Below are positions 1-64,000 of a stretch of 64,000 bases of DNA, piece after piece. The notes beneath the pieces were generated by a model. The model worked only from the letters and a program-made list of their open reading frames with translations, ran no database searches and was not told the DNA's origin. How positions within the stretch are numbered: position 1 is the stretch's first letter; each line of letters opens with the position of its first letter. Position numbers and translations under genes: made by a program. Source of the stretch: Salibacteraceae bacterium (GTDB taxonomy: Bacteria > Bacteroidota > Bacteroidia > Flavobacteriales_G > Salibacteraceae); NCBI GenBank assembly GCA_018401875.1, contig JAGYJZ010000008.1, positions 67,090 through 131,089 of the forward strand, written 5' to 3'.

Positions 1-2318
1 TCGAGGTCGAGCAAATACTTTTCTGAAACGTCTTGCGGATAACTCAAATCGCCACCGCACATCACCCAACCCAATTTTTCACTGATGAGTCTGTCATGTT
101 CGCTCATATAATTTCCTGAAGCCATGGTTTCAGCTCCTACATAAACGAGTCCTAGCCCTTCATTGCCTAACACCTGAACATCTTCGCGCTGCTTGGGCTG
201 AGTGTATCCTTTTTCTGCCAACGTCAACGCAGCTTTCTTCGCCACGGTCAACTGCAAATCACGGTTAAACACTACTTCATCTATGCCTTCGCGCAAATAA
301 CCCAACTCAAAAGCTTCGTAGGCTGAAGTTGCCACTTTTGCTTGTGCAATGGTCATCAATCGGTGCCTGAATTGATTGCTTCGGATATCTCCATCGCGTA
401 ATTCATCTGCTAGGCGAAGCGTAAACTCTTTCGTTCCGCCACCACCAGGAATGACGCCTACTCCAAACTCAACCAGTCCCATGTATAACTCAGCATGGGC
501 AACAACTTTGTCGGCATGCAAACACAATTCGCAACCACCACCTAAAGTGAGGTTGTGCGGTGCGGCAACCACAGGAATGCTCGAATAGCGCATGCGCATC
601 ATGGTTTGTTGAAACTGGCGAACGGCAAAATCCAATTCGTCCATTTCTTGTTCGGCAGCCATCATAAAAATCAATCCTACATTGGCTCCAGCGCTGAAAT
701 TTCCACCTTCATTATATACCACCAATCCTTCGTAATCTGCTTCTGCCATGTCGATGGCTTTGTTTAATCCGGCCAGCACTTCACCACCGATCGTATTCAT
801 TTTGGTGTGGAACTCTACGTTGAGAATTCCATCGCCCAGATCGGTGATCGTGGTGCCTGCATTCTGCCATAGCACACCTTTACTTTTGGACACTTGAAGG
901 TTTACCAATCCATCCTGACCAGAAATATCAGCGTAGGCATTCTGTGCTTGGTTCCAAAACTGACGTTTGCCATCATGAATGCGATAGAACGATTTTGCTC
1001 CTTTTTCGAGCATCGTATCGATCCATGCTGCGTAGGCGATTCCATCTTTTTTCAGAGCATTTATTCCCTCTTCAAATCCGATGGCGTCCCATGTTTCAAA
1101 AGGCCCCATTTCGTAACCAAATCCCGCCTTAAGTGCATCGTCTAATCGGTACACTTCATCGCTTATTTCAGGTACGCGGTGAGAAACATACGCCATCAGG
1201 CTCAGGAAGTGAGCTCGATAAAATGATCCGGCTTTGTCGCTCGCATTAAAGAGCATTTTAACTCTTTTACCGAGGTTTTCTTCTGCTTTGGCCATTTCAA
1301 GCGAAGGAATTTTCACCTTTTCGCGTGGGCCATATTCGAGTGTCTCTAAGTTGAGGGAAAGGATTTCTGATTTACCATCATCGCCTTTCACTTTTTTGAA
1401 AAAGCCTTCTTTGGTCTTGCTTCCAAGCATATTGTTCTTCAGCATGTGCTCAATGTAGCTCGGAATTTGAAACAATTCTTTGCGTTCATCATTCGGCACG
1501 TTGTCTTTCAACCCATTAGATACATGTACTAAGGTATCGAGACCGACCACATCGGCCGTTCTGAATGTGGCAGACTTTGGTCGACCGATCAACGGACCAG
1601 TTAACTTATCTACTTCGTCTATGCTGAGGCCGTTTTCTTTGACGTAGTGAAACATCCACATGATGCTGAACACACCAACGCGATTGGCAATGAATGCGGG
1701 TGTGTCTTTGCACAGTACGGTAGTTTTTCCCAGAAATCGCTTTCCGTAATCCATTAGAAAATCGATGACTTCTGAGTCGGTATCGGGTCCTGGAATAATC
1801 TCCAGCAATTTCAAATACCTTGGCGGGTTGAAGAAATGCGTTCCGCAGAAATGTTTCTTAAAATCATCGCTTCGGCCGTCATTCATTAAATGGATCGGAA
1901 TACCCGAAGTATTGGATGTGATCAAGGTTCCTGGTTTTCTGAATTTTTCAACCTTCTCAAACAAGCCTTGCTTAATGTCGAGCCGTTCGATGATTACTTC
2001 CATTACCCAATCGCATTCGGAGATGCGGTTTAAGTCGTCATCAAAATTGCCCGTCTCGATGAGCTTGGATGATGACTTGCGGTAAATGGGTGATGGATTG
2101 CTCTTGAGCGCAGTTTGCAAGCTGTCGTTTACAATTCTGTTTCGTACAGCCTTGTGCTCTAAGGTTAAATCCTTGGCTTTTTCTTTTTCGTTCGGTTCTT
2201 TGGGGACGATGTCGAGGAGTAAAACCTGAACACCGATGTTAGCAAAGTGGCACGCGATGCGCGAACCCATTATGCCTGAACCTAAGATGGCTACTTTTTT
2301 AATACGTCTTTTACTCAT
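1..2318 (-). CDS. 3-hydroxyacyl-CoA dehydrogenase / enoyl-CoA hydratase fusion protein (FadB/FadJ-like), C-terminus cut by the window edge
   Basis: Absent from the ORF track because there is no stop codon in the window. My reverse-strand translation from the ATG at 2316-2318 gives MSKRRIKKVAILGSGIMGSRIACHFANIG (Rossmann GxGxxG of 3-hydroxyacyl-CoA dehydrogenases). It stays open to position 1 (...CGGDLSYPQDVSEKYLLDLE). The ATG overlaps the upstream MarR stop codon (ATGA). Confidence 0.85.
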   Translation of the reverse strand, partial: MSKRRIKKVAILGSGIMGSRIACHFANIGVQVLLLDIVPKEPNEKEKAKDLTLEHKAVRNRIVNDSLQTALKSNPSPIYRKSSSKLIETGNFDDDLNRISECDWVMEVIIERLDIKQGLFEKVEKFRKPGTLITSNTSGIPIHLMNDGRSDDFKKHFCGTHFFNPPRYLKLLEIIPGPDTDSEVIDFLMDYGKRFLGKTTVLCKDTPAFIANRVGVFSIMWMFHYVKENGLSIDEVDKLTGPLIGRPKSATFRTADVVGLDTLVHVSNGLKDNVPNDERKELFQIPSYIEHMLKNNMLGSKTKEGFFKKVKGDDGKSEILSLNLETLEYGPREKVKIPSLEMAKAEENLGKRVKMLFNASDKAGSFYRAHFLSLMAYVSHRVPEISDEVYRLDDALKAGFGYEMGPFETWDAIGFEEGINALKKDGIAYAAWIDTMLEKGAKSFYRIHDGKRQFWNQAQNAYADISGQDGLVNLQVSKSKGVLWQNAGTTITDLGDGILNVEFHTKMNTIGGEVLAGLNKAIDMAEADYEGLVVYNEGGNFSAGANVGLIFMMAAEQEMDELDFAVRQFQQTMMRMRYSSIPVVAAPHNLTLGGGCELCLHADKVVAHAELYMGLVEFGVGVIPGGGGTKEFTLRLADELRDGDIRSNQFRHRLMTIAQAKVATSAYEAFELGYLREGIDEVVFNRDLQLTVAKKAALTLAEKGYTQPKQREDVQVLGNEGLGLVYVGAETMASGNYMSEHDRLISEKLGWVMCGGDLSYPQDVSEKYLLDL

Positions 2319-2743
2319 GATTCTTTGACTGTATTTTGTTCTATGATTTGAATAACTTCAATGAAGTTTTTAAACTTTTCTTCACTCACTTGATCCAATA
2401 CTTTTTCGTTGAATCGAACCACAGAAAGTTTTGAAATTTCCCTCATCCGCTTTCCTTCGTCCTTTAAAAAAATGCGCATGATGCGTTTGTCATTTTCGTC
2501 TTGCCGCCTTTCGATCAACCCGCGCTCTTGCATGGCTTTAAGGGTACGACTCAAACTCGTGGGCTCCATTCCCATTTTCGGACCGAGCTGTGTGGATGGT
2601 GTGCCTTTTCGCGGATCAATGTTTAGTAAAATGAAGCCAATGGATTGGGTCATGCCGTGCTTTGAGGCTTCTTGGTTATACATTTTGCTGATTTTTAACC
2701 AAGCCCAACGCACGTGAAAATCTATCGTTTCTTCTGATTTCAT
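2315..2743 (-). CDS. MarR family transcriptional regulator
   Basis: 142-aa ORF with a winged-HTH core, TSLSRTLKAMQERGLIERRQDENDKRIMRIFLKDEGK. It has a 4-nt ATGA overlap with the downstream fadB-like gene. Confidence 0.85.
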   Translation of the reverse strand: MKSEETIDFHVRWAWLKISKMYNQEASKHGMTQSIGFILLNIDPRKGTPSTQLGPKMGMEPTSLSRTLKAMQERGLIERRQDENDKRIMRIFLKDEGKRMREISKLSVVRFNEKVLDQVSEEKFKNFIEVIQIIEQNTVKES

Positions 2744-2774
2744 AATTCGCTCTGAACGAATATAAGATTTTTAT

Positions 2775-2786
2775 TATGCACGCATA
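2775..2786. promoter_or_regulatory. Candidate operator: inverted repeat TATGC-ac-GCATA in the divergent MarR / TonB-receptor promoter region
   Basis: 5-bp arms with a 2-nt spacer, 32 nt upstream of the MarR start. The call rests on position only. Confidence 0.2.
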
Positions 2787-2948
2787 GCACTTAACAATTT
2801 TTTAGTATTGTGGGAATAGTAATAACGGAGTCTATTTCTTGGAATAACTAAAATTTCTAACCGTTCCTCTAAACATAACGTCCGCTTATCCATTTCATAA
2901 CCAAACCAAATTTGCCACGACTACTTTTGGCGCCTCAAAAAATAACGG

Positions 2949-5324
2949 ATGATGAAACACCTTTTCGGTATTCTTCTAGTGCTGATGGCCTTCACCACCA
3001 TGAGTCAAAATAAAGCAACCATCTCGGGCTATGTGAAAGATGGTGATTCAGGCGAAGGAATGATTTCTGCCACGGTGTTGGTGAAAGAATTAACGCAAGG
3101 AGTTTCAACCAACGAATATGGATTTTATTCGCTTACCCTTGAACCAGGAACATATACCATAGAATGGAGTTTTGTGGGCTTCAACACGGTGTCTGAAACC
3201 ATAGATTTAAAGTCGTCTATCACTCGAAGTGTAGAACTTTCGTTCAGTGATCAAATGCTCAATGAAGTCGTGATAACGGGCGAACGAGAAGATGAAGCCT
3301 TAACAAGTGTGGAGATGAGTGTGGAGAAACTTGATATGGCGCAAGTGAAGAAAATTCCACAGTTGTTGGGCGAAGCTGACATTATTCGATCCATTCAATT
3401 GCTGCCGGGAGTGACAACCGTGGGCGAAGGAGCAACAGGTTTTAATGTGCGCGGTGGCAATATCGATCAAAATTTAATCTTGTTGGATGAAAGCCCCGTG
3501 TTTAGTTCATCGCACTTGTTCGGCTTTTTCTCGGTTTTTAATGCCGATGCCATCAAAGATGCCAAGCTTTATAAAGGTGGTATCCCAGCTAAATTTGGCG
3601 GACGACTTTCTTCTGTGCTCGACATCCGCCAAAAAGACGGCAATATGAAGCAATTGGAAGTGACAGGAGGAGTCGGTTTGCTGTTTAGCAGACTTACCAT
3701 TGAGGCACCGATCATCAAGGACAAGGTTTCGTTTATAGTTTCAGGAAGGCGAAGCTATTTCGACCTCTTTTTTCCATTGGCACCGAACGAAACCATCAAA
3801 GACAGTAAGTTGTTTTTCTACGATTTAAACGGAAAGATAAACTGGAACATCAACGAGAAAAATCGCCTCTATCTTTCGGCTTACAATGGAAACGATGTGT
3901 TTGATCTCAATGGATTGTTCAACACGCGATGGGGAAACCAAACGGCATCGCTGCGATGGAATCACTTATTTTCTGACAAGTTGTTTTCAAACTTCACTGC
4001 GGTATTTAGTGACTATAAGTACAACCTAGGCGCTGATAACAATGGATTTGCATTCGACTGGCAAGCTTCCATTAGAAATTACAGCGGCAAGGCAGACTTT
4101 ACGTATTTTCTAAATCCAAAAAACAAGATTGAGTTTGGCTGGCACAATACCTACTACCAATTTGCGCCAGGTGCGGCAGAAGCGAATTTTGAGGTAAACG
4201 ATCAAGTAGACACCTTCAGATTTGCTGTTGACGAAATCCCTGCCTTTGAAACCGCACTTTATTTGAGCAATGAACAAAAAATTGGGACTCGGCTAACGCT
4301 AGCATACGGATTGCGCTGGAGTGGTTTTGCGCAGATCGGACCGGGTACGGTTTACGAATATCCAAACGATCAACCTGTTGATCCTGATAATCCAACGAAG
4401 GCGGTATCTCCAAGTGATTCAACGGTATACGGCTCGGGCGACATTGTGCGATCTTTTCAAGGTCCTGAGCCCCGCTTTTCGGCCAACTTCCAAATCGATG
4501 AGGTTTCGTCAGTAAAAGCGAGTTATAACCGAATGCGCCAATACATTCACTTGATTTCAAACACCACTGCGGCTACTCCTGTAGACATTTACATGCCATC
4601 AGGAAGGTACATTCAACCAGCACTTGCTGACCAAGTAGGGCTCGGTTATTTCAGAAACTTCTTCAACAACAGCTACGAAAGTTCGGTGGAAGTATACTAT
4701 AAGAAATTTCAAAACTTGGTAGATTACAAAGATGAAGCCGAGCTATTGTTGAATAATACGCTCGAAACAGAACTCTTCACAGGAAATGGACAAGCTTATG
4801 GACTTGAAGTGCAACTGAAAAAGAAGCGAGGTGATTTAACCGGTTGGGTTAGCTATACACTGTCTCGTGTTGAACGCGAAGTGGCCCAAATCAACGGTGG
4901 CGATCCTTATCCAGCCAACTGGGACAAAACGCATGATATAAGTCTAGTATTAAGCTACGATATTACAAAGCGGTTCAATGTATCAACCAACTTTGCATAC
5001 ATGACTGGACGGCCGATCACTTACCCTGACGGAAGATTTCAATGGGGAGGCATAACAGCACCTTTATATACGAATAGAAATGGAGCGCGCACTCCGGCAT
5101 ACCACAGACTGGACATTTCAGGCTACTGGAATCTGCGAGATCCTGAAACACATAAACTTGGATTGGATCTAGCGTTTGGAGCTTACAATTTATACGCACG
5201 TAAAAACCCCTATTCCATCTACTTCCAATCCAGTGACGCAAACCCCGATGTTACGCAAGCTTATCAATTGTCGATTTACGCTACGGTTATTCCTTACGTC
5301 ACCTTGAACTTTAAATTTAAATAA
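2949..5324 (+). CDS. TonB-dependent receptor with an N-terminal carboxypeptidase-regulatory-like domain
   Basis: 791 aa with a signal peptide. ATISGYVKDGDSGEGMISATVLVKE is CarboxypepD_reg-like, and a plug region follows (IRSIQLLPGVTTVGEGATGFNVRGG). The protein ends in an aromatic residue pattern, ...LNFKFK. Confidence 0.85.
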   Translation: MMKHLFGILLVLMAFTTMSQNKATISGYVKDGDSGEGMISATVLVKELTQGVSTNEYGFYSLTLEPGTYTIEWSFVGFNTVSETIDLKSSITRSVELSFSDQMLNEVVITGEREDEALTSVEMSVEKLDMAQVKKIPQLLGEADIIRSIQLLPGVTTVGEGATGFNVRGGNIDQNLILLDESPVFSSSHLFGFFSVFNADAIKDAKLYKGGIPAKFGGRLSSVLDIRQKDGNMKQLEVTGGVGLLFSRLTIEAPIIKDKVSFIVSGRRSYFDLFFPLAPNETIKDSKLFFYDLNGKINWNINEKNRLYLSAYNGNDVFDLNGLFNTRWGNQTASLRWNHLFSDKLFSNFTAVFSDYKYNLGADNNGFAFDWQASIRNYSGKADFTYFLNPKNKIEFGWHNTYYQFAPGAAEANFEVNDQVDTFRFAVDEIPAFETALYLSNEQKIGTRLTLAYGLRWSGFAQIGPGTVYEYPNDQPVDPDNPTKAVSPSDSTVYGSGDIVRSFQGPEPRFSANFQIDEVSSVKASYNRMRQYIHLISNTTAATPVDIYMPSGRYIQPALADQVGLGYFRNFFNNSYESSVEVYYKKFQNLVDYKDEAELLLNNTLETELFTGNGQAYGLEVQLKKKRGDLTGWVSYTLSRVEREVAQINGGDPYPANWDKTHDISLVLSYDITKRFNVSTNFAYMTGRPITYPDGRFQWGGITAPLYTNRNGARTPAYHRLDISGYWNLRDPETHKLGLDLAFGAYNLYARKNPYSIYFQSSDANPDVTQAYQLSIYATVIPYVTLNFKFK

Positions 5325-6323
5325 ATGCTACACACCTTAAAATATACATTTCTGTTGGCATTCATCGCGGTGATAGTGAGTTCATGCCAAGAAGTGATTG
5401 AATTGGACTTGCCACCAAACGAACCTGAGCTGGTTATTGAAGGCTACCTCACCGACCTCGACTTTTTCATTCCGGATCAGGATTTAAACTGTTCAGGAAT
5501 TATTACTATTCCAAAATCAGAGATAGAGTTTGCTGCAAGCTTAGCTGCGGCTGCGCAGTTCCCTATTGACTCCATTGAAAGCGTAGCCGATTACTTTCCA
5601 TTCAATAAAGTCAAGTTGAGCACTACCTCAGATTATTTCAGCAACGCTCCTGCACCCGCTGTAAGTGGAGCTGTGGTGAAGTTGATCAAAAACAATGAGC
5701 TGGTCGAAACTTTGATCGAAGACCAGTCAATTCCGGGCACGTACCGCTTTACACACGATCCTGAAGTTGGGGCGTCTTATCACCTGGAGATTGATGCACT
5801 CGGTAATTTTTATGAAACTGAGCCGCAAGTATACAACGCTGTGCCACCTTTGTTAGGCGTGAATGCAATTTATAACTCAAATTTTCTTCAAGACTCTTGT
5901 GCTTACTATTTAGGCATTGATACGTACGAAAAACCAGGGGTGGGCGATCATTACCGTTGGATGTTTTACATCAACAACAAATATGTAAGCAACCCTTTTT
6001 TCATCAGCATTTTTGACGATGCTCAAATTGACGGGCTGTGCCTATTTGATTTTGATGTTTATGGAAATGAACTCGACTTGGGCGATACAATTGTAGTTTT
6101 TCAAATGCGAACCAACGAAGGCTACAGTAGTTTCATCAATTCACTGAGAAATCAAACAGCATTTGTTGGAAGTCCTTTCGACACTCCTCCCGCGCCAATT
6201 CGTGGAAATTTAAACAATGTAACCACAGGAGAAAAAGCCTTTGGGTATTTTGTAGCTGGCGGCATTTCAGCCAATGTTGGCTTTGTGCCGAATGAAATTC
6301 CTGAGGAAGGCTGCGGAATTTAA
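5325..6323 (+). CDS. DUF4249-like lipoprotein partner of the TonB-dependent receptor
   Basis: Starts immediately after the receptor stop codon. It has a lipoprotein signal (...VIVSSC). A receptor followed by a ~330-aa lipoprotein is the usual Bacteroidota DUF4249 arrangement. The family call is from memory of that synteny. Confidence 0.6.
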   Translation: MLHTLKYTFLLAFIAVIVSSCQEVIELDLPPNEPELVIEGYLTDLDFFIPDQDLNCSGIITIPKSEIEFAASLAAAAQFPIDSIESVADYFPFNKVKLSTTSDYFSNAPAPAVSGAVVKLIKNNELVETLIEDQSIPGTYRFTHDPEVGASYHLEIDALGNFYETEPQVYNAVPPLLGVNAIYNSNFLQDSCAYYLGIDTYEKPGVGDHYRWMFYINNKYVSNPFFISIFDDAQIDGLCLFDFDVYGNELDLGDTIVVFQMRTNEGYSSFINSLRNQTAFVGSPFDTPPAPIRGNLNNVTTGEKAFGYFVAGGISANVGFVPNEIPEEGCGI

Positions 6324-6395
6324 ATCCAACTCCTTTTTCTGAAAAAAACAGGAAAACTTTTTGACGTTTTTTGACGCGTTAATGAGTGTCGGAAT

Positions 6396-6403
6396 TATCT
6401 TTG
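6396..6403 (+). promoter_or_regulatory. Bacteroidetes -7 promoter box TATCTTTG (consensus TAnnTTTG), with TTG at 6371-6373 as a possible -33 element
   Basis: Exact match to TAnnTTTG, 24 nt upstream of the first ATG of the small Cys/Lys-rich ORF. Confidence 0.35.
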
Positions 6404-6426
6404 TTTAGAATTATTCTAGATAAGCA

Positions 6427-6579
6427 TGCGTATCCAGCCTAAACACTCGACCTCACTTCCACCTTGCATAGCCATGCAATTCTTTAACGAAGGAATTATT
6501 TCTCTTGAATGTAAGAAAAATTGCTGTGAGAAATTCAAGAAAAAAGGCAAAAAAGCCTGTAAAAGCTGTCCGAGATAGA
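6427..6579 (+). CDS. Small Cys/Lys-rich protein (50 aa; 34 aa if started at ATG 6475): ...MQFFNEGIISLECKKNCCEKFKKKGKKACKSCPR
   Basis: Below the ORF-track size cutoff; I translated it by hand. It has 5 Cys and 9 Lys in the last 22 residues, and a consensus promoter box lies just upstream. No homology check was possible. Confidence 0.35.
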
Positions 6580-6629
6580 AAGCGAAGCCATCCGCCAATC
6601 CGCAATTATTCTTTCACCGTAATTCTTGC

Positions 6630-7553
6630 TTATTCCCGATAGTTTTTAAACTGAAAAACTGCTCGTCCTCCAAACACGTGGTTTTCGATCCAAGAGATCA
6701 ACTTATACTTGGTGCGCTCGTGCTTAAAGAGAAATTTTCGCTGCAATGACGCGCCCGAAAAATTCAATCGATCATTCCAATCTAGTCGATCAATTCGCGC
6801 CTTCATCGCGTTCGGATGCGTTCCCTGAAATCGTGCGATTTTCCGCATATCACCGTAATCAAAGTCATTTTGGTATTGGGCTGTTGCGTGTGAATGATTC
6901 TTGTCTAAGGCGTTCATTTTTGCTGTCATGATGTGGGGTGGCCGAACCCACCCGTAGTGGAAAATATACGCATCAATAGCCTTCACTTTCAGCTTTCTCG
7001 AACCGTGTTTGGCACGGTAATTCTTCCCGTCAAAATGAGGAATGAAACGAAAAGACTGTGCGCTTTGCCACGAATGGATTTCTGGAAGATTTCGAACCAC
7101 TCGAACCTCCTTTTTATACCATGCGTGTGAGTCAATCACATGATCGTAATCGCCCCAAAAATGATGGTAGTGAAACACGAATCCTTCAATGCTGCGATCA
7201 TCAGCATAATCTTCACATGCTTTCCGAATTTTGGGAAGGTCATTTTCGTGCACTACTTCATCGGCTTGGAGGTAAATGAGCCAATCTCCCGAGCAATGAC
7301 TCTTCGCCAAATCACTTTGCTGTGCGTGCACCATTCCACGCGGAAAAGCGTCTAAATCCCATTCGGATTCAATGATTTTTACTTTTTCAGATTGGATGGC
7401 TTTCACGGTTTCCAGCGTGCGATCGTCATCATCGCCCTTCCCTATTGCCACCACAAACTCATCTACCAGCGGCAAGGCAGAACGAATCGATTCCTCGATC
7501 GGATAATAGAGTTTATCCGCATTTCGGCACATGGTGAAGGCTGAAATTTTCAT
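6630..7553 (-). CDS. Glycosyltransferase family 2 protein
   Basis: 307 aa. The N-terminus MKISAFTMCRNADKLYYPIEESIRSALPLVDEFVVAIGKGDDDD and the segment LIYLQADEVVHE are typical of GT2 (SpsA-like) enzymes. Confidence 0.75.
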   Translation of the reverse strand: MKISAFTMCRNADKLYYPIEESIRSALPLVDEFVVAIGKGDDDDRTLETVKAIQSEKVKIIESEWDLDAFPRGMVHAQQSDLAKSHCSGDWLIYLQADEVVHENDLPKIRKACEDYADDRSIEGFVFHYHHFWGDYDHVIDSHAWYKKEVRVVRNLPEIHSWQSAQSFRFIPHFDGKNYRAKHGSRKLKVKAIDAYIFHYGWVRPPHIMTAKMNALDKNHSHATAQYQNDFDYGDMRKIARFQGTHPNAMKARIDRLDWNDRLNFSGASLQRKFLFKHERTKYKLISWIENHVFGGRAVFQFKNYRE

Positions 7554-7642
7554 TTGCTTTCAAATATGGGTGGATTATTAAAACAGAAGTAGTGAAAGCA
7601 TGAAGATTTCGATTTACATTGTATCAATAAAAGCATTTAACA

Positions 7643-8503
7643 ATGTGCAGACTCGTTGCATACTTAGGGCGCCCGATTTTGATGGAGAAACTCCTCATCG
7701 AGCCAAAAAACTCCCTCATCAATCAAAGTTTTAACGCCAAAGAAATTGAAGAACCGCTGAATGGCGATGGCTTTGGCGTGGGTTGGTATAATCACATTCT
7801 GAGCGCGGTGCCGGCCACGTTTAAATCCATCACACCCGCTTGGAACAATCAAAATTTGAAGTCGATTGCACCTTTAGTAAAATCTACGTGCTTTATGGCT
7901 CACGTGCGGGCGGCTACGGTAGGAGTGCTCGGAGAGGTGAATTGTCATCCGTTTCAATACGACACATTGCTCATGATGCACAACGGTGATGTTCCAGAAT
8001 TTCAAACACTTAAACGCGCTATTAGGAGGTCGCTTTCTGACGAAATGTACAATTGGATTCAAGGTCAAACCGATTCAGAGCATCTTTTCGCACTGTTCGT
8101 TGAAAAACTCAAAGCGCAAAATCAAACACGGACGGCAGAAACGATGGCTGATGCTTTGGAAGATATGGTACGCACCATTGAAAACATGAAAAAAGAACAC
8201 AGCATCACCGATCAGGCCTATTTAAACATGGTGGTGACTGACGGTGAACGCACTGTTGCGATGCGCTATATCAGCAAACCAGAAGAAGAAGAACCGCTTT
8301 CGCTGTATTTTTCTGAAGGATCGCGCTACGAATGCATTGATGGTGCATGCCATATGATTCCTTCCGAAGATGAAAACAAATCGGTGATGGTAGTTTCGGA
8401 AAAACTGACAGAATTTGCATCGGATTGGAAACACGTTCCGACTAATCACATGGTCTTGATTTACAAAGACCTGAGCACCAAACTAAGGAAGATTTCGCTC
8501 TAA
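7643..8503 (+). CDS. Class II (Ntn-type) glutamine amidotransferase
   Basis: The sequence starts MCRLVAYLG, so Cys2 is the nucleophile. GDGFGVGWY and HVRAATVG..NCHPF motifs are present. Confidence 0.8.
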   Translation: MCRLVAYLGRPILMEKLLIEPKNSLINQSFNAKEIEEPLNGDGFGVGWYNHILSAVPATFKSITPAWNNQNLKSIAPLVKSTCFMAHVRAATVGVLGEVNCHPFQYDTLLMMHNGDVPEFQTLKRAIRRSLSDEMYNWIQGQTDSEHLFALFVEKLKAQNQTRTAETMADALEDMVRTIENMKKEHSITDQAYLNMVVTDGERTVAMRYISKPEEEEPLSLYFSEGSRYECIDGACHMIPSEDENKSVMVVSEKLTEFASDWKHVPTNHMVLIYKDLSTKLRKISL

Positions 8504-10314
8504 GATAAATCTTGCAGCTCAACCAGTCGTCTGTATAAGCCTTTACGCTCGAGCAATTCTGTGTGTGTTCCCATTTCCACAATTTCGCCTTTATCGATGA
8601 CAATAATGCGATCGGCATGCTGCACGGTGCTCAACCGGTGGGCGATTACAAAGCTGGTTCTGCCTTCGGTAAGTTTCTGAAGGGCGTCTTGCACCAAGCG
8701 CTCACTCTCCGTATCGAGGGCCGATGTTGCTTCATCCATGATCATAATGGGCGGATCATTGAGGATTGCTCGTGCGATGCTCAAACGCTGCTTCTGACCT
8801 CCTGAGAGTTTATTGCCTGCTTCGCCCACACTTGTGTTTAATCCTTCTGATAAAGAAATCGCGAAACCGTGTGCGTTGGCAGCGTGCAGCGCTTCGATTA
8901 TTTGCTTATCGTTTGCGTGTTGATTGCCAATCAGAAGGTTGTTTTTCACACTGTCATTAAACAAGATACTCTGCTGCGAAACAATGCCAAACAACCCTCT
9001 CAAATCATACACTTTAAATTCTTTGATGTTTTTTCCATCCACCAAAATCTCGCCTTCGCTTACGTCATAAAACCGTGGCATGAGGTCTACCAAAGTGGTT
9101 TTTCCACCACCCGAAGGACCGACCAAGGCAATGGATTCTCCCCGTTTTACATGCAAATTAATATTCTTGAGCACCCACTCTTCGCCATACTTAAACGAGA
9201 CGTTTCTGAATTCAATCGATTCTTTGAACGTTGATATGCTCTGTGCGTTTTCCGACTCCAGCACTTGCTCGTCAGCCTCGAGAATTTCATCGATCCGTTC
9301 GCTGGCAGAAATCCCGCGTTGAACTCTGACAAACGACTCTGACAACGCCCGCGCAGGCGAAATCATTTGCGAGAAAATGACGATGTAGAGAATAAAAAAT
9401 TCACCGTTTAGTGAATTGCCTTCGAGCACCAAATTACCGCCAAACCACAAGATCAACGCGATGGTGATGGCCGAGAGCGTTTCTCCTAGAGGCGATGTCA
9501 AATACTGTTTTCTAAACAAGCGCACCATTAACTTAAAATGTTGATCGTTGACCTTGTTGAAATGCCGATTAAAAATATCCTCGGCTGTAAATCCTTTCAC
9601 GATTCTGATGCCACCTACTGTTTCTTCCAAAGACGTGACCACTTCACCGAGCTCTTCCTGTCCTTTTTTGGCAGTGCGTTTTAGCGATTTTCCAATTCTG
9701 CCGATCATCAAACCAGAAATGGGCAAAACGATGACTACGAATAAGGTCAATTCCCAACTGATTCCGAGCAGCGTTATCAAGTAAAGGACGATCATCACTG
9801 GTTGGCGAAAGAGTGCTTCCAACGCACCCATTACTGACCATTCTACTTCCGCAACATCGTTGGTAAATCGCGCCATGATCTGTCCCTTGCGTTCATCGGT
9901 ATAATAGGCCATGGGCAAGCGCAGCAGCTTTTGGTAGATGTCGCGCCTCAAATCTCTCACCGCCACATTTCGCAGAAACGCCATTTGGTGCAGCGCCAAA
10001 TACCTGAAAATATTCCGCACAAAAAAGAGCACCACAATCACGATGCAGAAGATGAACAATGCCTCTATCGGACCTTCTTCGCGGATGTATTGCTCAAAAG
10101 CCGCGTTAAGTTTATCCAAAAAGCCCGAACCAATGACAGCATCAGGATCTGCTTCTGCCTCAACACTGTCAAACAAAATTTTAAGAAAAGGCACAATGGC
10201 CGAAAAAGACACCACCGAAAACGCAGCATTCAGAATGTTGAACGCAAGGTTTACGGCAATTCTTCCTTTGTAGGGAGCAAGGTATTTAAGTATGTCAATG
10301 AATTTCTTCACCAA
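8500..10314 (-). CDS. ABC transporter permease/ATPase fusion (MsbA-like exporter)
   Basis: 604 aa with an N-terminal 6-TM domain. It has Walker A GPSGGGKTT, signature LSGGQKQRLSIARA and Walker B IMIMDEATSALD. Confidence 0.9.
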   Translation of the reverse strand: MVKKFIDILKYLAPYKGRIAVNLAFNILNAAFSVVSFSAIVPFLKILFDSVEAEADPDAVIGSGFLDKLNAAFEQYIREEGPIEALFIFCIVIVVLFFVRNIFRYLALHQMAFLRNVAVRDLRRDIYQKLLRLPMAYYTDERKGQIMARFTNDVAEVEWSVMGALEALFRQPVMIVLYLITLLGISWELTLFVVIVLPISGLMIGRIGKSLKRTAKKGQEELGEVVTSLEETVGGIRIVKGFTAEDIFNRHFNKVNDQHFKLMVRLFRKQYLTSPLGETLSAITIALILWFGGNLVLEGNSLNGEFFILYIVIFSQMISPARALSESFVRVQRGISASERIDEILEADEQVLESENAQSISTFKESIEFRNVSFKYGEEWVLKNINLHVKRGESIALVGPSGGGKTTLVDLMPRFYDVSEGEILVDGKNIKEFKVYDLRGLFGIVSQQSILFNDSVKNNLLIGNQHANDKQIIEALHAANAHGFAISLSEGLNTSVGEAGNKLSGGQKQRLSIARAILNDPPIMIMDEATSALDTESERLVQDALQKLTEGRTSFVIAHRLSTVQHADRIIVIDKGEIVEMGTHTELLERKGLYRRLVELQDLS

Positions 10315-11669
10315 GAAGGCATCTTGAAAACACCCGTGTAATTGTGCGGAGTAATTTGTTTCAACTCTGCTTTCACTGCATCGCTCACCTTCAGCGAGTC
10401 GATGAATTCAGATAACGAATCAGGTGTGATTTTAGCATTACCTCGCGTCAATGCTTTTAGCGCTTCGTATGGCTTTTCGTATCCCTCGCGCCTGAGGATG
10501 GTTTGAATTGCCTCGGCACAAACTTCCCAATGGCGGTCTAATTCAGCGTGGATGACTTCTTCGTTGAGGATGAGTTTATCCAAGCCTTTTTCGATGGAAG
10601 CCAAGGCGATCAGCGTGTGAGAAAACGGCATTCCGATATTGCGTAAAACTGTACTATCAGTAAGGTCTCGTTGCAAGCGCGAAATCGGCAATTTGGCTGA
10701 TAGGTGTTCAAAAATAGCGTTGGCAAACCCCAGGTTTCCTTCTGCGTTTTCAAAGTCGATCGGATTAACCTTGTGCGGCATCGCTGATGAGCCCACTTCA
10801 CCTTCTTTGATCCGCTGCTTGAAATAGTCCATCGAAATGTAGGCCCAAATGTCGCGACTCAAATCAACCAAAATGGTGTTTACCCGTTTCCATGCGTCCA
10901 TCAGTGCAGCCAAATGATCGTAGTGCTCAATTTGTGTGGTAGTTTGAGAGCGGTAAAGTCCCAATGTATTGTTTACGAAACGATTGGCAAATTCACTCCA
11001 ATCTACCTGGCTGTAGGCCACATGATGTGCATTAAAATTTCCCGTTGCCCCGCCAAATTTGGCAGCAAAAGGAATGTGCTGCATCTGAACAAATTGCTGG
11101 TCGATACGCTCAACGAATACGAACAGTTCTTTTCCCAACATGGTTGGTGAAGCCGGCTGGCCGTGTGTGCGGGCGAGCATCGGAACAGCCTTCCACTCTT
11201 CTGCCAAACAGCGAAGTTTTTCTTGGATAAGCATCAATCGAGGAATCATCACTTTTACTTGAGCCTCTTTCAATGAAAGGGGCACCGCTGTGTTGTTGAT
11301 GTCTTGACTCGTGAGTCCGAAATGCACAAACTCCAACAAGTCAGTTCTTCCAAGTTTTTGGAGTTGTTCTTTTACGAAATACTCAACCGCCTTTACATCG
11401 TGGTTGGTGGTGCGTTCAATGGTTTTGATTTGCTCGGCATCTTGCAGGGTAAAATTCTCATACAAGCTTCTCAGTTTAAGCTGTTCTTCATCTTTCAAAG
11501 GCTTCACACCTTGCAGTCCTTCGGCAGCGAGTAAAATCAGGTATTCTATTTCAATACGAACGCGGTATTTAAACAACGCGTATTCTGAAAAATATTCGAT
11601 AAGCGGTTCTGTGTGGCGAGCATAGCGGCCATCAACGGGAGAAACTGAGGTCAAAGCCTTTCTTGGCAT
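10308..11669 (-). CDS. purB: Adenylosuccinate lyase
   Basis: LTSVSPVDGRYARHTEPLIEYFSEYALFKYRVRIEIEYL matches the PurB N-terminus, and SSAMPHKVNPIDFEN is the signature. I start the gene at the internal ATG (MPRKALTS, 11667-11669) rather than the track's 11732. Confidence 0.9.
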   Translation of the reverse strand: MPRKALTSVSPVDGRYARHTEPLIEYFSEYALFKYRVRIEIEYLILLAAEGLQGVKPLKDEEQLKLRSLYENFTLQDAEQIKTIERTTNHDVKAVEYFVKEQLQKLGRTDLLEFVHFGLTSQDINNTAVPLSLKEAQVKVMIPRLMLIQEKLRCLAEEWKAVPMLARTHGQPASPTMLGKELFVFVERIDQQFVQMQHIPFAAKFGGATGNFNAHHVAYSQVDWSEFANRFVNNTLGLYRSQTTTQIEHYDHLAALMDAWKRVNTILVDLSRDIWAYISMDYFKQRIKEGEVGSSAMPHKVNPIDFENAEGNLGFANAIFEHLSAKLPISRLQRDLTDSTVLRNIGMPFSHTLIALASIEKGLDKLILNEEVIHAELDRHWEVCAEAIQTILRREGYEKPYEALKALTRGNAKITPDSLSEFIDSLKVSDAVKAELKQITPHNYTGVFKMPSW

Positions 11670-11841
11670 GAGTACGATTTTAAAAGATGGCAAATGTAGG
11701 GCATAGAAATGATGTTGAATGTTCTGATTCAAGCTGCCTTCTCTGCATCACAAAATCGAATTCTGAAGATTATAAAAAGATATCTCTTTGATTTTAAGTG
11801 CATTTTGTTTTTTTTTACAGAAATCTTTAAATCTACTCGCT

Positions 11842-12252
11842 ATGAAAAATGTATTGATCCTATTATCCTTTTGCTTCACAGTTGTTACCGGAATCTGTCA
11901 ACCACCCACCACCACCATCTTCAACAACACGAACTGCCCCATGACTGTGACAATGGTTTGCGGTTTTGATGCCGGTTGTGATAGATCATGTTCTTTCAAC
12001 GTCTGTGCGCCTGCAATGATGCCCACACCCGCAATTCCTTGTGCCATCGACTGCCATGAATGGGGTTATGCCATTGTATGCCCCGGATGCCCACCTTGCG
12101 GGGCTCCAGACGATTGTTATACTGTGAGTTGGAATAGTTGTAACGGGTATCCTCAAATTGCAACGGGTACTATTTCTGCTCCGTGCCCCACGTTTTGTCA
12201 GGGTCCTATTTCAGTTGATGCTTCTACGCCTAATCAATTGAACATAAATTGA
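11842..12252 (+). CDS. Small secreted or lipid-anchored cysteine-rich protein, unknown family (136 aa)
   Basis: Signal peptide MKNVLILLSFCFTVVTGIC, followed by 14 Cys in ~117 aa. All 14 are conserved in position with the paralog at 14933-15361. I start the gene at the ATG shared by both copies. Confidence 0.6.
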   Translation: MKNVLILLSFCFTVVTGICQPPTTTIFNNTNCPMTVTMVCGFDAGCDRSCSFNVCAPAMMPTPAIPCAIDCHEWGYAIVCPGCPPCGAPDDCYTVSWNSCNGYPQIATGTISAPCPTFCQGPISVDASTPNQLNIN

Positions 12253-12281
12253 GATTTCAACAAGATACAAAGGCGATTAGC

Positions 12282-12289
12282 TAAATTTG
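12282..12289 (+). promoter_or_regulatory. -7 promoter box TAAATTTG, 4 nt upstream of the ATG of the large gene
   Basis: Exact TAnnTTTG. The same motif at the same 4-nt spacing is present in copy 2 (15379-15386), although the surrounding spacer has diverged. Confidence 0.35.
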
Positions 12290-12293
12290 TTTA

Positions 12294-14864
12294 ATGCATT
12301 TAAGGCTATTAGAAAGTTTGGGCAGGCAAAAGGTATTGAATCTTCTTGGCCTGCTTTTTTTTGCATGCCTACTTAACACTCAGGCTCAGCAAGTTTATGA
12401 CAGATGGTGTTTTAATCATAACTTGGGAATAGATTTCACCTCTAACGGTGCAGTATTCAACGCAAACAACAGCATTGAATCATTTGAGGGTTGCATTAGC
12501 GTGTGCGATGTTAATGGTAAGCTTTTGTTCTATGCAAGCCCCACCACCGTGTGGGACAGTATGCATAACGTAATGCCCAATGGCGATAGTTTACACGGAC
12601 ATATCTCGGCAAAATTGGGAGTTTTTTCTGTTCCAGTGCCTGAAAGCCCTCAAAGACATTATGTTTTTACCTCTGATGCTGCGGAATCATGGCCCTCTTG
12701 GGAAACGCGATATTCCATAGTAAACATGGCCCTTAATAGCGGACTTGGTGATTTAGAACCAGGAAGCAAGAACACGCTACTTTTTGATCATAATCCACAT
12801 ATAGCAGAATCGGTAATAGGATGCTCGATGGCAGGTCAGACAGATGGCTATTGGATATTCTGCTGCAAGGGAAACGAGATTCATATCTTTAAGATAACTG
12901 CGAACGGCATTTCCAGTCATTCGTCATACCAAACCGATTTAATGCCTATTGGAGCCTCATCCCTCGTTGGAGTTTCGGGCAGTGGAAGGCGCTTCATAAT
13001 GAATGGCTTTATGCAAATAGATTCCGTACTTTGGAGGGGATTCACACTTCTTAAATTTGACCCTGTGTTGGGTGCTTTCAATGATGAATTGTTTATACCA
13101 TTATCAACCAATATAGTCAACACCTATGCTGAATTTAGCCCAAACGAAAAATTTCTATACTTCAATCATTTCGAATCCGTCCAAAACATTTCATATGCTC
13201 TAAGCCTCAACTTGAACATATGGGATGAAGAAATCATTCTGAATTCAATAGATACTTTAGGAGTGTTAGATAGCAATCGCTTGTTTCAATTTAAGCTTGG
13301 TGTCAACGACACTATTTATATCAACAGGGATTTGGATTCCAATATGTCTATCGCCACCATTGGCAATCCAGATCAGGTGAATGGGCCTGCTGTGTTTGAT
13401 CCTATTTCGTTCCCTGTTCAATTAAACATCTTTGGTCAACATGGCCCTGGATTGCCCAATAACCTGCAATACGGCAAACCCGACTTTGAAGCGCGCTATA
13501 CCTGCCTTGGTGACAGCACATGGTTTGTGTTTTTTGGATTAGCAGATTCTCTAAAATGGAATTTCAATGACCCCAACGCGGGAATGTTGAATTTTTCCAT
13601 GCTTGAAAATCCATATTTCTTGTTCTCATATCCTGATACATTCTCTGTTGAGTTAATCGTGTATTACAAAAACAACATTGATACCATCAACCACGAAGTA
13701 ATCATAAAAGACACTCTTCCTGATCACATTTTTGTGTTGGAAGATGCTTTCTTGTGCGGAAACGCTGACTCTGTTGTCTTTGACTTTAGCGCATTAAATC
13801 CAACAGAAGTGCTTTGGAGTGATAGTGTAAACACCTTAACCCGAATAATAAAAGATACAGGTAACTACGCTGTACTTATTGCAAACGAGTGTGATACGAT
13901 ACGTGATACTCTCGAGGTGATTTATCAACTAAGACCAAACCTCTCATTAAAAGACACAACCATATGCGCTGATTTTCAACTAGTTTCAGGTGTAAACAAC
14001 CCTCCCACAAACAATATTTGGTCAACGGGCGACACTACCGCTTCCATTACCATCGATACTTCCCTTTCGCCCGATTTAAGTCCATTGGATATTTGGCTAA
14101 CTGCCACCAACGTCTGCGGCACTGTAAGCGATACGATGACCATTGACTTTTTACCAATTCCAAATGCGTCATTACCCGCAGACTCTTCGCATTGCCTCGA
14201 TCAGTCATTTTTTATTTTTCATGAAAACTTTGACAACGTCAACTATTTGTGGAGCGACAGCACTTCGGAAGGACGGTTTAGAATTGATTCCACCCAATCT
14301 GTGTGGCTTATAGCTGAAAATATTTGCGGTGTAGACCGAGACACGTTTAACGTAGAGTTTTACCCCGAAATTAAACCTGAACATGGAGAAGACACAGTCA
14401 TCTGCAATGGCGAAATACTGGTATTGGACGCTACATGGCCAGGCGCCAACTATGCATGGAACACAGGAAGTACAGGCAATTCGATCACTGTTTCTGAAAC
14501 CGACAATTACATCGTCACCATCAGCAGTCCGCCATGCCAGAAAGTAGTATCGCGCACCGTGTCATTCACTGAAGAAGCTTGTAACGAATCGGGATGCAAG
14601 TTTTCGATTCCCAACGTTTTTTCTCCCAACGCAGACGGAATCAACGATGCATTGCGCATCACCAACACCTGCGAACATTTAAATTTCACGGTGTTCATCT
14701 ATAACCGCTGGGGACAATTGGTATTCAGGCAACAAAACAGCTCATCCGGAGCTTCGTGGGACGGAACCATCAATGGAGAAGCTGCAACAGAAGGCACTTA
14801 CTTTGTGGTAGCTATGCACAGCGAAGAAAAAACGCAACGCGCTGCGGTGAGTTTAATGAGGTAA
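12294..14864 (+). CDS. Large secreted protein with a gliding-motility-associated / T9SS type B C-terminal sorting domain (856 aa)
   Basis: Signal peptide ending TQAQ, then an N-terminal ~450-aa domain starting QQVYDRWCF. Four ~65-aa Cys-bracketed repeats follow. The C-terminus is CKFSIPNVFSPNADGINDALRI...FIYNRWGQLVF...GTYFVV. Confidence 0.8.
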   Translation: MHLRLLESLGRQKVLNLLGLLFFACLLNTQAQQVYDRWCFNHNLGIDFTSNGAVFNANNSIESFEGCISVCDVNGKLLFYASPTTVWDSMHNVMPNGDSLHGHISAKLGVFSVPVPESPQRHYVFTSDAAESWPSWETRYSIVNMALNSGLGDLEPGSKNTLLFDHNPHIAESVIGCSMAGQTDGYWIFCCKGNEIHIFKITANGISSHSSYQTDLMPIGASSLVGVSGSGRRFIMNGFMQIDSVLWRGFTLLKFDPVLGAFNDELFIPLSTNIVNTYAEFSPNEKFLYFNHFESVQNISYALSLNLNIWDEEIILNSIDTLGVLDSNRLFQFKLGVNDTIYINRDLDSNMSIATIGNPDQVNGPAVFDPISFPVQLNIFGQHGPGLPNNLQYGKPDFEARYTCLGDSTWFVFFGLADSLKWNFNDPNAGMLNFSMLENPYFLFSYPDTFSVELIVYYKNNIDTINHEVIIKDTLPDHIFVLEDAFLCGNADSVVFDFSALNPTEVLWSDSVNTLTRIIKDTGNYAVLIANECDTIRDTLEVIYQLRPNLSLKDTTICADFQLVSGVNNPPTNNIWSTGDTTASITIDTSLSPDLSPLDIWLTATNVCGTVSDTMTIDFLPIPNASLPADSSHCLDQSFFIFHENFDNVNYLWSDSTSEGRFRIDSTQSVWLIAENICGVDRDTFNVEFYPEIKPEHGEDTVICNGEILVLDATWPGANYAWNTGSTGNSITVSETDNYIVTISSPPCQKVVSRTVSFTEEACNESGCKFSIPNVFSPNADGINDALRITNTCEHLNFTVFIYNRWGQLVFRQQNSSSGASWDGTINGEAATEGTYFVVAMHSEEKTQRAAVSLMR

Positions 14865-14932
14865 TAAACTAAACCCTTGATTATTAGTATTTTTTGCTTT
14901 TTTTTTGTGGGAAATCTTTAAATCTACTCGCT

Positions 14933-15361
14933 ATGAAAAACGTATTAATTATCCTAACTTTTTGCTTTTGCGCCACCTACGGAATATGTCAGGCGCCTCC
15001 CATGAACATCAATAACACATTGGGTTGCGACATGCTCGTCAGGCTAAACTGCGGCAATGATGTTGGTTGTGACGCAGCTTGCTCAGTGACTATTTGCATT
15101 CCAGCAATGGGCGCAGTTCTTACTCCTCCATGCTCAATTGATTGCCAAGAATGGGGTATGGCTATGGTTTGTCCGGCAGACCCATGTCCGAACATTTGCG
15201 GTAATACAGCCGATGGAAGCTGTTATATCGTGAGCTGGAACAATTGCAATTCTTATCCAACCATAGCCACAGGCAACATTAATCCCCCTTGCCCAACCTC
15301 CTGCTTGGGAACGATCACGGTTGATGCTTCAATGCCAAACACATTAAACATCACGCCTTAA
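14933..15361 (+). CDS. Small cysteine-rich secreted protein, paralog of 11842-12252 (142 aa)
   Basis: Signal peptide MKNVLIILTFCFCATYGIC, followed by the same 14-Cys scaffold (..IDCQEWG.A.VCP..CY.VSWN.CN.YP.IATG..PCPT.C.G.I.VDAS.PN.LNI). Confidence 0.6.
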   Translation: MKNVLIILTFCFCATYGICQAPPMNINNTLGCDMLVRLNCGNDVGCDAACSVTICIPAMGAVLTPPCSIDCQEWGMAMVCPADPCPNICGNTADGSCYIVSWNNCNSYPTIATGNINPPCPTSCLGTITVDASMPNTLNITP

Positions 15362-15378
15362 GGCACACTGTAAATAAC

Positions 15379-15386
15379 TAGATTTG
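15379..15386 (+). promoter_or_regulatory. -7 promoter box TAGATTTG, 4 nt upstream of the ATG of the second large gene
   Basis: Exact TAnnTTTG at the same spacing as copy 1. Confidence 0.35.
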
Positions 15387-15390
15387 CCTC

Positions 15391-17963
15391 ATGCACAGCG
15401 GTTTTTCAGAGTCACTATATCATCCAAAACACATTATGTTTATTGGTTTATTGATTCTAAACTGCATGAACACAGTTCGGGCTCAACAAGTTTTTGACCG
15501 GTGGTGTTTTTCTTACAACATGGGCATTGACTTTACGTCTTCAGGCGCAGTATTTAACCCCGGAAACAATATAGCAGCACCTGAAGGATGCATAAGTGTC
15601 TGCGATGACACCGGAAATCTTTTGTTGTATGCCAGCCCCACAACGGTGTGGGACAGTGCACACAACGTAATGCCCAATGGCGACAGCCTGGACGGACATA
15701 TATCCGCAAAACTCGGTGTGTTTTCAGCACCCGTTCCTGGGAGCCCACAAAGGCACTATGTGTTTACGAACGATGCTGTTGAAACTTATCCCTTCGAAAT
15801 GGAAACCCGCTATTCCATCGTAAACATGACGCTCAATGGTGGACTCGGGGATGTGGAGTCAGGAAGCAAAAACACACTGCTATTTGATTATGATCCTCAT
15901 GTGTCTGAAGTAATTACGGGATGTGCTATCGCGGGTCAAACCGAAGGCTATTGGTTGTTTTTGAGAAAGGCAAACGAAATACACGTTTATAAAATCACCT
16001 CAGCAGGGATCAACAGCCATACCTCGTATCAAGCGAATTTGATAATTGCAGTTTCGCACCTAATTGGGCTTCCGGGAAGCGGCAGATACTTTTATATGGA
16101 TGGTATTAAGCATCTAGATTCCATGCCTTGGAGAGGCATAATGCTTGCAAAGTTTGATCCCGTAAATGGTACGTTCAGTGATGAATTGTTCATCCCAATT
16201 ACCAATAATTTAAGCAATGGTGCGGTTGTGTTTGCAGAAACTAGCCCAAACGAACGATACGTATACCTAAGTCATTTCGTATTTGCAGAAAACAATACCT
16301 ATGTACTAAGTTTAGACTTGGAAACTTGGGATCAAGACAGTATTATTCATTCCATCGATACTGTTGGGGTTTTGCATAACAATCGATTATTTGAGTTCAA
16401 ATTAGGCATCAACGATACTATTTACATCAATCGTGATTTGGATTCAAACCTGGCCTTGGCCACCATCGGAAATCCAGATCAAATAAATGGGCCTGCCGTA
16501 TTTGAGCCTGCAGCTTTTCCAGTGCAGTTAAACGCTTTGAGCCAGCATGGCCAAGGCCTACCAAACAAGCTCAACTACGGCAAACCCGACTTTGAAGCGC
16601 GCTATACCTGCCTTGGTGACAGCACATGGTTTGTGTTTTTTGGATTGGCAGATTCTCTAAAATGGAATTTCAATGACCCCAACGCGGGAATGTTGAATTT
16701 TTCCACGCTTGAAAATCCATATTTCTTATTCTCCCAGCCAGACGCATTCGCTGTTGAGTTAATCGCGTATTACAAAAACAACATCGATACCATCTCGCAC
16801 GAAGTAATCATCACAGACACTCTTCCTGATCAGATTTTTGAGTCGCGAGACGGCTTTTTGTGCGGAACTAATGACTCGATTAAATTTGACTTCAGCACAC
16901 TAAATCCAACAATGGTGCTTTGGAGTGATAGTGTAAACACAATAAATAGATCCATCACCGACACAGGGGTATTCTCCGTAGTTATTGCAAACGAATGTGA
17001 CACATTGCGAGATACGCTGGTTGTGCGTTTCGCCACTGAACCGAGCATCACTCTAACTGACACCACTTTGTGTGAGGGTTCGCAACTGATTTTAGAAATG
17101 GGCGATTCCACAGGTAATAACCTCTGGTCTACAGGTGACACCAACGCCTCTATTATCATCGATACTTCGCTTTCGCCCGATTTAAGTCCATTGGAAATTT
17201 GGCTGACAGCCAGCAACGCCTGCGGCACTGTAAGCGATACGATGACCGTAAGTTTTTTACCGATGCCGATAGCTGACCTTCCGCGTGATTCGGTGCACTG
17301 CCTTGAAGCGGCTTTTTACATTTCTCACAGCAATACACAAAACGTGAATTATTGGTGGAACGACAGCACTTCGGATGAGCAAATCTTGATCAACACTACT
17401 GCAACAGTATGGCTAATCGCTGAAAATGAATGCGGAATGGACGCTGATACATTCAGTGTAAACTTTTATCCTGAAATAAAATCAGAACTCGGAGAAGATA
17501 CTTTGGTCTGTATTAGTGAAAGCGTATTGCTTGACGCGTCATGGCCGGGAGCAAACTTCGTGTGGAGCACCGGAAATACGGACGACTCCATCACCGTATC
17601 TGAATCTGATACGTACATCGTCACCATCAGCAGTCCGCCATGCCAGAAAGTAGTATCGCGCACCGTGTCATTCACTGAAGAAGCTTGTAACGAATCGGGA
17701 TGCAAGTTTTCGATTCCCAACGTTTTTTCTCCCAACGCAGATAGGTCCAACGTGCCCATCATATCTTCACCGAACATTTAAATTTCACGGTGTTCATCTA
17801 TAACCGCTGGGGTCAATTGGTATTCAGTCAACAAAACAGCTCATCCGGAGCTTCTTGGGACGGAACCATCAATGGAGAAGCTGCAACAGAAGGCACTTAC
17901 TTTGTGGTAGCTATGCACAGCGAAGAAAAAACGCAACGCGCTGCGGTGAGTTTGGTTAGATAA
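15391..17963 (+). pseudogene. Paralog of the T9SS type-B protein with its C-terminal sorting domain disrupted (7-nt net deletion and a scrambled patch)
   Basis: The ORF stops at 17781 (..FSPNADRSNVPIISSPNI*). The rest of the sorting domain (EHLNFTVFIYNRWGQLVFSQQ...AAVSLVR*) continues in another frame over 17772-17963. Sequence on either side of the 30-nt patch (17742-17771) is 97-100% identical to copy 1. Confidence 0.6.
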
Positions 17964-17981
17964 AATGAGGATAAACGTCAC

Positions 17982-17997
17982 TGCAACCAAAGTCACA
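17982..17997. promoter_or_regulatory. CRP/FNR-type box TGCAA-N6-TCACA upstream of the TauE gene
   Basis: Imperfect palindrome about 35 nt upstream of the ATG at 18032. Similar boxes lie at 18851 and 23345. Confidence 0.3.
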
Positions 17998-18031
17998 GTT
18001 CCATCTCAAATGAAAGTTCACCTTTGCACGC

Positions 18032-18832
18032 ATGATTGAAATAGCAGGATATATAAGTGCCGTGATCATTGGCATTTCACTCGGGTTAATTGGCGGTGGT
18101 GGTTCCATTCTCACTGTGCCCGTTTTGGTGTATTTATTAGGCACTTCACCCATTATGGCCACGGCCTATTCGCTTTTTATCGTTGGTGGTTCGAGCCTGA
18201 TTGGGGTGATTGACTACGCACGAAAAAAACTCGTTGATTACAAAACCGCCTTGGCCTTTGGGTTGCCCAGCTTAGTAGCTGTTTTCCTCACACGAAAATT
18301 CTTGGTTCCTGCCATTCCCAACGAATTGTTTAGCCTTGGTGCGTTCACCATGACCAAAGGCATGTTTCTAATGGTGCTGTTTGCCCTTTTGATGCTGTTT
18401 GCCTCTATCGGCATGATCAAGAAGAAAAAGAACAAAGTTGACCATAAACCCAAAACACTAGAACCTTGGCAAACGATGCTCATCGTTTTGACGGAAGGGT
18501 TTATCGTGGGCACACTCACAGGACTTGTAGGTGCTGGCGGTGGTTTTTTAATCATCCCGGCTTTGGTGCTTTTTGCTGGACTTGAAATGAAGAAAGCCAT
18601 CGGCACTTCATTGCTCATCATCGCTGTGAAATCACTGGTAGGGTTTCTAGGTGATGTTTCAAACTACGCCATCGATTGGAACTTTTTATTGGTCTTCACC
18701 GCACTGGCTGTGGTAGGCATTTTCATTGGCAGTTTCTTGTCGACCAAAATTGACGGTCAAAAATTAAAAGTGGGCTTTGGCTGGTTTGTGTTAGTGATGG
18801 GTGCGTTCATCCTGCTCAAAGAATTGTTCTGA
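18032..18832 (+). CDS. Sulfite exporter TauE/SafE family membrane protein
   Basis: 266 aa and polytopic. It has the duplicated G-rich motif (LGLIGGGGSILTVP / GLVGAGGGFLIIP) typical of TauE/DUF81. Confidence 0.85.
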   Translation: MIEIAGYISAVIIGISLGLIGGGGSILTVPVLVYLLGTSPIMATAYSLFIVGGSSLIGVIDYARKKLVDYKTALAFGLPSLVAVFLTRKFLVPAIPNELFSLGAFTMTKGMFLMVLFALLMLFASIGMIKKKKNKVDHKPKTLEPWQTMLIVLTEGFIVGTLTGLVGAGGGFLIIPALVLFAGLEMKKAIGTSLLIIAVKSLVGFLGDVSNYAIDWNFLLVFTALAVVGIFIGSFLSTKIDGQKLKVGFGWFVLVMGAFILLKELF

Positions 18833-18850
18833 CCATTATCAGGTTTACAG

Positions 18851-18866
18851 TGTAACACAAGTCACT
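18851..18866. promoter_or_regulatory. CRP/FNR-type box TGTAA-N6-TCACT, inside the larger inverted repeat TACAGTG-N10-CACTGTA at 18846-18869
   Basis: Lies 59 nt upstream of the ATG at 18925. Confidence 0.35.
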
Positions 18867-18924
18867 GTATAGCTGGGCGCATCTGTTAACCTTTGTTGCT
18901 GTTAAATTATAAAACCAGTAACAC

Positions 18925-20337
18925 ATGCAAATAGAACAGATCTATACGGGATGTTTGGCCGAAGCGGCTTATTACATCGAATCGAATGGCGAAGCGGCTA
19001 TTGTAGATCCACTGAGAGAAGTGGAGCCTTACATTGAAATGGCAGAAAAGCGCGGAGCCAAAATCAAATACGTTCTCGAAACGCACTTTCATGCTGATTT
19101 TGTTTCCGGTCATTTGGACCTCGCGAAGAAGACCGGAGCCAAAATTGTGTATGGACCAACAGCCGTTGCGAATTTCGATGCTTACGTAGCTGAAGATGGC
19201 GAAGAGCTTGCGCTCGGAAACATTAAAATCAAAGTCTTACACACGCCCGGCCACACGATGGAGTCGTCCACGTTTTTAGTGCTGGATGAAAACAACAAAC
19301 CACACAGTATTTACTCGGGCGACACGCTTTTTATTGGTGACGTTGGTCGACCTGACTTGGCCGTAAAAACTGACTTGACCCAAGAAGATTTGGCTGGACA
19401 CTTGTTCGAATCGTTGCGCAACAAGATTATGCCCTTGCCGAATGACGTAATCGTATATCCAGGTCATGGACAAGGCAGCGCGTGCGGTAAAAACATGAGC
19501 AGCGAAACCTTTGATACGCTCGGAAACCAAAAAGCTACAAACTATGCGTTGAGGCCCGATATGACCAAAGAAGAATTCATCAAAGAGGTGACTACAGGTT
19601 TAGTTGCTCCACCACAGTATTTTCCAAAAAATGCCGTGATGAACAAGATGGGTTACAGCAGCTTTGACGATGTCATGAGCCAAGGACTCAACTACCTTGA
19701 CGTGGCAGATTTCAAAGCCCAAATGAAAAAAGAAGGCACCGTGATCATTGACACGCGGCACCACTCTCAATTTACAGCAGGATTCATTCCTCAATCCATA
19801 TTCATTGGCATCGATGACAATTTCGCGCCATGGATGGGTGTGTTGATCGAAGATTTAGAAGCACCCATTTTGATGATTGCCGATGAAGGACGCGAAGAAG
19901 AAGTGATTACACGTATGGCACGCGTTGGCTACGACAATCCCGTTGGATTCTTAAAAGGTGGCATCGAAGCTTGGGTGGCTGATGGCAATGCGTTGGATAG
20001 CATTAACAACTACGATCCAGCGGCATTCATTGAGGCATACAAAACACAAAATTTAGAAGTATTGGACGTAAGAAAGCAAAGCGAGTTTGAATCACAGCAT
20101 TTAGAAGGTGCAGAGAATTTTCCGCTCGACTTTATCTACAAAAACTTAAGTCAACTAAATAAAGACCAGGCATATACCGTGCATTGTGCGGGCGGATACC
20201 GGTCTGTGGCTGCTGCTTCCATCATGAAAAAATATGGTGTTAAGGATGTGTCGAACGTGTTGGGAGGATTCAATGCAATGAAGGTTTTAGACAACGCACC
20301 AGTGAGTGCATTTCAAGAGCAAACAACCATGTTATAA
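18925..20337 (+). CDS. MBL-fold persulfide dioxygenase-like protein fused to two rhodanese domains
   Basis: It has ETHFHADFVSGH (HxHxDH) and HTPGHT metallo-beta-lactamase motifs. The C-terminal rhodanese active site is HCAGGYRS. Confidence 0.85.
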   Translation: MQIEQIYTGCLAEAAYYIESNGEAAIVDPLREVEPYIEMAEKRGAKIKYVLETHFHADFVSGHLDLAKKTGAKIVYGPTAVANFDAYVAEDGEELALGNIKIKVLHTPGHTMESSTFLVLDENNKPHSIYSGDTLFIGDVGRPDLAVKTDLTQEDLAGHLFESLRNKIMPLPNDVIVYPGHGQGSACGKNMSSETFDTLGNQKATNYALRPDMTKEEFIKEVTTGLVAPPQYFPKNAVMNKMGYSSFDDVMSQGLNYLDVADFKAQMKKEGTVIIDTRHHSQFTAGFIPQSIFIGIDDNFAPWMGVLIEDLEAPILMIADEGREEEVITRMARVGYDNPVGFLKGGIEAWVADGNALDSINNYDPAAFIEAYKTQNLEVLDVRKQSEFESQHLEGAENFPLDFIYKNLSQLNKDQAYTVHCAGGYRSVAAASIMKKYGVKDVSNVLGGFNAMKVLDNAPVSAFQEQTTML

Positions 20338-20397
20338 CCATTGGTGGTTTAAGGTTTGATTGGTGTAGACTCCGCTTGGTAGGCGGAGTGGTTGGAA

Positions 20398-20428
20398 CCG
20401 AGGCGATCATATCGTCTCGGTTTTTTTT
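20398..20428 (+). terminator. Rho-independent terminator after the MBL-rhodanese gene
   Basis: Hairpin ccgaggcgat/atcgtctcgg (one G-U pair) followed by T8. A second hairpin, ctccgc..gcggag, lies at 20371-20389. Confidence 0.6.
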
Positions 20429-20517
20429 ATTTAAGACAAGATCAGCCCAGAAATACCAAACCGATGAGCAAGGTTAGAATTGTAGCAGCAACTTGATAAA
20501 AATTAAGTCTCTTAACT

Positions 20518-21426
20518 TCAGTTCTTGACAATTCTTACCACATGTGCCTTTCCTGTATGATTGAGATGAAGAAAGTAAATCCCCTGGCTCAAATGAGAGA
20601 CATCAAAAAAACCAGCTGCGGGCGAATCCAGTTGTATTGACTTGCCGTGAACATCTAACAGTTTATCAATTTGAATCGCAGTATTCTGAGCAAAGTTTAG
20701 CTGAAACTTGTCTTCAATAGGGTTAGGGAAAATGATCAATTCTGGTCTATTTGAGGTCATCTCTTCAACTTGAAGTGGATAAACAAAAATTGATTCGTTT
20801 GAAACAGTGGGCATGAAGCAATTCATTGAATCATAGACTACAACAGCATAACTTGACTTGGTAGAGCCGTATTGACAAAAAATACGAGGCTTAGCGCTAC
20901 TTGCAGGATCAATAAAATCAGTGCTATCTGTCCACTGCCACTTCACCAAGGGGTAGCTCGAAGATGCCACGGGAGTGATTTTAATGGTATCTCCATGTTC
21001 AGCGTAAACGTGGACACTTCCCAGATGTATAAAAAATGTGGAATGTGTAAACTTCATAGAATCCATGGCCACCATTCCGTTGCTATCGGTCACCTCAAGA
21101 TACAATTTCACACTACCGTTCAGCTCATTTGATTCAATCGCACTTACAATGAAAGGATTGGCAGACGCGGTGTCATCCAATATATCACCGGCCCAATAGT
21201 TATGGATTACAGATACCACAGGTTCATTTATAAACCATCTATATGTATAAGGAGGAGTGCCACCTGTAACAGTGGGCAAACCTCCGACCGAAAGATAAAC
21301 GGAGTCATAGGTCACGCCATATGGACAAAAATGTTTGTCTTCGCCAGCATCAACATGCAGAGGCCCTTGTGCCCAAGAAAATGTATTGAAGAACAATACT
21401 CCAGCGATGAAAAGCAATTTCTTCAT
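20518..21426 (-). CDS. Secreted protein with a T9SS type A (Por) C-terminal sorting domain
   Basis: Signal peptide ..FSWAQ. The C-terminus is IIFPNPIEDKFQLNF...DVSHLSQGIYFLHLNHTGKAHVVRIVKN. The N-terminal module (DAGEDKHFC...GGTPPYTYRW) is shared with 22327-23256. Confidence 0.7.
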   Translation of the reverse strand: MKKLLFIAGVLFFNTFSWAQGPLHVDAGEDKHFCPYGVTYDSVYLSVGGLPTVTGGTPPYTYRWFINEPVVSVIHNYWAGDILDDTASANPFIVSAIESNELNGSVKLYLEVTDSNGMVAMDSMKFTHSTFFIHLGSVHVYAEHGDTIKITPVASSSYPLVKWQWTDSTDFIDPASSAKPRIFCQYGSTKSSYAVVVYDSMNCFMPTVSNESIFVYPLQVEEMTSNRPELIIFPNPIEDKFQLNFAQNTAIQIDKLLDVHGKSIQLDSPAAGFFDVSHLSQGIYFLHLNHTGKAHVVRIVKN

Positions 21427-21586
21427 AGAATTTCGGCTTTAGTTTTTTCGGTGATAATCCACGCACAAGATAATATATAATAACGACAACCTCCTTACTC
21501 ATAACAGATTGACATTCCTACAAAACAATTTATAGCTGAATGTGATATCATCTTCTACGAAAAAAATCTCAACTAAATTTAACATA

Positions 21587-21602
21587 GTAACTTTTAAGTT
21601 AC
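21587..21602. promoter_or_regulatory. Inverted repeat GTAACTT-tt-AAGTTAC, 10 nt upstream of the toxin start (candidate antitoxin operator)
   Basis: 7-bp perfect arms. The position is typical of TA autoregulation sites. Confidence 0.4.
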
Positions 21603-21611
21603 CTTTACAGA

Positions 21612-21959
21612 GTGGTACTCAAAGTCAGAACTGTAATTGCTTACAAACACTACTTTGAAGAATTTTTACTTGCTCAACCTAATAAGGTGCAGGACAAAAT
21701 TTTCAAAGTGATTGAAATTATAGAAACGTATGAAAGAATCCCTAGCACGTATCTCAAGTCTATAAAAGGAGCTGATGGACTTTATGAAGCACGAATAAAA
21801 CTGGGATCAGATATTTGGAGGGTTTTCTGCTTTTTTCATAGAGGGAAGTTAGTGATTTTGTTGAACGGATTTGTAAAGAAATCACAGAAAACTCCTAAAA
21901 AAGAAATAGACAAAGCACTTAGGTTAATGACTGAATATTATGCCACTAAAAACGAGTGA
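21612..21959 (+). CDS. Type II toxin, RelE/ParE superfamily (HigB / phage Gp49-like)
   Basis: 115 aa with a GTG start. YKHYFEEFLLAQPNKVQDKIFKVIEIIE...GLYEARIKLGSDIWRVFCFF..GKLVILLNGFVKKSQKTPKKEI matches the Gp49/DUF891 pattern. The toxin-first gene order is the HigBA arrangement. Confidence 0.8.
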   Translation: MVLKVRTVIAYKHYFEEFLLAQPNKVQDKIFKVIEIIETYERIPSTYLKSIKGADGLYEARIKLGSDIWRVFCFFHRGKLVILLNGFVKKSQKTPKKEIDKALRLMTEYYATKNE

Positions 21960-21960
21960 G

Positions 21961-22251
21961 ATGGACACAAAAACATGGACGGAAATAAAAGACACTGTTT
22001 ACGGTAAAAAAGGAACCACACGAAGAGACGAGCTTGAACTTGACTTTGAATCGTTTAAGATAGGTCTGTTATTGCGAAAAGCCCGAGAAGATAAAAACTT
22101 GACACAAGAACAACTCGGAATGCTCGTCAATAAGAAAAGAACCTACATCTCAAGGATTGAAAATGATGGGAGCAACATGACCTTAAAAACTCTATACGAC
22201 ATTGTGGAAAAAGGTCTTGGTGGGAAAGTTAAAATATTGATTGAAGTGTAA
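21961..22251 (+). CDS. XRE-family HTH antitoxin (HigA-like)
   Basis: The ATG lies 1 nt after the toxin stop codon. The HTH region is LRKAREDKNLTQEQLGMLVNKKRTYISRIENDGSNMTLKTL. Confidence 0.8.
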   Translation: MDTKTWTEIKDTVYGKKGTTRRDELELDFESFKIGLLLRKAREDKNLTQEQLGMLVNKKRTYISRIENDGSNMTLKTLYDIVEKGLGGKVKILIEV

Positions 22252-22326
22252 AAGTATTTGACCACGTTTAGTCATTTAATTTTAAGAGTACTCCTTTGAA
22301 AAGTAAATGCCGTATTAATTAACAAA

Positions 22327-23256
22327 TCATCGAAGGATCTGAAACTTAAACGCTTCTTTTTCGCCAGAAACATATTTTACGCGTGCCACAAAAAAACCAT
22401 GCTCCTTTATCTCAATTTCACATGACGATGAGTTGACTGCTAACCTTTCCCGCAGCATCCTTCCGTGCATGTCAAAAATCCTAGTTGATTCAATGTTCTC
22501 TCTTCCTGTAATAGAAAGAGTGCTTCCATTGATGGCCCATGTTGATTTTTCTTTTCCATAACGATCCATCACACTTAACGGCTCGATAATAAACCCTTCA
22601 TAGGTGCCGATAGATCCAGTGCATCCAAGAGAATCAGTAACGGCTAACCCATTCCAATACGGTGATGGTCCGTCTTGCACAATCACTTGCCTCGATGGAA
22701 GATAAACCTCAGGGTAGACATTATAATCATAACGCTCTCCGATCAAGTTTGGAGAATCGCCCCAGTCGAATGTGTATGGTGGAAACCCTCCTGCAAATCC
22801 TTGTGGTGATATTGTTTGGGTATCGCCCGGATACGTATAAATCATCGCATTGCCATCCAACGTTGTCCAACTCACATACCAAAACTGAACTGAATCTATG
22901 GCAAGTCCATTAGAGTCATCGCTTAGAGTTAATATAAAGATAATCGGCCCTCTTTCATTTGAAGGGAGAGTTCTGATTAAAAAAGGATTTGAATCTGTTG
23001 AATCAGATAAAAAATCTGAGGCATAATACATCAAATTAGGTGCACTTGGAAATGGCACATATGGTTTTGGATAAATATCCCACGTATATATGAAGTTGCC
23101 ATTTCCTCCGATAGCAGAAGGAGAGCCACCAATGATGAATGAATCAGGCACCACTGAGCAGAAAATACTGTCGTTTCCTGCATCTGCCACCAATGGCTCT
23201 TGTGCCCAAGAAACCACACATATCGATATAAACGCACTAAATAGCAGTTTTTTCAT
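22327..23256 (-). CDS. Secreted protein, paralog of 20518-21426, with a T9SS type-A-like C-terminal domain
   Basis: Signal peptide ..VSWAQ and N-terminal module DAGNDSIFC...GGNGNFIYTW. The C-terminal ~75 aa form a beta-rich tail (..IFDMHGRML...GFFVARVKY...FKFQILR) that is less canonical than in the paralog. Confidence 0.6.
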   Translation of the reverse strand: MKKLLFSAFISICVVSWAQEPLVADAGNDSIFCSVVPDSFIIGGSPSAIGGNGNFIYTWDIYPKPYVPFPSAPNLMYYASDFLSDSTDSNPFLIRTLPSNERGPIIFILTLSDDSNGLAIDSVQFWYVSWTTLDGNAMIYTYPGDTQTISPQGFAGGFPPYTFDWGDSPNLIGERYDYNVYPEVYLPSRQVIVQDGPSPYWNGLAVTDSLGCTGSIGTYEGFIIEPLSVMDRYGKEKSTWAINGSTLSITGRENIESTRIFDMHGRMLRERLAVNSSSCEIEIKEHGFFVARVKYVSGEKEAFKFQILR

Positions 23257-23344
23257 TGAATCCGAAGTCAGGTAATGTGTATGCTTTCCAAATTTAATGA
23301 TTCATTCGGCTGAAAACTACTTTTCACCCCGAATGACCATTCTC

Positions 23345-23360
23345 TGTGACAAGAGTTACT
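23345..23360. promoter_or_regulatory. CRP/FNR-type box TGTGA-N6-TTACT upstream of the thioredoxin operon
   Basis: Lies 51 nt upstream of the ATG at 23411. Confidence 0.3.
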
Positions 23361-23410
23361 GCGCTGCCGAATCCACATGCCTTCCTTTGTACCAGAAAAA
23401 AACAAAGCCA

Positions 23411-23725
23411 ATGGAAACCACAGAAAAGAGAGAAACATTCAGCGAAATCGTCAATTCGGGCAAAACCGTGTTGGTCGATTTCTTTGCCGAATGGTGTGGG
23501 CCATGCAAAATGATGTAGCCCATACTCAAAGAGTTGAGCTCCATGATCGGTGACGATGTGCGCATCATAAAAATTGACGTTGACAAAAACCCTATGGCAT
23601 CAAGTACGTTTCAAATACGTGGCGTGCCCACACTCATGATCTTTAAAAATGGAGAAATCAAATGGAGGCAATCGGGCGTGTTGCGAGCCGACCAACTGAA
23701 GCAAATCTTAGATGGCATAGCATAA
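23411..23725 (+). pseudogene. trxA: Thioredoxin interrupted by one in-frame TAG (23516-23518)
   Basis: Reads [60 protein letters not shown]...[13 protein letters not shown].... It is colinear with E. coli TrxA (WCGPCKMIAPIL), and the stop codon occupies a single residue position. Both halves are in the same frame. Confidence 0.75.
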
Positions 23726-23955
23726 TGACAACAGCTTTCACATACATTGAATCCAACTTAAAAATCTGGATACTCGCTTCTTTATCGCTCGGATTGGCGC
23801 CATTTTATCCCGAACCACACATTTGGGGAAAGCTAAAATGGTTGGCCGGTGGCGCGGTGGGCATGGGACCGATGGATTGGTTTGACGTAGCACTGCACGG
23901 CACACCTTGGCTGCTCTTAATTCTATCTTTGATTCTCAAATTAAAAAACAAATAA
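23725..23955 (+). CDS. Small two-TM membrane protein, unknown function (76 aa)
   Basis: The start overlaps the thioredoxin stop codon (TAATG). It has hydrophobic segments at both ends. I chose the internal ATG over the track's 23662. Confidence 0.45.
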   Translation: MTTAFTYIESNLKIWILASLSLGLAPFYPEPHIWGKLKWLAGGAVGMGPMDWFDVALHGTPWLLLILSLILKLKNK

Positions 23956-23956
23956 C

Positions 23957-24331
23957 ATGAAATACCTTTTATCGCTAAGCCTTGCATTGACCTTACTATC
24001 ATGCGGAGCTCAAAACCAACAAAATGCTGACGGTTCTTTTGTAGACGTGAGCAACGAACAAGCCAAAGAATTAATGGCAACAAGTGATGATTTACAAATC
24101 ATTGATGTGCGCACCGATGGCGAAGTTGCGCAAGGAATCATTGAAGGCGCAGTTCAAATCGACATTTCAAAACCAAGCTTCGAAAGTGCCCTTGAAAAGT
24201 TAGACAAGAGCAAGCCTGTTTTAGTCTACTGCGCTGCGGGCGGACGCAGTAAACAAGCTCAAAACATTATGAAGGAAAAAGGGTTTCAAAATATAGCCAA
24301 TCTAAAACACGGTTACAACGGTTGGAAATAA
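23957..24331 (+). CDS. Rhodanese-like domain lipoprotein
   Basis: Lipoprotein signal LTLLSC. The active-site loop is YCAAGGRSKQA. Confidence 0.8.
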   Translation: MKYLLSLSLALTLLSCGAQNQQNADGSFVDVSNEQAKELMATSDDLQIIDVRTDGEVAQGIIEGAVQIDISKPSFESALEKLDKSKPVLVYCAAGGRSKQAQNIMKEKGFQNIANLKHGYNGWK

Positions 24332-24347
24332 CTAGCACACAATTTCG

Positions 24348-25232
24348 ATGGAGAAGTACATAGCCGTTTTCTTACAGTCCTTTTCAGATTTCGCGGGATA
24401 CACATGGCGTGAAATCACGTTTCAGGTTGACCCTTGGTACGTCAATTATTTTTGGTGGCTCGTGCTGCTTTCGCTGGTGGTGTGGGCGCTTGAAGCTGCA
24501 TTTCCCTGGCGAAAAAACCAAGCCATTATTCGCAAAGACTTTTGGTTGGATACGTTCTATATGTTCTTCAACTTCTACCTCTTCAAGATCATCATCTTCA
24601 TGGCGTTTTCTAACGTCAGCGAGATGTTTTTCAAAAACATATTGGGTGGCGATTTGAGCAGGTTCATCTTGCTCGACACATCGGGCATGAATTGGTGGCT
24701 GCAATTGCTGATATTTTTTGTAGCTACCGACTTTATTCAGTGGTTTACCCATGTGATGCTGCATCGCTTTGACGTGCTTTGGAAATTTCACAAAGTGCAT
24801 CACTCTGTTGAAGAAATGGGATTTGCCGCACACTTACGCTACCACTGGATGGAAAATGTATTCTACACTCCGATGAAATACATCGCAGTGATGCTCATCG
24901 GTGGGTTTACACCCGAGCAGGCTTACATTGTTTTCTACTTTGCCATTGCTATCGGTCACCTCAACCACGCCAATATTCACCTCACCTATGGTCCGCTGAA
25001 ATACATCTTCAATAATCCAGTGATGCACCTCTGGCACCACGCCTACACCCTACCCGAAAACCGAAGGTATGGAGTCAATTACGGCATTACGTTGAGCGTT
25101 TGGGACTACATCTTTCGCACGGCAAGCATTCCGAAAGTCGATGGCGAAATCAAATTGGGTTATGCTGATATGGAAAAGCTCCCACGAAGCTTTTGGGGCC
25201 AGTTGATCTACGGGTTCAAAAAAGGGGATTAA
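24348..25232 (+). CDS. Sterol desaturase / fatty acid hydroxylase family membrane protein
   Basis: His boxes HVMLHR, HKVHHS and HLWHH are present in a polytopic protein. Confidence 0.8.
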   Translation: MEKYIAVFLQSFSDFAGYTWREITFQVDPWYVNYFWWLVLLSLVVWALEAAFPWRKNQAIIRKDFWLDTFYMFFNFYLFKIIIFMAFSNVSEMFFKNILGGDLSRFILLDTSGMNWWLQLLIFFVATDFIQWFTHVMLHRFDVLWKFHKVHHSVEEMGFAAHLRYHWMENVFYTPMKYIAVMLIGGFTPEQAYIVFYFAIAIGHLNHANIHLTYGPLKYIFNNPVMHLWHHAYTLPENRRYGVNYGITLSVWDYIFRTASIPKVDGEIKLGYADMEKLPRSFWGQLIYGFKKGD

Positions 25233-25335
25233 TCATAAAGGAAAACTTTTATTTGTCACGACTTCACTTAAAGTATAGTATTGAACTTGAATTCAAGTAA
25301 GACTGGCCTTGGAAATAATGAGTGTTCTGATTGAA

Positions 25336-25403
25336 GTGAAGACTTAGTGAGACCGGGAAGCTCTGCTGGAAGCGGAGATCACCCGGCCGAACTTAGTCTT
25401 CAC
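25336..25403 (+). ncRNA. Candidate structured RNA: 68-nt imperfect hairpin
   Basis: The outer stem is gtgaagacttagt / acttagtcttcac (13 bp with 1 mismatch). The inner stems are ccggg/cccgg and ctctgc/gcggag, closing a UGGAA loop. An intrinsic terminator follows directly. Confidence 0.25.
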
Positions 25404-25404
25404 A

Positions 25405-25426
25405 ATAAGCAGGATGCTTATTTTTT
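25405..25426 (+). terminator. Rho-independent terminator
   Basis: Stem ataagca/tgcttat, loop gga, then T6. Confidence 0.6.
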
Positions 25427-25602
25427 CCACAGCCTTGATTTTTGCTCCACTTTTCATCAAGGAAAAGTGGAATAAGCTAAAAAAGAAGATATACTAACAT
25501 TGTTTACATCATTATTCGATGTGTGCTGCAGCTAAATCGATTACTCAATACTCGCGCATATCAATTGCGGAGCACTATATTTGATCGCATAGAAAAAAAA
25601 GT

Positions 25603-26274
25603 ATGGATTCAGAGATCAAAGACTTGCTTCACAAACAATTTCCAAGTTTTGATGAAGCCTTGGTAGAGCGATTGGCCGAAATTGGCACTATAAAATCGTT
25701 TGAGGAAGGAGAAGAAATGATGCGCACAGGTCAGTATTTCAGATCTACCATGCTCATCGTTGACGGATTGGTGAAACTCTACCGCGAAGGTGAAAATGGA
25801 GGCGAATTTTTTGTCTATTACATCGAACCAGGAAATGCCTGCGCGCTTTCGATGGTATGCGCTTCGCAACAAAAAACCTCAGAATTGATGGCCAAAGCCA
25901 TGACTGCCAGCAAGGCGATTATGGTGCCCATCGACAAGATGGATAATTTGATGCTCGACCATAAATCGTGGTATTATTTCGTACTCGAAACCTACCGCGC
26001 TCGATTCGAAGAAATGCTCACTGTGGTGGATGCCATCGCGTTTAAAGCCATGGACGAGCGTCTCGAATTCTACTTGATCAACCAAGCCCGCACGTTGGAA
26101 ACTACGATTATAAAAACCACGCACCAAGAAATAGCCAACGACCTCAACACTTCCCGCGAAGTGATTTCACGCCTCCTCAAAAAAATGGAGCAAAACGGCA
26201 TGATCTCTTTGCACCGGAATCAAATTGACATGGCTCCTTTGTTGAAAATGTGTAGTCATGCCCACAGCCTTTAA
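25603..26274 (+). CDS. Crp/Fnr family transcriptional regulator
   Basis: It has an N-terminal cNMP-binding-like beta-roll and a C-terminal HTH, THQEIANDLNTSREVISRLLKKMEQNGMISL. Confidence 0.85.
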   Translation: MDSEIKDLLHKQFPSFDEALVERLAEIGTIKSFEEGEEMMRTGQYFRSTMLIVDGLVKLYREGENGGEFFVYYIEPGNACALSMVCASQQKTSELMAKAMTASKAIMVPIDKMDNLMLDHKSWYYFVLETYRARFEEMLTVVDAIAFKAMDERLEFYLINQARTLETTIIKTTHQEIANDLNTSREVISRLLKKMEQNGMISLHRNQIDMAPLLKMCSHAHSL

Positions 26275-27016
26275 GGCATACCGCTCTTCGTTCGGCTTTT
26301 TGAAGCAACATCACTTGATGTGGTTTTTGTGGTTTCCGCTGATCATTACGTTCTTGGTCTTCTTTGGCGGATTCAGCCTAACATCGTGGGCTACTGAAAA
26401 CATATCTGGTCTTTTACGCGATGCCTTACAAAACATCACATGGCTGCCCGAATGGGCGGGATTTGTAAACGATTTGCTGTACTGGCTGCTGTGGATTATC
26501 CTCCGGGTCTTGCTGTATTTCACCTTTGCTTTTGTAGGTGGATCGGTCATACTCTTGCTCATGGCACCTGTTTTAACTTGGCTCAGCGAGCGCGTTGGCG
26601 AAGCACTGGGCAATAAAAGTGTCGCATTTAGCATCACCCAATTTACGCGCGACCTCACGCGAGCAGCCGCGCTAGCGCTGCGCAATGGCTTCTATCAAAT
26701 CGTGCTTTCGGTACTTTGTTTTGGAATCGGTTTTATACCGATTATAGGGGCTGCAGCACCCTTCATTCTCTTTGCAGTGAACGCCTATTTCTATGGCTAC
26801 AACTTTATGGACTACTCGCTCGAGCGAAAGCAGTTTTCTGCCCGAGAAAGCAATCGTTTTGTTTGGAAGAATAAATTCTCGTCACTGACCCTTGGCGCTC
26901 CATTTGCATTTTGGAATTTAATTCCATTCATTGGACCAATGACATCGGGATTTGTAGCCGTGTTTGCCACTGTGGCAGCAACCATCGAAGTTGAACGCAT
27001 CACTCAGAAACCATGA
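26258..27016 (+). CDS. EI24 / CysZ-like membrane protein
   Basis: 252 aa and polytopic. The N-terminus (FKAYRSSFGFLKQHHLMWF) and the topology resemble the EI24/CysZ family. It overlaps the Crp/Fnr gene by 17 nt. Confidence 0.6.
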   Translation: MPTAFKAYRSSFGFLKQHHLMWFLWFPLIITFLVFFGGFSLTSWATENISGLLRDALQNITWLPEWAGFVNDLLYWLLWIILRVLLYFTFAFVGGSVILLLMAPVLTWLSERVGEALGNKSVAFSITQFTRDLTRAAALALRNGFYQIVLSVLCFGIGFIPIIGAAAPFILFAVNAYFYGYNFMDYSLERKQFSARESNRFVWKNKFSSLTLGAPFAFWNLIPFIGPMTSGFVAVFATVAATIEVERITQKP

Positions 27017-27654
27017 TAAAAAACCCCGTTTACTTTCTAGTGGCGATAGTTTTCGTGTTGAGTTTTGATGCGTGCAAGCGCGATGATTCTAAGAAAACCC
27101 GAGAAATTATCACGCTCTTTCGCGAGGAGTTTGAAAAACCCAATACATGGATCAAATACAAATGGAACAGCTCTGAATTCGTGCAAGACACCGCGCAATC
27201 ACTTTACGTTAATGGTGCACTCGAATTGCGCGCTGACGGCAGCCATGGTTGTGATCAAGAAAAAGCTGAGCGAAACTTTCATGTAACTCCGAACATTCAA
27301 GAAGCGCTCAACACCAACGACACGATGTTTTTCAGTATGGTCAGTTCTTCGAGCATCGAAGCTTCTGGCCAACTGAGTGCTATTTTCCAGTTCAATAATT
27401 TCAACTTGCGGATCGAATTAGAGAATGAACCACGAAGAGAGCAGTTCGACATTCTGCTTGTAAATTGGGTGGTGAAGGAAGTAAAGCGCGACTCAGCGTT
27501 GATCAATAATTACAACATCACAGCATCAAAAGGGACTGTAAGTGGCAGCGGAGCCATTATCGTTGCAAATGCGTGTGCGGGCGACACCAATGCGCGAGCT
27601 GCGCTAGGAATTGAGCGTTTTTCGCTCAGTTACCCCAAGTCAACTATAGATTGA
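27013..27654 (+). CDS. Hypothetical lipoprotein
   Basis: Lipoprotein signal ..LSFDAC and an ATGA overlap with the upstream gene. I recognised no family. Confidence 0.5.
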   Translation: MIKNPVYFLVAIVFVLSFDACKRDDSKKTREIITLFREEFEKPNTWIKYKWNSSEFVQDTAQSLYVNGALELRADGSHGCDQEKAERNFHVTPNIQEALNTNDTMFFSMVSSSSIEASGQLSAIFQFNNFNLRIELENEPRREQFDILLVNWVVKEVKRDSALINNYNITASKGTVSGSGAIIVANACAGDTNARAALGIERFSLSYPKSTID

Positions 27655-28243
27655 ACCCGTTAAACTGAAACCGTTCGATGATTTTCCTCCCGTTTTTTGC
27701 ATGCACCGAAAGGGATTCATCATTGCTTGTATAGGTGAGAATGAACACCACGCCATCGTTCATCTCCATCATCTGCACGAAGTACAAATCCATGCGTTCT
27801 TGTGTAGCAGTGTACGTCAACCAATAGCGCTCATCCTTTTGCTCGATGTTTAAATCCCGCAAGTCAGTCATGTATTGTTCGAGCACATCCTCAGAATTCT
27901 TGACGTAGTCAAACAAAGTCATATTCATGGATGAAATGTCTTCCTTCACTAAATTCACATTCTCTCTAAAAAGGTCATTGTTGTTATCGCGCGGGGAAAA
28001 TAAAATGAAGGTAGTATTCATCCTTCCTGTCACGTCCATCTCCCATTCTTGCGGGGCATACACGGTGTATTCTTTGTGGTCGTATTCTGCCCAGCCATCG
28101 GCACCAATGGTCAATTGTTCGGCTTCCTGAGCGGGAGCAGATTCTTCTAATTCCGTTTCAACTTCTTTGCTTGATTGCTCAGAGCAAGCGCTCATGAATG
28201 CAACCACCACCAACATCGCTATCCATTTCACGTTCATCTTCAT
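27644..28243 (-). CDS. Hypothetical lipoprotein
   Basis: I chose the internal start MKMNVKWIAMLVVVAFMSAC, which removes the overlap with the upstream gene. The fold is unknown. Confidence 0.5.
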   Translation of the reverse strand: MKMNVKWIAMLVVVAFMSACSEQSSKEVETELEESAPAQEAEQLTIGADGWAEYDHKEYTVYAPQEWEMDVTGRMNTTFILFSPRDNNNDLFRENVNLVKEDISSMNMTLFDYVKNSEDVLEQYMTDLRDLNIEQKDERYWLTYTATQERMDLYFVQMMEMNDGVVFILTYTSNDESLSVHAKNGRKIIERFQFNGFNL

Positions 28244-28244
28244 T

Positions 28245-28862
28245 TTATTTTTTTGGATCGAAAGGTTTCCAATCCAAGGTTCGTATGAAGGCATCCATTT
28301 CAGATTCAAAACGCCTCAACTCTTTTGGAGCATTAAGACGGTCATACACCCATTGTAGTTCGCTATCGGTTTGTAAAATTGTTAATGTGGACGGCAAATC
28401 AGTGACATTGGCATCGTACACATGATCAAACGAAAAATAACCTGTTTCTAGGGCTTTGTCTTCGATGAACTGCATTTGCGCGGGTGTTAACTGAGTCTCG
28501 TGAAATCCTTCAAAGTCGAAAAATCGTTTTGCTTCGATCACTGCGCGTCCAGCGGTGTCGATGTCGAGGTTATATACCGGACATTGACCATAGCACGCTG
28601 ATCTGTACATGCCAAAATACATCGATGCGGTAATGTATGGACGGTGACGATCAATTTGGGCAGCCTTCAGCGCTATGGAATCTGGAGCGTTGTATTGATC
28701 CTCTGCTTCCTCGGCAATTTCAGTATCGTCTGAAGGAGCAACCGCAGGCGCCACCTCGGTATTCGCAGCTTGTTGATCGTTCTTTTCTGCGCTCTTCTTG
28801 GAATTTTTACATCCAATAAGAAAAACTATAACTGCCAAAGAAAGCGCTGCCCTGACCTTCAT
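28245..28862 (-). CDS. Hypothetical lipoprotein with a CYGQCPVY motif (DUF6438-like)
   Basis: Lipoprotein signal ..FLIGC, then a low-complexity acidic linker, then the SACYGQCPVYNLDID motif. The family call is from memory. Confidence 0.5.
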   Translation of the reverse strand: MKVRAALSLAVIVFLIGCKNSKKSAEKNDQQAANTEVAPAVAPSDDTEIAEEAEDQYNAPDSIALKAAQIDRHRPYITASMYFGMYRSACYGQCPVYNLDIDTAGRAVIEAKRFFDFEGFHETQLTPAQMQFIEDKALETGYFSFDHVYDANVTDLPSTLTILQTDSELQWVYDRLNAPKELRRFESEMDAFIRTLDWKPFDPKK

Positions 28863-28867
28863 TTGCT

Positions 28868-30760
28868 TTATTTTTTTGGAGATTGGATTCCTCTGTTTTG
28901 AGCCATTTTTTCGAGCCTTTGTTGAAGGCCTGATTTTTTCGTGGGCTTCTTTTTATTCGCTTGAATTTTTGCGTGAATCTTGTCTTCGTCAATGAAGAAT
29001 CGCTTGATAATGAATTGCTGCAACATCGTGATCACGTTGGCAGAAAGGTAATAGTAGCTCAACCCTGACGAATAACTATTAAAGAAGAACAAGAGCATGA
29101 ATGGCATCAAGTAAATCATCATTTTCATCTGTGGCATTTGAGCGTTGGCACCGCCTGACATGTCCATGTTGTATTTCGAGTAGAAGAACGTTGAAATGGC
29201 CATCAAAATGGTGAATAAACTCACGTGGTCGCCATAGAAAGGAATTTCAAAAGGCAGTTGCATGATCGAGTCGTAAGAACTCAAATCTTCTGCCCATAAA
29301 AACGATTCTTGCCTCAGCTCGATGCTCGCGGGAAAGAATCGAAACATGGCGTATAATATCGGCAACTGCAAAAGCATCGGGACACATCCCGCCATCGGAT
29401 TTACGCCCGCTTGGCGATACAAGCCCATCACGGCCTGCTGCTTCTGCATGGCGTCTTTATTTTCGAACTTCTTGTTCAGCTCGTCAATCTCAGGTTTCAA
29501 TACGCGCATTCTGGCGCTGGAAACATAATTTCTCCAAGTAAGAGGAAACAAGAGCAACTTAATAATGATGGTCAAAATCAGGATGATGATTCCGTAGCCC
29601 AAAGTCGTGTATGTCTCAAGGAAATTGAAGATCGGGATCACCAACCAACGGTTTACCCAACCAAAAATGGTCCATCCCAAATCAATTTGATCTTCCAGAC
29701 CAATGCCCATATTGTTGAGGGTTTGGTAGTGGTTTGGACCGATGTAAAATTTAAATGGAACCGATGGGTCGCGTTCATTTCCAAACTCTAAGCCCAACGA
29801 TGCAGAAAGGCCTTTTGTGTATTTTTCATCCGTCAACTCAATGGTTTCCACTGAAGCACCTTCTTTGCTAAACCCTTTATCAGAAATAAGAGCCGCAGAG
29901 AAAAACTGCTGCTTGAAAGCCACCCATTGCACAGATGCTTCGAGCACTTCAGCTTCGTAGCTGGTTTCAGAAACATAATCGGCATCATCGGTCATGTACT
30001 TGTAATACATGGTCGTTTTCATCTGCTCTTGTTCGCGGCTCTTTTCATGAAATGGCGCGTTCATACTCCAATTCAATTCAAACAAATCATCGCTCGAACG
30101 AAGTAAATTATCCATTCCCACCACCGTCACTTCAGCTTGCACCATATAAGATTTGCCTTCTTCGATGGAATAAGTCAATTCTAAATACTGGCTGTTGTTG
30201 TCGCCATAAATGCGATAAACAGCTGTCGATTCTGTCATCTCTCCCGGCACCTCTTCAAAGTAGAGTTCAGCGCTTGAAAGCTCAGTGTTTTGATCGAGCC
30301 AGAACTTTAAATTGAAGGAAGAGGTTTCTTTGTCAAACAGAAACAGCGGCATTGAATCGTAGGTTACATATTCAACCAACTCTGCCGTAACCGGAGCTGC
30401 ACCTTTATTCGAAAGGGTAAACTTGACGAAATCGTTTTGAATGGTATGCAGTTTTTCTTCACCGCTTGCTGCTGCAGCAAAGGATCCAAAGCGTTGCTTG
30501 TTTTTGATTTTGTCTAAGGAATCCTGGAGGGCTTGAGCCACTGAATCAAGTTGCACGTCATTCCGCTTCACAGTATCAGCGGAAGCAATGTTCGCTTCCG
30601 TCATTCGCGCAGCGCGATCTTCAGCTGCCTGCACGGCCGCAATGCTGTCTTGAACGCGGTTTTGAGCTTCAATCTCCTCAGACGATGGTTGCATCCAAAA
30701 GCTATATCCAATCAGAATAGCCCCAATTAAAACCAACCCTGTTAACGTATTTCTATCCAT
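28868..30760 (-). CDS. yidC: Membrane protein insertase YidC
   Basis: 630 aa with the N-terminal anchor MDRNTLTGLVLIGAILIGYSFW and a large periplasmic domain. The C-terminal 60-kDa insertase core includes GCVPMLLQLPILYAMF. Confidence 0.9.
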   Translation of the reverse strand: MDRNTLTGLVLIGAILIGYSFWMQPSSEEIEAQNRVQDSIAAVQAAEDRAARMTEANIASADTVKRNDVQLDSVAQALQDSLDKIKNKQRFGSFAAAASGEEKLHTIQNDFVKFTLSNKGAAPVTAELVEYVTYDSMPLFLFDKETSSFNLKFWLDQNTELSSAELYFEEVPGEMTESTAVYRIYGDNNSQYLELTYSIEEGKSYMVQAEVTVVGMDNLLRSSDDLFELNWSMNAPFHEKSREQEQMKTTMYYKYMTDDADYVSETSYEAEVLEASVQWVAFKQQFFSAALISDKGFSKEGASVETIELTDEKYTKGLSASLGLEFGNERDPSVPFKFYIGPNHYQTLNNMGIGLEDQIDLGWTIFGWVNRWLVIPIFNFLETYTTLGYGIIILILTIIIKLLLFPLTWRNYVSSARMRVLKPEIDELNKKFENKDAMQKQQAVMGLYRQAGVNPMAGCVPMLLQLPILYAMFRFFPASIELRQESFLWAEDLSSYDSIMQLPFEIPFYGDHVSLFTILMAISTFFYSKYNMDMSGGANAQMPQMKMMIYLMPFMLLFFFNSYSSGLSYYYLSANVITMLQQFIIKRFFIDEDKIHAKIQANKKKPTKKSGLQQRLEKMAQNRGIQSPKK

Positions 30761-30856
30761 TTCTAATGCTCGCTAATTTGAGGCGGCAAAGGTATGTTTT
30801 CACCCTTAGTTGAACATTGATTTCATGGATAAGTGGAAAAGAAGCGCCAAGACTGG

Positions 30857-30912
30857 AAAAAAAAGAACCGAGACGGCATCGAATCTTGCAGATTTCGTGC
30901 CTGTCTCGGTTC
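30857..30912 (-). terminator. Rho-independent terminator downstream of the M42 peptidase gene
   Basis: On the minus strand, the hairpin gaaccgagacaggca...tgccgtctcggttc is followed by U8. Confidence 0.55.
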
Positions 30913-30933
30913 AAATGAAAAACTGATTTTCAG

Positions 30934-32055
30934 TTATTTAATGTATCTGAAATCGTGGTTGTTTTCAATTTTCAACAACGATTGATAGATCAATCGAATC
31001 ACGCTTTCTACGTCATTGCGATGCACCATTTCAACCGTGGTGTGCATATAGCGCAGCGGCAATGATATCAATGCCGAAGCCACTCCACCCGCGCCAAACG
31101 CAAATGCGTCAGTATCGGTGCCGGTGTATCTGCTGGCAGCCATGCGCTGGAAGTCGATGTTGTTGTCTTTGGCGGCTCCAATGATTAATTTCAACAAGTT
31201 GTTCTGCACCGCGGGCGCATAGCTCAACACAGGGCCATCGCCCGATTTGAAATCGCCTTGCTCGAGTTTGTTCATCATCGGTGTGGTGGTGTCATGACAC
31301 ACATCAGTTACGATGGCTACGTTCGGACGCAAGCGCTCAACGATCATCTCAGCACCGCGCAGGCCAATTTCTTCCTGCACCGAGTTGACGATGTACAATC
31401 CAAACGGCAATTTCTTTTTATTCTCTTTGAGCATGCGTGCCACTTCAGCGATCATGAATCCTCCGATGCGGTTGTCGAGCGCTCGACCCACAAAATGGAC
31501 CTTGTTAAGTACGATAAACTCGTCAGGATAAGTAATCACACAACCAACGTGAACGCCCATTTCTTCGACTTCCTTTTTTGATCGAGCACCGCAGTCTAAC
31601 CAAATGTTTGAAACCTTAGGAATGTCTTCTTTTTCGGATTTGCGCACGTGAATCGCTGGCCAGCCAAACACCGCTGTTACCGGACCTTTGTCTGTATGAA
31701 TGATCACTCGCTTTGAAGGTGCTATCTGGTGGTCAGAACCTCCGTTGCGCTTTACGTAAATCATTCCGTCATCGGTTATGTAGTGCACAAACCATGAAAT
31801 CTCATCGGCATGCGCCTCAATCACCACTTTAAATTCAGCATCAGGATTGATAATGCCCACTGCTGTTCCGTAAGTATCAACGATGTAATCGTCAATGTAA
31901 GGCTTCATGTATTCGAGCCAAATTTTTTGTCCTTCGGCTTCGAATCCTGTGGGCGAAGGGTTATTTAAATACTTTTCTAAAAATTTCATCGATTTGTCCG
32001 TCAACACTTTCGGTGCTGATGCCTTGGCGCTCTTTGCTTTATCTGTCTTTGCCAT
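30934..32055 (-). CDS. M42 family metallopeptidase (glutamyl aminopeptidase / FrvX-like)
   Basis: The motifs AHADEISW, GRALDNRIGG, VQEEIGLRGA and the C-terminal ..PLRYMHTTVE are typical of M42. I chose the start at MAKTDKAK. Confidence 0.85.
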   Translation of the reverse strand: MAKTDKAKSAKASAPKVLTDKSMKFLEKYLNNPSPTGFEAEGQKIWLEYMKPYIDDYIVDTYGTAVGIINPDAEFKVVIEAHADEISWFVHYITDDGMIYVKRNGGSDHQIAPSKRVIIHTDKGPVTAVFGWPAIHVRKSEKEDIPKVSNIWLDCGARSKKEVEEMGVHVGCVITYPDEFIVLNKVHFVGRALDNRIGGFMIAEVARMLKENKKKLPFGLYIVNSVQEEIGLRGAEMIVERLRPNVAIVTDVCHDTTTPMMNKLEQGDFKSGDGPVLSYAPAVQNNLLKLIIGAAKDNNIDFQRMAASRYTGTDTDAFAFGAGGVASALISLPLRYMHTTVEMVHRNDVESVIRLIYQSLLKIENNHDFRYIK

Positions 32056-32148
32056 ATAATTTTTGAATTGAACTCCGAAAGTAAGAAGCCTCACCGACTT
32101 CTGAACTACTTGCGTTCATATATGTTTAAGTTGCAGATTTGCACACGT

Positions 32149-32331
32149 ATGTTTACCACAGGAAGAATCATTTTTGCCCTTGTATTTGCCGTATCCTTTT
32201 TGGGATATTTGGTTTGGGCGTACCGAAAAGACGCAAAACTTTCGAAAAAATATTACAAGGGCGCAGGCTTTATATTATTGATTCTCATTGGAATATGGTT
32301 ATTGTTTTACGGATTTGTGCGCTTAACCTAA
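32149..32331 (+). CDS. Small two-TM membrane protein
   Basis: Reads MFTTGRIIFALVFAVSFLGYLVWAYRK...ILLILIGIWLLFYGF. I chose the internal ATG. No family recognised. Confidence 0.4.
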   Translation: MFTTGRIIFALVFAVSFLGYLVWAYRKDAKLSKKYYKGAGFILLILIGIWLLFYGFVRLT

Positions 32332-32363
32332 ACCAAGCGCTAGAATTTCCGTAACCTAGCACT

Positions 32364-33833
32364 GTGTTAAAATCAAGTTTACATCTCGTGCTCATACTTA
32401 TGCTGCTCACCGCTTGTTCGGGACGTGGTGGCGACCGTGATTTGTTGAGCAAGACGAAAAAAACAGCTCCACACCGCGACTTGAAAGAGATCAAAGAAAG
32501 TGGAAGATTGGTGGCACTCACCGATTTTAGCAGTTCAAGCTATTTCATATACAAAGGAATTCCAATGGGTTTTGAATACGACCTCTTGGAGCGTTTCTGC
32601 ACCCATATTGGTGTAGATTTATCCATTGAGGTTGTGGAAGACATGGACAACGTGATCGAAATGCTCAATCAAAACGAAGGCGATGTGATTGCAGCCAATT
32701 ACACTGTAACCAACCAACGAAAAAAAGACGTGCTTTTCACCAAACCCGTGCTTCAAACCAAGCAAGTGTTGGTGCAGCGGCTTCCAGACAAGTGGTGGAC
32801 GCTTACCCGTGATAAACTAAACGAGCGATTGATCAAAACTCCCGTGGGATTGGTTGGAAAAACGGTGTATGTGCGCAGGCACAGTTCGTTTTACACACGG
32901 CTGATCAACTTGATGGACGAATTGGGTGGAGTCATCAACGTGAAGTTTGCTGAAGGCTTGGGCACTGAGCGCTTGATAGAAATGGTTTCTGAAGGCGAAA
33001 TTGATTACACTGTGGCTGACGAAAACATCGCCATTTTGAACAAGGCATATTTACCCAATATTGATATTTCTACTTCATTGAGTTTCACCCAAAACGTAGC
33101 CTGGGCATGCAGAATTTCAAGTCCAGAACTGCTCAAGGCGTTCAACGATTGGTTGGTCAACTTTAAAAAAACTGAAGAATTTGCTGTGATCCACCTGAAG
33201 TATTTCAAGGCGCGCACAAAGCATAAAGAGAAAGTAATGAGCGAGTATTCTTCGCTGAAAGGAGATAAAATCTCGCCTTACGATGAGGTGGTAAAAAAAG
33301 AATCGCAGCGCTTAAAATGGGACTGGAAACTACTCACCGCGATGATCTATCAAGAATCGCAATTTGTGCCTGACGCTAAAGCGTGGACAGGAGCCAGCGG
33401 ATTGATGCAGCTTATTCCGGAAACAGCCGAGCGCTTTGGAGCCGACAGCTTAAGTGGCCCGAACGAAAACATCCATGCGGGTGTATCTTTTCTTATTTCG
33501 CTCAACAGCTTTTGGAAAGACCGGCTGACAGACAGTTTAGAAGTAATCAAATTCTCGTTGGCGTCATACAATGTTGGACTTGGGCATGTGTTAGATGCTG
33601 TGCGCCTCGCTGAGAAGTTTAACAGCGATGCGTCTCAATGGAGCAATGTTTCAAAGTTTTTGGAGTTGAAAGCACAGCCCGAATATTACAAAGATCCTTT
33701 TGTAAGGCACGGATATTGCCGCGGCTCAGAGCCAGTAGAGTATGTGAAAAACATTATTTCGTTGTGGGAACACTACAGCAATTCGCCAATAGCGCAGAAG
33801 AAAACTATTTCTTCATCCAACTTGGCATCGTAG
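32364..33833 (+). CDS. MltF-like lytic transglycosylase (solute-binding domain plus SLT domain)
   Basis: It has a lipoprotein signal and an N-terminal SBP_bac_3-like domain. The C-terminal SLT catalytic region is MIYQESQFVPDAKAWTGASGLMQLIPETA ... YNVGLGHV. Confidence 0.85.
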   Translation: MLKSSLHLVLILMLLTACSGRGGDRDLLSKTKKTAPHRDLKEIKESGRLVALTDFSSSSYFIYKGIPMGFEYDLLERFCTHIGVDLSIEVVEDMDNVIEMLNQNEGDVIAANYTVTNQRKKDVLFTKPVLQTKQVLVQRLPDKWWTLTRDKLNERLIKTPVGLVGKTVYVRRHSSFYTRLINLMDELGGVINVKFAEGLGTERLIEMVSEGEIDYTVADENIAILNKAYLPNIDISTSLSFTQNVAWACRISSPELLKAFNDWLVNFKKTEEFAVIHLKYFKARTKHKEKVMSEYSSLKGDKISPYDEVVKKESQRLKWDWKLLTAMIYQESQFVPDAKAWTGASGLMQLIPETAERFGADSLSGPNENIHAGVSFLISLNSFWKDRLTDSLEVIKFSLASYNVGLGHVLDAVRLAEKFNSDASQWSNVSKFLELKAQPEYYKDPFVRHGYCRGSEPVEYVKNIISLWEHYSNSPIAQKKTISSSNLAS

Positions 33834-34590
33834 ACGGATCGCGCTCTACCTTTTTCTCTTTCGGTTCTTCGTGAAAGAAATACTTGAAATCAATGGTCAG
33901 GTAATTTCCTGAAAGCTGCAATCCGCCAATATCTTCGAATGTAGCTACAGAGTTTGTGTAAGTGTAATTAATGCTCGTATTATAAATTGGTGCAAAAGGA
34001 CGGTGATACGATGCTCCGAAATAAAAATACCCAGACTCTTCCGTGCGGTACTCAAAACCAATGTTTGCGATCAATCCGGTTTTTAAAAATGCCAACCGCG
34101 AACCAGAATTTGCAAACCCCGTGCGTTGGCTCAATTGATAAAAGTCTCGACTTGAGCCGCTAAACACATCTGAAGGAAACATATCGAGCGCCAAGCCAAA
34201 TGAGGCGTTCATGTAAATTTTGTCAGACAGGCGCACAAACACCAATCCGCTGATTGGAATTTCGTATCCAATGATGCGAAAATTGGTGGTATCAGAAAAA
34301 GCCAATTCTTCGTGAAAAACACTGGCAGAGTAATTTCTGCGCACAAAGCTGATGCCCGATTCTAGCGAAAACCACTTGTTTAAACCAAAGCGCATCACGC
34401 CACCAAAGGCATAACCCAATTCTTGGTTTACGGCATAGTCGACACCGTTCTTCGACAGCTCAGTGATTCCCGCCCGAAATAAATTACTCGGTATGATGGG
34501 CTTCATTTGAAACCCAAAGGTGCTCACCCGCTCTTGCGAGAAGACTTGGGTTGAAAGCGATACCAAAGCAATGAGTAGTAGGTTTTTCAC
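33805..34590 (-). CDS. Outer-membrane beta-barrel protein (porin/PorT-like), unknown function
   Basis: It has a signal peptide, alternating beta-strand patterns and C-terminal aromatic residues. The call is weak. Confidence 0.45.
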   Translation of the reverse strand: MKNLLLIALVSLSTQVFSQERVSTFGFQMKPIIPSNLFRAGITELSKNGVDYAVNQELGYAFGGVMRFGLNKWFSLESGISFVRRNYSASVFHEELAFSDTTNFRIIGYEIPISGLVFVRLSDKIYMNASFGLALDMFPSDVFSGSSRDFYQLSQRTGFANSGSRLAFLKTGLIANIGFEYRTEESGYFYFGASYHRPFAPIYNTSINYTYTNSVATFEDIGGLQLSGNYLTIDFKYFFHEEPKEKKVERDPSTMPSWMKK

Positions 34591-34647
34591 AAGGTCAAAA
34601 GTCGTTATTGTTTGCGAATCACGGCTTCCGCAATTAGAATTTGGACG

Positions 34648-35001
34648 CTAGCCATCGCTTTTCAACGCACCATAAACGGCTAAAAACATGATCACAGCTG
34701 AAATCACAATGACGATCCAACGCATTGGTGCCGTAGGAATAAACTTCTCGCGGTGCTTTCCAATGGCCAAATAATTTAAGCGATCTACTTTTTTCTCTAA
34801 AATTTTTGCCACCCCAAAATACGTGGGCTTTCTGGGGTCGTCTTCATCTACTTGCACTTCAAACTCAATGTTCTCGTCCACTAGGAAAATGGAGAAGGTT
34901 TCTGCTTGCTCCCGTTTCAGAAAACGATACACTACCTTAAATTGGTTGGTGGGATGCGCACGTTTATTGGTAAAATTAAACTGTTCTTCGAGGTCCATCA
35001 T
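34648..35001 (-). CDS. Hypothetical protein with a C-terminal TM anchor
   Basis: 117-aa ORF with an ATGA overlap with the upstream M23 peptidase gene. Confidence 0.45.
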   Translation of the reverse strand: MMDLEEQFNFTNKRAHPTNQFKVVYRFLKREQAETFSIFLVDENIEFEVQVDEDDPRKPTYFGVAKILEKKVDRLNYLAIGKHREKFIPTAPMRWIVIVISAVIMFLAVYGALKSDG

Positions 35002-36131
35002 ATCACCCTCAGTCTTTGACCAACATACAGGTACCCGTTGCGCCTGATGCCGTTGAGTTCGGCAATTCGGTAAGTGGTAGTTCCGTAAAGTCGCGCTATT
35101 TCAAATAAATTATCACCGCGCTTAACGGTGTAGATCAAAATGCCCTTGGGGTAAGAGACATACCCATTTTTGGTGCGTTTCAGCATCAATGTGTCGTTTA
35201 CCAAAGCATCTTCATCAAACGAAATAAAGCTGAGTGGGTTCAATGGTTTTCCCTTAAATCGCACTTCATAGTGGAGGTGACTTCCCGTACTGTGTCCTGA
35301 GCTTCCGCCAAGCCCTATCACTTGTCCCGCCTCTACCCGATCGCCTTCTTTCACTTTAAAGCGATGCAAATGGGCATACAATGTTTCCAAACCATTGAAA
35401 TGGCGCACCACCACAACCCTGCCGTAGCCGCCACTAACTCTGGCCACACGCACCACGCCAGCAAAAGACGATACCACCGGATCCCACACTTCAAGGTCGA
35501 TGTCAACGCCATTGTGCATGCGTCCATCGCGCCAGCCAAATTTTGACGTCATTACATTTTTTACAGGCACGTGAAATTCTCCCATGGCTTTATCATCGGT
35601 GAGTAATATGGAAAGTGCTGTATCCTCAGAGCCTAAATTCCATTCGTAAGGATTTGGGGTTCCGACAATCCACGCAGGATAAATCTCATCGGCTGGAATA
35701 GGTTTTTCAATATTTCCGATGTATAAATCCTTCGGGATAACTTCTTCGAACTCTTCAGGCCGATTGGCGAGAAAAATATTGATTTGATTGATCAGTGCAT
35801 AGGGCACCTCATCCGTTTCAAACAAAGAATCGATGTAATGCACCAATTGCTCTTCCGTTTTCGAAGTGAGTGAAATGTATAAATCGAGGTAATTGGTGAA
35901 GGTGCTGGCACCGTGAAACTTCAGCACAGAATCACGCAAATCGCGCACTTGATTATCATTGAGGCCCGTTACTGCATCAAAAAGTAATTCCTCGCCATAC
36001 ATCACCACGGCTGCTATAGTATCTCGCTTGGCATTGGCATCACCGCCTCCTGCAAAGCAAATCGTGCTCCAAGATAGAGCGGTTATAACGGTTAGGATTT
36101 TCATTCTTGATGGCGACCAAAAATAAAACAA
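34998..36131 (-). CDS. M23 family metallopeptidase with a C-terminal LysM domain
   Basis: The M23 motifs are HNGVDIDL and GSSGHSTGSHLHYEVRF. The LysM domain is YTVKRGDNLFEIARLYGTTTYRIAELNGI. Confidence 0.85.
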   Translation of the reverse strand: MFYFWSPSRMKILTVITALSWSTICFAGGGDANAKRDTIAAVVMYGEELLFDAVTGLNDNQVRDLRDSVLKFHGASTFTNYLDLYISLTSKTEEQLVHYIDSLFETDEVPYALINQINIFLANRPEEFEEVIPKDLYIGNIEKPIPADEIYPAWIVGTPNPYEWNLGSEDTALSILLTDDKAMGEFHVPVKNVMTSKFGWRDGRMHNGVDIDLEVWDPVVSSFAGVVRVARVSGGYGRVVVVRHFNGLETLYAHLHRFKVKEGDRVEAGQVIGLGGSSGHSTGSHLHYEVRFKGKPLNPLSFISFDEDALVNDTLMLKRTKNGYVSYPKGILIYTVKRGDNLFEIARLYGTTTYRIAELNGIRRNGYLYVGQRLRVI

Positions 36132-36234
36132 TCATTCACCGAAATGTAAAAAGTCCGAATTCAGATGGATAAAAATGACGCTTTTAGACGAAGGCGCCAT
36201 TAGGCACGATGCACAGGATGTTGAGTTACTTGGA

Positions 36235-36822
36235 TCACAACTTCCATTTGATGTTGCATCCCATGCTCGGCTTTTGATCAATCTTGAGTGTATTACCAGC
36301 AAGAAGCTCATTCAATACATTTCTCAAATCGCTGCCCGTTACGGGTATGTTATTTCCTGGAGTGCTGTCATCCAATCGTCCGCGGTAAACGCATTTCAGC
36401 GCAGCGTCAAACACCATGAAGTCAGGCGTGCATTCGGCTTGATACGCGCGGGCCACTTCTTGCGATTCATCGTACAAATACGGAAAAGGAAAATTCATGT
36501 CTTCGGCCAATTTCTTCATCAAATCGGGAGAATCTTGCGGATAATTTTCAACGTCATTCGAACTGATGGCGATAAAACTGATGCCTTTTAGTCGGTAATC
36601 GTTGGCAAGCTTCACAAGTTGCTCACGCACATGAATCACATACGGACAATGGTTGCAGATAAACATAAACACAGTGGCGCGCTCACCTTTCAAATCTTTG
36701 AGCTGTCTTTCCTCGTTTCGAACCACATCGAGCAACGAAAATTTAGGAGCTTCAAAACCCAGCGCGATCTTTTTTGTTTCTGTTAAAGCCATTGAAAAAA
36801 TTTCTTCAAATGTAGTATTCAC
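36235..36822 (-). CDS. Thioredoxin-fold thiol-disulfide oxidoreductase (AhpC/TSA-like family)
   Basis: FICNHCPYV is a CxxC-type motif in a ~195-aa thioredoxin-fold protein. Confidence 0.75.
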   Translation of the reverse strand: MNTTFEEIFSMALTETKKIALGFEAPKFSLLDVVRNEERQLKDLKGERATVFMFICNHCPYVIHVREQLVKLANDYRLKGISFIAISSNDVENYPQDSPDLMKKLAEDMNFPFPYLYDESQEVARAYQAECTPDFMVFDAALKCVYRGRLDDSTPGNNIPVTGSDLRNVLNELLAGNTLKIDQKPSMGCNIKWKL

Positions 36823-36892
36823 ATTTAGTTAACAAAAATATTCCTGTACATTAAATGTATGTACATATATTTACAACTTAAATAATAAAACC

Positions 36893-37492
36893 ATGAAAAC
36901 TCAAACATTTATTGCAGCACTAGGGCTTGGCATAATCATTATGGCCTTTGCTCCGGTTCAAAAAATTGAAAAACTCAGCATAAAGCCTGAATCAAGTAAA
37001 ATTGAATGGTATGCCGAGAAAGTAACAGGAAAGCACAACGGACTCATAAGTCTAAAAAGTGGAACCATTGAGGTGGCTGACGGTCAACTGAAAGGCGGAT
37101 CATTTGTGGTTGACATGACCTCCATTGAGGTGACTGACCTCGAAGGAGAATACAAGCAAAAATTGGAAGGCCACTTAAATTCTGCTGATTTCTTCAATAC
37201 GGAAGTCCACAAAACGGCTCAGTTTGTCATCACTGGAGTGAAACCAACATCAGAGGGAATATACAATTCAATCATTAACGGAACGCTCACCATTAAAGGC
37301 ATATCTCATCCCATAAATTTCCCTGCAAAAGTTGAAACTGCCGAAGGCAAATTTGCTGCGTACGGTGAAATGGCGATCGATCGTTCAAAATATGATGTTC
37401 GCTATGGCTCAAACAGCTTTTTCGACAACCTAGGCGACAAAGCGATCTATGACGAATTCACCATGAAAGTGAGCTTGGGCGCAAAGCTCTAA
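36893..37492 (+). CDS. YceI family protein
   Basis: Signal peptide, followed by KIEWYAEKVTGKHNGLISLKSG...GTLTIKGISHPINFPA, which is typical of YceI. Confidence 0.85.
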   Translation: MKTQTFIAALGLGIIIMAFAPVQKIEKLSIKPESSKIEWYAEKVTGKHNGLISLKSGTIEVADGQLKGGSFVVDMTSIEVTDLEGEYKQKLEGHLNSADFFNTEVHKTAQFVITGVKPTSEGIYNSIINGTLTIKGISHPINFPAKVETAEGKFAAYGEMAIDRSKYDVRYGSNSFFDNLGDKAIYDEFTMKVSLGAKL

Positions 37493-37517
37493 GCCTTTTT
37501 TTTTAGATTTGATCTTG

Positions 37518-37549
37518 AGCCTCTTCGATGTTTCGGAGAGGCTTTTTTT
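37518..37549 (+). terminator. Rho-independent terminator after yceI
   Basis: Stem agcctct...agaggct followed by T7. Confidence 0.6.
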
Positions 37550-37615
37550 GTCCCTATCTTTCTTTGTTCGTTCGCTTATTATCACCAACTTTGATTTGCA
37601 TCAATTCTAAAATAC

Positions 37616-38461
37616 ATGAAACGATTTATACTCTTATTTGCTACCATAGTCTTCATCATTGGTTGCGGAAAAGTTAAAGAAGAAAACGAAGCATTCACAG
37701 AAGTTGCAGAAGATTATGCCTTAGCTGAAGGGCTTTGGGACGACTTGGGCGAACAAGTAGAGGGCAGTGCTGAAAATGTGGAAGCCAAAGAAACCACATG
37801 GTAAACATGTGCAGTAATCACTGTTGATACCATCGGCTCACCATTTCCAATGAATGTTACTGTTGATTTTGGAGAGATAGGATGCGTTGGAAGAGATGGA
37901 AAGACGCGCACTGGACAAATCAATTATACGCTCTCGGGCTGGTATCGAGAAGAAGGAAGCACCTTCACTACCTCCACATCCAATTACACAGTGGATGATT
38001 ATTTGCTCAAGGGAAATCGAACAGTAACCAATAATGGCAACAATGCGAATGACCAACTACAATTTAGTGTTGAAGTAACTGCTGCAAGCATCACAGACCC
38101 TAACGGAGAAATAATGAGCTGGGAATCGTCAAGAACCCGAACGTGGATAAATGGCCAAGAAACCGGCTTCTTTACTTCCAATGGAGATGGCGGATTTCTT
38201 GGGTGGGAAGGAATTACTGATGACAAATATGAAATTGACGGCACTGCCGAAGGAATTACCAGAAGTGGAAAATCTTTTATAGTAGAAATTACCTCCTCAC
38301 TGCGTGTCGAGCTCGACTGCAATTGGATTACACAAGGCATTTTGTCACTAACAACCGAAGATTATGACCCTCGCACGCTCGATTATGGGGATGGAAGTTG
38401 CGATAACAAAGCTCTATTGAGTACCAATAGAAAGGATAAAGAAATTACACTTCGAGGTTGA
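37616..38461 (+). pseudogene. Lipoprotein of unknown function interrupted by one in-frame TAA (37802-37804); paralog of 60455-61321
   Basis: The track ORFs 37616-37804 and 37850-38461 are in the same frame and read ...AKETTW*TCAVITVDTIGSPFPMNVTVDFG.... The joined 281-aa product is colinear with the intact 288-aa paralog (EDYALAEGLWDD vs RDYALAHHIFDD; ..LDYGDGSCDN vs ..LNYGNITTCDN). Confidence 0.6.
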
Positions 38462-38516
38462 CATTAGGCCACTCCATGCGCTGTGTCAGCGCATTCATGT
38501 TATTGTTGTTATCACA

Positions 38517-38885
38517 CTAAATCCGATCGACCTCCTTACGTGTCAATTCACTTACTGCATCACCCGTATTGATTGTATCAAGAGGTTCAAAAAGCATAAC
38601 ATGCACCTCCTCTTCCGCCACAGGTCGATGCTCTACACCACGCGGTACGATGATCATTTCGCCTTCACCCACACGCACTGTTTTGTCTCTAAACTCCAAG
38701 TTAAACCAACCTTTCACCACATAAAACAGCTCATCTTCATTGGCATGACTGTGCCACACAAATGGCCCTTTAAGCTTTGCCAGAATTACTTTCTGCCCAT
38801 TTAAAGTACCGATCATGCGCGGGTGATAGTGATCGTGAAAAAGATCAAATTTCTCAGCGAGGTTTATTTTTTCTATCGTATTCAT
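38517..38885 (-). CDS. Cupin domain protein
   Basis: 122 aa. WHSHANEDELFYVVKG...IVPRGVEHRP contains the two cupin motifs. Confidence 0.8.
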   Translation of the reverse strand: MNTIEKINLAEKFDLFHDHYHPRMIGTLNGQKVILAKLKGPFVWHSHANEDELFYVVKGWFNLEFRDKTVRVGEGEMIIVPRGVEHRPVAEEEVHVMLFEPLDTINTGDAVSELTRKEVDRI

Positions 38886-38896
38886 GGCTATCTGAT

Positions 38897-39880
38897 TTAG
38901 GCATTATCATAGTTTAACCCGATCTGATCGCTCACGCGCTCAAGCATTTCACTCAAATCAAGACTCCTCTGATGCGAGTGTTTCTCGCTCTCGATGAGGC
39001 CGCTTCTCAAGCAGCGATGAACCTCAATAATTTCATGTACGTAGCCATTTCCAGCGTACTTCACCTCTACTACCTCCTCAGGTTGTCCGTGAATGCGCAA
39101 CGTCAATTTCTCGGAATGATGAAATTTTGAGTGCAGAGTAATAGAACCATTGGTTCCATAAATATGAGCCTCTGTTGGCGTGTTTGCTTCAATACTCGAC
39201 TCCAGGGAAGCCTTCGACTGATGATCATAATGAAACATCATCGAACAGTAGCCATCAACACCCGAAGGAGTAAACCGCGCTGCCGCAGAAATTTCGTTTG
39301 GACTGCCGAGCGTCAATAAACTCAAATAGATCGGATAGATACCCACATCGAGCAGGGAACCACCACCAAGTTCTTTGTTATAGATCCGTCCATCAAGATC
39401 ACGTGCTGCTTTAAACCCAAAATCAGCCCGCATAAAAATAATGTCGCCAATGGTTTTCCGCTCCAATAGATCGATCAGCTTTTCGGTGGCAGGAATAAAC
39501 CGTGTCCAAAGGCCTTCCATCAAAAACAATCCTTTCGACTTCGACATTTCGATCATTTTCTGGGTTTGAATGCCATTCATTCCCATTGGCTTTTCGCACA
39601 GTACAGACTTGTTGTTTTCGAAGCATAGCAAGGTATGTTCAAAATGAAACACGTGAGGCGTGGCGATATAAATAACATCAATTTCAGGATCTGCAGCCAA
39701 TGCCTCGTATGATGCATAACTTTTTTGGGTGTTATAACGTTGTGCAAACTCCTTCGCCTTAATGCCATCCCTCGAGGCTGCGCCAAACAATTCGGCCTGC
39801 TCTACCAGCGCTAAATCATGCGCAAATATGTGGGCGATTTTCCCCAAACCGATGATTCCCCATTTGATCTTTTTGCTCAT
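38897..39880 (-). CDS. Gfo/Idh/MocA family oxidoreductase
   Basis: It has the N-terminal Rossmann motif IKWGIIGLGKIA and the EKP motif (VLCEKPMG). Confidence 0.85.
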   Translation of the reverse strand: MSKKIKWGIIGLGKIAHIFAHDLALVEQAELFGAASRDGIKAKEFAQRYNTQKSYASYEALAADPEIDVIYIATPHVFHFEHTLLCFENNKSVLCEKPMGMNGIQTQKMIEMSKSKGLFLMEGLWTRFIPATEKLIDLLERKTIGDIIFMRADFGFKAARDLDGRIYNKELGGGSLLDVGIYPIYLSLLTLGSPNEISAAARFTPSGVDGYCSMMFHYDHQSKASLESSIEANTPTEAHIYGTNGSITLHSKFHHSEKLTLRIHGQPEEVVEVKYAGNGYVHEIIEVHRCLRSGLIESEKHSHQRSLDLSEMLERVSDQIGLNYDNA

Positions 39881-40000
39881 AGAAATTTAAAGGTAGAATA
39901 ATGCTGAACGATTTCATTTGTACGGTTGAATTTTTCGAATGACACCGAGTTAAAGAACCTTGTAACCGATCAATCATTTAAAAAACCTATTTTGTCTTTC

Positions 40001-40582
40001 ATGTTACCACCAAGAATTCAAAACAACCGTATTGAAGCTGGCTGCGATGAAGTAGGCCGAGGTTGCTTGGCAGGACCTGTTGTGGCCGCTGCAGTAATCC
40101 TTCCGCCCACATTCAAACACGAAGCTTTAAACGACTCAAAACAACTGAGTGAAAAAGCGCGTCTGCAACTCACAGAAATTATTAAAAACGAAGCACTGGC
40201 ATGGGCAGTAAGCTTTGTTGAGCCTGTCATCATTGACAGAATCAACATCTTAAATGCTTCGTTTCTCGCGATGGAAAGGGCGGTAAAGAAACTCCACATC
40301 ACCCCTGAACACCTGCTGATCGATGGCAATCGTTTCCGATCTAAATTACCGATCGCGTATACCTGCATCGTGAAAGGCGATAGCAAAAACGGTTCAATTG
40401 CTGCGGCATCCATTTTAGCTAAAACCTACCGTGACGAATACATGAAGCGCATTCACGAAGACTTTCCAGCCTATGCTTGGTGCAGCAATGTTGGCTACCC
40501 TACCAAAGCCCACCGCGAGGCAATTCGCACTTTTGGACCAACCGCCTACCACCGAAAGTCGTTTCGACTGCTTCCCGATTAA
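40001..40582 (+). CDS. rnhB: Ribonuclease HII
   Basis: [23 protein letters not shown] and DSKQLS are present. I used the ATG at 40001 rather than the track's upstream TTG. Confidence 0.9.
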
Positions 40583-40675
40583 CTTCCGTTCGACCTCTCT
40601 TGGATTAACAGTTCCGCGCTAAGAACACTTTATTTCAGCAAAACACACAGGGCAAATCGTGTCTAAATTTGCAGC

Positions 40676-42976
40676 ATGAGATGGATTATTGGCATCGTTA
40701 CGTTAACCCTTTTAGCTGTTGTGGGTTGGTTTTTATTTCCGCGCATTGCACCCGTCAATGCACCCGACCCGCTCGACATTCTTCCTGAAGACACTTGGTT
40801 GGTTATGGATGCGAATGCATCGGCTGCACATGCCTTGTTTTCAGACAGCACGAGCCTTTTTCGCGACCTTTCCATCATCGAGTCGTTTCAGCACGTGATC
40901 ATCAATGCCGATCAAAAACTGATTGAAAAAAACCATCGTGTTATATTTTTCCTCTACGGATCAACAGAAGCCCCAATGCTCGGTGTGATCGAATCAGCAA
41001 AAGAGAAAAATGCCTTGTTGAGGGATTTTTTCACTGAACACATCTACTTCGGGAAATACACCATGCACAGCAATGAGCTGCTCAACACCACCATTCGAGA
41101 AAACAGCGGACTGAAAAAACTGCTCCGTGCAACAAACAATACGGAAGTTTCCATATGCGCTAAACCCCAACGAATCATCGCGTATTATTCTGAGCAATTG
41201 GCTCCTGAACTAAAACTAATCCTCGCGCATGAAATCGTTACAGAAGATTGGGTAGGATTTGACTTACGTGAAAACGCAAACCTGTTTATGGCGAACGGCA
41301 TTGGGTCGAGTAAAATGGATGAAACTGGCAAGAAAAGAGACCTGAACCTATTGCGCTACTTACCCGCTAAAACGGGCATCGCTGTGCTGAGTTCAACAGA
41401 CTCAGCGGCTTTCGCCATGGCGTATTGCCCCTACTCCAACGAAGGTGAAGTCGAACACGAAAATCTATTCTTGTTGGTATCAGAAAAAGAACCCTCTACG
41501 GCTTCATCTGAAGATCAATCGTATCAAGGAATTCCCATAAGCATTGGCCCGCTGCCATCGGCAATGAGTTTGTTGGGCTTGGCTTGGAATGATGAAGCTT
41601 ACATCGCTCGGTTGGGTTCGGTGAGCATACATGCGGCTTCATTTACGCAGCTAACAAAGCTGATTGACGACTATCTAGCCGATGACAAATTGATTTCTTC
41701 GCCTTCATTCAAACACATCGAACCGGCCATTTCTGACGCGAGTTTCACCTTCTATATGAGGCCCGAAATGCTCTTTCAGAAAAACCCATTCATCACCAAC
41801 GATGCAGAATTGGAAAACATAAACACGCTCGTTTTTCAGTCGTTTAGCGAATTACCGCTGCAAAAATTTTACGCATTATCCATCGTACACCACGCCAAGT
41901 TTGTGGATAAAGCTTCTACACTTTGGCGACTCCTTCTCGACACAACCATTGCTGCAGGGCCGTGGGGTTTTGAAAACCATTACACGAAAGAAAACGAAGT
42001 AATTATTCAAGACGCCAAGCACCAATTATACCTCGTTAATAAAGACGGGAAAACACTTTGGAAACAACGTTTGGATGCGCCCATCGTGGGAGACGTGCAC
42101 ATGATAGATGCTTACAAAAGTGGCAAGTATCAAATGCTCTTCAATACAACTTCAAGCACCTACCTGCTCGATCGAAACGGTAAAAATGTGGGCGATTTCC
42201 CACTCAAACTAGAGGGTAAAACTGCCGTCAGCCCGACCATTGCACAATACGACTCAAAAGGCGATTACCGCATCCTGATTGCCGATGGCAATAGCATTCG
42301 CAATGTTGACGTAGATGGCAAAGCGATCAAAGGATGGAAAAACCCCACTATTAACGGAATGGCTGTTTCACCCATCCACTATTTAAACTACGCGGGTAAA
42401 GACTATTTGACGGTAATCACCAATGCCAACAGCATCTACTTCTTTGATCGCGCAGGCAGTGAACGCATCAAAAAACTACAAGCCGACACCTTGGCAATGG
42501 CCCTCACGCTGAGGGAAGGAAAAAGCTTAAACGACTGCGCCTTTATAGGATACGACAGCATCGGAAACATCCATACCACTCAAATCGGAAAAGAAAATCG
42601 CGTCCAGAACATCTTGCCATTGGGCAGTGATGTAGGACTTTTGGTCACCGATCTTATTGACCACGCGTTTGTAACTGTTAAGAAAGACAAGGTGCTTTCG
42701 CTCAACAGAGATTTAGATGTGAAACTTGATTTTCTGTTGCCGGAAGAACTCAGCAAAAACATCCAAATTTTGTCGAGTCCAAAAGGATGGATCGGCTGCG
42801 AGAGCGCAAGCAATGATCACTTTTACATGCTCGACTTAAAAGGGAACATGCTGGATAAAATGCCATTGAATGGTGCCGGCAAAGCGTTGCTTTTGGATGT
42901 TGACAAAAACGGAAGCCAAGAAGTATTGATTGGGGATGGAAAGCGCGAGTTGATGGTGTATAAATTGGCCGACTAG
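40676..42976 (+). CDS. Large membrane-anchored hypothetical protein with a C-terminal beta-propeller-like repeat region
   Basis: 766 aa with one N-terminal TM segment. The C-terminal half has repeated motifs of the type ...DGK..W....D..I.G......D..GDG... (for example DVDKNGSQEVLIGDG). I have no confident family call. Confidence 0.55.
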   Translation: MRWIIGIVTLTLLAVVGWFLFPRIAPVNAPDPLDILPEDTWLVMDANASAAHALFSDSTSLFRDLSIIESFQHVIINADQKLIEKNHRVIFFLYGSTEAPMLGVIESAKEKNALLRDFFTEHIYFGKYTMHSNELLNTTIRENSGLKKLLRATNNTEVSICAKPQRIIAYYSEQLAPELKLILAHEIVTEDWVGFDLRENANLFMANGIGSSKMDETGKKRDLNLLRYLPAKTGIAVLSSTDSAAFAMAYCPYSNEGEVEHENLFLLVSEKEPSTASSEDQSYQGIPISIGPLPSAMSLLGLAWNDEAYIARLGSVSIHAASFTQLTKLIDDYLADDKLISSPSFKHIEPAISDASFTFYMRPEMLFQKNPFITNDAELENINTLVFQSFSELPLQKFYALSIVHHAKFVDKASTLWRLLLDTTIAAGPWGFENHYTKENEVIIQDAKHQLYLVNKDGKTLWKQRLDAPIVGDVHMIDAYKSGKYQMLFNTTSSTYLLDRNGKNVGDFPLKLEGKTAVSPTIAQYDSKGDYRILIADGNSIRNVDVDGKAIKGWKNPTINGMAVSPIHYLNYAGKDYLTVITNANSIYFFDRAGSERIKKLQADTLAMALTLREGKSLNDCAFIGYDSIGNIHTTQIGKENRVQNILPLGSDVGLLVTDLIDHAFVTVKKDKVLSLNRDLDVKLDFLLPEELSKNIQILSSPKGWIGCESASNDHFYMLDLKGNMLDKMPLNGAGKALLLDVDKNGSQEVLIGDGKRELMVYKLAD

Positions 42977-43965
42977 CGTTCGGTGAAAATCGAACCCAAC
43001 ACACCGATTTTTCTGATCTTCAATTTCTGTCCAGCAGTTGGAATATCGCTTTCAACCAAGTCGTTCAGCTTTAAAATGGTTTTCATCTTTACTCCGTATT
43101 TCTGTGAAATATCGCGAACGGTTTCACCTTGCTGCACGGTGTGAAATTCTTCTTTGGCATTGTTGCGCTTCGGTTGCAAATACACCACTTCGCCTTCGAT
43201 CAATCGGGCACCTTTTGACAAGTCGTTGTATTTCAGAATTTGCCAACGTCCCATTTCGTAGCGTTCAGCCAACGACTCGGGCGTGTCGCCTTTCTTGGCC
43301 ACAACAAACTTTATGTTGTTGTCGCTCACGTCAATCGCTCTTACATTGGACACTTGGGCAACCGGTTCGATGCGCTTTTCAGACTTTGGCGTTTTCATTT
43401 CTGCTACGGTCTCGTTTTCAGGAAGTTTCTTTACGTGATCGTATTTGTGCAGCTCATTCTCTTCGATTATCTTGATCAAGAGCGGTCCGTACTTCGGGTT
43501 GGTGGCATAACCTGCCTGTTTCAATCCGTGTGCCCATCCTTTGTAATCGGTGTGTTTCAGTTCAAATAAAAACGCATAGCGATCGCGCGTCATTAAAAAC
43601 TCACTGTGATCACGGTAGGAATCAAACGCTGAATAATACTTGCGAAAACACTCGTTGGCTTCGTCATCATCCTGAATAAATGTTGGTCCTTCCCAACCTT
43701 TGTGGCATTTGATCCCAAAATGATTGCGCGCATACTTCGCCAACGGACTATTGCCGTAGTCGCTCTCCAACATTCCTTGCGCTAACGTGATGCTAGAAGG
43801 AATTCCTGTGGCGTGCATCTCACGAATGGCCTCATCTTTAAACTCTTCGATATAATCCGACTTAGACATACGCGGTTCGGCAGGCTGCGATTGGGCCTGA
43901 ACGGTGAAGAAGAATAAATTTCCGACAATAAATAATGCCGACAGAATGTTACTTTGCATGCTCAT
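42973..43965 (-). CDS. Glucosaminidase (mannosyl-glycoprotein endo-beta-N-acetylglucosaminidase) with two LysM domains
   Basis: The glucosaminidase core is ITLAQGMLESDYGNSPLAKYARNHFGIKC. Two C-terminal LysM repeats follow (VVAKKGDTPESLAERY..., HTVQQGETVRDISQKYG...). Confidence 0.8.
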   Translation of the reverse strand: MSMQSNILSALFIVGNLFFFTVQAQSQPAEPRMSKSDYIEEFKDEAIREMHATGIPSSITLAQGMLESDYGNSPLAKYARNHFGIKCHKGWEGPTFIQDDDEANECFRKYYSAFDSYRDHSEFLMTRDRYAFLFELKHTDYKGWAHGLKQAGYATNPKYGPLLIKIIEENELHKYDHVKKLPENETVAEMKTPKSEKRIEPVAQVSNVRAIDVSDNNIKFVVAKKGDTPESLAERYEMGRWQILKYNDLSKGARLIEGEVVYLQPKRNNAKEEFHTVQQGETVRDISQKYGVKMKTILKLNDLVESDIPTAGQKLKIRKIGVLGSIFTER

Positions 43966-44054
43966 TAAAGCTTAGAGCGAAAATATTGAGTTATTAACGG
44001 AGTTTTCAACAATTTGAATTGGGTTATGAACAATTGCGGTGTTAATTAACAGAA

Positions 44055-44972
44055 ATGGAAGGACTGGTTACAAAGAGCACAGGGAGTTGGTATAAGGTGA
44101 GGCTGAGCGATGGGAAAATCATTGACGCCCGATCGCGGGGAAAATTACGCACCGCAAATTCGCGAAATACCAACCACATCACCGTGGGCGACATTGTAGA
44201 AATTGACGAAACCGGAGAAGACTTTTCCATTTCAATGATCCACGATCGGAAGAATTACATCATCCGAAAATCGACCAACCTATCGAAAGAAACCCACATC
44301 ATTGCCGCCAACATCGACTTGGCGATTATTGTAGCTACGCTGAAAGAACCCAAGTTAAAATTCGGTTTTGTCGATCGGTTTTTAGTGACCGCTCAAGCCT
44401 ATCAAATTCCCGCGATCATCGTATTCAACAAAACCGATTTACTCAGCGCCAAGGAAATGGACTACCTCACTGATTTGCGCGAAGCCTATCGAAATATAGG
44501 CTACGAAAGCGAGGCGATTTCTGTGACAAATAGCGAGGGAATTGATCGAATTCATGAAATCATTAAAGGAAAAATTACCTTGTTCTCAGGCAGCAGCGGT
44601 GTGGGCAAAAGTTCATTGCTCAATGCGCTTAACGCAGATATTTCAGCCAAAGTGAGCGTGGTTTCGAGTTCGAATGAAAAAGGCCAACACACCACCACGT
44701 TTGCCGAAATGTACGAGATCAATCCCACGTCATTCATCATCGACACGCCCGGGTTAAAAAGCTTCGGACTCATCGATATGGAACCGGAAGAACTGAAAAA
44801 CTACTTTCCAGAAATGGTGCGCTTGAGCAAAAACTGCCGATTTGGAAACTGCAAACATTTGAACGAACCGGGATGTGCCGTAAAACCCAAATTCGAAGAA
44901 AGCCGCCTGCCGATATTTAGGTATGAAAACTACGTTCACCTGTATGAAGAATTGAAAGGTCTCAAGCCATGA
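44055..44972 (+). CDS. rsgA: Ribosome small-subunit-dependent GTPase A
   Basis: It has an OB-fold N-terminus and circularly permuted GTPase motifs (NKTDL ... GSSGVGKSSLLNAL). The C-terminal zinc knuckle is CRFGNCKHLNEPGC. Confidence 0.9.
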   Translation: MEGLVTKSTGSWYKVRLSDGKIIDARSRGKLRTANSRNTNHITVGDIVEIDETGEDFSISMIHDRKNYIIRKSTNLSKETHIIAANIDLAIIVATLKEPKLKFGFVDRFLVTAQAYQIPAIIVFNKTDLLSAKEMDYLTDLREAYRNIGYESEAISVTNSEGIDRIHEIIKGKITLFSGSSGVGKSSLLNALNADISAKVSVVSSSNEKGQHTTTFAEMYEINPTSFIIDTPGLKSFGLIDMEPEELKNYFPEMVRLSKNCRFGNCKHLNEPGCAVKPKFEESRLPIFRYENYVHLYEELKGLKP

Positions 44973-45421
44973 GAGCAATTATTCAACGCGTTTCACAGGC
45001 CAACGTTGAAGTGAATGGCAACACAATGGGCAGCATCACCATCGGACTTTTAGTATTACTGGGCATCGAAAATGAAGATTCCGAAGAGGATGCAGAATGG
45101 CTCGCCAATAAAATCGTTGCCCTGCGGATTTTTGCTGACGATGAAGGACTCATGAATCGTTCGGTAATGGATCTAAATGGTGAACTTTTAGTCGTGAGCC
45201 AATTTACGCTTCACGCCAAGTATAAAAAAGGAACCCGCCCAAGCTTCATCCGCGCAGCACGCCCTGACCACGCTATTCCACTCTACAACGCATTCTGCCT
45301 CACACTCGAAAAACTTACCGGAAAACCGACACAAACAGGAGAATTTGGAGCCGACATGGATGTACATTTGACCAACGATGGTCCTGTAACTATCTTCATC
45401 GATACAAAAAACAAAGAGTAG
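44969..45421 (+). CDS. dtd: D-aminoacyl-tRNA deacylase
   Basis: MRAIIQRVSQANVEV...VSQFTLHA...GTRPSF...NDGPVT are Dtd motifs. It has a 4-nt overlap with rsgA. Confidence 0.9.
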   Translation: MRAIIQRVSQANVEVNGNTMGSITIGLLVLLGIENEDSEEDAEWLANKIVALRIFADDEGLMNRSVMDLNGELLVVSQFTLHAKYKKGTRPSFIRAARPDHAIPLYNAFCLTLEKLTGKPTQTGEFGADMDVHLTNDGPVTIFIDTKNKE

Positions 45422-45424
45422 CAC

Positions 45425-46825
45425 GTGTTATTCAATTCATTGCCTTTTCTGCTGTTTTTGCCCACCGTGGTGGCAATGTATTTCATCTTGCCACACCGCT
45501 GGCGATGGATGCTACTGCTTGCAGCCAGCTACTTCTTTTATGGCTACTGGAAAATTGAGTACTTGGGATTAATCCTTTTCAGCACCATCGTTGACTTTTT
45601 TACCGCTCAGTTTATCGCATCTTCTGAAACGCAACTCAAAAAGAAAATCGGACTTTCAATGAGCCTCTTCACCAATTTAGGCTTGTTGGCGCTGTTCAAG
45701 TATTCGGGCTGGTTTATGGCCGATGTGCTCCACCCTATTTCCGCGGTAAACGATGCTCAACTCAACGATTTTCAATCTTTCTGGACGTTTGCGCTTCCCG
45801 TAGGAATTTCGTTTTACACCTTCCAAACGCTCGGCTACACGATTGACGTGTATTACGGTAGGGCAATTCCGGAGAAAAACCCATTTAAATTTGCCTTGTT
45901 CGTCAGCTTCTTTCCTCAGTTGGTGGCTGGACCAATCGAGCGGTTCTCGCACTTGCACCATCAACTTTTCACAGAGAAAAAATTCGATTACAGCTTTCTA
46001 CAACACGGTGGACGACTGATTCTCTATGGATTATTCATTAAAATGTGTGTGGCAGACAACATCAGCCCGATCGTAGACCAGGTATTTGAACAGCAAAACG
46101 ATGCGTCTTCCGCGCAACTGATCATTGGAGCGCTGCTTTTCGGCATTCAGATTTACAGCGACTTTCACGGTTATTCGCTCATCGCCATTGGCACAGCGCG
46201 GCTTCTTGGCATTGCGCTGATGGACAATTTCAACGCACCTTACACGGCTACTTCCATCCGAGAGTTTTGGAGCAAATGGCACATTTCGCTTTCCACGTGG
46301 TTTCGCGACTACCTTTTCATTCCGCTTGGTGGAAGTCGGGTATCGAACACAAAATTGGCAGTGAATATTCTGATCGTTTTTATAGTGAGTGGATTGTGGC
46401 ACGGAGCCAATTGGACGTTTGTGGCTTGGGGCGCCATTCACGGATTCAGCTACCTGATAGAGCGCTGGTTCATCTCAAAATACACTGCCGCGTGGTTGAA
46501 GTTTCCACAATGGATGGCCACCATGTTCATCGTGTTTCTTGCGTGGATATTATTCCGCAGCGCATCGATGGAGTCGGCTGCATATTATATTTCAAACGCG
46601 GTTTCATCCGAATCAGCAGGAATTTCAATCGAATGGTCGGCCATCAGTATTTCTTTTATTGGCCTTTTTCTGCTTTCTGACCTTCATTTCAAAAACAGCA
46701 GCATCCACATTTGGCTCAATAAACAATCAGCCATCGCGCGCTGGGCCGTATATGCCTTTTTTATTCTCTCGATCGCAGGATTCGCAGGAACAACCAATCA
46801 TCCATTCATCTATTTTCAATTCTGA
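45425..46825 (+). CDS. MBOAT family O-acyltransferase (AlgI/DltB-like)
   Basis: The GTG start gives (M)LFNSLPFLLFLP. It is polytopic, with a conserved region ..FWSKWHISLSTWFRDYLFIPLGG that includes the catalytic His. Confidence 0.85.
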   Translation: MLFNSLPFLLFLPTVVAMYFILPHRWRWMLLLAASYFFYGYWKIEYLGLILFSTIVDFFTAQFIASSETQLKKKIGLSMSLFTNLGLLALFKYSGWFMADVLHPISAVNDAQLNDFQSFWTFALPVGISFYTFQTLGYTIDVYYGRAIPEKNPFKFALFVSFFPQLVAGPIERFSHLHHQLFTEKKFDYSFLQHGGRLILYGLFIKMCVADNISPIVDQVFEQQNDASSAQLIIGALLFGIQIYSDFHGYSLIAIGTARLLGIALMDNFNAPYTATSIREFWSKWHISLSTWFRDYLFIPLGGSRVSNTKLAVNILIVFIVSGLWHGANWTFVAWGAIHGFSYLIERWFISKYTAAWLKFPQWMATMFIVFLAWILFRSASMESAAYYISNAVSSESAGISIEWSAISISFIGLFLLSDLHFKNSSIHIWLNKQSAIARWAVYAFFILSIAGFAGTTNHPFIYFQF

Positions 46826-47811
46826 TGCTGGTAATCAAAAAAATAGCGTTGTTGGGACTAGTGCTGATCGCGCTCAACTTTATATACAAGCAATTTGCCT
46901 TCACTGCATTTGTTGAACAGTATGCCGATCAGTATTTGCAGGTCGACAAAATCAAAGATTGTGACGTGATCTATGTGTCGGCATCGAGTAATTTTCCGCC
47001 AGAAAACATCCCAGAAAACGACCCCCGCAAAATTAGCCAGTTCGTTTCCGATCACTTCCCATCGCTGCGATTTGAAGCCATCAACAAGCCTGCTTCGCAT
47101 GCCGGTGTGTATCGCCATTTGTTGGCACTATTTCCTGAAGAATCAGAAGCCAAGACATTTGTAATCGCCATCAACTTGAGGTCGTTCGGCCCGAGCTGGA
47201 TCAACTCTGAGCTGGAAACGGCACTCAACCAATCGAATGTGTTTTACAACCAACGGCCTGTGCTATTGAACCGCTTTTTATTGAGTTTAAACTCCTATGA
47301 CAATGCAAGTGCTGAAGAAAGAAGCGCCACGATTCAGCACCATTGGAGCGTGGACGAATTGCCTTTTCCCGCGCCTAAAAATACTGTCAATAATTGGTGT
47401 GCCGTTGAAAAATGGGGCGATTGGAGAAACCCCAAACGCCAACTGGCCGATCAATTCATCAAGCAATTCGGCTTTGTGATTGATGCGGAAAACCCGCGTG
47501 TAAAAGACTTTGACGCGATGTGTGAGGTTGGGCGCGCGCGAAATATTTCAATCGTATTTAACCTACTGGCAGAGAATATCGAAACGGCCGATTCGCTCGT
47601 TGGCCGTGACCTCACACATCTGATGCGTCAAAACACCGCCTGGTTGGTCGATCGTTACACTTCTAAAGGTTTTCGATTAGTCGATAATTTGGATGTTCTG
47701 CGCGAACGAAATTTCACTGACAAAGACTTCCCCACCGAGCACTATGATGAAGAAGGAAGAAAAATTATCGCCAAAAACGTAGCCGAAGCGCTGAAAGAAC
47801 TGCACCCATGA
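46825..47811 (+). CDS. Membrane-anchored SGNH/DltD-like accessory protein of the MBOAT (putative)
   Basis: Its start shares one nucleotide with the MBOAT stop codon (TGATG). It has an N-terminal TM anchor, a block-I-like VIYVSASS and a C-terminal FPTEHYDEEGRKIIA resembling the SGNH block V (DxxH). The call comes from motif resemblance and gene context. Confidence 0.45.
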   Translation: MLVIKKIALLGLVLIALNFIYKQFAFTAFVEQYADQYLQVDKIKDCDVIYVSASSNFPPENIPENDPRKISQFVSDHFPSLRFEAINKPASHAGVYRHLLALFPEESEAKTFVIAINLRSFGPSWINSELETALNQSNVFYNQRPVLLNRFLLSLNSYDNASAEERSATIQHHWSVDELPFPAPKNTVNNWCAVEKWGDWRNPKRQLADQFIKQFGFVIDAENPRVKDFDAMCEVGRARNISIVFNLLAENIETADSLVGRDLTHLMRQNTAWLVDRYTSKGFRLVDNLDVLRERNFTDKDFPTEHYDEEGRKIIAKNVAEALKELHP

Positions 47812-48146
47812 ACAAGGAAATGACCATCAAAGAAGCCCAAACAACCATAGATCAATGGATCAACACCATTGGTGTGCGATACTTCAACGAACTGACCAAC
47901 ATGGCCATCCTCACCGAAGAAGTGGGCGAAGTGGCGCGCATTATCGCCAGGCGTTATGGCGAACAAAGCGAAAAAGAAAGCGACAAAAACAAAGACCTCG
48001 GAGACGAAATGGCAGACGTGTTATTCGTATTGATCTGCCTCGCCAACCAAACGGGCATTGACCTTACTAAGGCCCTCGAAAAGAACATCGAAAAGAAAAC
48101 GATGCGGGATGCGGATCGGCATAAGGGAAACAGGAAGATTAGTTGA
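47808..48146 (+). CDS. MazG-like nucleotide pyrophosphohydrolase
   Basis: 112 aa. LTEEVGEVARI...LGDEMADVLFVLICLAN contains the EExE/ExxD MazG motifs. Confidence 0.8.
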   Translation: MNKEMTIKEAQTTIDQWINTIGVRYFNELTNMAILTEEVGEVARIIARRYGEQSEKESDKNKDLGDEMADVLFVLICLANQTGIDLTKALEKNIEKKTMRDADRHKGNRKIS

Positions 48147-48383
48147 AGAGTGAAAAGTTAATGAGTAGCACACAGTTAGTGTCTCACTGAGGGCGCTCGC
48201 AGAGCGCGTCTCGAAGTGGACACGGTAATTAGGAATTAGGCGCGAGGAACGAGGGATAGTCAAAAGGAATAAGTTAGAATTAGGTTCATCGTTTAAGGTT
48301 AATTCGTTTTAAATTATGAATCGCCTTCAGCACTATTCCTCGTCCAGAACGCATAGACACCACTTCACTCCTAACCAATAAAA

Positions 48384-48413
48384 CAAAAAAACCCCGTTGA
48401 GTGATCAACGGGG
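48384..48413 (-). terminator. Rho-independent terminator of the pyrophosphatase gene
   Basis: On the minus strand, ccccgttga-tcac-tcaacgggg is followed by a U-rich run (UUUUUUUGUUUU). Confidence 0.65.
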
Positions 48414-48437
48414 TTCCTTCAAAGTAGTAATCGTAAT

Positions 48438-50738
48438 TTATTCCGCTGGAAAAGCCGCAGCTTCTTCAGCATTTATGGAAGAAACAACTTCAGCTTCCTC
48501 AATGTTCATTTTATTTACTTGCTTTTCTTCCACAGTAACGATTTTGTCAAGCGCGATAGAAGGCGCAATAACCAATGCTACTACAGACATCAACTTCAGC
48601 AAAATGTTGAGCGATGGACCTGAAGTATCTTTAAAAGGATCTCCAACCGTGTCGCCAACTACTGTTGCTTTGTGAGGTTCTGATCCTTTGTAATACATCT
48701 GCCCGTTTATTTCAACCCCTTCTTCAAACATCTTCTTGGCATTGTCCCATGCACCACCAGCGTTTGATTGGAAAATTGCCATCAATACACCTGCTGATGT
48801 AACTCCGGCTAATAATCCTCCAAGCATTTCTGGACCTCCAATAAAACCAACAGCTACTGGAACAGCTACTGCCAATAAACCTGGAAGCACCATTTCTTTA
48901 ATGGAAGCTTTAGTAGATATCTCAACGCACTTATCGTATTCTGCAACTCCATCAGCAGCGTCAAATGTTGCTTTGTCTTCAGCGCTCCAATCGGCTTGCT
49001 CTTTTCCTTCGTTGCGCTTCATCACCTCAAGGGCAGCTTTCAGTGCAGGAATTTCCTTGAACTGACGCCTCACCTCTTCGATCATGGCCATTGCAGCGCG
49101 ACCAACAGCATTCATACTCAAGGCAGAAAACACGAATGGAAGCATCGCACCAACAAGAAGCCCAGCCATCACTGATGGAATAGCCACGTCAATTGAACCC
49201 ACGTTTGCTTGCTGCATAAAAGCTGCAAACAAAGCCAACGCAGTAAGCGCGGCAGAGCCAATTGCAAATCCTTTTCCGATAGCCGCTGTAGTGTTTCCTA
49301 CGGCATCCAATTTGTCTGTTCGTTTTCTTACTTCTTTTGGAAGGTCAGCCATTTCGGCAATACCACCAGCGTTGTCAGAGATCGGTCCGTAAGCATCAAC
49401 CGCCAGCTGAATACCTGTGTTGGCAAGCATACCTACTGCAGCAATTGCAATTCCGTACAATCCAGCGAAGTAATGTGCTACAAGAATGGCTGCCGCAATT
49501 AGAATAACTGGAATGGCCGTACTCATCATACCTACTCCTAAACCAGCAATAATGTTGGTGGCAGAACCTGTCAATGACTGACGCACAATTGAAAGCACAG
49601 GAGGAGTTCCAGTTCCTGTATAATACTCTGTAATTTTTCCAATTCCCAATCCGGCAATAAGACCCGCCAATGTTGCGAAGAACACTCCGTTTGCCGTGTA
49701 TAAGGTTTCAACGCCCGCAAGGTTTGTAAAACTCCATGATTCTGGCAAGAAGTAAGTGATAATGAAATAAGACAACACTACCATCACCCCTGCAGAACCA
49801 AATTCACCAATGTTTAATGCTGTATGTGGATTTCCTCCGTCTTTTACTTTTACGAAGAAGGTTCCTAAAATTGAAACCAAAATACCAACTGCAGCTAGAG
49901 CCAAAGGAAGCATTACAGCCCCTAAGCCCATCCACGTTGGATCAATAGGTCTAAATATCGGGACGAAAACCGCTCCAAGAACCATTGTACCAATGATAGA
50001 ACCAACGTACGACTCAAAAAGGTCAGCTCCCATTCCGGCCACATCGCCCACGTTGTCGCCAACGTTATCAGCAATGGTAGCAGGATTTAAAGGATGGTCC
50101 TCAGGAATTCCAGCTTCTACTTTTCCTACAAGGTCAGCGCCTACGTCAGCAGCTTTGGTATAAATACCACCACCCACTCTCGCAAAAAGAGCGATTGACG
50201 ATGCACCTAATGAAAAACCAGCCAGTACATTCAATACGGTAGTAACGCCATTTTCATCTTCAATTCCGAACAGGTTGATGTAAACGATTAAGAGGATACT
50301 CAATCCGAGTACACCCAAACCAACAACGCCCATTCCCATTACTGAACCACCACCAAAGGCCACTTCGAGGGCTTTACCTAACGAAGTTCGAGCAGCTTGA
50401 GTCGTTCTCACGTTCGCTTTTGTAGCTACGCGCATACCCAGATATCCTGCCAATGCAGAACACACCGCACCAACCACAAATGATAAGGCAACCAAATAAC
50501 TTGAGTTTGCTTCGTTTGCACCTTTAAATGCCAATAAAGCGGCAACCGCCACAACAAAGATTGAAAGCACTTTGTATTCTGCTTTTAAGAAAGCCATTGC
50601 TCCAACAGAGATATTCTTGGCGATTCTCGCCATTTTCTCATTTCCTTCTTCTTGCTTAGATACCCAAGCACTTTTCCAAGCCACAAAGAGCAGGGCTACT
50701 ACTCCGAACGCTGGCAATGCATAAATTAAACTAGTCAT
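48438..50738 (-). CDS. hppA: Membrane-bound H+/Na+-translocating pyrophosphatase
   Basis: 766 aa and polytopic. It has the [18 protein letters not shown] and DNAGGIAEM signatures. Confidence 0.95.
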
Positions 50739-50884
50739 TTATTATTGGTTTTGAATGTATTAATAAGGTGTAAACCCCTTATTTTTTAAGCGCGCAAAGA
50801 TAATAGCATGATTATATTATCAATAACAAAGTTTAATTTATGAGCAGAGATTAGAATTTTCTTGGCTGTAGAAGGCCATTACCG

Positions 50885-51628
50885 CTAAAACATGAACCCA
50901 CCTTGGATGTAAGTACCAACGTTTAACACCTTTGAATTAGAAGTGACCTCACCAACACCGAAACCACTCGTTTCGCGCAGATTATATCGAAACATGGAAA
51001 AACCCATCTCTAAGGTAAGGGCCGCACCAAAGCCCGTATTAAAAAAAATACCCGCACCGAGAGATGATTGAAAAACAGGCGATACTTCTTCTACAAATGA
51101 AGGTCCGTTTTGCGCCAAGGGGTTAGCACCGGCTGACATGCCTGCCTGCGCATCAACATAACCACGGATGTTTTTATTGTGAGGTCGATAGTAGCGCACG
51201 TGGGCATTGTATTTAACCATGCCCAGTTCGAGAAAGTCTAACGACACCCCAAGGCCAGCAGACCAAACCTCATTTATCTTGAGCCACTCAGTAAAGGCCA
51301 TTGAAAAATTGAACGGTGTAAAGGTGTAAATGCCAAAAACCAGTTCCGTGGAAAACCGCTTATCGAATTCTTTAAATACAAATGTTTCGGGATTCGTTTT
51401 TAGCCTTAGCGCCTTTGGTTGAGCAAATACATACCTCACCTTCGACCGATCTAAACTAAAAATCTGTTCGTCATATTTGATCAGCACATGCGATGACCCA
51501 ACAGCGATTAACTCGCCTCGATATACTTCGCCCGAAGTCATATACACCGATGTTTCACCTTTTTGAGCAAAGCAATGCGAAAACACAAAAGCGTTGAACA
51601 CTGCGATAATGAAAAGCGATCGAACCAT
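50885..51628 (-). CDS. Hypothetical outer-membrane beta-barrel protein
   Basis: Signal peptide, beta-strand-rich sequence and a terminal ..IQGGFMF. No family recognised. Confidence 0.45.
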   Translation of the reverse strand: MVRSLFIIAVFNAFVFSHCFAQKGETSVYMTSGEVYRGELIAVGSSHVLIKYDEQIFSLDRSKVRYVFAQPKALRLKTNPETFVFKEFDKRFSTELVFGIYTFTPFNFSMAFTEWLKINEVWSAGLGVSLDFLELGMVKYNAHVRYYRPHNKNIRGYVDAQAGMSAGANPLAQNGPSFVEEVSPVFQSSLGAGIFFNTGFGAALTLEMGFSMFRYNLRETSGFGVGEVTSNSKVLNVGTYIQGGFMF

Positions 51629-51775
51629 CCGAAAAATTTTCTCTTTGAAAGACGAAATAAAGGTATTGCAGGAACGTTAAAATAAAAATTGAAAATTCAC
51701 TTTCCAATTTAACATCTTACTCGTCTGATATTTAAATAATTATTTCCACTTTTGATACCATTAAAACTTTAAACC

Positions 51776-53128
51776 ATGAAAACCACTTTGCGCCTTGCTG
51801 CTTTAATTCTATTTGCTGGTTTTATTTCCTCGTGCCAGAAGATCTCAAAAACCACAGAATTTACGGCTAACGTTCCTGTTTATATGTCGTACGAAGAGTT
51901 ACGATCTTCCATTAAAAACGACAACGCTAAACCACTGGAGAAGCCGGGAAAAATATTCCTTTATAATTCACTCATTCTAATCAACGATTTTGAATCTGGA
52001 ATCCATGTCTACGATAATGGAAACCCTAGTTCTCCTTCTCATATTGCTTTCATCAGCATTCCGGGTAACGTTGATATCGCTGTTAAAGACAATATTCTTT
52101 ATGCCGACAGTTATACGGACATAGTCGCGATTGACATCAGCAACCCAACCAACGTGCGCGAAGTAGGAAGAACGAAAGACGCACTTTCCTACACCATTCC
52201 TAGTGGCTTAGATTGGAATTATCCTGTGGCTCAGATTGACCAATCAAAGGGTGTTGTAATCGGCTATACCATCGGAGAGGTGGAAGAATCGTGTAAAAAT
52301 GATGACTGTAAAACATTCTACAGCATGAACCATGAATGGAACGGATCATGGGGAGGTCAAATGATGAGCGATGAAGGTTCACCTGTATCGTTCAGCGGCA
52401 CAACGAATAGCGTAAGAAGCTCAGCATCAAGCAACAACTCAGCCATTGCTGGCTCAATGGCTCGTTTCATGATGATCGAAAATTTCTTGTACGTGATCAC
52501 CGATCAAAACACAGTGGAAGTATTCGACATTAGAACCAATAACATGCAAGCAATCACATCGTTTCAGCCTTGGTCAGATGCCAGCGGCTGGGGAATGATC
52601 GAAACATTATACACCTTTAAAGAGCACTTATTTATTGGCTCGAATGCAGGTATGTTAGCCTACGATATTTCATCACCATCATCACCTGTGTATCTTTCTA
52701 GCTATTCGCACATGACTTCATGCGACCCTGTAGTAGCCAATGATGAGTACGCATTTATTACGCTTCGCGCCTCTGGAAACAATTGCAACTGGGGCAACAC
52801 TGATCAGCTTGATATTTTAGACATAACAGACATCATGAATCCTGAGCAAATTGTAACCTTCAACATGAGCAATCCGCACGGATTAGACATTGATTCGGAG
52901 AATAAAATCTTATTTGTGTGTGATGGATTTGACGGCCTCAAGGTGTATGACTTTAGCGACATCAATAACGTTGCATCGAACGGACTCGATCACATTACTG
53001 GAATTGAAACGTATGATGTAATCGTAAATAATGGAATTGCCCACGTAATTGGAACTGATGGATTGAAACAATTCACCTATGACGACAACGGTAAGTTGTT
53101 AGAAATCAGTACAATTTCACTGAATTAA
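51776..53128 (+). CDS. LVIVD-repeat-like beta-propeller lipoprotein
   Basis: Lipoprotein signal ..FISSC. It has repeated units such as ..G.HVYDNGNPSSP.., ..IVAIDISNPTNV.., ..LDILDITDIMNP.. and ..LKVYDFSDINNV.., resembling LVIVD repeats. Confidence 0.6.
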   Translation: MKTTLRLAALILFAGFISSCQKISKTTEFTANVPVYMSYEELRSSIKNDNAKPLEKPGKIFLYNSLILINDFESGIHVYDNGNPSSPSHIAFISIPGNVDIAVKDNILYADSYTDIVAIDISNPTNVREVGRTKDALSYTIPSGLDWNYPVAQIDQSKGVVIGYTIGEVEESCKNDDCKTFYSMNHEWNGSWGGQMMSDEGSPVSFSGTTNSVRSSASSNNSAIAGSMARFMMIENFLYVITDQNTVEVFDIRTNNMQAITSFQPWSDASGWGMIETLYTFKEHLFIGSNAGMLAYDISSPSSPVYLSSYSHMTSCDPVVANDEYAFITLRASGNNCNWGNTDQLDILDITDIMNPEQIVTFNMSNPHGLDIDSENKILFVCDGFDGLKVYDFSDINNVASNGLDHITGIETYDVIVNNGIAHVIGTDGLKQFTYDDNGKLLEISTISLN

Positions 53129-53180
53129 CGTTTGTTAGCAATGCAGATGTATTAAAAAGACAATTTAAACGTCCTATAGA

Positions 53181-53241
53181 TACATAGGTTAGTAGGTTTA
53201 GTTTAAAAGCCCTTTGCAATTACCCCGCAAAGGGCTTTTTT
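53181..53241 (+). ncRNA. Candidate small RNA or repeat unit 1: conserved 23-nt motif plus an intrinsic terminator
   Basis: The motif tacataggttagtaggtttagtt is followed by the hairpin gccctttgc/gcaaagggc and T6. Confidence 0.3.
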
Positions 53242-53325
53242 CTTGTGCTTGAATTAAACGGAAAACGCCCTAAAAAATTAACTTCCTTTCACATAACTAT
53301 GGCACGGATGTTGCCGTTATCCATG

Positions 53326-53392
53326 TACATAGGTTAGTAGGTTTAGTTAAAAGGCCCCGTACAAGATATCAAGAGTACGGGGTCTTTTTTTT
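53326..53392 (+). ncRNA. Candidate small RNA or repeat unit 2: the same 23-nt motif plus a different intrinsic terminator
   Basis: An identical 23-mer is followed by the hairpin ggccccgtac/gtacggggtc and T8. This hairpin may also act bidirectionally for the convergent E1-beta gene. Confidence 0.3.
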
Positions 53393-53401
53393 GTATTATG
53401 C

Positions 53402-54382
53402 TTAAACCAAGTAAAGTGATTCCTTCACTAATCGAACAACTCCACCAACAGTTGGAATCGCGATCTCAATCAAATTAGGAGTAAAAGGAAATGGAGTGTC
53501 TGTTTGCGTAGCGCGAAGAACAGGAGCATCGAGGTAATCGAATGCGTCTCTTTGAATGCGGTAAGCCACCTCACTTGAAACGCTGGCATAGGGCCAACTT
53601 TCGTCCACAACAACGCAACGATTGGTTTTCTTTACTGATTCGATCACCGTTTGAACGTCAAAAGGCCTGATCGTTCGCAAGTCGATCACTTCGCACTGAA
53701 TGCCGTCTTTTGCTAACTCGTCTGCTGCTTCTAATACCACCTTCATGATTTTTCCGAAAGAAACAATCGTCACAGCATCGCCTTTTCTCTTGATGTCAGC
53801 CTTACCAATCGGAATGAGGTATTCACCTTCTGGCACTTCGCCTTTATCACCGAACATTTTTTCTGACTCAAGAAAAACTACGGGGTCGTTATCGCGAATG
53901 GCCGACTTGAGCAATCCTTTCGCATCGTATGGATTTGAAGGAGTAATCACCTTCAATCCGGGTACGTGGGCATAAAAAGCCTCGAAGCTTTGCGAATGTG
54001 TGGCAGCTAACTGGCCAGCCTGTCCGTTTCCACCTCTAAACACGATAGGCACATTATATTGACCACCCGACATTTGAAGCATTTTAGCTGCACTGTTGAT
54101 GATCTGGTCAGCTGCTAAAATGGCAAAATTCCATGTCATAAATTCAATAATCGGACGTAAACCGTTCATTGCAGCACCTACACCAATCCCCGTAAAACCC
54201 AATTCAGCAATCGGAGTATCAATCACTCGCTCAGGTCCGAACTCATCGAGCATGCCTTGGCTCACTTTGTAGGCTCCGTTATATTCAGCCACCTCTTCTC
54301 CCATCAAAAAGACCGTCTTGTCTCTTCTCATCTCTTCATTCATGGCCTCCCGAAGTGCTTCTCTAAATTGTATCGTGCGCAT
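53402..54382 (-). CDS. pdhB: Pyruvate (2-oxoacid) dehydrogenase E1 component beta subunit
   Basis: The N-terminus is MRTIQFREALREAMNEEMRRDKTVFLMGEEVAEYNGAYKV. It is 326 aa, typical of E1-beta. Confidence 0.9.
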   Translation of the reverse strand: MRTIQFREALREAMNEEMRRDKTVFLMGEEVAEYNGAYKVSQGMLDEFGPERVIDTPIAELGFTGIGVGAAMNGLRPIIEFMTWNFAILAADQIINSAAKMLQMSGGQYNVPIVFRGGNGQAGQLAATHSQSFEAFYAHVPGLKVITPSNPYDAKGLLKSAIRDNDPVVFLESEKMFGDKGEVPEGEYLIPIGKADIKRKGDAVTIVSFGKIMKVVLEAADELAKDGIQCEVIDLRTIRPFDVQTVIESVKKTNRCVVVDESWPYASVSSEVAYRIQRDAFDYLDAPVLRATQTDTPFPFTPNLIEIAIPTVGGVVRLVKESLYLV

Positions 54383-54490
54383 ATTTTCTTTTTCTAAGTC
54401 GGCAAAAATAAGCCCTGAAGTTTATTCTCCACACTTATTGTTTTATTCGTCTTACAGTTTAAAGAAAAAAAGAGATTTTTGAGTGTAATT

Positions 54491-55183
54491 ATGAAACGCG
54501 TTTACCGATCAATTTACCGCTTACTGTTTGTCTTGGCGCTGGCTTGTCAGGGCTGCCACCCAATTTACAGGGCCAGTTTACCGAATCAGCCGATCATGGA
54601 AAAACGTGGCGATATAGAATTGAGCAGTGGTATTGAAACGGGCAGTGCATTTGTAGAAGGCTCCTATGCTTTTACTGATTTTGCCTACGTAACGGTGGGT
54701 GGTTTTAGCTGGAGCTCCATGAATAGCAGTGCATCTTTCGCGGAAGGCGGACTCGGATTTTACCAAACAAAAGAAAAAACGGGTTTTAGCTTTTCCATCT
54801 TGGGAGGATACGGAGAGTCAGCCGTATTTGATGGCCAATGGCGTGTCACTCAGCCAATATTTCAAGACGGAGGGTTTATCTCAACCCGCTACTCAAGGCT
54901 AAGCATTCAACCAGCCTACTATGTTCATCGCGAATATTTTGACTTTGCCATGATTTTTAGAAACAGCCTTGTAAACTGGATTTCAACTGACTTTCCAGGT
55001 TTAGAATCTCCTGGTTTTGACATTTACCTCGAGCCCACGCTATCGTTTCGAGCGGGACCTCCGAATACAAAGTTTTTTTTTGACACCGGGCTGCAAGTTC
55101 CTGCATTCAGAAGCTTCAATCATTTCAACAACCCGTTGCACGTAGGTGTGGGAGTTGACGTAATTATTCAAACAAGAAAATAA
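54491..55183 (+). CDS. Hypothetical lipoprotein / outer-membrane protein
   Basis: Reads MKRVYRSIYRLLFVLALACQGC.... I used the ATG inside the track's TTG-started ORF. Confidence 0.45.
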   Translation: MKRVYRSIYRLLFVLALACQGCHPIYRASLPNQPIMEKRGDIELSSGIETGSAFVEGSYAFTDFAYVTVGGFSWSSMNSSASFAEGGLGFYQTKEKTGFSFSILGGYGESAVFDGQWRVTQPIFQDGGFISTRYSRLSIQPAYYVHREYFDFAMIFRNSLVNWISTDFPGLESPGFDIYLEPTLSFRAGPPNTKFFFDTGLQVPAFRSFNHFNNPLHVGVGVDVIIQTRK

Positions 55184-55278
55184 ATATCTGCAGAGAGAGA
55201 ATGAACATAAAGCGGCATTCTTTTTTATATTCTAAAGCCTACTTTTGCGGCTCACAGATCAACAGAAAATAGATTGTT

Positions 55279-56019
55279 ATGAATATATTGGTTTGCATCA
55301 GCAAAGCTCCAGACACCACTAGCAAGATTACCTTTAAAGACAACGACACTAAATTCAATGAAGACGGTGTTCAGTTTATTGTTAACCCTTATGACGAATG
55401 GTATGCATTGGTTAGGGCGCTTGAACTAAAGGAAGCACAAGGCGGAAATGTTACGATTATAAGTGTGGGCGGAGCTGATTATGAGCCGATCATGCGTAAA
55501 GCATTAGCCATCGGAGCAGACGAAGCAGTGCGCGTAGATTCACCCGCTATAGATGCCTACCAAGTAGCAGCCGAAATCGCCAACTACGCAACGAGCAATG
55601 CCTTCGACCTGGTGCTCACAGGAAAAGAAACGATCAACTACAATGGATCACAAGTGGGAGGCATGATTGCCGCGATCATGGATGTGCCATACACATCAAA
55701 TGCTACAAAACTCGAGGTAAGCGGAAATGCCGCAACAATTGAGCGAGATAAGCAAGGCGGAGTTGAAGTGCTTGAAGTGAATCTCCCTGCGGTGATTTCA
55801 GCTGCCAAAGGCATGGCAGAGCAGCGCATTCCAAACATGAGAGGAATCATGGCAGCCCGTTCGAAACCGCTGAGCGTGATTTCAGCAACAGTTACTGATT
55901 CACTGACAGAAACCATTCGTTTCAGCCTACCGCCAGCCAAGGGCGATGTAACACTCATTGACCCTGAAAACATTACAGAATTGATCAACCTGCTTCATAG
56001 CGAAGCCAAAGTTATTTAA
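55279..56019 (+). CDS. etfB: Electron transfer flavoprotein beta subunit
   Basis: The N-terminus is MNILVCISKAPDTTSKITF...VNPYDEWYALVRALELKE. It is 246 aa and is followed by etfA. Confidence 0.9.
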   Translation: MNILVCISKAPDTTSKITFKDNDTKFNEDGVQFIVNPYDEWYALVRALELKEAQGGNVTIISVGGADYEPIMRKALAIGADEAVRVDSPAIDAYQVAAEIANYATSNAFDLVLTGKETINYNGSQVGGMIAAIMDVPYTSNATKLEVSGNAATIERDKQGGVEVLEVNLPAVISAAKGMAEQRIPNMRGIMAARSKPLSVISATVTDSLTETIRFSLPPAKGDVTLIDPENITELINLLHSEAKVI

Positions 56020-56021
56020 GA

Positions 56022-57002
56022 ATGAACGTATTAGTATTTGCAGAGAGTGATAATGGAAAAGTTGCCAAAGCTGCGTTTGAAGCGGCAACTTACGGAGCCA
56101 AAGTTGCATCAACAACGGGCGGAACAGCCGCTGTTGTTACATATGGAAATTTAGATCAAGCGGGCTTAAATGAGCTTGCCTCTTACGGGATAAGCAAAAT
56201 TCTGCATTGTGCAGCAATTACCGATCTTGATCCAAGTCAGTTGACAAAGCTCACCATCGCAGCCGCTGAAGAAACAAGTGCAGAATTGATCGTCTTCTCA
56301 CATGATTATACGGGTAAAAGCATCGCCCCACTTGTATCGGCAAAAATGAAGGCGGGCATGGTAGCTGGTGCCATTGATTACCCAGAGACTGGTGGCGACT
56401 TTATCGTGAAAACGAACGTGTTTTCAGGAAAGGCATTCGCTCAAGTAAAAATCAAGACAGACAAAAAAATCATTACGCTAATTCCAAATGCGATTCCAAA
56501 TGCGATTTCAAAAGTGAAAGCAGAAGGTGCAGCGGATGTTAGTGCTTTCTCACCAGAACTTGGCGCCCAAAGTGTGAAGGTGAAAGACTTTAAATCGGAA
56601 GGTGGAGAGGGAATCAACTTAACGGAAGCAGAACTCGTTGTTTCTGCAGGCCGCGGATTAAAAGGTCCTGAAAACTGGACGATGATCGAAGAATTGGCGA
56701 AAGAACTAGGTGCTGCCACCGCTTGTTCGCGGCCCGTTTCGGATATCGGATGGAGGCCTCACCACGAGCATGTTGGCCAAACAGGAATAGCTATACGGCC
56801 GAATTTATACATCGCCATTGGCATTTCTGGAGCCATTCAGCACTTGGCTGGAGTGAACGGAAGCAAGGTAATTGTGGTCATCAACACCGACAAAGAAGCG
56901 CCATTTTTCAAAGCTGCTGATTATGGTGTTGTTGGAGACGCATTTGTTGTCGTTCCGAAAATGATCGAAGCCGTAAAGGCGTTTAAAGCAGGACAAGCCT
57001 AA
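56022..57002 (+). CDS. etfA: Electron transfer flavoprotein alpha subunit
   Basis: The C-terminal FAD-binding signature is ..VSAGRGLK...QVGQTG..I.P.LYIAIGISGAIQHLAG. Confidence 0.9.
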   Translation: MNVLVFAESDNGKVAKAAFEAATYGAKVASTTGGTAAVVTYGNLDQAGLNELASYGISKILHCAAITDLDPSQLTKLTIAAAEETSAELIVFSHDYTGKSIAPLVSAKMKAGMVAGAIDYPETGGDFIVKTNVFSGKAFAQVKIKTDKKIITLIPNAIPNAISKVKAEGAADVSAFSPELGAQSVKVKDFKSEGGEGINLTEAELVVSAGRGLKGPENWTMIEELAKELGAATACSRPVSDIGWRPHHEHVGQTGIAIRPNLYIAIGISGAIQHLAGVNGSKVIVVINTDKEAPFFKAADYGVVGDAFVVVPKMIEAVKAFKAGQA

Positions 57003-57018
57003 GCCCAAAATCTGGCTG

Positions 57019-57615
57019 ATGGAGAAGTCTAAAATCAAATTAGAAATACTCGGCTTATCGTATAGCCAAACTCAAACGGGTGCGTATGCGCTGGTGTTGG
57101 GCGAGTCTGTTGGCAAACGAAGGCTGCCCATCATTATTGGAAATTTCGAAGCGCAAGCGATCGCCATTGAACTCGAGCATATGAAACCGAGCAGGCCGCT
57201 TACGCATGATATTTTTAAAACGTTTGCTGACACCTTCGAAATTCAAGTCAGTGAAGTCATTGTGTACAACCTGTTAGAGGGAATTTTCTTTGCGAAATTG
57301 ATTTGTCAAAAAGCAGGTGAAGAACCCATCGAAATTGACACGCGCACGAGCGATGCCATCGCGCTAGCGGTGCGCTTTAAATGCCCGATTTACACCTATG
57401 AGTTTATACTTGCCTCAGCGGGCATCATCCTCGATGACGATGAAATAGAAAGCTTAGGAGATGAAGCTTCAAAAATTGATGATTTTTCAGAAAGCAATTC
57501 GGCATATAGCAACATGAGCATGGAAGAGTTAGAAACAGAGCTCAATCAAGCCATTGCCAGTGAAGATTACGAAAAAGCTTCAGAGCTGCACGATGAAATC
57601 AAAAGAAGAAAGTAG
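57019..57615 (+). CDS. Bifunctional nuclease (DUF151) family protein with a C-terminal UVR motif
   Basis: The DUF151 core is ILGLSYSQTQTGAYALVLGE..RRLPIIIGNFEAQAIAIELE. The C-terminal EDYEKASELHDEIKRR is UvrB/C-like. Confidence 0.75.
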   Translation: MEKSKIKLEILGLSYSQTQTGAYALVLGESVGKRRLPIIIGNFEAQAIAIELEHMKPSRPLTHDIFKTFADTFEIQVSEVIVYNLLEGIFFAKLICQKAGEEPIEIDTRTSDAIALAVRFKCPIYTYEFILASAGIILDDDEIESLGDEASKIDDFSESNSAYSNMSMEELETELNQAIASEDYEKASELHDEIKRRK

Positions 57616-57647
57616 ATTTTATATCTTGCCATCTTTAAACTCAACCA

Positions 57648-58937
57648 TTGATACTATCCATTCTTAAAGGTTTCTTGGGTCTAGGCGTGCTGGTAGGAAT
57701 CGGATGGCTATCGAGTAAGAATAGGCGCTCCATTGATTGGTCGCTGATCTTAAAGGGTATCGCGCTGCAACTTGTATTCGCAATTCTCGTGTTGAAAGTA
57801 GACTTCGTGGCTTCGGGTTTTGAATGGATGAGTAGAGCTTTTGTAAAGGTGATCTCATTTACACAGTTTGGAAGTGAATTCTTATTCAAATCATTCGTAT
57901 CCAACAAAATGGAAAACGCGGTGATCAGCTTTGCGTTCAATGTGCTTCCTACCATTGTTTTCTTTTCTGCACTCAGCAGCATTCTTTATTATTTGGGCAT
58001 TTTACAGCGCTTTGTATTTGCGTTTGCTTGGGTGATGAAGCGGCTGATGAACCTCAGTGGCGCTGAAAGTTTAGCTGCAGCGGGAAATATTTTTATGGGA
58101 CAAACCGAAGCACCGCTGCTCGTGCGACCCTACCTCGATAAAATGACGGAGTCAGAGATCATGTGTTTGATGTCTGGCGGTATGGCCACCATTGCTGGAG
58201 GAGTTTTGGCGGCTTACATCAATTTTTTAGGCGGTGATGACCCTGTGCAGCAAGTGCTGTTTGCCAAACACCTGCTCACTGCTTCTGTGATGTCTGCTCC
58301 GGCAGCAGTGGTTGCGGCAAAACTACTCGTGCCAGAAACGGAAAGTTTCGATCGCTCGATGGCGGTATCAAGCGAAAATAAAAGCTCCAATTTTTTAGAG
58401 GCCATTTCAAATGGAACAACAGACGGGTTAAAATTGGCCATCAATGTTGGTGCGATGCTGCTTGTTTTCACGGCATTGATCTACCTCGGAAACTATATTT
58501 TAGAAGATGGTATTGGGCACCTCACTGGCCTCAACGCCTTGATTTCAGAACATACAAACTACAGCGGATTGTCGTTTCAATTCATCATCGGTTATGCCTT
58601 TGCTCCGATTGCTTTTTTAATGGGGATCGATGCAGACGACATCGTATTGGTCGGTCAATTGCTGGGCGAAAAAACTATTTTAAATGAATTTTACGCCTAT
58701 GTCACCCTGGGTGACATGAAAGCCGAAGGCTTGTTTAAACACGAAAAATCCATCATCATGTCGACCTACATCTTGTGTGGTTTCGCCAATTTCGCTTCCA
58801 TCGGAATACAAATTGGCGGAATCGGAGCGCTGGCACCTACACGAAAAGGATTACTGAGTAAATTAGGACTGTATGCACTGTTGGGCGGAACAATAGCCTG
58901 CCTCTTCACAGCATCCATCGTTGGGATGTTCTATTAA
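57648..58937 (+). CDS. NupC/NupG family concentrative nucleoside transporter
   Basis: 429 aa and polytopic, with ..GNIFMGQTEAPLLVRPY.. and ..LCGFANFASIGIQIGG.. motifs. The start is uncertain: TTG at 57648, with no in-frame ATG nearby. Confidence 0.8.
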   Translation: MILSILKGFLGLGVLVGIGWLSSKNRRSIDWSLILKGIALQLVFAILVLKVDFVASGFEWMSRAFVKVISFTQFGSEFLFKSFVSNKMENAVISFAFNVLPTIVFFSALSSILYYLGILQRFVFAFAWVMKRLMNLSGAESLAAAGNIFMGQTEAPLLVRPYLDKMTESEIMCLMSGGMATIAGGVLAAYINFLGGDDPVQQVLFAKHLLTASVMSAPAAVVAAKLLVPETESFDRSMAVSSENKSSNFLEAISNGTTDGLKLAINVGAMLLVFTALIYLGNYILEDGIGHLTGLNALISEHTNYSGLSFQFIIGYAFAPIAFLMGIDADDIVLVGQLLGEKTILNEFYAYVTLGDMKAEGLFKHEKSIIMSTYILCGFANFASIGIQIGGIGALAPTRKGLLSKLGLYALLGGTIACLFTASIVGMFY

Positions 58938-59005
58938 AAACTTCTTGAAAGGTTTTGGTTGCAGCTATTGCCATAATCGAATGAAGATTGGATTTTTGAA
59001 CCGAA

Positions 59006-59911
59006 ATGAAACAATACCACGATCTTTTAAAACACGTCCTTGAAAACGGCTCTGACAAAGCAGACCGAACCGGGGTTGGAACGCGCAGTGTATTTGGCTA
59101 CCAAATGCGCTTCAACTTAGAAGAGGGATTTCCGCTGGTGACTACAAAAAAAGTACACACGAAGTCTATCATTCATGAGCTGTTGTGGTTTATGAGAGGC
59201 GATACCAATTTGCAATACTTGGCGCAAAATGGAGTAAACATTTGGAACGACTGGCCCTACCAAAATTGGCTCAACCAGACCAACAGAGCTGTCAATTTTC
59301 CAAAATACTCAGACGCTTGGAAAAATGAAATGAAGGTGTTCGTAGAAAAGATAAAAACAGACAATCAATTTGCGAAGCAGTGGGGCGAACTTGGACCGGT
59401 ATATGGCAAGCAATGGCGTAATTTTAACGGATTCGATCAATTGTCGTGGTTGATTGACGAAATAAAACGCAATCCAAATTCGAGAAGGTTGATTATTTCG
59501 GCATGGAATGCTTCGGAGATTGAAGAAATGGCCAAAGCTGGACTTCCACCGTGTCATACACTCTATCAATTTTATGTCATCGATGGTAAACTGTCGTGTC
59601 AATTATACCAGCGCAGTGCCGATGTGTTTTTGGGTGTACCGTTCAACATCGCCTCCTATGCCCTTCTCACTATGATGGTTGCGCAAGTGTGCAATCTAGG
59701 TTTGGGAGATTTCGTGCACACGTTTGGTGATGCGCATTTATATTCAAACCATTTTGATCAAGCCCATGAGCAGTTGAGCAGGCCAACCCTACCATTACCT
59801 CAGATGAAGATCAATCCCGAAGTTAAAAACATCTTTGATTTTAGTTTTAAAGACTTCGAATTGGTGAATTACAACCCACACCCCGCCATTAAAGCATCTG
59901 TTGCCGTATGA
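59006..59911 (+). CDS. thyA: Thymidylate synthase (ThyA)
   Basis: [23 protein letters not shown] and [22 protein letters not shown] are present. It carries a ~37-aa small-domain insert relative to E. coli ThyA. Confidence 0.95.
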
Positions 59912-60408
59912 TCATTTCACTTATTGCTGCCGTTGGAAAAAACCGTGTGATCGGAGCGAATGGTGATTTGCCTTGGCAGCTTCCAGACGATATGAAATTC
60001 TTTTCAAAAACTACACGTGGCCACCATGTGTTAATGGGTCGAAAAAACTTTGAATCGATTCCAGAAAAATACCGCCCACTGCCGCACAGGCCAAACATTG
60101 TGGTAACTAGAAATAAAGCGTTTGAAGCACCAAACATCATAGTAGAATCTTCCATTCAGCGCGGAATTGAAAAGGCACGTGAAGCAGGAGAAACGGAGCT
60201 TTTTATTATCGGAGGAGGAGAAATATACAATCAAACCATCGCATTGGCCGATCGGTTATACATAACCCATGTGAATGCCAATCCCGATGGAGAAACCCTC
60301 TTCCCCGAGTTTGACGATACGAAATGGAGAAAAACAGAGCTATTGAACCATCCAAAAGATGATGTTCACAACTTGTCGTTCAGCATCTGCGTCTACGATA
60401 AAATATGA
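59908..60408 (+). CDS. folA: Dihydrofolate reductase
   Basis: The N-terminus is [32 protein letters not shown]. It has a 4-nt overlap with thyA. Confidence 0.9.
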
Positions 60409-60454
60409 TTCAATTTGATGAATCGTTAAATTTGTCTTCAACTTGCTGCCGAAA

Positions 60455-61321
60455 ATGACCAAAAGACGCTTTACTCTTTTTTCTAGTTTACTCTGTATCA
60501 TCAGTGTTTTAGCTGTTTTTTCAGGCTGCAACAAGTCTGATAGAGACGAGGATGTGGAAACAATCTCTGCGCGGGATTACGCTTTGGCCCATCATATTTT
60601 TGACGATGCTTTTAGGCAAGTTCATCGTTTTGCTATGGGCGACACACTGCTCAATGACACGAGTGTAAAGCAAACGTTGGATGTTTGTTTAGATCGCAGA
60701 ACCACATCTTTAAGTGATACGGTGGCTGTGTTTCCGCTGTTACTTAATTTAAACTATGCCGATAAGGGCACACCGTGTTATGACAATGGAACGAGGTATG
60801 GTAAAATACTCGCTTCGTTCAGCGGAAAGTATTTGAATAAAGGCACGGTCATTTCCTTTTCGTTTGAAGGCTATCGGAAGGACATCTACGATGTGAATGG
60901 GAAGCTTTTCGTTGAAAATGAAGGTGTAAACACCCAAGGTAGACGCTACTACACAGTTACTATTAAAGAAGGCCTAATCACTGGCCCTAACTTCAACATC
61001 AATTTAGATGGTGTCTTTGTGTATGAATGGGTAAGTGGGTCGAGCACTGATACTGAATTTGAAGATGATGTGTTTGAAATAACGAGCGGCAGTGTAACAG
61101 GTCGAAATTCGCGCGGAAGCAGTTTCACCAATGAGATAACTGCTGCCTACACGAGCGCCTTTACCTGCCCCCACTTCGTGACAGGTCGATCTGCCATGGA
61201 AGTTCAGAACTTAATCCCAAGGTCTCTGAATTATGGCAATATCACCACATGTGATAACATACTGATTTCAAGAAGGAATAACACGTACTTGGAGGTGGAA
61301 ATTCCGATTATGCAGCCCTGA
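60455..61321 (+). CDS. Lipoprotein of unknown function; intact paralog of the interrupted gene at 37616-38461
   Basis: Signal MTKRRFTLFSSLLCIISVLAVFSGC. It is colinear with the 37616-38461 product. I used the ATG at 60455 rather than the TTG at 60443. Confidence 0.55.
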   Translation: MTKRRFTLFSSLLCIISVLAVFSGCNKSDRDEDVETISARDYALAHHIFDDAFRQVHRFAMGDTLLNDTSVKQTLDVCLDRRTTSLSDTVAVFPLLLNLNYADKGTPCYDNGTRYGKILASFSGKYLNKGTVISFSFEGYRKDIYDVNGKLFVENEGVNTQGRRYYTVTIKEGLITGPNFNINLDGVFVYEWVSGSSTDTEFEDDVFEITSGSVTGRNSRGSSFTNEITAAYTSAFTCPHFVTGRSAMEVQNLIPRSLNYGNITTCDNILISRRNNTYLEVEIPIMQP

Positions 61322-62555
61322 GCTTTCTGAATGTACTCGAATCAAACCGCGACTTGGCGTAGTCTAAGGTTATTTTAAACTCCTCTGGTTTTTCTTCCAG
61401 TGAAGGCATTTCATACATGGCATCCATCATGATGGCCTCACAAATAGACCGTAATCCGCGCGCTCCCAACTTATACTCCATGGCCTTTTCTACAATGAAG
61501 TCAAGCACTTCTTTATCGATACTCAGCTTGATATTTTCCATTTCAAACAAACGCATGTACTGTTTTATAAGTGCATTTTTCGGTTCGGTTAAAATTCTTC
61601 GCAACGCAGGCGGATCAAGCGGGTTGAGGAAACCAATCAAAGGCAAACGACCAATGAGTTCAGGAATTAAGCCATAGTCGCGAAGGTCTGAAGGCGAAAC
61701 ATACTGCAGTAAGTTTTCTTTCTCTACCTCGCCATTATCCGTTTTACTTCTGTAGCCAATGGCCGCGGTATTCAACCTGCGAGAGATCAATCGATCAATC
61801 CCATCAAACGCACCACCGCAAATAAAGAGAATGTTTTTAGTGTTCACTTGAACCAACTTTTGCTCGGGGTGCTTGCGCCCGCCTTGCGGTGGAACTCCCA
61901 CCACAGAACCTTCGAGCAATTTTAATAAGCCTTGCTGAACTCCCTCACCACTTACATCACGTGTAATAGACGGGTTGTCGCTCTTTCTGCTGATCTTGTC
62001 AATTTCGTCAATGAACACAATACCGCGTTCAGCTGCCTCCACGTTGTATTCGGCTGCTTGTAGAAGACGGCTCAGAATACTCTCCACATCTTCACCTACA
62101 TAGCCCGCTTCGGTCAGCACTGTGGCGTCTGCAATACAAAAAGGAACGTTCAGAATTTTTGCAATCGTTTTTGCCAATAATGTTTTTCCCGTTCCCGTTT
62201 GACCTACCAAGATCATGTTACTTTTCTCGATACTCACGTCATCATCACTGTCTTCCTTCTGAGAAATTCGCTTATAATGATTATATACTGCAACGGCTAA
62301 ATTTCGTTTTGCCTCATTCTGGCCGATCACAAACTCATCGAGGTGAGCGCTGATGTCAGCTGGTTTAAGAAGATTCACATTACCTAGCACAGAATCGCGC
62401 AATCGCGTACTCATTTCTTCATCCACAATCCGCGAGGCTTGTTGGATGCAACGATCGCAAATATGACCTGTAATTCCTGCGATCATAACAGCGGTTTCAC
62501 GCTTATCACGACCACAAAAACTGCATTTTATTTGTTCCTCTGTGCTTTTAGCCAT
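61308..62555 (-). CDS. clpX: ATP-dependent Clp protease ATP-binding subunit ClpX
   Basis: It has the zinc-finger CSFCGR...HICDRC, Walker A GQTGTGKT and the IGF-like loop region. Confidence 0.95.
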
Positions 62556-62558
62556 GGC

Positions 62559-63239
62559 TTACTTTTTTCTAATCAATACTTCATCGATCATGCCGTAGTT
62601 CTTCGCTTCTTCAGATGTCATCCAAAAGTCGCGATCGCTATCTGCCCATACTTTGTCAATATCTTGACCAGAATGTTCTGCGATGATGTTGTACAGTTCG
62701 TCCTTTAGTTTTTTGATCTCTTTCGCTGTAATCTCGATATCTGAGGCTTGTCCTCCAACACCGCCCATGGGCTGATGAATCATCACCCGCGAATGCTTCA
62801 ATGCTGTGCGCTTTCCGTTTTGACCAGCACAAAGTATTACTGCACCCATGGAAGCCGCCATTCCGGTGCAAATGGTTGAAACGTCACATCCGATATACTG
62901 CATTGTATCATAAATTCCGAGACCTGCATACACCGATCCTCCGGGGCTATTGATATAAATCTGAATATCCTTGGCTGAATCGGCAGATTCTAAGAACAGC
63001 AGTTGTGCTTGAATGATGTTCGCGATAAAATCATCGATGGGCAAGCCCAAGAAGATGATTCGATCCATCATCAATCGAGAAAACACATCAACTTCTCTAA
63101 AGGGCATTGGGCGTTCCTCAATCACTGTGCGTGTCATTGACTCAGGCTTACTGGTCGCTTTCACGTAATCATCTACCGCCAAACCACTCATTCCCAAGTG
63201 GTTTACCGCATAATTTCTAAATTCTTTTCCGTTTGTCAT
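62559..63239 (-). CDS. clpP: ATP-dependent Clp protease proteolytic subunit
   Basis: Motifs typical of ClpP are present: GMAASMG (catalytic Ser), RVMIHQP (His) and RDFWM (Asp region). Confidence 0.95.
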   Translation of the reverse strand: MTNGKEFRNYAVNHLGMSGLAVDDYVKATSKPESMTRTVIEERPMPFREVDVFSRLMMDRIIFLGLPIDDFIANIIQAQLLFLESADSAKDIQIYINSPGGSVYAGLGIYDTMQYIGCDVSTICTGMAASMGAVILCAGQNGKRTALKHSRVMIHQPMGGVGGQASDIEITAKEIKKLKDELYNIIAEHSGQDIDKVWADSDRDFWMTSEEAKNYGMIDEVLIRKK

Positions 63240-63240
63240 T

Positions 63241-64000
63241 TTAGAATTTTAAAAGGTTTGAAACCTGATCCATAAATTTCCCTTTGCCAGTTTTGCTGGA
63301 GGCTAATTTAACGAATTCATCAAAGGTCACCTCTTTTTCCTGAAGCTTCACAGTATTCTTATAAAATTCGGTGATGCGTTCGTCTAAAAGTTGGTCGTAC
63401 ACTTTTCTTACTTCTTCTTCTTTCTGCAGGAAATTCTGCGCAAATTGGTCGAGCATACTGTCTTCTACTTCGCCTTGACCGAAGCTGGCAAACTGCGCCT
63501 TGATATTTGCCTTTACGCGGTCTTGAATATCGGTGAATTCGATCTTAATCTCATTCTGCTTTGCGATTTGCGACTCGATAAGCTGAACCCTAAGCATTCG
63601 GCTATAATCAGCGTATTCACGATCGATATCTTCCTGAGTAATTGGCTTTTCGGGGTTTTGAGCACCTTGTTCGAGCAACCATCGCTTGATGAATTCATCG
63701 GGTAAACTCAACTTTTGACGCTCGAGAAGCTTGTCGTGAATATCTCTTCTCAATTTTTTCTCACTATCGCCCTTGAGGTAATTTTCCAAGTCCAGGGCAA
63801 TTTTCGCTTTGAATTCTTCGGTTGTCTTTGCGCTACCCGGTCCTACCACTTTATCGAAAAGCGCTGCATTGAGCGGGTGCAATTCAATATTGCTAATCGA
63901 GTCAATGGTCAATTCATACTCTTTGGCAACGCTTTCTAATTCAGACACAGGCACGCCAAGCATTTGCGATAAATCCACATCACCTTTGGCCAATTTAGCA
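63241..64000 (-). CDS. tig: Trigger factor, N-terminal part lies beyond the window end
   Basis: The C-terminal domain sequence is followed by clpP-clpX, the classical tig-clpP-clpX synteny. The frame stays open to position 64000, so the track's Met at 63993 is internal. Confidence 0.85.
   Translation of the reverse strand, partial: AKLAKGDVDLSQMLGVPVSELESVAKEYELTIDSISNIELHPLNAALFDKVVGPGSAKTTEEFKAKIALDLENYLKGDSEKKLRRDIHDKLLERQKLSLPDEFIKRWLLEQGAQNPEKPITQEDIDREYADYSRMLRVQLIESQIAKQNEIKIEFTDIQDRVKANIKAQFASFGQGEVEDSMLDQFAQNFLQKEEEVRKVYDQLLDERITEFYKNTVKLQEKEVTFDEFVKLASSKTGKGKFMDQVSNLLKF

Follow-up and report, generated by a model that had tools for sequence, protein, structure and literature searches.

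Analysis of a 64-kb stretch of DNA (the window) from a marine Flavobacteriales chromosome near Salibacteraceae, for which the closest relative was a Salibacteraceae (Flavobacteriales) MAG, identified two colinear units, each made up of a leader, a gene for a small cysteine-rich secreted protein (S), a short spacer and a gene for a large T9SS cargo protein (L) (Table 1). The two units were offset by 3091 nt at the S starts, 3097 nt at the L starts and 3099 nt at their ends. S1 and S2 were 56-59% identical (E 3e-49) and L1 and L2 were 68-69% identical (E 0), confirming the tandem duplication of a two-gene block that had been proposed from the letters alone (the sequence-only reading). S2 was closer to the Salibacteraceae protein S3 (73%) than to S1.

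Table 1. Features of the duplicated block, in window coordinates
Feature	Position	Strand	Remarks
Unit 1 leader	11780..11841	+	T-rich stretch and conserved AAATCTTTAAATCTACTCGCT immediately 5' of the S1 start
S1	11842..12252	+	136-aa small secreted protein; C-terminus ...LNIN
TAAATTTG box	12282..12289	+	TAnnTTTG in the 41-nt S1-L1 spacer, 4 nt 5' of the L1 ATG
L1	12294..14864	+	856-aa T9SS type B cargo
L1 signal peptide	12294-12386	+	cleavage between A31 and Q32, by inspection
L1 beta-propeller	~12396-13478	+	
L1 PKD-like module	~13482-13706	+	
Gene-conversion tract	13511..13610	+	98% identical to 16617-16716; background 50-70%
L1 four Ig-like Cys-bracketed repeats	~13719-14591	+	
Gene-conversion tract	14511..14860	+	last Ig-like repeat and CTD; 97-100% identical to 17617-17960 except for the frameshift patch
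L1 type B CTD	14604-14864	+	CHU_C/TIGR04131
Unit 2 leader	14875..14932	+	homolog of the leaders of unit 1 and L003
S2	14933..15361	+	142-aa S1 paralog
TAGATTTG box	15379..15386	+	in the 29-nt S2-L2 spacer
L2	15391..17781	+	796-aa L1 paralog; a frameshift cuts it short after 12 CTD residues
Scrambled patch	17740..17776 (approx.)	+	~44 nt; ~12 substitutions and a net 7-nt deletion; shifts the frame
L2 CTD remnant	17790..17963	+	out-of-frame, 57 aa; E 4e-32 to L1 residues 800-856, 96% identical to the L1 tail

The conserved leader AAATCTTTAAATCTACTCGCTATGAAAAA was present in both units, as had been claimed, and the similarity of unit 1 to unit 2 and to a related locus, L003, began at this leader; blastn aligned positions 5008-5112 of L003 with 11780-11881 of the window. 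An Rfam search of the whole window gave no match, in the leader or elsewhere, and the idea of an RNA element in the leader was therefore rejected. A defence-system or phage origin of the block was also rejected, since there were no PADLOC or PHROGs matches and the block borders carried no mobile-element genes.

Synonymous sites between the units were saturated, indicating that the duplication is old, and a mosaic of 97-100% identical tracts within L indicated gene conversion. Two independent short-read assemblies broke at the first of the tracts listed in Table 1. Comparison of the S and L trees for congruence likewise encountered mosaic identities in L, reflecting recombination and gene conversion. 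The two-gene block in this region was thus duplicated in tandem long ago and has since been partly homogenised by gene conversion.

Each S-L spacer in the window contained exactly one TAnnTTTG box, in agreement with the sequence-only reading; only 19 such boxes were found on the + strand of the whole window. We take this sequence to be the Bacteroidetes -7-type motif, and its conserved position directly 5' of L suggests that it may act as a promoter and that L may have a promoter of its own. A sigma-70 promoter scan returned 11 sites compared to 15.1 expected. Co-transcription of S and L is possible, given that the spacers are short (7-41 nt) and that there were no terminator-like sites on the + strand in the S-L or L1-S2 spacers.

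The large protein is a predicted type B T9SS cargo

Residues 771-856 of L1 matched both PF13585 CHU_C (70.9 bits, cut-off 27) and TIGR04131 (58.1 bits, cut-off 35), confirming for this copy that the C-terminal domain (CTD) is a type B T9SS sorting domain. The remainder of the protein was also organised as first described. A hydrophobic stretch at residues 13-28 was followed by TQA and then QQ in L1, and by VRA and then QQ in L2 (by inspection), and the AF2 model of L1 (pLDDT 77) placed a helix at residues 11-27; the sequence following the signal peptide was QQV[YF]DRWCF. The four repeats were ~70 aa each and were bracketed by the cysteine pairs 488/533, 558/608, 634/678 and 704/748.

In Foldseek searches with the L1 model, the best structural matches were the Ig arrays of the Aureispira T9SS grappling-hook protein GhpA (PDB 9flp, 9fly; E 2e-19), which shares tandem Ig-like modules with L1, and the YVTN surface-layer fragment 1l0q (E 7e-10), in which a propeller is likewise followed by a PKD module; PorZ was also matched. 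The GhpA and 1l0q matches are at the level of generic modules (TM-scores of 0.15-0.42, ~12% identity) and do not imply functional equivalence; L is also far smaller than GhpA. No toxin or enzyme domain was recognisable in L using Pfam and NCBIfam. On these results, L is best described as conventional type B cargo of the T9SS, adhesin-like in build.

The second copy was present, as had been claimed, but was not intact to 17963. L2 reads ...FSIPNVFSPNADRSNVPIISSPNI and terminates at a stop codon at 17781; the scrambled patch destroys the conserved ADGIND..LRITN motif of its CTD, a derived state when compared to L1 and L003. Because of the frameshift, the L2 CTD had no match in Pfam or NCBIfam. 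As assembled, L2 lacks a working secretion signal; the frameshift falls within one of the gene-conversion tracts and could be an artefact of the assembly.

Type B cargo is much less understood than type A cargo and, to our knowledge, no type B partners other than the PorP/SprF shuttles have yet been described. The sequence-only reading had drawn attention to the absence of such a partner gene next to the cargo genes. The absence itself was confirmed: S2 lies 3' of L1, a TauE/SafE exporter gene lies 3' of L2, and there was no porP/sprF-like gene adjoining either. None of the 10 other envelope-type proteins of the window gave a PorP_SprF match and there were no core T9SS genes in the window, where one other protein, encoded at 20518-21426, carried a type A CTD; this protein and the affiliation of the closest relative give indirect support for a putative T9SS in the host. 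However, the lack of an adjacent partner gene is unremarkable, since three of the 12 type B substrates of Flavobacterium johnsoniae, Fjoh_1123 and Fjoh_1720 as well as Fjoh_4934, are orphans that are served by a distant shuttle, the unlinked SprF-like protein Fjoh_1677 (PMC12618676). L1 resembles these substrates in having a type B CTD and an adhesin-like multi-domain passenger with no adjacent porP/sprF-like gene; it differs in that L has a conserved gene for a small cysteine-rich secreted protein upstream, which has not been described for the F. johnsoniae orphans.

A family of small cysteine-rich secreted proteins

The predictions made for the small ORFs were upheld. S1 has a signal peptide at residues 1-19 and a mature N-terminal Gln20, and S1 and S2 share 14 positionally conserved cysteines in the mature part in addition to two in the signal peptide. 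Cysteine content was 12%, and the CxxC and CxxxC spacings that were present would also be compatible with metal binding. A word-indexed homology search with S1 returned the query alone and missed relatives with 60% identity. An exhaustive profile search of 1.84 billion representatives, in contrast, recovered 21 clusters of ~130-156 aa; profile searches for related loci using three- and six-member S alignments returned only lineages that had already been found.

A hydrophobic leader, a small residue and then Gln were observed in all 21 aligned S members, and likewise in L1 and L2. Gln directly after the signal peptidase I cleavage site is the hallmark of Bacteroidetes Q-rule SPI substrates (PMC5837995), a rule that S, L1 and L2 appear to fit. 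Values of pN for S were 0.17-0.26 compared to saturated pS values of 0.8-0.87 (pN/pS ~0.2-0.3), and dN/dS was 0.08 for the L016 pair, which confirms that the S ORFs are true genes on which purifying selection acts. The AF2 model of S was a confident all-beta fold with nine strands (pLDDT 87.6, pTM 0.77).

Searches with S1 and S2 gave no match in Pfam or NCBIfam and none in PADLOC or PHROGs. When all 21 members were compared to Pfam there were just two chance matches (E >= 0.019), and the family profile had no matches to PDB sequences at E <= 10. Foldseek searches of PDB and BFVD with the S model found nothing at E <= 1e-3. The weak top neighbours were thaumatin-like proteins, the MoHrip2 elicitor and the TssJ/SciN lipoproteins, a set of small secreted proteins with a disulfide-rich beta-sandwich that are, like S, all-beta and extracytoplasmic; S is placed in none of these groups, since it lacked sequence similarity to them and the best structural match had an E value of 0.05 and a TM-score of 0.41. 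There was no T9SS CTD in S, and a literature search for small cysteine-rich proteins tied to the T9SS found nothing relevant. Two other candidate identities were rejected. S is not a diverged copy of an L domain (hhalign probability of 5.6% against the L family), nor is it a lipoprotein, as Cys19 follows G-I rather than a lipobox (by inspection) and is absent from P0044 and most other members. The S family is therefore undescribed and matches no known family, as had been proposed, and it also has no structural relative.

Recurring linkage of S and L and its interpretation

The contexts of S could be resolved for about eight independent S lineages. S adjoined an L homolog in three distant lineages. 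Locus L003 had the order S-L. A second lineage (L016-L018 and L021-L023) had the order S-L-S-L and therefore also carried a tandem duplication; compared to the window copies, its S proteins were ~39% and its L proteins ~30% identical, with a full-length L match (E 1e-85). In the third, L020, the genes were head to head, L on the - strand and S on the + strand (L match E 1e-110); this divergent orientation indicates that an operon is not required. L003 is syntenic with the window at 25.6-31.3 kb, but its S-L block sits at a different chromosomal site, between yidC and M42, which showed that the block has moved as a unit.

Outside these lineages the two genes occurred separately. L019 carried a lone S between purB and TauE, the syntenic site at which the window holds S-L-S-L; two or four tandem S genes without L were found in L014 and L015, lone or scattered S genes in L009-L013, and tandem L homologs without S in L004-L007. 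In a neighbour-joining tree (no support values) the L-linked S genes formed one subclade. The pairing is thus found in a few related lineages as well, but it is neither obligatory nor general. The earlier proposal that the two genes work together as a unit was supported by the recurring linkage, the two tandem duplications and the relocation, but not by the occurrence of each gene alone; a comparison of synteny found S homologs next to L in three lineages and lone, arrayed or scattered in the others. We regard the pairing as a lead rather than a proven new system.

As in SprB/SprF and Fjoh_3952/Fjoh_3951, a type B cargo gene and a second gene form a conserved two-gene unit (PMC9143113, PMC12618676). 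The gene downstream of the cargo gene in both of those pairs codes for a PorP/SprF outer-membrane beta-barrel of ~300 aa, whereas S is a ~115-aa, soluble-looking, all-beta protein that is encoded upstream and has no PorP/SprF similarity.

In the interpretation that we tentatively favour, S is made together with L and acts outside the cytoplasm, stabilised by disulfides, as a binding partner or accessory subunit of adhesins of this subfamily. L, with its Sec signal peptide, beta-propeller, PKD-like module, four Ig-like repeats and type B CTD, would presumably be passed to a PorP/SprF-type shuttle encoded elsewhere, by analogy with the orphan type B substrates. S, with a mature length of ~115 residues, would be exported by Sec and cleaved to leave an N-terminal Gln, and would probably fold into a compact all-beta domain that about seven disulfides hold in place. 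Within one S subfamily, neither duplication nor relocation nor inversion appears to have separated S from a neighbouring L-family gene, which makes a partner of L the most likely role for S; other S subfamilies would work without an adjacent L. The lack of a T9SS CTD in S, and with it of an obvious route to the cell surface, speaks against this interpretation. A more specific proposal, which is in our view unlikely, is that a subclass of T9SS type B adhesins has in the S family a dedicated partner of a new class, a CTD-less, disulfide-locked subunit that binds the beta-propeller in the periplasm and then escorts the adhesin to the translocon or is co-exported with it as a two-component surface adhesin.

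The separate occurrences of S fit a different explanation, which we rate a little lower: S may be an autonomous small extracytoplasmic family, with a stable binding, protective or metal- or thiol-related periplasmic role, and its adjacency to L may reflect no physical partnership but a locus arrangement passed on by descent, or regulation in common with another envelope gene. Most of the lineages that were examined have S alone or in S-only arrays, a lone S occupies the purB-TauE site, L possibly has its own promoter box, and the CxxC and CxxxC spacings are present; furthermore, the co-oriented L-linked S genes all fall in one subclade, so that the linkage could have a single origin. However, a minimum of two tandem duplications, a relocation and an inversion have not split the block, and the linkage has been kept while S diverged to ~35-40% and L to ~30% identity, a persistence that is not easily accounted for unless linkage is selected. 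Since both families are rare, chance adjacency is also very unlikely.

Two further roles for S are improbable. The first is inhibition, or something akin to immunity: S would neutralise an activity of L in the periplasm, where L waits in folded form to be exported by the T9SS, and the S-only arrays would be orphan immunity clusters. A small protein with a signal peptide and no CTD would remain periplasmic, S diverges faster than L (59% compared to 69% identity within the window), multi-copy S-only arrays exist, and S is tightly linked to a large secreted protein. In contrast, neither Pfam nor NCBIfam revealed a toxin or enzyme domain in L, its fold matches are to adhesin-like propeller, PKD and Ig modules, and there was no PADLOC match. 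Immunity genes usually lie 3' of the toxin gene, whereas S is upstream of L, and a cysteine content of 12% is atypical of immunity proteins.

The second is that of a co-adhesin subunit that lacks a CTD and is carried along with L through the T9SS to the cell surface. Proteins leave through the T9SS in folded form, the S and L genes are linked and their co-expression is probable, and a disulfide-rich stable fold would suit extracellular life. However, a literature search found no documented precedent for CTD-less hitch-hiking, many genomes have S without an adjacent L, and S2 is intact even though L2 as assembled has no CTD. Finally, the concern raised at the outset that the small ORFs might be spurious and without homologs can be set aside, and with it the view that nothing more than an adhesin gene with a long leader has been duplicated: although the word-indexed search gave the query alone and S2 was absent from the database proteins returned, the 21 clusters share a length and cysteine framework, pN falls far short of pS, confidence in the AF2 model is high and every member has the signal peptide and the Gln.

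If S is autonomous, the locus would be an orphan type B adhesin gene that was duplicated by ordinary processes. If S is instead a dedicated partner, it would represent an accessory principle that is distinct from the PorP/SprF shuttles. S stands for an unannotated family of disulfide-rich proteins that lacks any structural relative. Under the interpretation favoured here, in which S is a binding partner or accessory subunit of L, its travelling with one adhesin subfamily makes it a concrete, testable candidate for an accessory or co-adhesin protein in marine Flavobacteriia.

Architecture and history of the duplicated block

The sequence-only reading of the window described a tandem two-gene cassette at 11805-17963, and this two-unit architecture was confirmed: the small proteins S1 and S2 were 56% identical (E 3e-49), the large proteins L1 and L2 were 68% identical across 788 residues, and all four ORFs lay on the + strand. 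A common leader, AAATCTTTAAATCTACTCGCT, was found ahead of both S1 and S2, the mature S proteins had 14 conserved Cys residues, and each S-L spacer carried one of the 19 TAnnTTTG boxes that the window has on its + strand. In the L proteins the motif QQV[YF]DRWCF was located directly past the signal peptide, and four ~70-aa repeats were each bracketed by a Cys pair. The proposal of two intact large ORFs was upheld for L1, which was complete with its C-terminal sorting domain (CTD), but not for L2, which ended at 17781 by frameshift (last residues ...FSPNADRSNVPIISSPNI), with the rest out of frame to 17963.

Features of the duplicated block and its surroundings (window positions unless L003, a Salibacteraceae MAG, is named)
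Feature	Position	Strand	Remarks
purB	10308-11732	minus	flank of S-L-S-L block
S1	11842-12252	+	136 aa from ATG, ORF map
TAnnTTTG box (Bacteroidetes -7-type)	12282-12289	+	S1-L1 spacer
L1	12294-14864	+	856 aa, ORF map
S2	14933-15361	+	142 aa, ORF map
TAnnTTTG box (Bacteroidetes -7-type)	15379-15386	+	S2-L2 spacer
L2	15391-17781	+	796 aa, ORF map
Scrambled patch in L2	17740-17781 region		~44 nt, ~12 substitutions and net 7-nt deletion, frame shifted
L2 CTD remainder	17790-17963		out of frame, still preserved
TauE/SafE exporter	18032-18832		other flank of S-L-S-L block
High-identity tract 1	13511-13610 / 16617-16716		98% identity between paralogous units
High-identity tract 2	14511-14860 / 17617-17960		97-100% identity; spans last repeat and CTD
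Secreted protein	20518-21426	minus	~300 aa, type A T9SS CTD
Two overlapping small ORFs	21612-21959 and 21940-22251	+	between the two ~300-aa minus-strand paralogs
Paralogous secreted protein	22327-23256	minus	~300 aa
TAnnTTTG box (Bacteroidetes -7-type)	L003 about 5555		before L start

Synonymous differences were saturated both between S1 and S2 (pS 0.87) and between L1 and L2 (dS 1.3), while non-synonymous differences were low (pN 0.26 and 0.19, respectively); S and L are thus both under purifying selection, and the window duplication is old. The identity profile of unit 1 against unit 2 was a mosaic, with near-identical tracts on a background of 50-70%, a pattern characteristic of gene conversion. 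Two independent short-read assemblies carrying S1 (L001 and L002) terminated at window 13499 and 13529, that is, at the first tract, indicating that the repeats are real and that assembly is fragile at this spot. Since L1 and the L homolog of L003 retained the canonical ADGIND.LRITN.C motif, the scrambled patch in L2 is derived. It sat within the otherwise near-identical second tract, so that a true lesion and a consensus artefact are both possible; L2 may be a real pseudogene or a product of assembly.

In every L gene of the clade the TAnnTTTG box lay 4-5 nt ahead of the annotated start, a placement suggesting that L could also be transcribed independently. Either the transcript would be leaderless or have a very short leader, or translation would truly begin further downstream; in the database, L1 is listed with 848 aa, 8 fewer than here. 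No terminator-like sites were present on the + strand between S and L or between L1 and S2, so co-transcription would be possible. Downstream of the block, ORF 21940-22251 read like an XRE-type HTH antitoxin, and with its overlapping partner may form a toxin-antitoxin pair.

The L and S protein families

The type B CTD attributed to L1 was matched by both PF13585 (CHU_C, 70.9 bits) and TIGR04131 (58.1 bits), well over the cut-offs; no further Pfam or NCBIfam domain was found. In the all-beta AF2 model of L1 (pLDDT 77), a propeller-like domain at residues ~35-395 is followed by a PKD-like module, the four Ig-like repeats and finally the CTD. Its Foldseek matches in the PDB were GhpA, a grappling-hook protein of the T9SS (E 2e-19, through its Ig arrays), Ig arrays of contactin type, PorZ, and the archaeal YVTN propeller and PKD fragment 1l0q (E 7e-10, TM 0.42 on target). 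As modelled, these likenesses are at the level of modules, of a kind typically seen in surface adhesins of Bacteroidota. A PorP/SprF gene was found neither next to L nor among 10 further envelope-type proteins encoded in the window. This absence, to which the sequence-only reading had drawn attention, is real but not unusual: in F. johnsoniae, three of 12 type B substrates are 'orphans', likewise without an adjoining PorP/SprF gene, and are served by an SprF-like shuttle encoded elsewhere (PMC12618676; see also PMC9143113). L adds a new member to the known group of orphan, adhesin-like type B T9SS substrates.

The S proteins had no match in Pfam, NCBIfam, PADLOC or PHROGs. A word-indexed protein search with S1 returned the query alone, despite the existence of 56-61% identical homologues; short, compositionally odd proteins can be strongly under-recovered by that search. 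When 1.84 billion representatives were searched exhaustively by HMMER with an S1 and S2 profile, 21 clusters were recovered (E <= 1e-3), all of 89-156 aa. In every aligned member a hydrophobic leader was followed by a small residue and Gln, in keeping with the Q-rule by which signal peptidase I substrates of Bacteroidetes carry Gln directly past the cleavage site (PMC5837995). C55, C83, C86 and C119 were invariant, five further Cys were conserved at >= 90%, and the family shared an I.NN..C start, a central EW..A.VC and a C-terminal L.IN motif. The AF2 model built from the family alignment was confident (pLDDT 87.6, pTM 0.77, nine strands), with no significant structural neighbour in the PDB (best E 0.05, TM 0.41) or BFVD, and the family profile had no match among PDB sequences. 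The T9SS CTD was absent from S, and derivation from a diverged L domain was ruled out (hhalign probability 5.6%). As had been proposed, the S family lacks annotation, and within the libraries searched it had no relative by sequence or by structure. No description of the S-L pairing was found in the T9SS literature searched.

Linkage of S and L, and the possible role of S

The suggested S-L pairing recurred in part of the related loci. In L003/L008 (the Salibacteraceae MAG), S (61-73% identical) lay immediately upstream of L (67%). L003 shared synteny with the window over 25.6-31.3 kb (Crp 81%, YidC 76%; window 28868-32055 against L003 2920-8491), and its block lay between yidC and an M42 peptidase gene; the corresponding site of the window holds no block, just a gap of 173 nt. 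The two blocks became similar at the DNA level from ~60 nt ahead of the S start codon. The different site amid shared synteny indicates that the block was relocated as a unit; no mobile-element genes were visible. The window gap contains a long GC-rich hairpin around 30860-30920. In one marine lineage, sampled six times (L016-L018 and L021-L023), the genes were ordered S-L-S-L, and the spacers measured 7 nt. Compared with the window copies, identity was ~39% for S and ~30% for L, and L matched over its full length (E 1e-85). Between the two units of this lineage, identity was 80% and 85%, pointing to a separate, younger duplication. L020 had S and a full-length L homolog (E 1e-110) arranged head-to-head, 146 nt apart.

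Elsewhere the two genes occurred apart, and the S-L connection is not obligatory. L homologs stood in tandem with no S in L004-L007. The TARA scaffold L019 (1-1046) had divergent purB, a lone S and TauE, the same flanks as the window block, and its S belonged to a different subclade. Neither the two tandem S genes of L014 nor the four of L015 adjoined an L; after the four came genes for a histidine kinase of LytS type and a response regulator of LytTR type (L015 2145-8024). In L009 (10001-11763), a LytTR regulator was also found ~600 nt from the lone S, and a regulatory link or coincidence is possible. S-like genes with only 10 Cys were scattered amid unrelated genes in L010-L013. In L010 (12626-19335) and L012 (17483-20414), of Cryomorphaceae type, they lay near a conserved cluster encoding 132-138-, 1116-, 701- and 222-aa proteins without signal peptides or Pfam matches.

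In a neighbour-joining tree of S, built without support values, the co-oriented L-linked genes formed one subclade, the L020 gene fell in a neighbouring group, and S-only loci were placed elsewhere. S2 was sister to the L003 gene with S1 outside that pair, so the window duplication is older than the split of the two genomes.

Adjacency has outlasted two duplications, one relocation and one inversion among deeply diverged lineages, and both families are rare. This combination speaks for linkage having been selected within one S subfamily, and hence for a functional connection. We therefore tentatively favour a role for S as an extracytoplasmic partner of, or accessory to, this subfamily of adhesins, with putative stabilising disulfides, a predicted location and a presumed contact with L. 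Somewhat less probably, S proteins act on their own as a secreted or periplasmic family, as the lone and arrayed genes might suggest, and their linkage to L would reflect regulation or history. An inhibitor or immunity-like protein of the periplasm is improbable, and a hitch-hiking co-adhesin equally doubtful. Spurious S ORFs are refuted by the 21 homologous clusters and by low pN against saturated pS. For S as a candidate adhesin partner, the S-L locus offers a clear experimental handle.

What the first reader, a model, noticed from the sequence alone, without database searches (positions are those of the whole stretch)
11842..12252. New-looking 14-cysteine small protein family (two paralogs, 11842-12252 and 14933-15361)
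After the signal peptide (..G-I-C-Q) both paralogs keep an identical cysteine scaffold while much of the rest has diverged:
C-x7-C-x5-C-x3-C-x4-C-x(11-12)-C-x3-C-x9-C-x(2-3)-C-x(2-3)-C-x(5-7)-C-x8-C-x(16)-C-x3-C
Conserved islands are IDC[HQ]EWG, CY.VSWN.CN.YP.IATG, PCPT.C.G.I.VDAS.PN.LNI.

About 12% Cys in a ~120-aa exported protein implies a knotted, multi-disulfide fold of the kind seen in protease inhibitors, toxins, defensin-like peptides or receptor-binding modules. The Cys directly after the hydrophobic stretch could alternatively be a lipidation site. I do not recognise the pattern as any named domain.
Basis: partly seen in the sequence, partly recalled or inferred. Interest (0 to 1): 0.7.

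Follow-up and report, generated by a model that had tools for sequence, protein, structure and literature searches.

The report
New disulfide-rich partner of surface adhesin
Two real genes encode small exported proteins held together by seven predicted disulfide bonds; they belong to a very rare, unnamed family with no detectable known relative, almost always encoded next to a cell-surface adhesin of marine Bacteroidota, and their function is still unknown.

Summary
S1 (11842-12252) and S2 (14933-15361) are paralogs, 56% identical, each with 14 aligned cysteines in a mature protein of 117-123 aa. Both are genuine genes: pN is 0.26 against pS 0.87. An exhaustive HMM search of 1.84 billion protein representatives found only about 15 relatives, all 130-156 aa, and 13 of 16 aligned members have exactly 14 Cys. 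Pfam, NCBIfam, PADLOC, PHROGs and PDB sequence searches gave no hit. A confident AlphaFold model (pLDDT 91, all-beta) has no Foldseek match in PDB or BFVD.

The Cys just before the mature Gln is not a lipobox. Other members have A, S, G or T at that position, which fits a signal peptidase I site under the Bacteroidetes "Q-rule".

Each small gene sits 29-41 nt upstream of an ~850-aa T9SS type-B cargo built from a beta-propeller head, a PKD domain, GhpA/SprB-type Ig repeats and a CHU_C domain. This pair recurs in eight independent contexts, down to 27% adhesin identity, and was duplicated as a unit twice. Some lineages instead carry arrays of 2-4 small genes without the adhesin.

Best reading: a dedicated binding partner or accessory subunit of the adhesin. 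This is inferred, not shown.

The parts
11780..11841 (+). Conserved 5' region of S1: a CTTTGATT...TTTTG block, a poly-T tract and GAAATCTTTAAATCTACTCGCT directly before the ATG. Presumed promoter and leader.
   Evidence: The alignment of the S1, S2 and L007 upstream regions shows a block of about 70 nt conserved in all three. Function is inferred.
11842..12252 (+). S1 gene, 136 aa. Signal peptide at 11842-11898 (MKNVLILLSFCFTVVTGIC). Mature protein at 11899-12249: 117 aa, N-terminal Gln, 14 Cys, pI about 4.1.
   Evidence: The identical protein occurs in two other samples (L001, L002). AlphaFold2 gives pLDDT 91.2 and pTM 0.85, with nine beta strands.
12294..14864 (+). B1, 856 aa, a T9SS type-B cargo. 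Order of parts: signal peptide, 7-bladed beta-propeller-like head, PKD domain, four GhpA/SprB-type Ig-like repeats, CHU_C type-B C-terminal sorting domain. It starts 41 nt after S1, with no terminator-like site on the + strand between them.
   Evidence: CHU_C PF13585 at 1e-19 and TIGR04131 at 7.5e-16. Family profile against PDB: GhpA 3.6e-216; 1l0q propeller plus PKD 1e-13. AlphaFold2 pLDDT 83 and Foldseek top hits to GhpA. No terminator.
14872..14932 (+). Conserved 5' region of S2, the same block as upstream of S1.
14933..15361 (+). S2 gene, 142 aa. Signal peptide at 14933-14989. Mature protein at 14990-15358: 123 aa, 14 Cys. It is closer to the L007 (Salibacteraceae MAG) copy (72.5% identity) than to S1 (56%).
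15391..17781 (+). B2, 796 aa as read, paralog of B1 (68% identity). Its type-B CTD is interrupted by small deletions that cause a frameshift and a stop.
   Evidence: No CHU_C hit for this ORF.
17790..17963 (+). Remainder of the B2 type-B CTD, readable in another frame. About 95% identical to the B1 CTD at the protein level.
   Evidence: CHU_C 1.3e-10. tblastn 95% identity. DNA alignment.

Best explanation
S1 and S2 are real genes. Each encodes a Sec-exported protein that is cleaved by signal peptidase I before a Gln (Bacteroidetes Q-rule). The mature protein is about 120 aa, strongly acidic and nearly free of Lys and Arg. It folds as one compact all-beta domain locked by seven disulfides.

They found a very rare family restricted, as far as seen, to marine Bacteroidota close to Flavobacteriales and Salibacteraceae. 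The family has no detectable sequence or structural relative.

The small gene is transcribed with, or divergently from, a SprB/GhpA-like surface adhesin that leaves the cell through the type IX secretion system (type-B CTD).

The most likely role is a dedicated binding partner or accessory subunit of that adhesin. It would be made in the periplasm and bind the adhesin, probably at the propeller head. It would then either hold the adhesin in a secretion-competent or inactive state, or travel out with it and sit on it at the cell surface.

Shown: the gene is real; it is exported via signal peptidase I and is not a lipoprotein; the 14-Cys scaffold is conserved; it is novel to the available libraries; the genetic coupling to the adhesin is conserved.

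Inferred: disulfide formation, physical binding to the adhesin, and final location.
For: Gene reality:
- pN 0.26 against pS 0.87.
- Identical protein in two other samples.
- 16 significant hits, of which about 15 are genuine relatives, all 130-156 aa, among 1.84 billion representatives.

Export and cleavage:
- An N-terminal hydrophobic segment followed by [A/S/G/T/C]-Q in all 15 aligned members that have a complete N-terminus, matching the Q-rule (PMC5837995, PMC10653852).

Scaffold and fold:
- 14 Cys in 13 of 16 members. The two members that lack cysteines each lack two (12 Cys), and one member has 16.
- AlphaFold2 pLDDT 91.2; all five models are 87 or higher.

Novelty:
- No hit in Pfam, NCBIfam, PADLOC, PHROGs, PDB sequence or profile searches, or Foldseek against PDB and BFVD.

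Coupling to the adhesin:
- S lies directly upstream on the same strand, with gaps of 7-70 nt, in the window (twice), L007, L008-10 (twice), L094, L095 and L017.
- S is divergent from a B homolog in L004 and L096/97.
- Flanking genes differ between these loci, so B is the only constant neighbour.
- The S-B unit was tandemly duplicated independently in the window lineage (S 56%, B 68%) and in L008-10 (S 80%, B 85%).
- There is no + strand terminator between S and B.
Against: - No direct evidence of binding. Multimer prediction was not possible with these tools.
- Some lineages carry 2-4 tandem S genes with no B homolog adjacent (L005, L003, L011/12), so S can apparently act, or at least persist, without a neighbouring B.
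- Of 80 other B-family loci in species-representative genomes, 79 have no S gene, and several close ones are B-B tandems. B therefore does not generally need S.
- S has no T9SS C-terminal domain, so by default it would stay in the periplasm. Seven disulfides seem excessive for a periplasmic chaperone.
- S evolves somewhat faster than B, which is also typical of stand-alone interface proteins such as inhibitors, immunity proteins and ligands.
Confidence: 0.45

Rival explanations
1. S is a stand-alone exported binding protein, such as a periplasmic or extracellular inhibitor, an immunity-like protein or a ligand-binding protein. It works independently of the adhesin, and the adjacency reflects only shared regulation or shared ancestry of the locus.
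For: - Arrays of 2-4 diverged S paralogs occur without an adjacent B homolog: L005 (four copies, next to a histidine kinase and a LytTR regulator), L003 and L011/12.
- S diverges faster than B in both duplicated modules.
- A hyper-stable multi-disulfide domain is typical of inhibitors and of proteins exposed to harsh environments (general knowledge).
Against: - Adjacency to a B homolog holds in 8 of 11 informative contexts, across B identities down to 27% and in different genomic neighbourhoods. The unit was also duplicated twice as a pair. That is hard to explain without functional coupling.
- No similarity to any known inhibitor or immunity family.
Confidence: 0.3
2. S is itself secreted across the outer membrane by a signal not yet recognised. 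One candidate is the conserved C-terminal strand ...L-(N/T)-I-N-COOH, acting as a minimal T9SS or other sorting signal. S would then act extracellularly, for example as a surface coat or adhesive factor.
For: - The C-terminus ends in xLxIN or a close variant in most members.
- Seven disulfides and almost no Lys or Arg suggest an extracellular, protease-exposed life (inference).
- In every locus long enough to show neighbouring genes except L011/L012, S lies next to T9SS cargo genes, including the type-A cargo in L005.
Against: - No hit to type A, B or C T9SS sorting-domain models even at E = 10.
- Known CTDs are Ig-like domains of about 70-100 aa, not a single strand (PMC11285876).
- In the model the conserved C-terminus is simply the last beta strand of the fold.
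Confidence: 0.12
3. S is a lipoprotein, acylated on the Cys that follows the hydrophobic stretch.
For: S1 and S2 have G-I-C directly after the hydrophobic region.
Against: - That Cys is absent from all other family members, which have A, S, G or T before an invariant-like Gln. This includes the 72%-identical ortholog P0003, which has G-V-S-Q.
- Ile at -1 is not a lipobox residue.
Confidence: 0.03
4. S is a cationic defensin-like or bacteriocin-like antimicrobial peptide or knottin.
For: High Cys content and a signal peptide.
Against: - Mature size is about 120 aa, pI about 4.1, with 0-3 Lys+Arg.
- It is predicted to be a nine-strand beta domain.
- No immunity, transporter or maturation genes are nearby.
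Confidence: 0.04

Closest known systems
PorP/SprF-like accessory proteins encoded next to T9SS type-B CTD cargos (e.g. SprF with SprB, GhpB with GhpA)
   Same: Both are small accessory genes genetically coupled to an individual type-B CTD cargo and presumed specific for it (PMC9143113; bioRxiv 10.1101/2024.01.29.577165).
   Different: PorP/SprF proteins are outer-membrane beta-barrels, usually encoded downstream of the cargo. S is a 117-aa soluble, disulfide-rich beta domain, usually encoded upstream of the adhesin (divergently in two contexts), and has no sequence or profile similarity to any known family. No PorP-like gene lies in the module.
GhpA grappling-hook protein and SprB gliding adhesin (for the partner protein B, not for S)
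   Same: The B-family profile matches the GhpA Ig-like repeats and type-B CTD at E = 3.6e-216. The top Foldseek hits for the B1 model are GhpA fragments.
   Different: B is about 850 aa with only about four repeats and a beta-propeller head, against 5,898 aa and 52 repeats in GhpA. S itself shows no similarity to GhpA or to any B domain.
Small secreted cysteine-rich proteins of eukaryotes (hydrophobins, thaumatin-like proteins, cerato-platanins, insect antifreeze proteins)
   Same: Signal peptide, size of roughly 100-200 aa, many conserved disulfides with variable loops, and expansion into tandem paralog arrays.
   Different: No sequence or fold match. Thaumatin and the elicitor MoHrip2 appear only as noise-level Foldseek hits (E of 0.9 or higher, TM 0.33 or lower). 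S is bacterial, and its Cys pattern is different.
Periplasmic Ig-like chaperones of adhesive fibres (PapD/FimC type)
   Same: Sec-exported beta-sandwich proteins encoded beside adhesin genes. This is an analogy for the proposed mechanism only.
   Different: PapD-type chaperones have two Ig domains (about 220 aa) and few cysteines, and they belong to the chaperone-usher pathway. There is no similarity to S.

Membership tests
T9SS cargo (type A, B or C C-terminal sorting domain), asked of S1 and S2 | C-terminal sorting domain of about 70-100 aa matching PF18962/TIGR04183 (type A), PF13585/TIGR04131 (type B) or NF033708 (type C) | tested here: not met
   No hit for S1, S2 or any of 17 family members, even at E = 10.
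T9SS type-B cargo, asked of neighbour B1 | Signal peptide plus a C-terminal CHU_C / TIGR04131 domain | tested here: met
   PF13585 at 9.8e-20 (70.9 bits, cut-off 27). TIGR04131 at 7.5e-16 (58.1 bits, cut-off 35). In B2 the domain is split by a frameshift.
Bacterial lipoproteins (signal peptidase II substrates) | Conserved lipobox with an invariant Cys at +1 of the mature protein | tested here: not met
   The Cys is present only in S1 and S2. It is replaced by A, S, G or T in 14 other members. Position -1 relative to that Cys is Ile.
Bacteroidetes signal peptidase I substrates obeying the Q-rule | Signal peptide whose cleavage exposes an N-terminal Gln | tested here: met
   The motif [A/S/G/T/C]-Q follows the hydrophobic region in all 15 of 16 aligned members that have a complete N-terminus. 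The rule is described in PMC5837995. Cleavage itself and pyroglutamate formation were not tested experimentally.
Knottin, defensin or other mini disulfide-rich peptides | Mature domain under about 60 aa, usually cationic, with 3-4 disulfides forming the core | tested here: not met
   The mature protein is 112-128 aa, pI about 4.1, with 14 Cys. The model is a nine-strand beta domain.
PorP/SprF-like partners of type-B CTD cargos | Outer-membrane beta-barrel protein of the PorP/SprF family encoded beside the cargo gene | tested here: not met
   S has no Pfam or NCBIfam hit and is a small soluble domain. The module holds no other gene.
Any curated protein family or solved fold | A significant sequence, profile or structure match | tested here: not met
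   Searched without a hit: Pfam, NCBIfam, PADLOC, PHROGs, PDB by phmmer and hmmsearch, and Foldseek against PDB and BFVD. AlphaFold DB and ESM Atlas could not be searched here.
Seven-disulfide fold | All 14 Cys paired in the folded protein | not testable with these tools
   Model coordinates are not returned, so no disulfide map could be made. Indirect support: the Cys count is even and conserved, and the two members with fewer Cys each lack two (12 Cys).

The most novel reading that the evidence does not exclude
S is a protein without a sorting domain that reaches the cell surface by riding out of the periplasm bound to its cognate type-B adhesin. That would be hetero-complex, 'piggy-back' secretion through the T9SS translocon. 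At the surface S would form the hyper-stable, fast-evolving functional tip of a mini grappling-hook or SprB-like appendage. The S-only arrays in other lineages would then be interchangeable tips. S would also represent a new protein fold.
Probability: 0.15. Interest if true: 0.8.

Novelty: categorically new. Interest (0 to 1): 0.6.

Why it matters
A confidently predicted, heavily disulfide-bonded domain with no relative in Pfam, NCBIfam, PDB or BFVD is a candidate new fold. It is also unusual for a Gram-negative bacterium to make a 120-aa protein with seven disulfides.

The conserved pairing with a SprB/GhpA-like T9SS adhesin is a concrete, testable lead to an accessory factor for type-B cargos other than PorP/SprF. 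How such cargos are handled, anchored and given specificity is still open (PMC9143113, PMC12618676).

If S is co-displayed with the adhesin, that would show that the T9SS can export hetero-complexes. If S is an inhibitor or immunity-like protein instead, it defines a new class of those.

The practical limits are that the family is tiny, found only in uncultured or poorly studied marine Bacteroidota, and no function has been demonstrated.

Tried and rejected
- The word-indexed homolog search with S1 found only S1 itself. With the family alignment it found only 5 members. The exhaustive HMM search was needed to see the family.
- One hit in that exhaustive search, P0015 (1,356 aa), is a spurious repetitive ORF.
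- Single-protein scans of metagenome contigs and viral contigs found no relatives, so there is no sign of a phage origin.
- Profile-profile comparison of the S family with the B family aligned only the signal peptides. S is therefore not a split-off domain of the adhesin.
- The S-family HMM against all six-frame ORFs of 80 further B-homolog loci gave only the degenerate L017 copy. A screen of the same loci for any Cys-rich ORF of 70-220 aa returned only off-frame noise.
- dN/dS for S1 against S2 could not be computed because synonymous sites are saturated. Only pN much lower than pS can be stated.
- A disulfide map could not be derived because model coordinates are not returned. Cys-loss covariation across members was too sparse and too dependent on the alignment to assign pairs.
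- The sigma-70 promoter scan found nothing above shuffled expectation. It is not suited to Bacteroidota promoters in any case.
- Rejected readings: lipoprotein, defensin-like peptide and chance ORF (see the rival explanations).

Full report
**1. Observation**

The region holds two + strand ORFs, S1 (11842-12252, 136 aa) and S2 (14933-15361, 142 aa). They are 56% identical, E = 3e-49.

Both begin MKNVLI..., have a hydrophobic stretch and then G-I-C-Q. Each mature protein (117 and 123 aa) has 14 Cys.

The genes are under purifying selection: pN = 0.26 against a saturated pS = 0.87. The S1 protein is found with an identical sequence in two other sequencing samples.

**2. A real but very rare family**

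- The word-indexed search found only S1 itself.
- An exhaustive HMMER search with the S1+S2 profile against 1.84 billion representatives gave 16 hits at E below 1e-3. One of them is a spurious repeat ORF. The others are all 130-156 aa.
- In the family alignment the 14 Cys columns are conserved: 6 invariant, 7 at 90% or more, and 13 of 16 members have exactly 14 Cys in the mature part. The two members that lack cysteines each lack two (12 Cys), and one member has 16.
- The mature proteins are acidic (pI about 4.1) with only 0-3 Lys+Arg.
- Most end in ...L-(N/T)-I-N-COOH.
- More divergent relatives with fewer Cys exist (L011/L012, L017).

**3. Export route**

The Cys that precedes the mature Gln in S1 and S2 is not conserved. 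The other members have A, S, G or T there, including the 72%-identical ortholog P0003 (G-V-S-Q). The following Gln is present in all 15 aligned members that have a complete N-terminus.

This is the signature of signal peptidase I substrates in Bacteroidetes, the 'Q-rule', in which cleavage exposes Gln and it is cyclised to pyroglutamate (PMC5837995, PMC10653852). The lipoprotein alternative is therefore rejected.

S has no T9SS sorting domain of any type, even at E = 10.

**4. No known relative**

- Pfam, NCBIfam, PADLOC and PHROGs gave nothing for S1, S2 or any family member.
- PDB searches by sequence and by family profile gave nothing.
- AlphaFold2 on a 17-sequence alignment gave a confident model of mature S1: mean pLDDT 91.2, pTM 0.85, all five models 87 or higher. 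It is all-beta, with nine strands.
- Foldseek against PDB gave a best hit of E = 0.14 and TM 0.47. Against BFVD the best was E = 0.08 and TM 0.47. These are generic beta-sandwich noise.
- AlphaFold DB could not be searched, so 'new fold' remains provisional.

**5.

Each small gene is followed, after 41 and 29 nt and with no terminator-like site on the + strand, by a large gene.

- B1 (12294-14864, 856 aa) carries a T9SS type-B sorting domain (CHU_C 1e-19, TIGR04131 7.5e-16).
- B2 (15391-17781) is 68% identical to B1.

The whole S-B module is therefore tandemly duplicated. About 70 nt upstream of S1, S2 and the L007 ortholog is conserved.

A profile of the B family matches three kinds of solved structure:
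- the grappling-hook protein GhpA of Aureispira at E = 3.6e-216, over its Ig-like repeats and CTD;
- a YVTN beta-propeller plus PKD surface-layer protein (1l0q, 1e-13);
- PKD domains.

The B1 model (pLDDT 83) has GhpA fragments as its top Foldseek hits. B is therefore a small SprB/GhpA-like surface adhesin: a propeller head, a PKD domain, about four Ig-like repeats and a type-B CTD. GhpA and SprB are T9SS-secreted surface appendages (bioRxiv 10.1101/2024.01.29.577165).

**6. The S-B pair is conserved**

S lies directly upstream of a full-length B homolog, on the same strand, in these loci:
- L007, a Salibacteraceae MAG (B 67% identical);
- L008-10 (two S-B units, 7-nt gaps, B 27%);
- L094 (B 32%);
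- L095 (B 28%);
- L017, Flavobacteriales UBA4422, where the S copy is degenerate and frameshifted.

S is divergently oriented next to a B homolog in L004 (33%) and L096/97 (30%).

The surrounding genes differ between loci:
- In L007 the module lies between YidC and an M42 peptidase, which are adjacent in the window.
- L094 shares the window's downstream TauE-rhodanese-Crp-EI24 genes.

B is thus the only constant neighbour. The unit was duplicated independently in two lineages: the window (S 56%, B 68%) and L008-10 (S 80%, B 85%).

Against an obligatory link:
- L005 has four tandem S paralogs between a type-A T9SS cargo and a histidine-kinase/LytTR pair.
- L003 has two tandem copies and L011/12 two or three, none with an adjacent B.
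- Of 80 further B-family loci from species-representative genomes, 79 lack S; only L017 has it.

S is not a diverged B domain.

**7. Interpretation**

Established:
- a genuine, exported, non-lipoprotein, acidic, 14-Cys all-beta protein family;
- no detectable known relative;
- genetic coupling to a T9SS type-B adhesin in marine Bacteroidota.

Inferred:
- The 14 Cys form seven disulfides in the periplasm.
- S physically partners the adhesin, either as a periplasmic holder or capping factor, or as a co-displayed subunit.

I put about 0.45 on the partner model. I put about 0.3 on a stand-alone binding, inhibitor or immunity-like protein, which the S-only arrays and the faster divergence favour. 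I put about 0.12 on secretion by an unrecognised signal. The lipoprotein and defensin-like readings get only residual weight.

The most novel reading not excluded is piggy-back export of S on B through the T9SS.

**8. Comparison with known systems**

The nearest functional analogy is the cognate PorP/SprF-type accessory gene that accompanies many type-B cargos (PMC9143113). S fails every defining feature of that family: it is not an outer-membrane barrel, it shows no homology, and it is usually encoded upstream of the cargo rather than downstream. It resembles eukaryotic small secreted Cys-rich proteins only in general style. It cannot be filed under any existing family.

**9. Verdict**

The family is new, and its conserved pairing with an adhesin is the main finding. 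The function is not demonstrated. Interest is moderate to high for T9SS and protein-fold specialists, limited by the family's rarity and the lack of any experimental handle.

Noticed in passing
window 17742-17790 (B2), compared with 14641-14680 (B1): The type-B sorting domain of B2 is broken by small deletions (6 + 1 nt) and substitutions in the DGINDALRITN segment. This causes a frameshift and a stop at 17781. The rest of the domain is intact in another frame (17790-17963). B2 may be a pseudogene, a variant without a sorting domain, or an assembly error.
   Followed up: partly
window 13530-13680 and 14580-14864, compared with the matching parts of B2: These stretches are 90-95% identical at the DNA level between the two B copies, against 53-84% elsewhere. 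They are much closer to each other than either is to the L007 ortholog. This looks like gene conversion between the tandem copies.
   Followed up: partly
window 28868-32094 (YidC, M42 peptidase), compared with L007: In the related Salibacteraceae MAG the S-B module sits between YidC and the M42 peptidase, within otherwise conserved synteny (Crp, EI24, DUF6438, YidC). In the window those two genes are adjacent and the modules lie 17 kb away, between purB and TauE. The two-gene module has therefore moved, or been gained or lost, as a unit.
   Followed up: partly
L005 2145-8024: Four tandem, diverged S paralogs (28-43% identical to each other) lie directly upstream of a Y_Y_Y/His_kinase sensor and a LytTR response regulator, and downstream of a lectin-like type-A T9SS cargo. 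This may be a regulated S-only locus.
   Followed up: no
L017 5440-5885: A frameshifted, Cys-poor S-like sequence (7 Cys) still sits just upstream of a B homolog in Flavobacteriales UBA4422. It may be a decaying copy, or the fold may tolerate loss of its disulfides.
   Followed up: partly
L013-L016: B-family adhesin genes commonly occur as back-to-back tandem pairs without any small gene between them. Tandem duplication is a general habit of this adhesin family.
   Followed up: no
window 2949-6323 and 20518-21426: Other envelope genes in the window: a TonB-dependent receptor with a CarboxypepD_reg domain, followed by a DUF4249 protein; and a 301-aa type-A T9SS cargo on the minus strand. They are unrelated to the finding, but they confirm a host with a T9SS, i.e. 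Bacteroidota.
   Followed up: no
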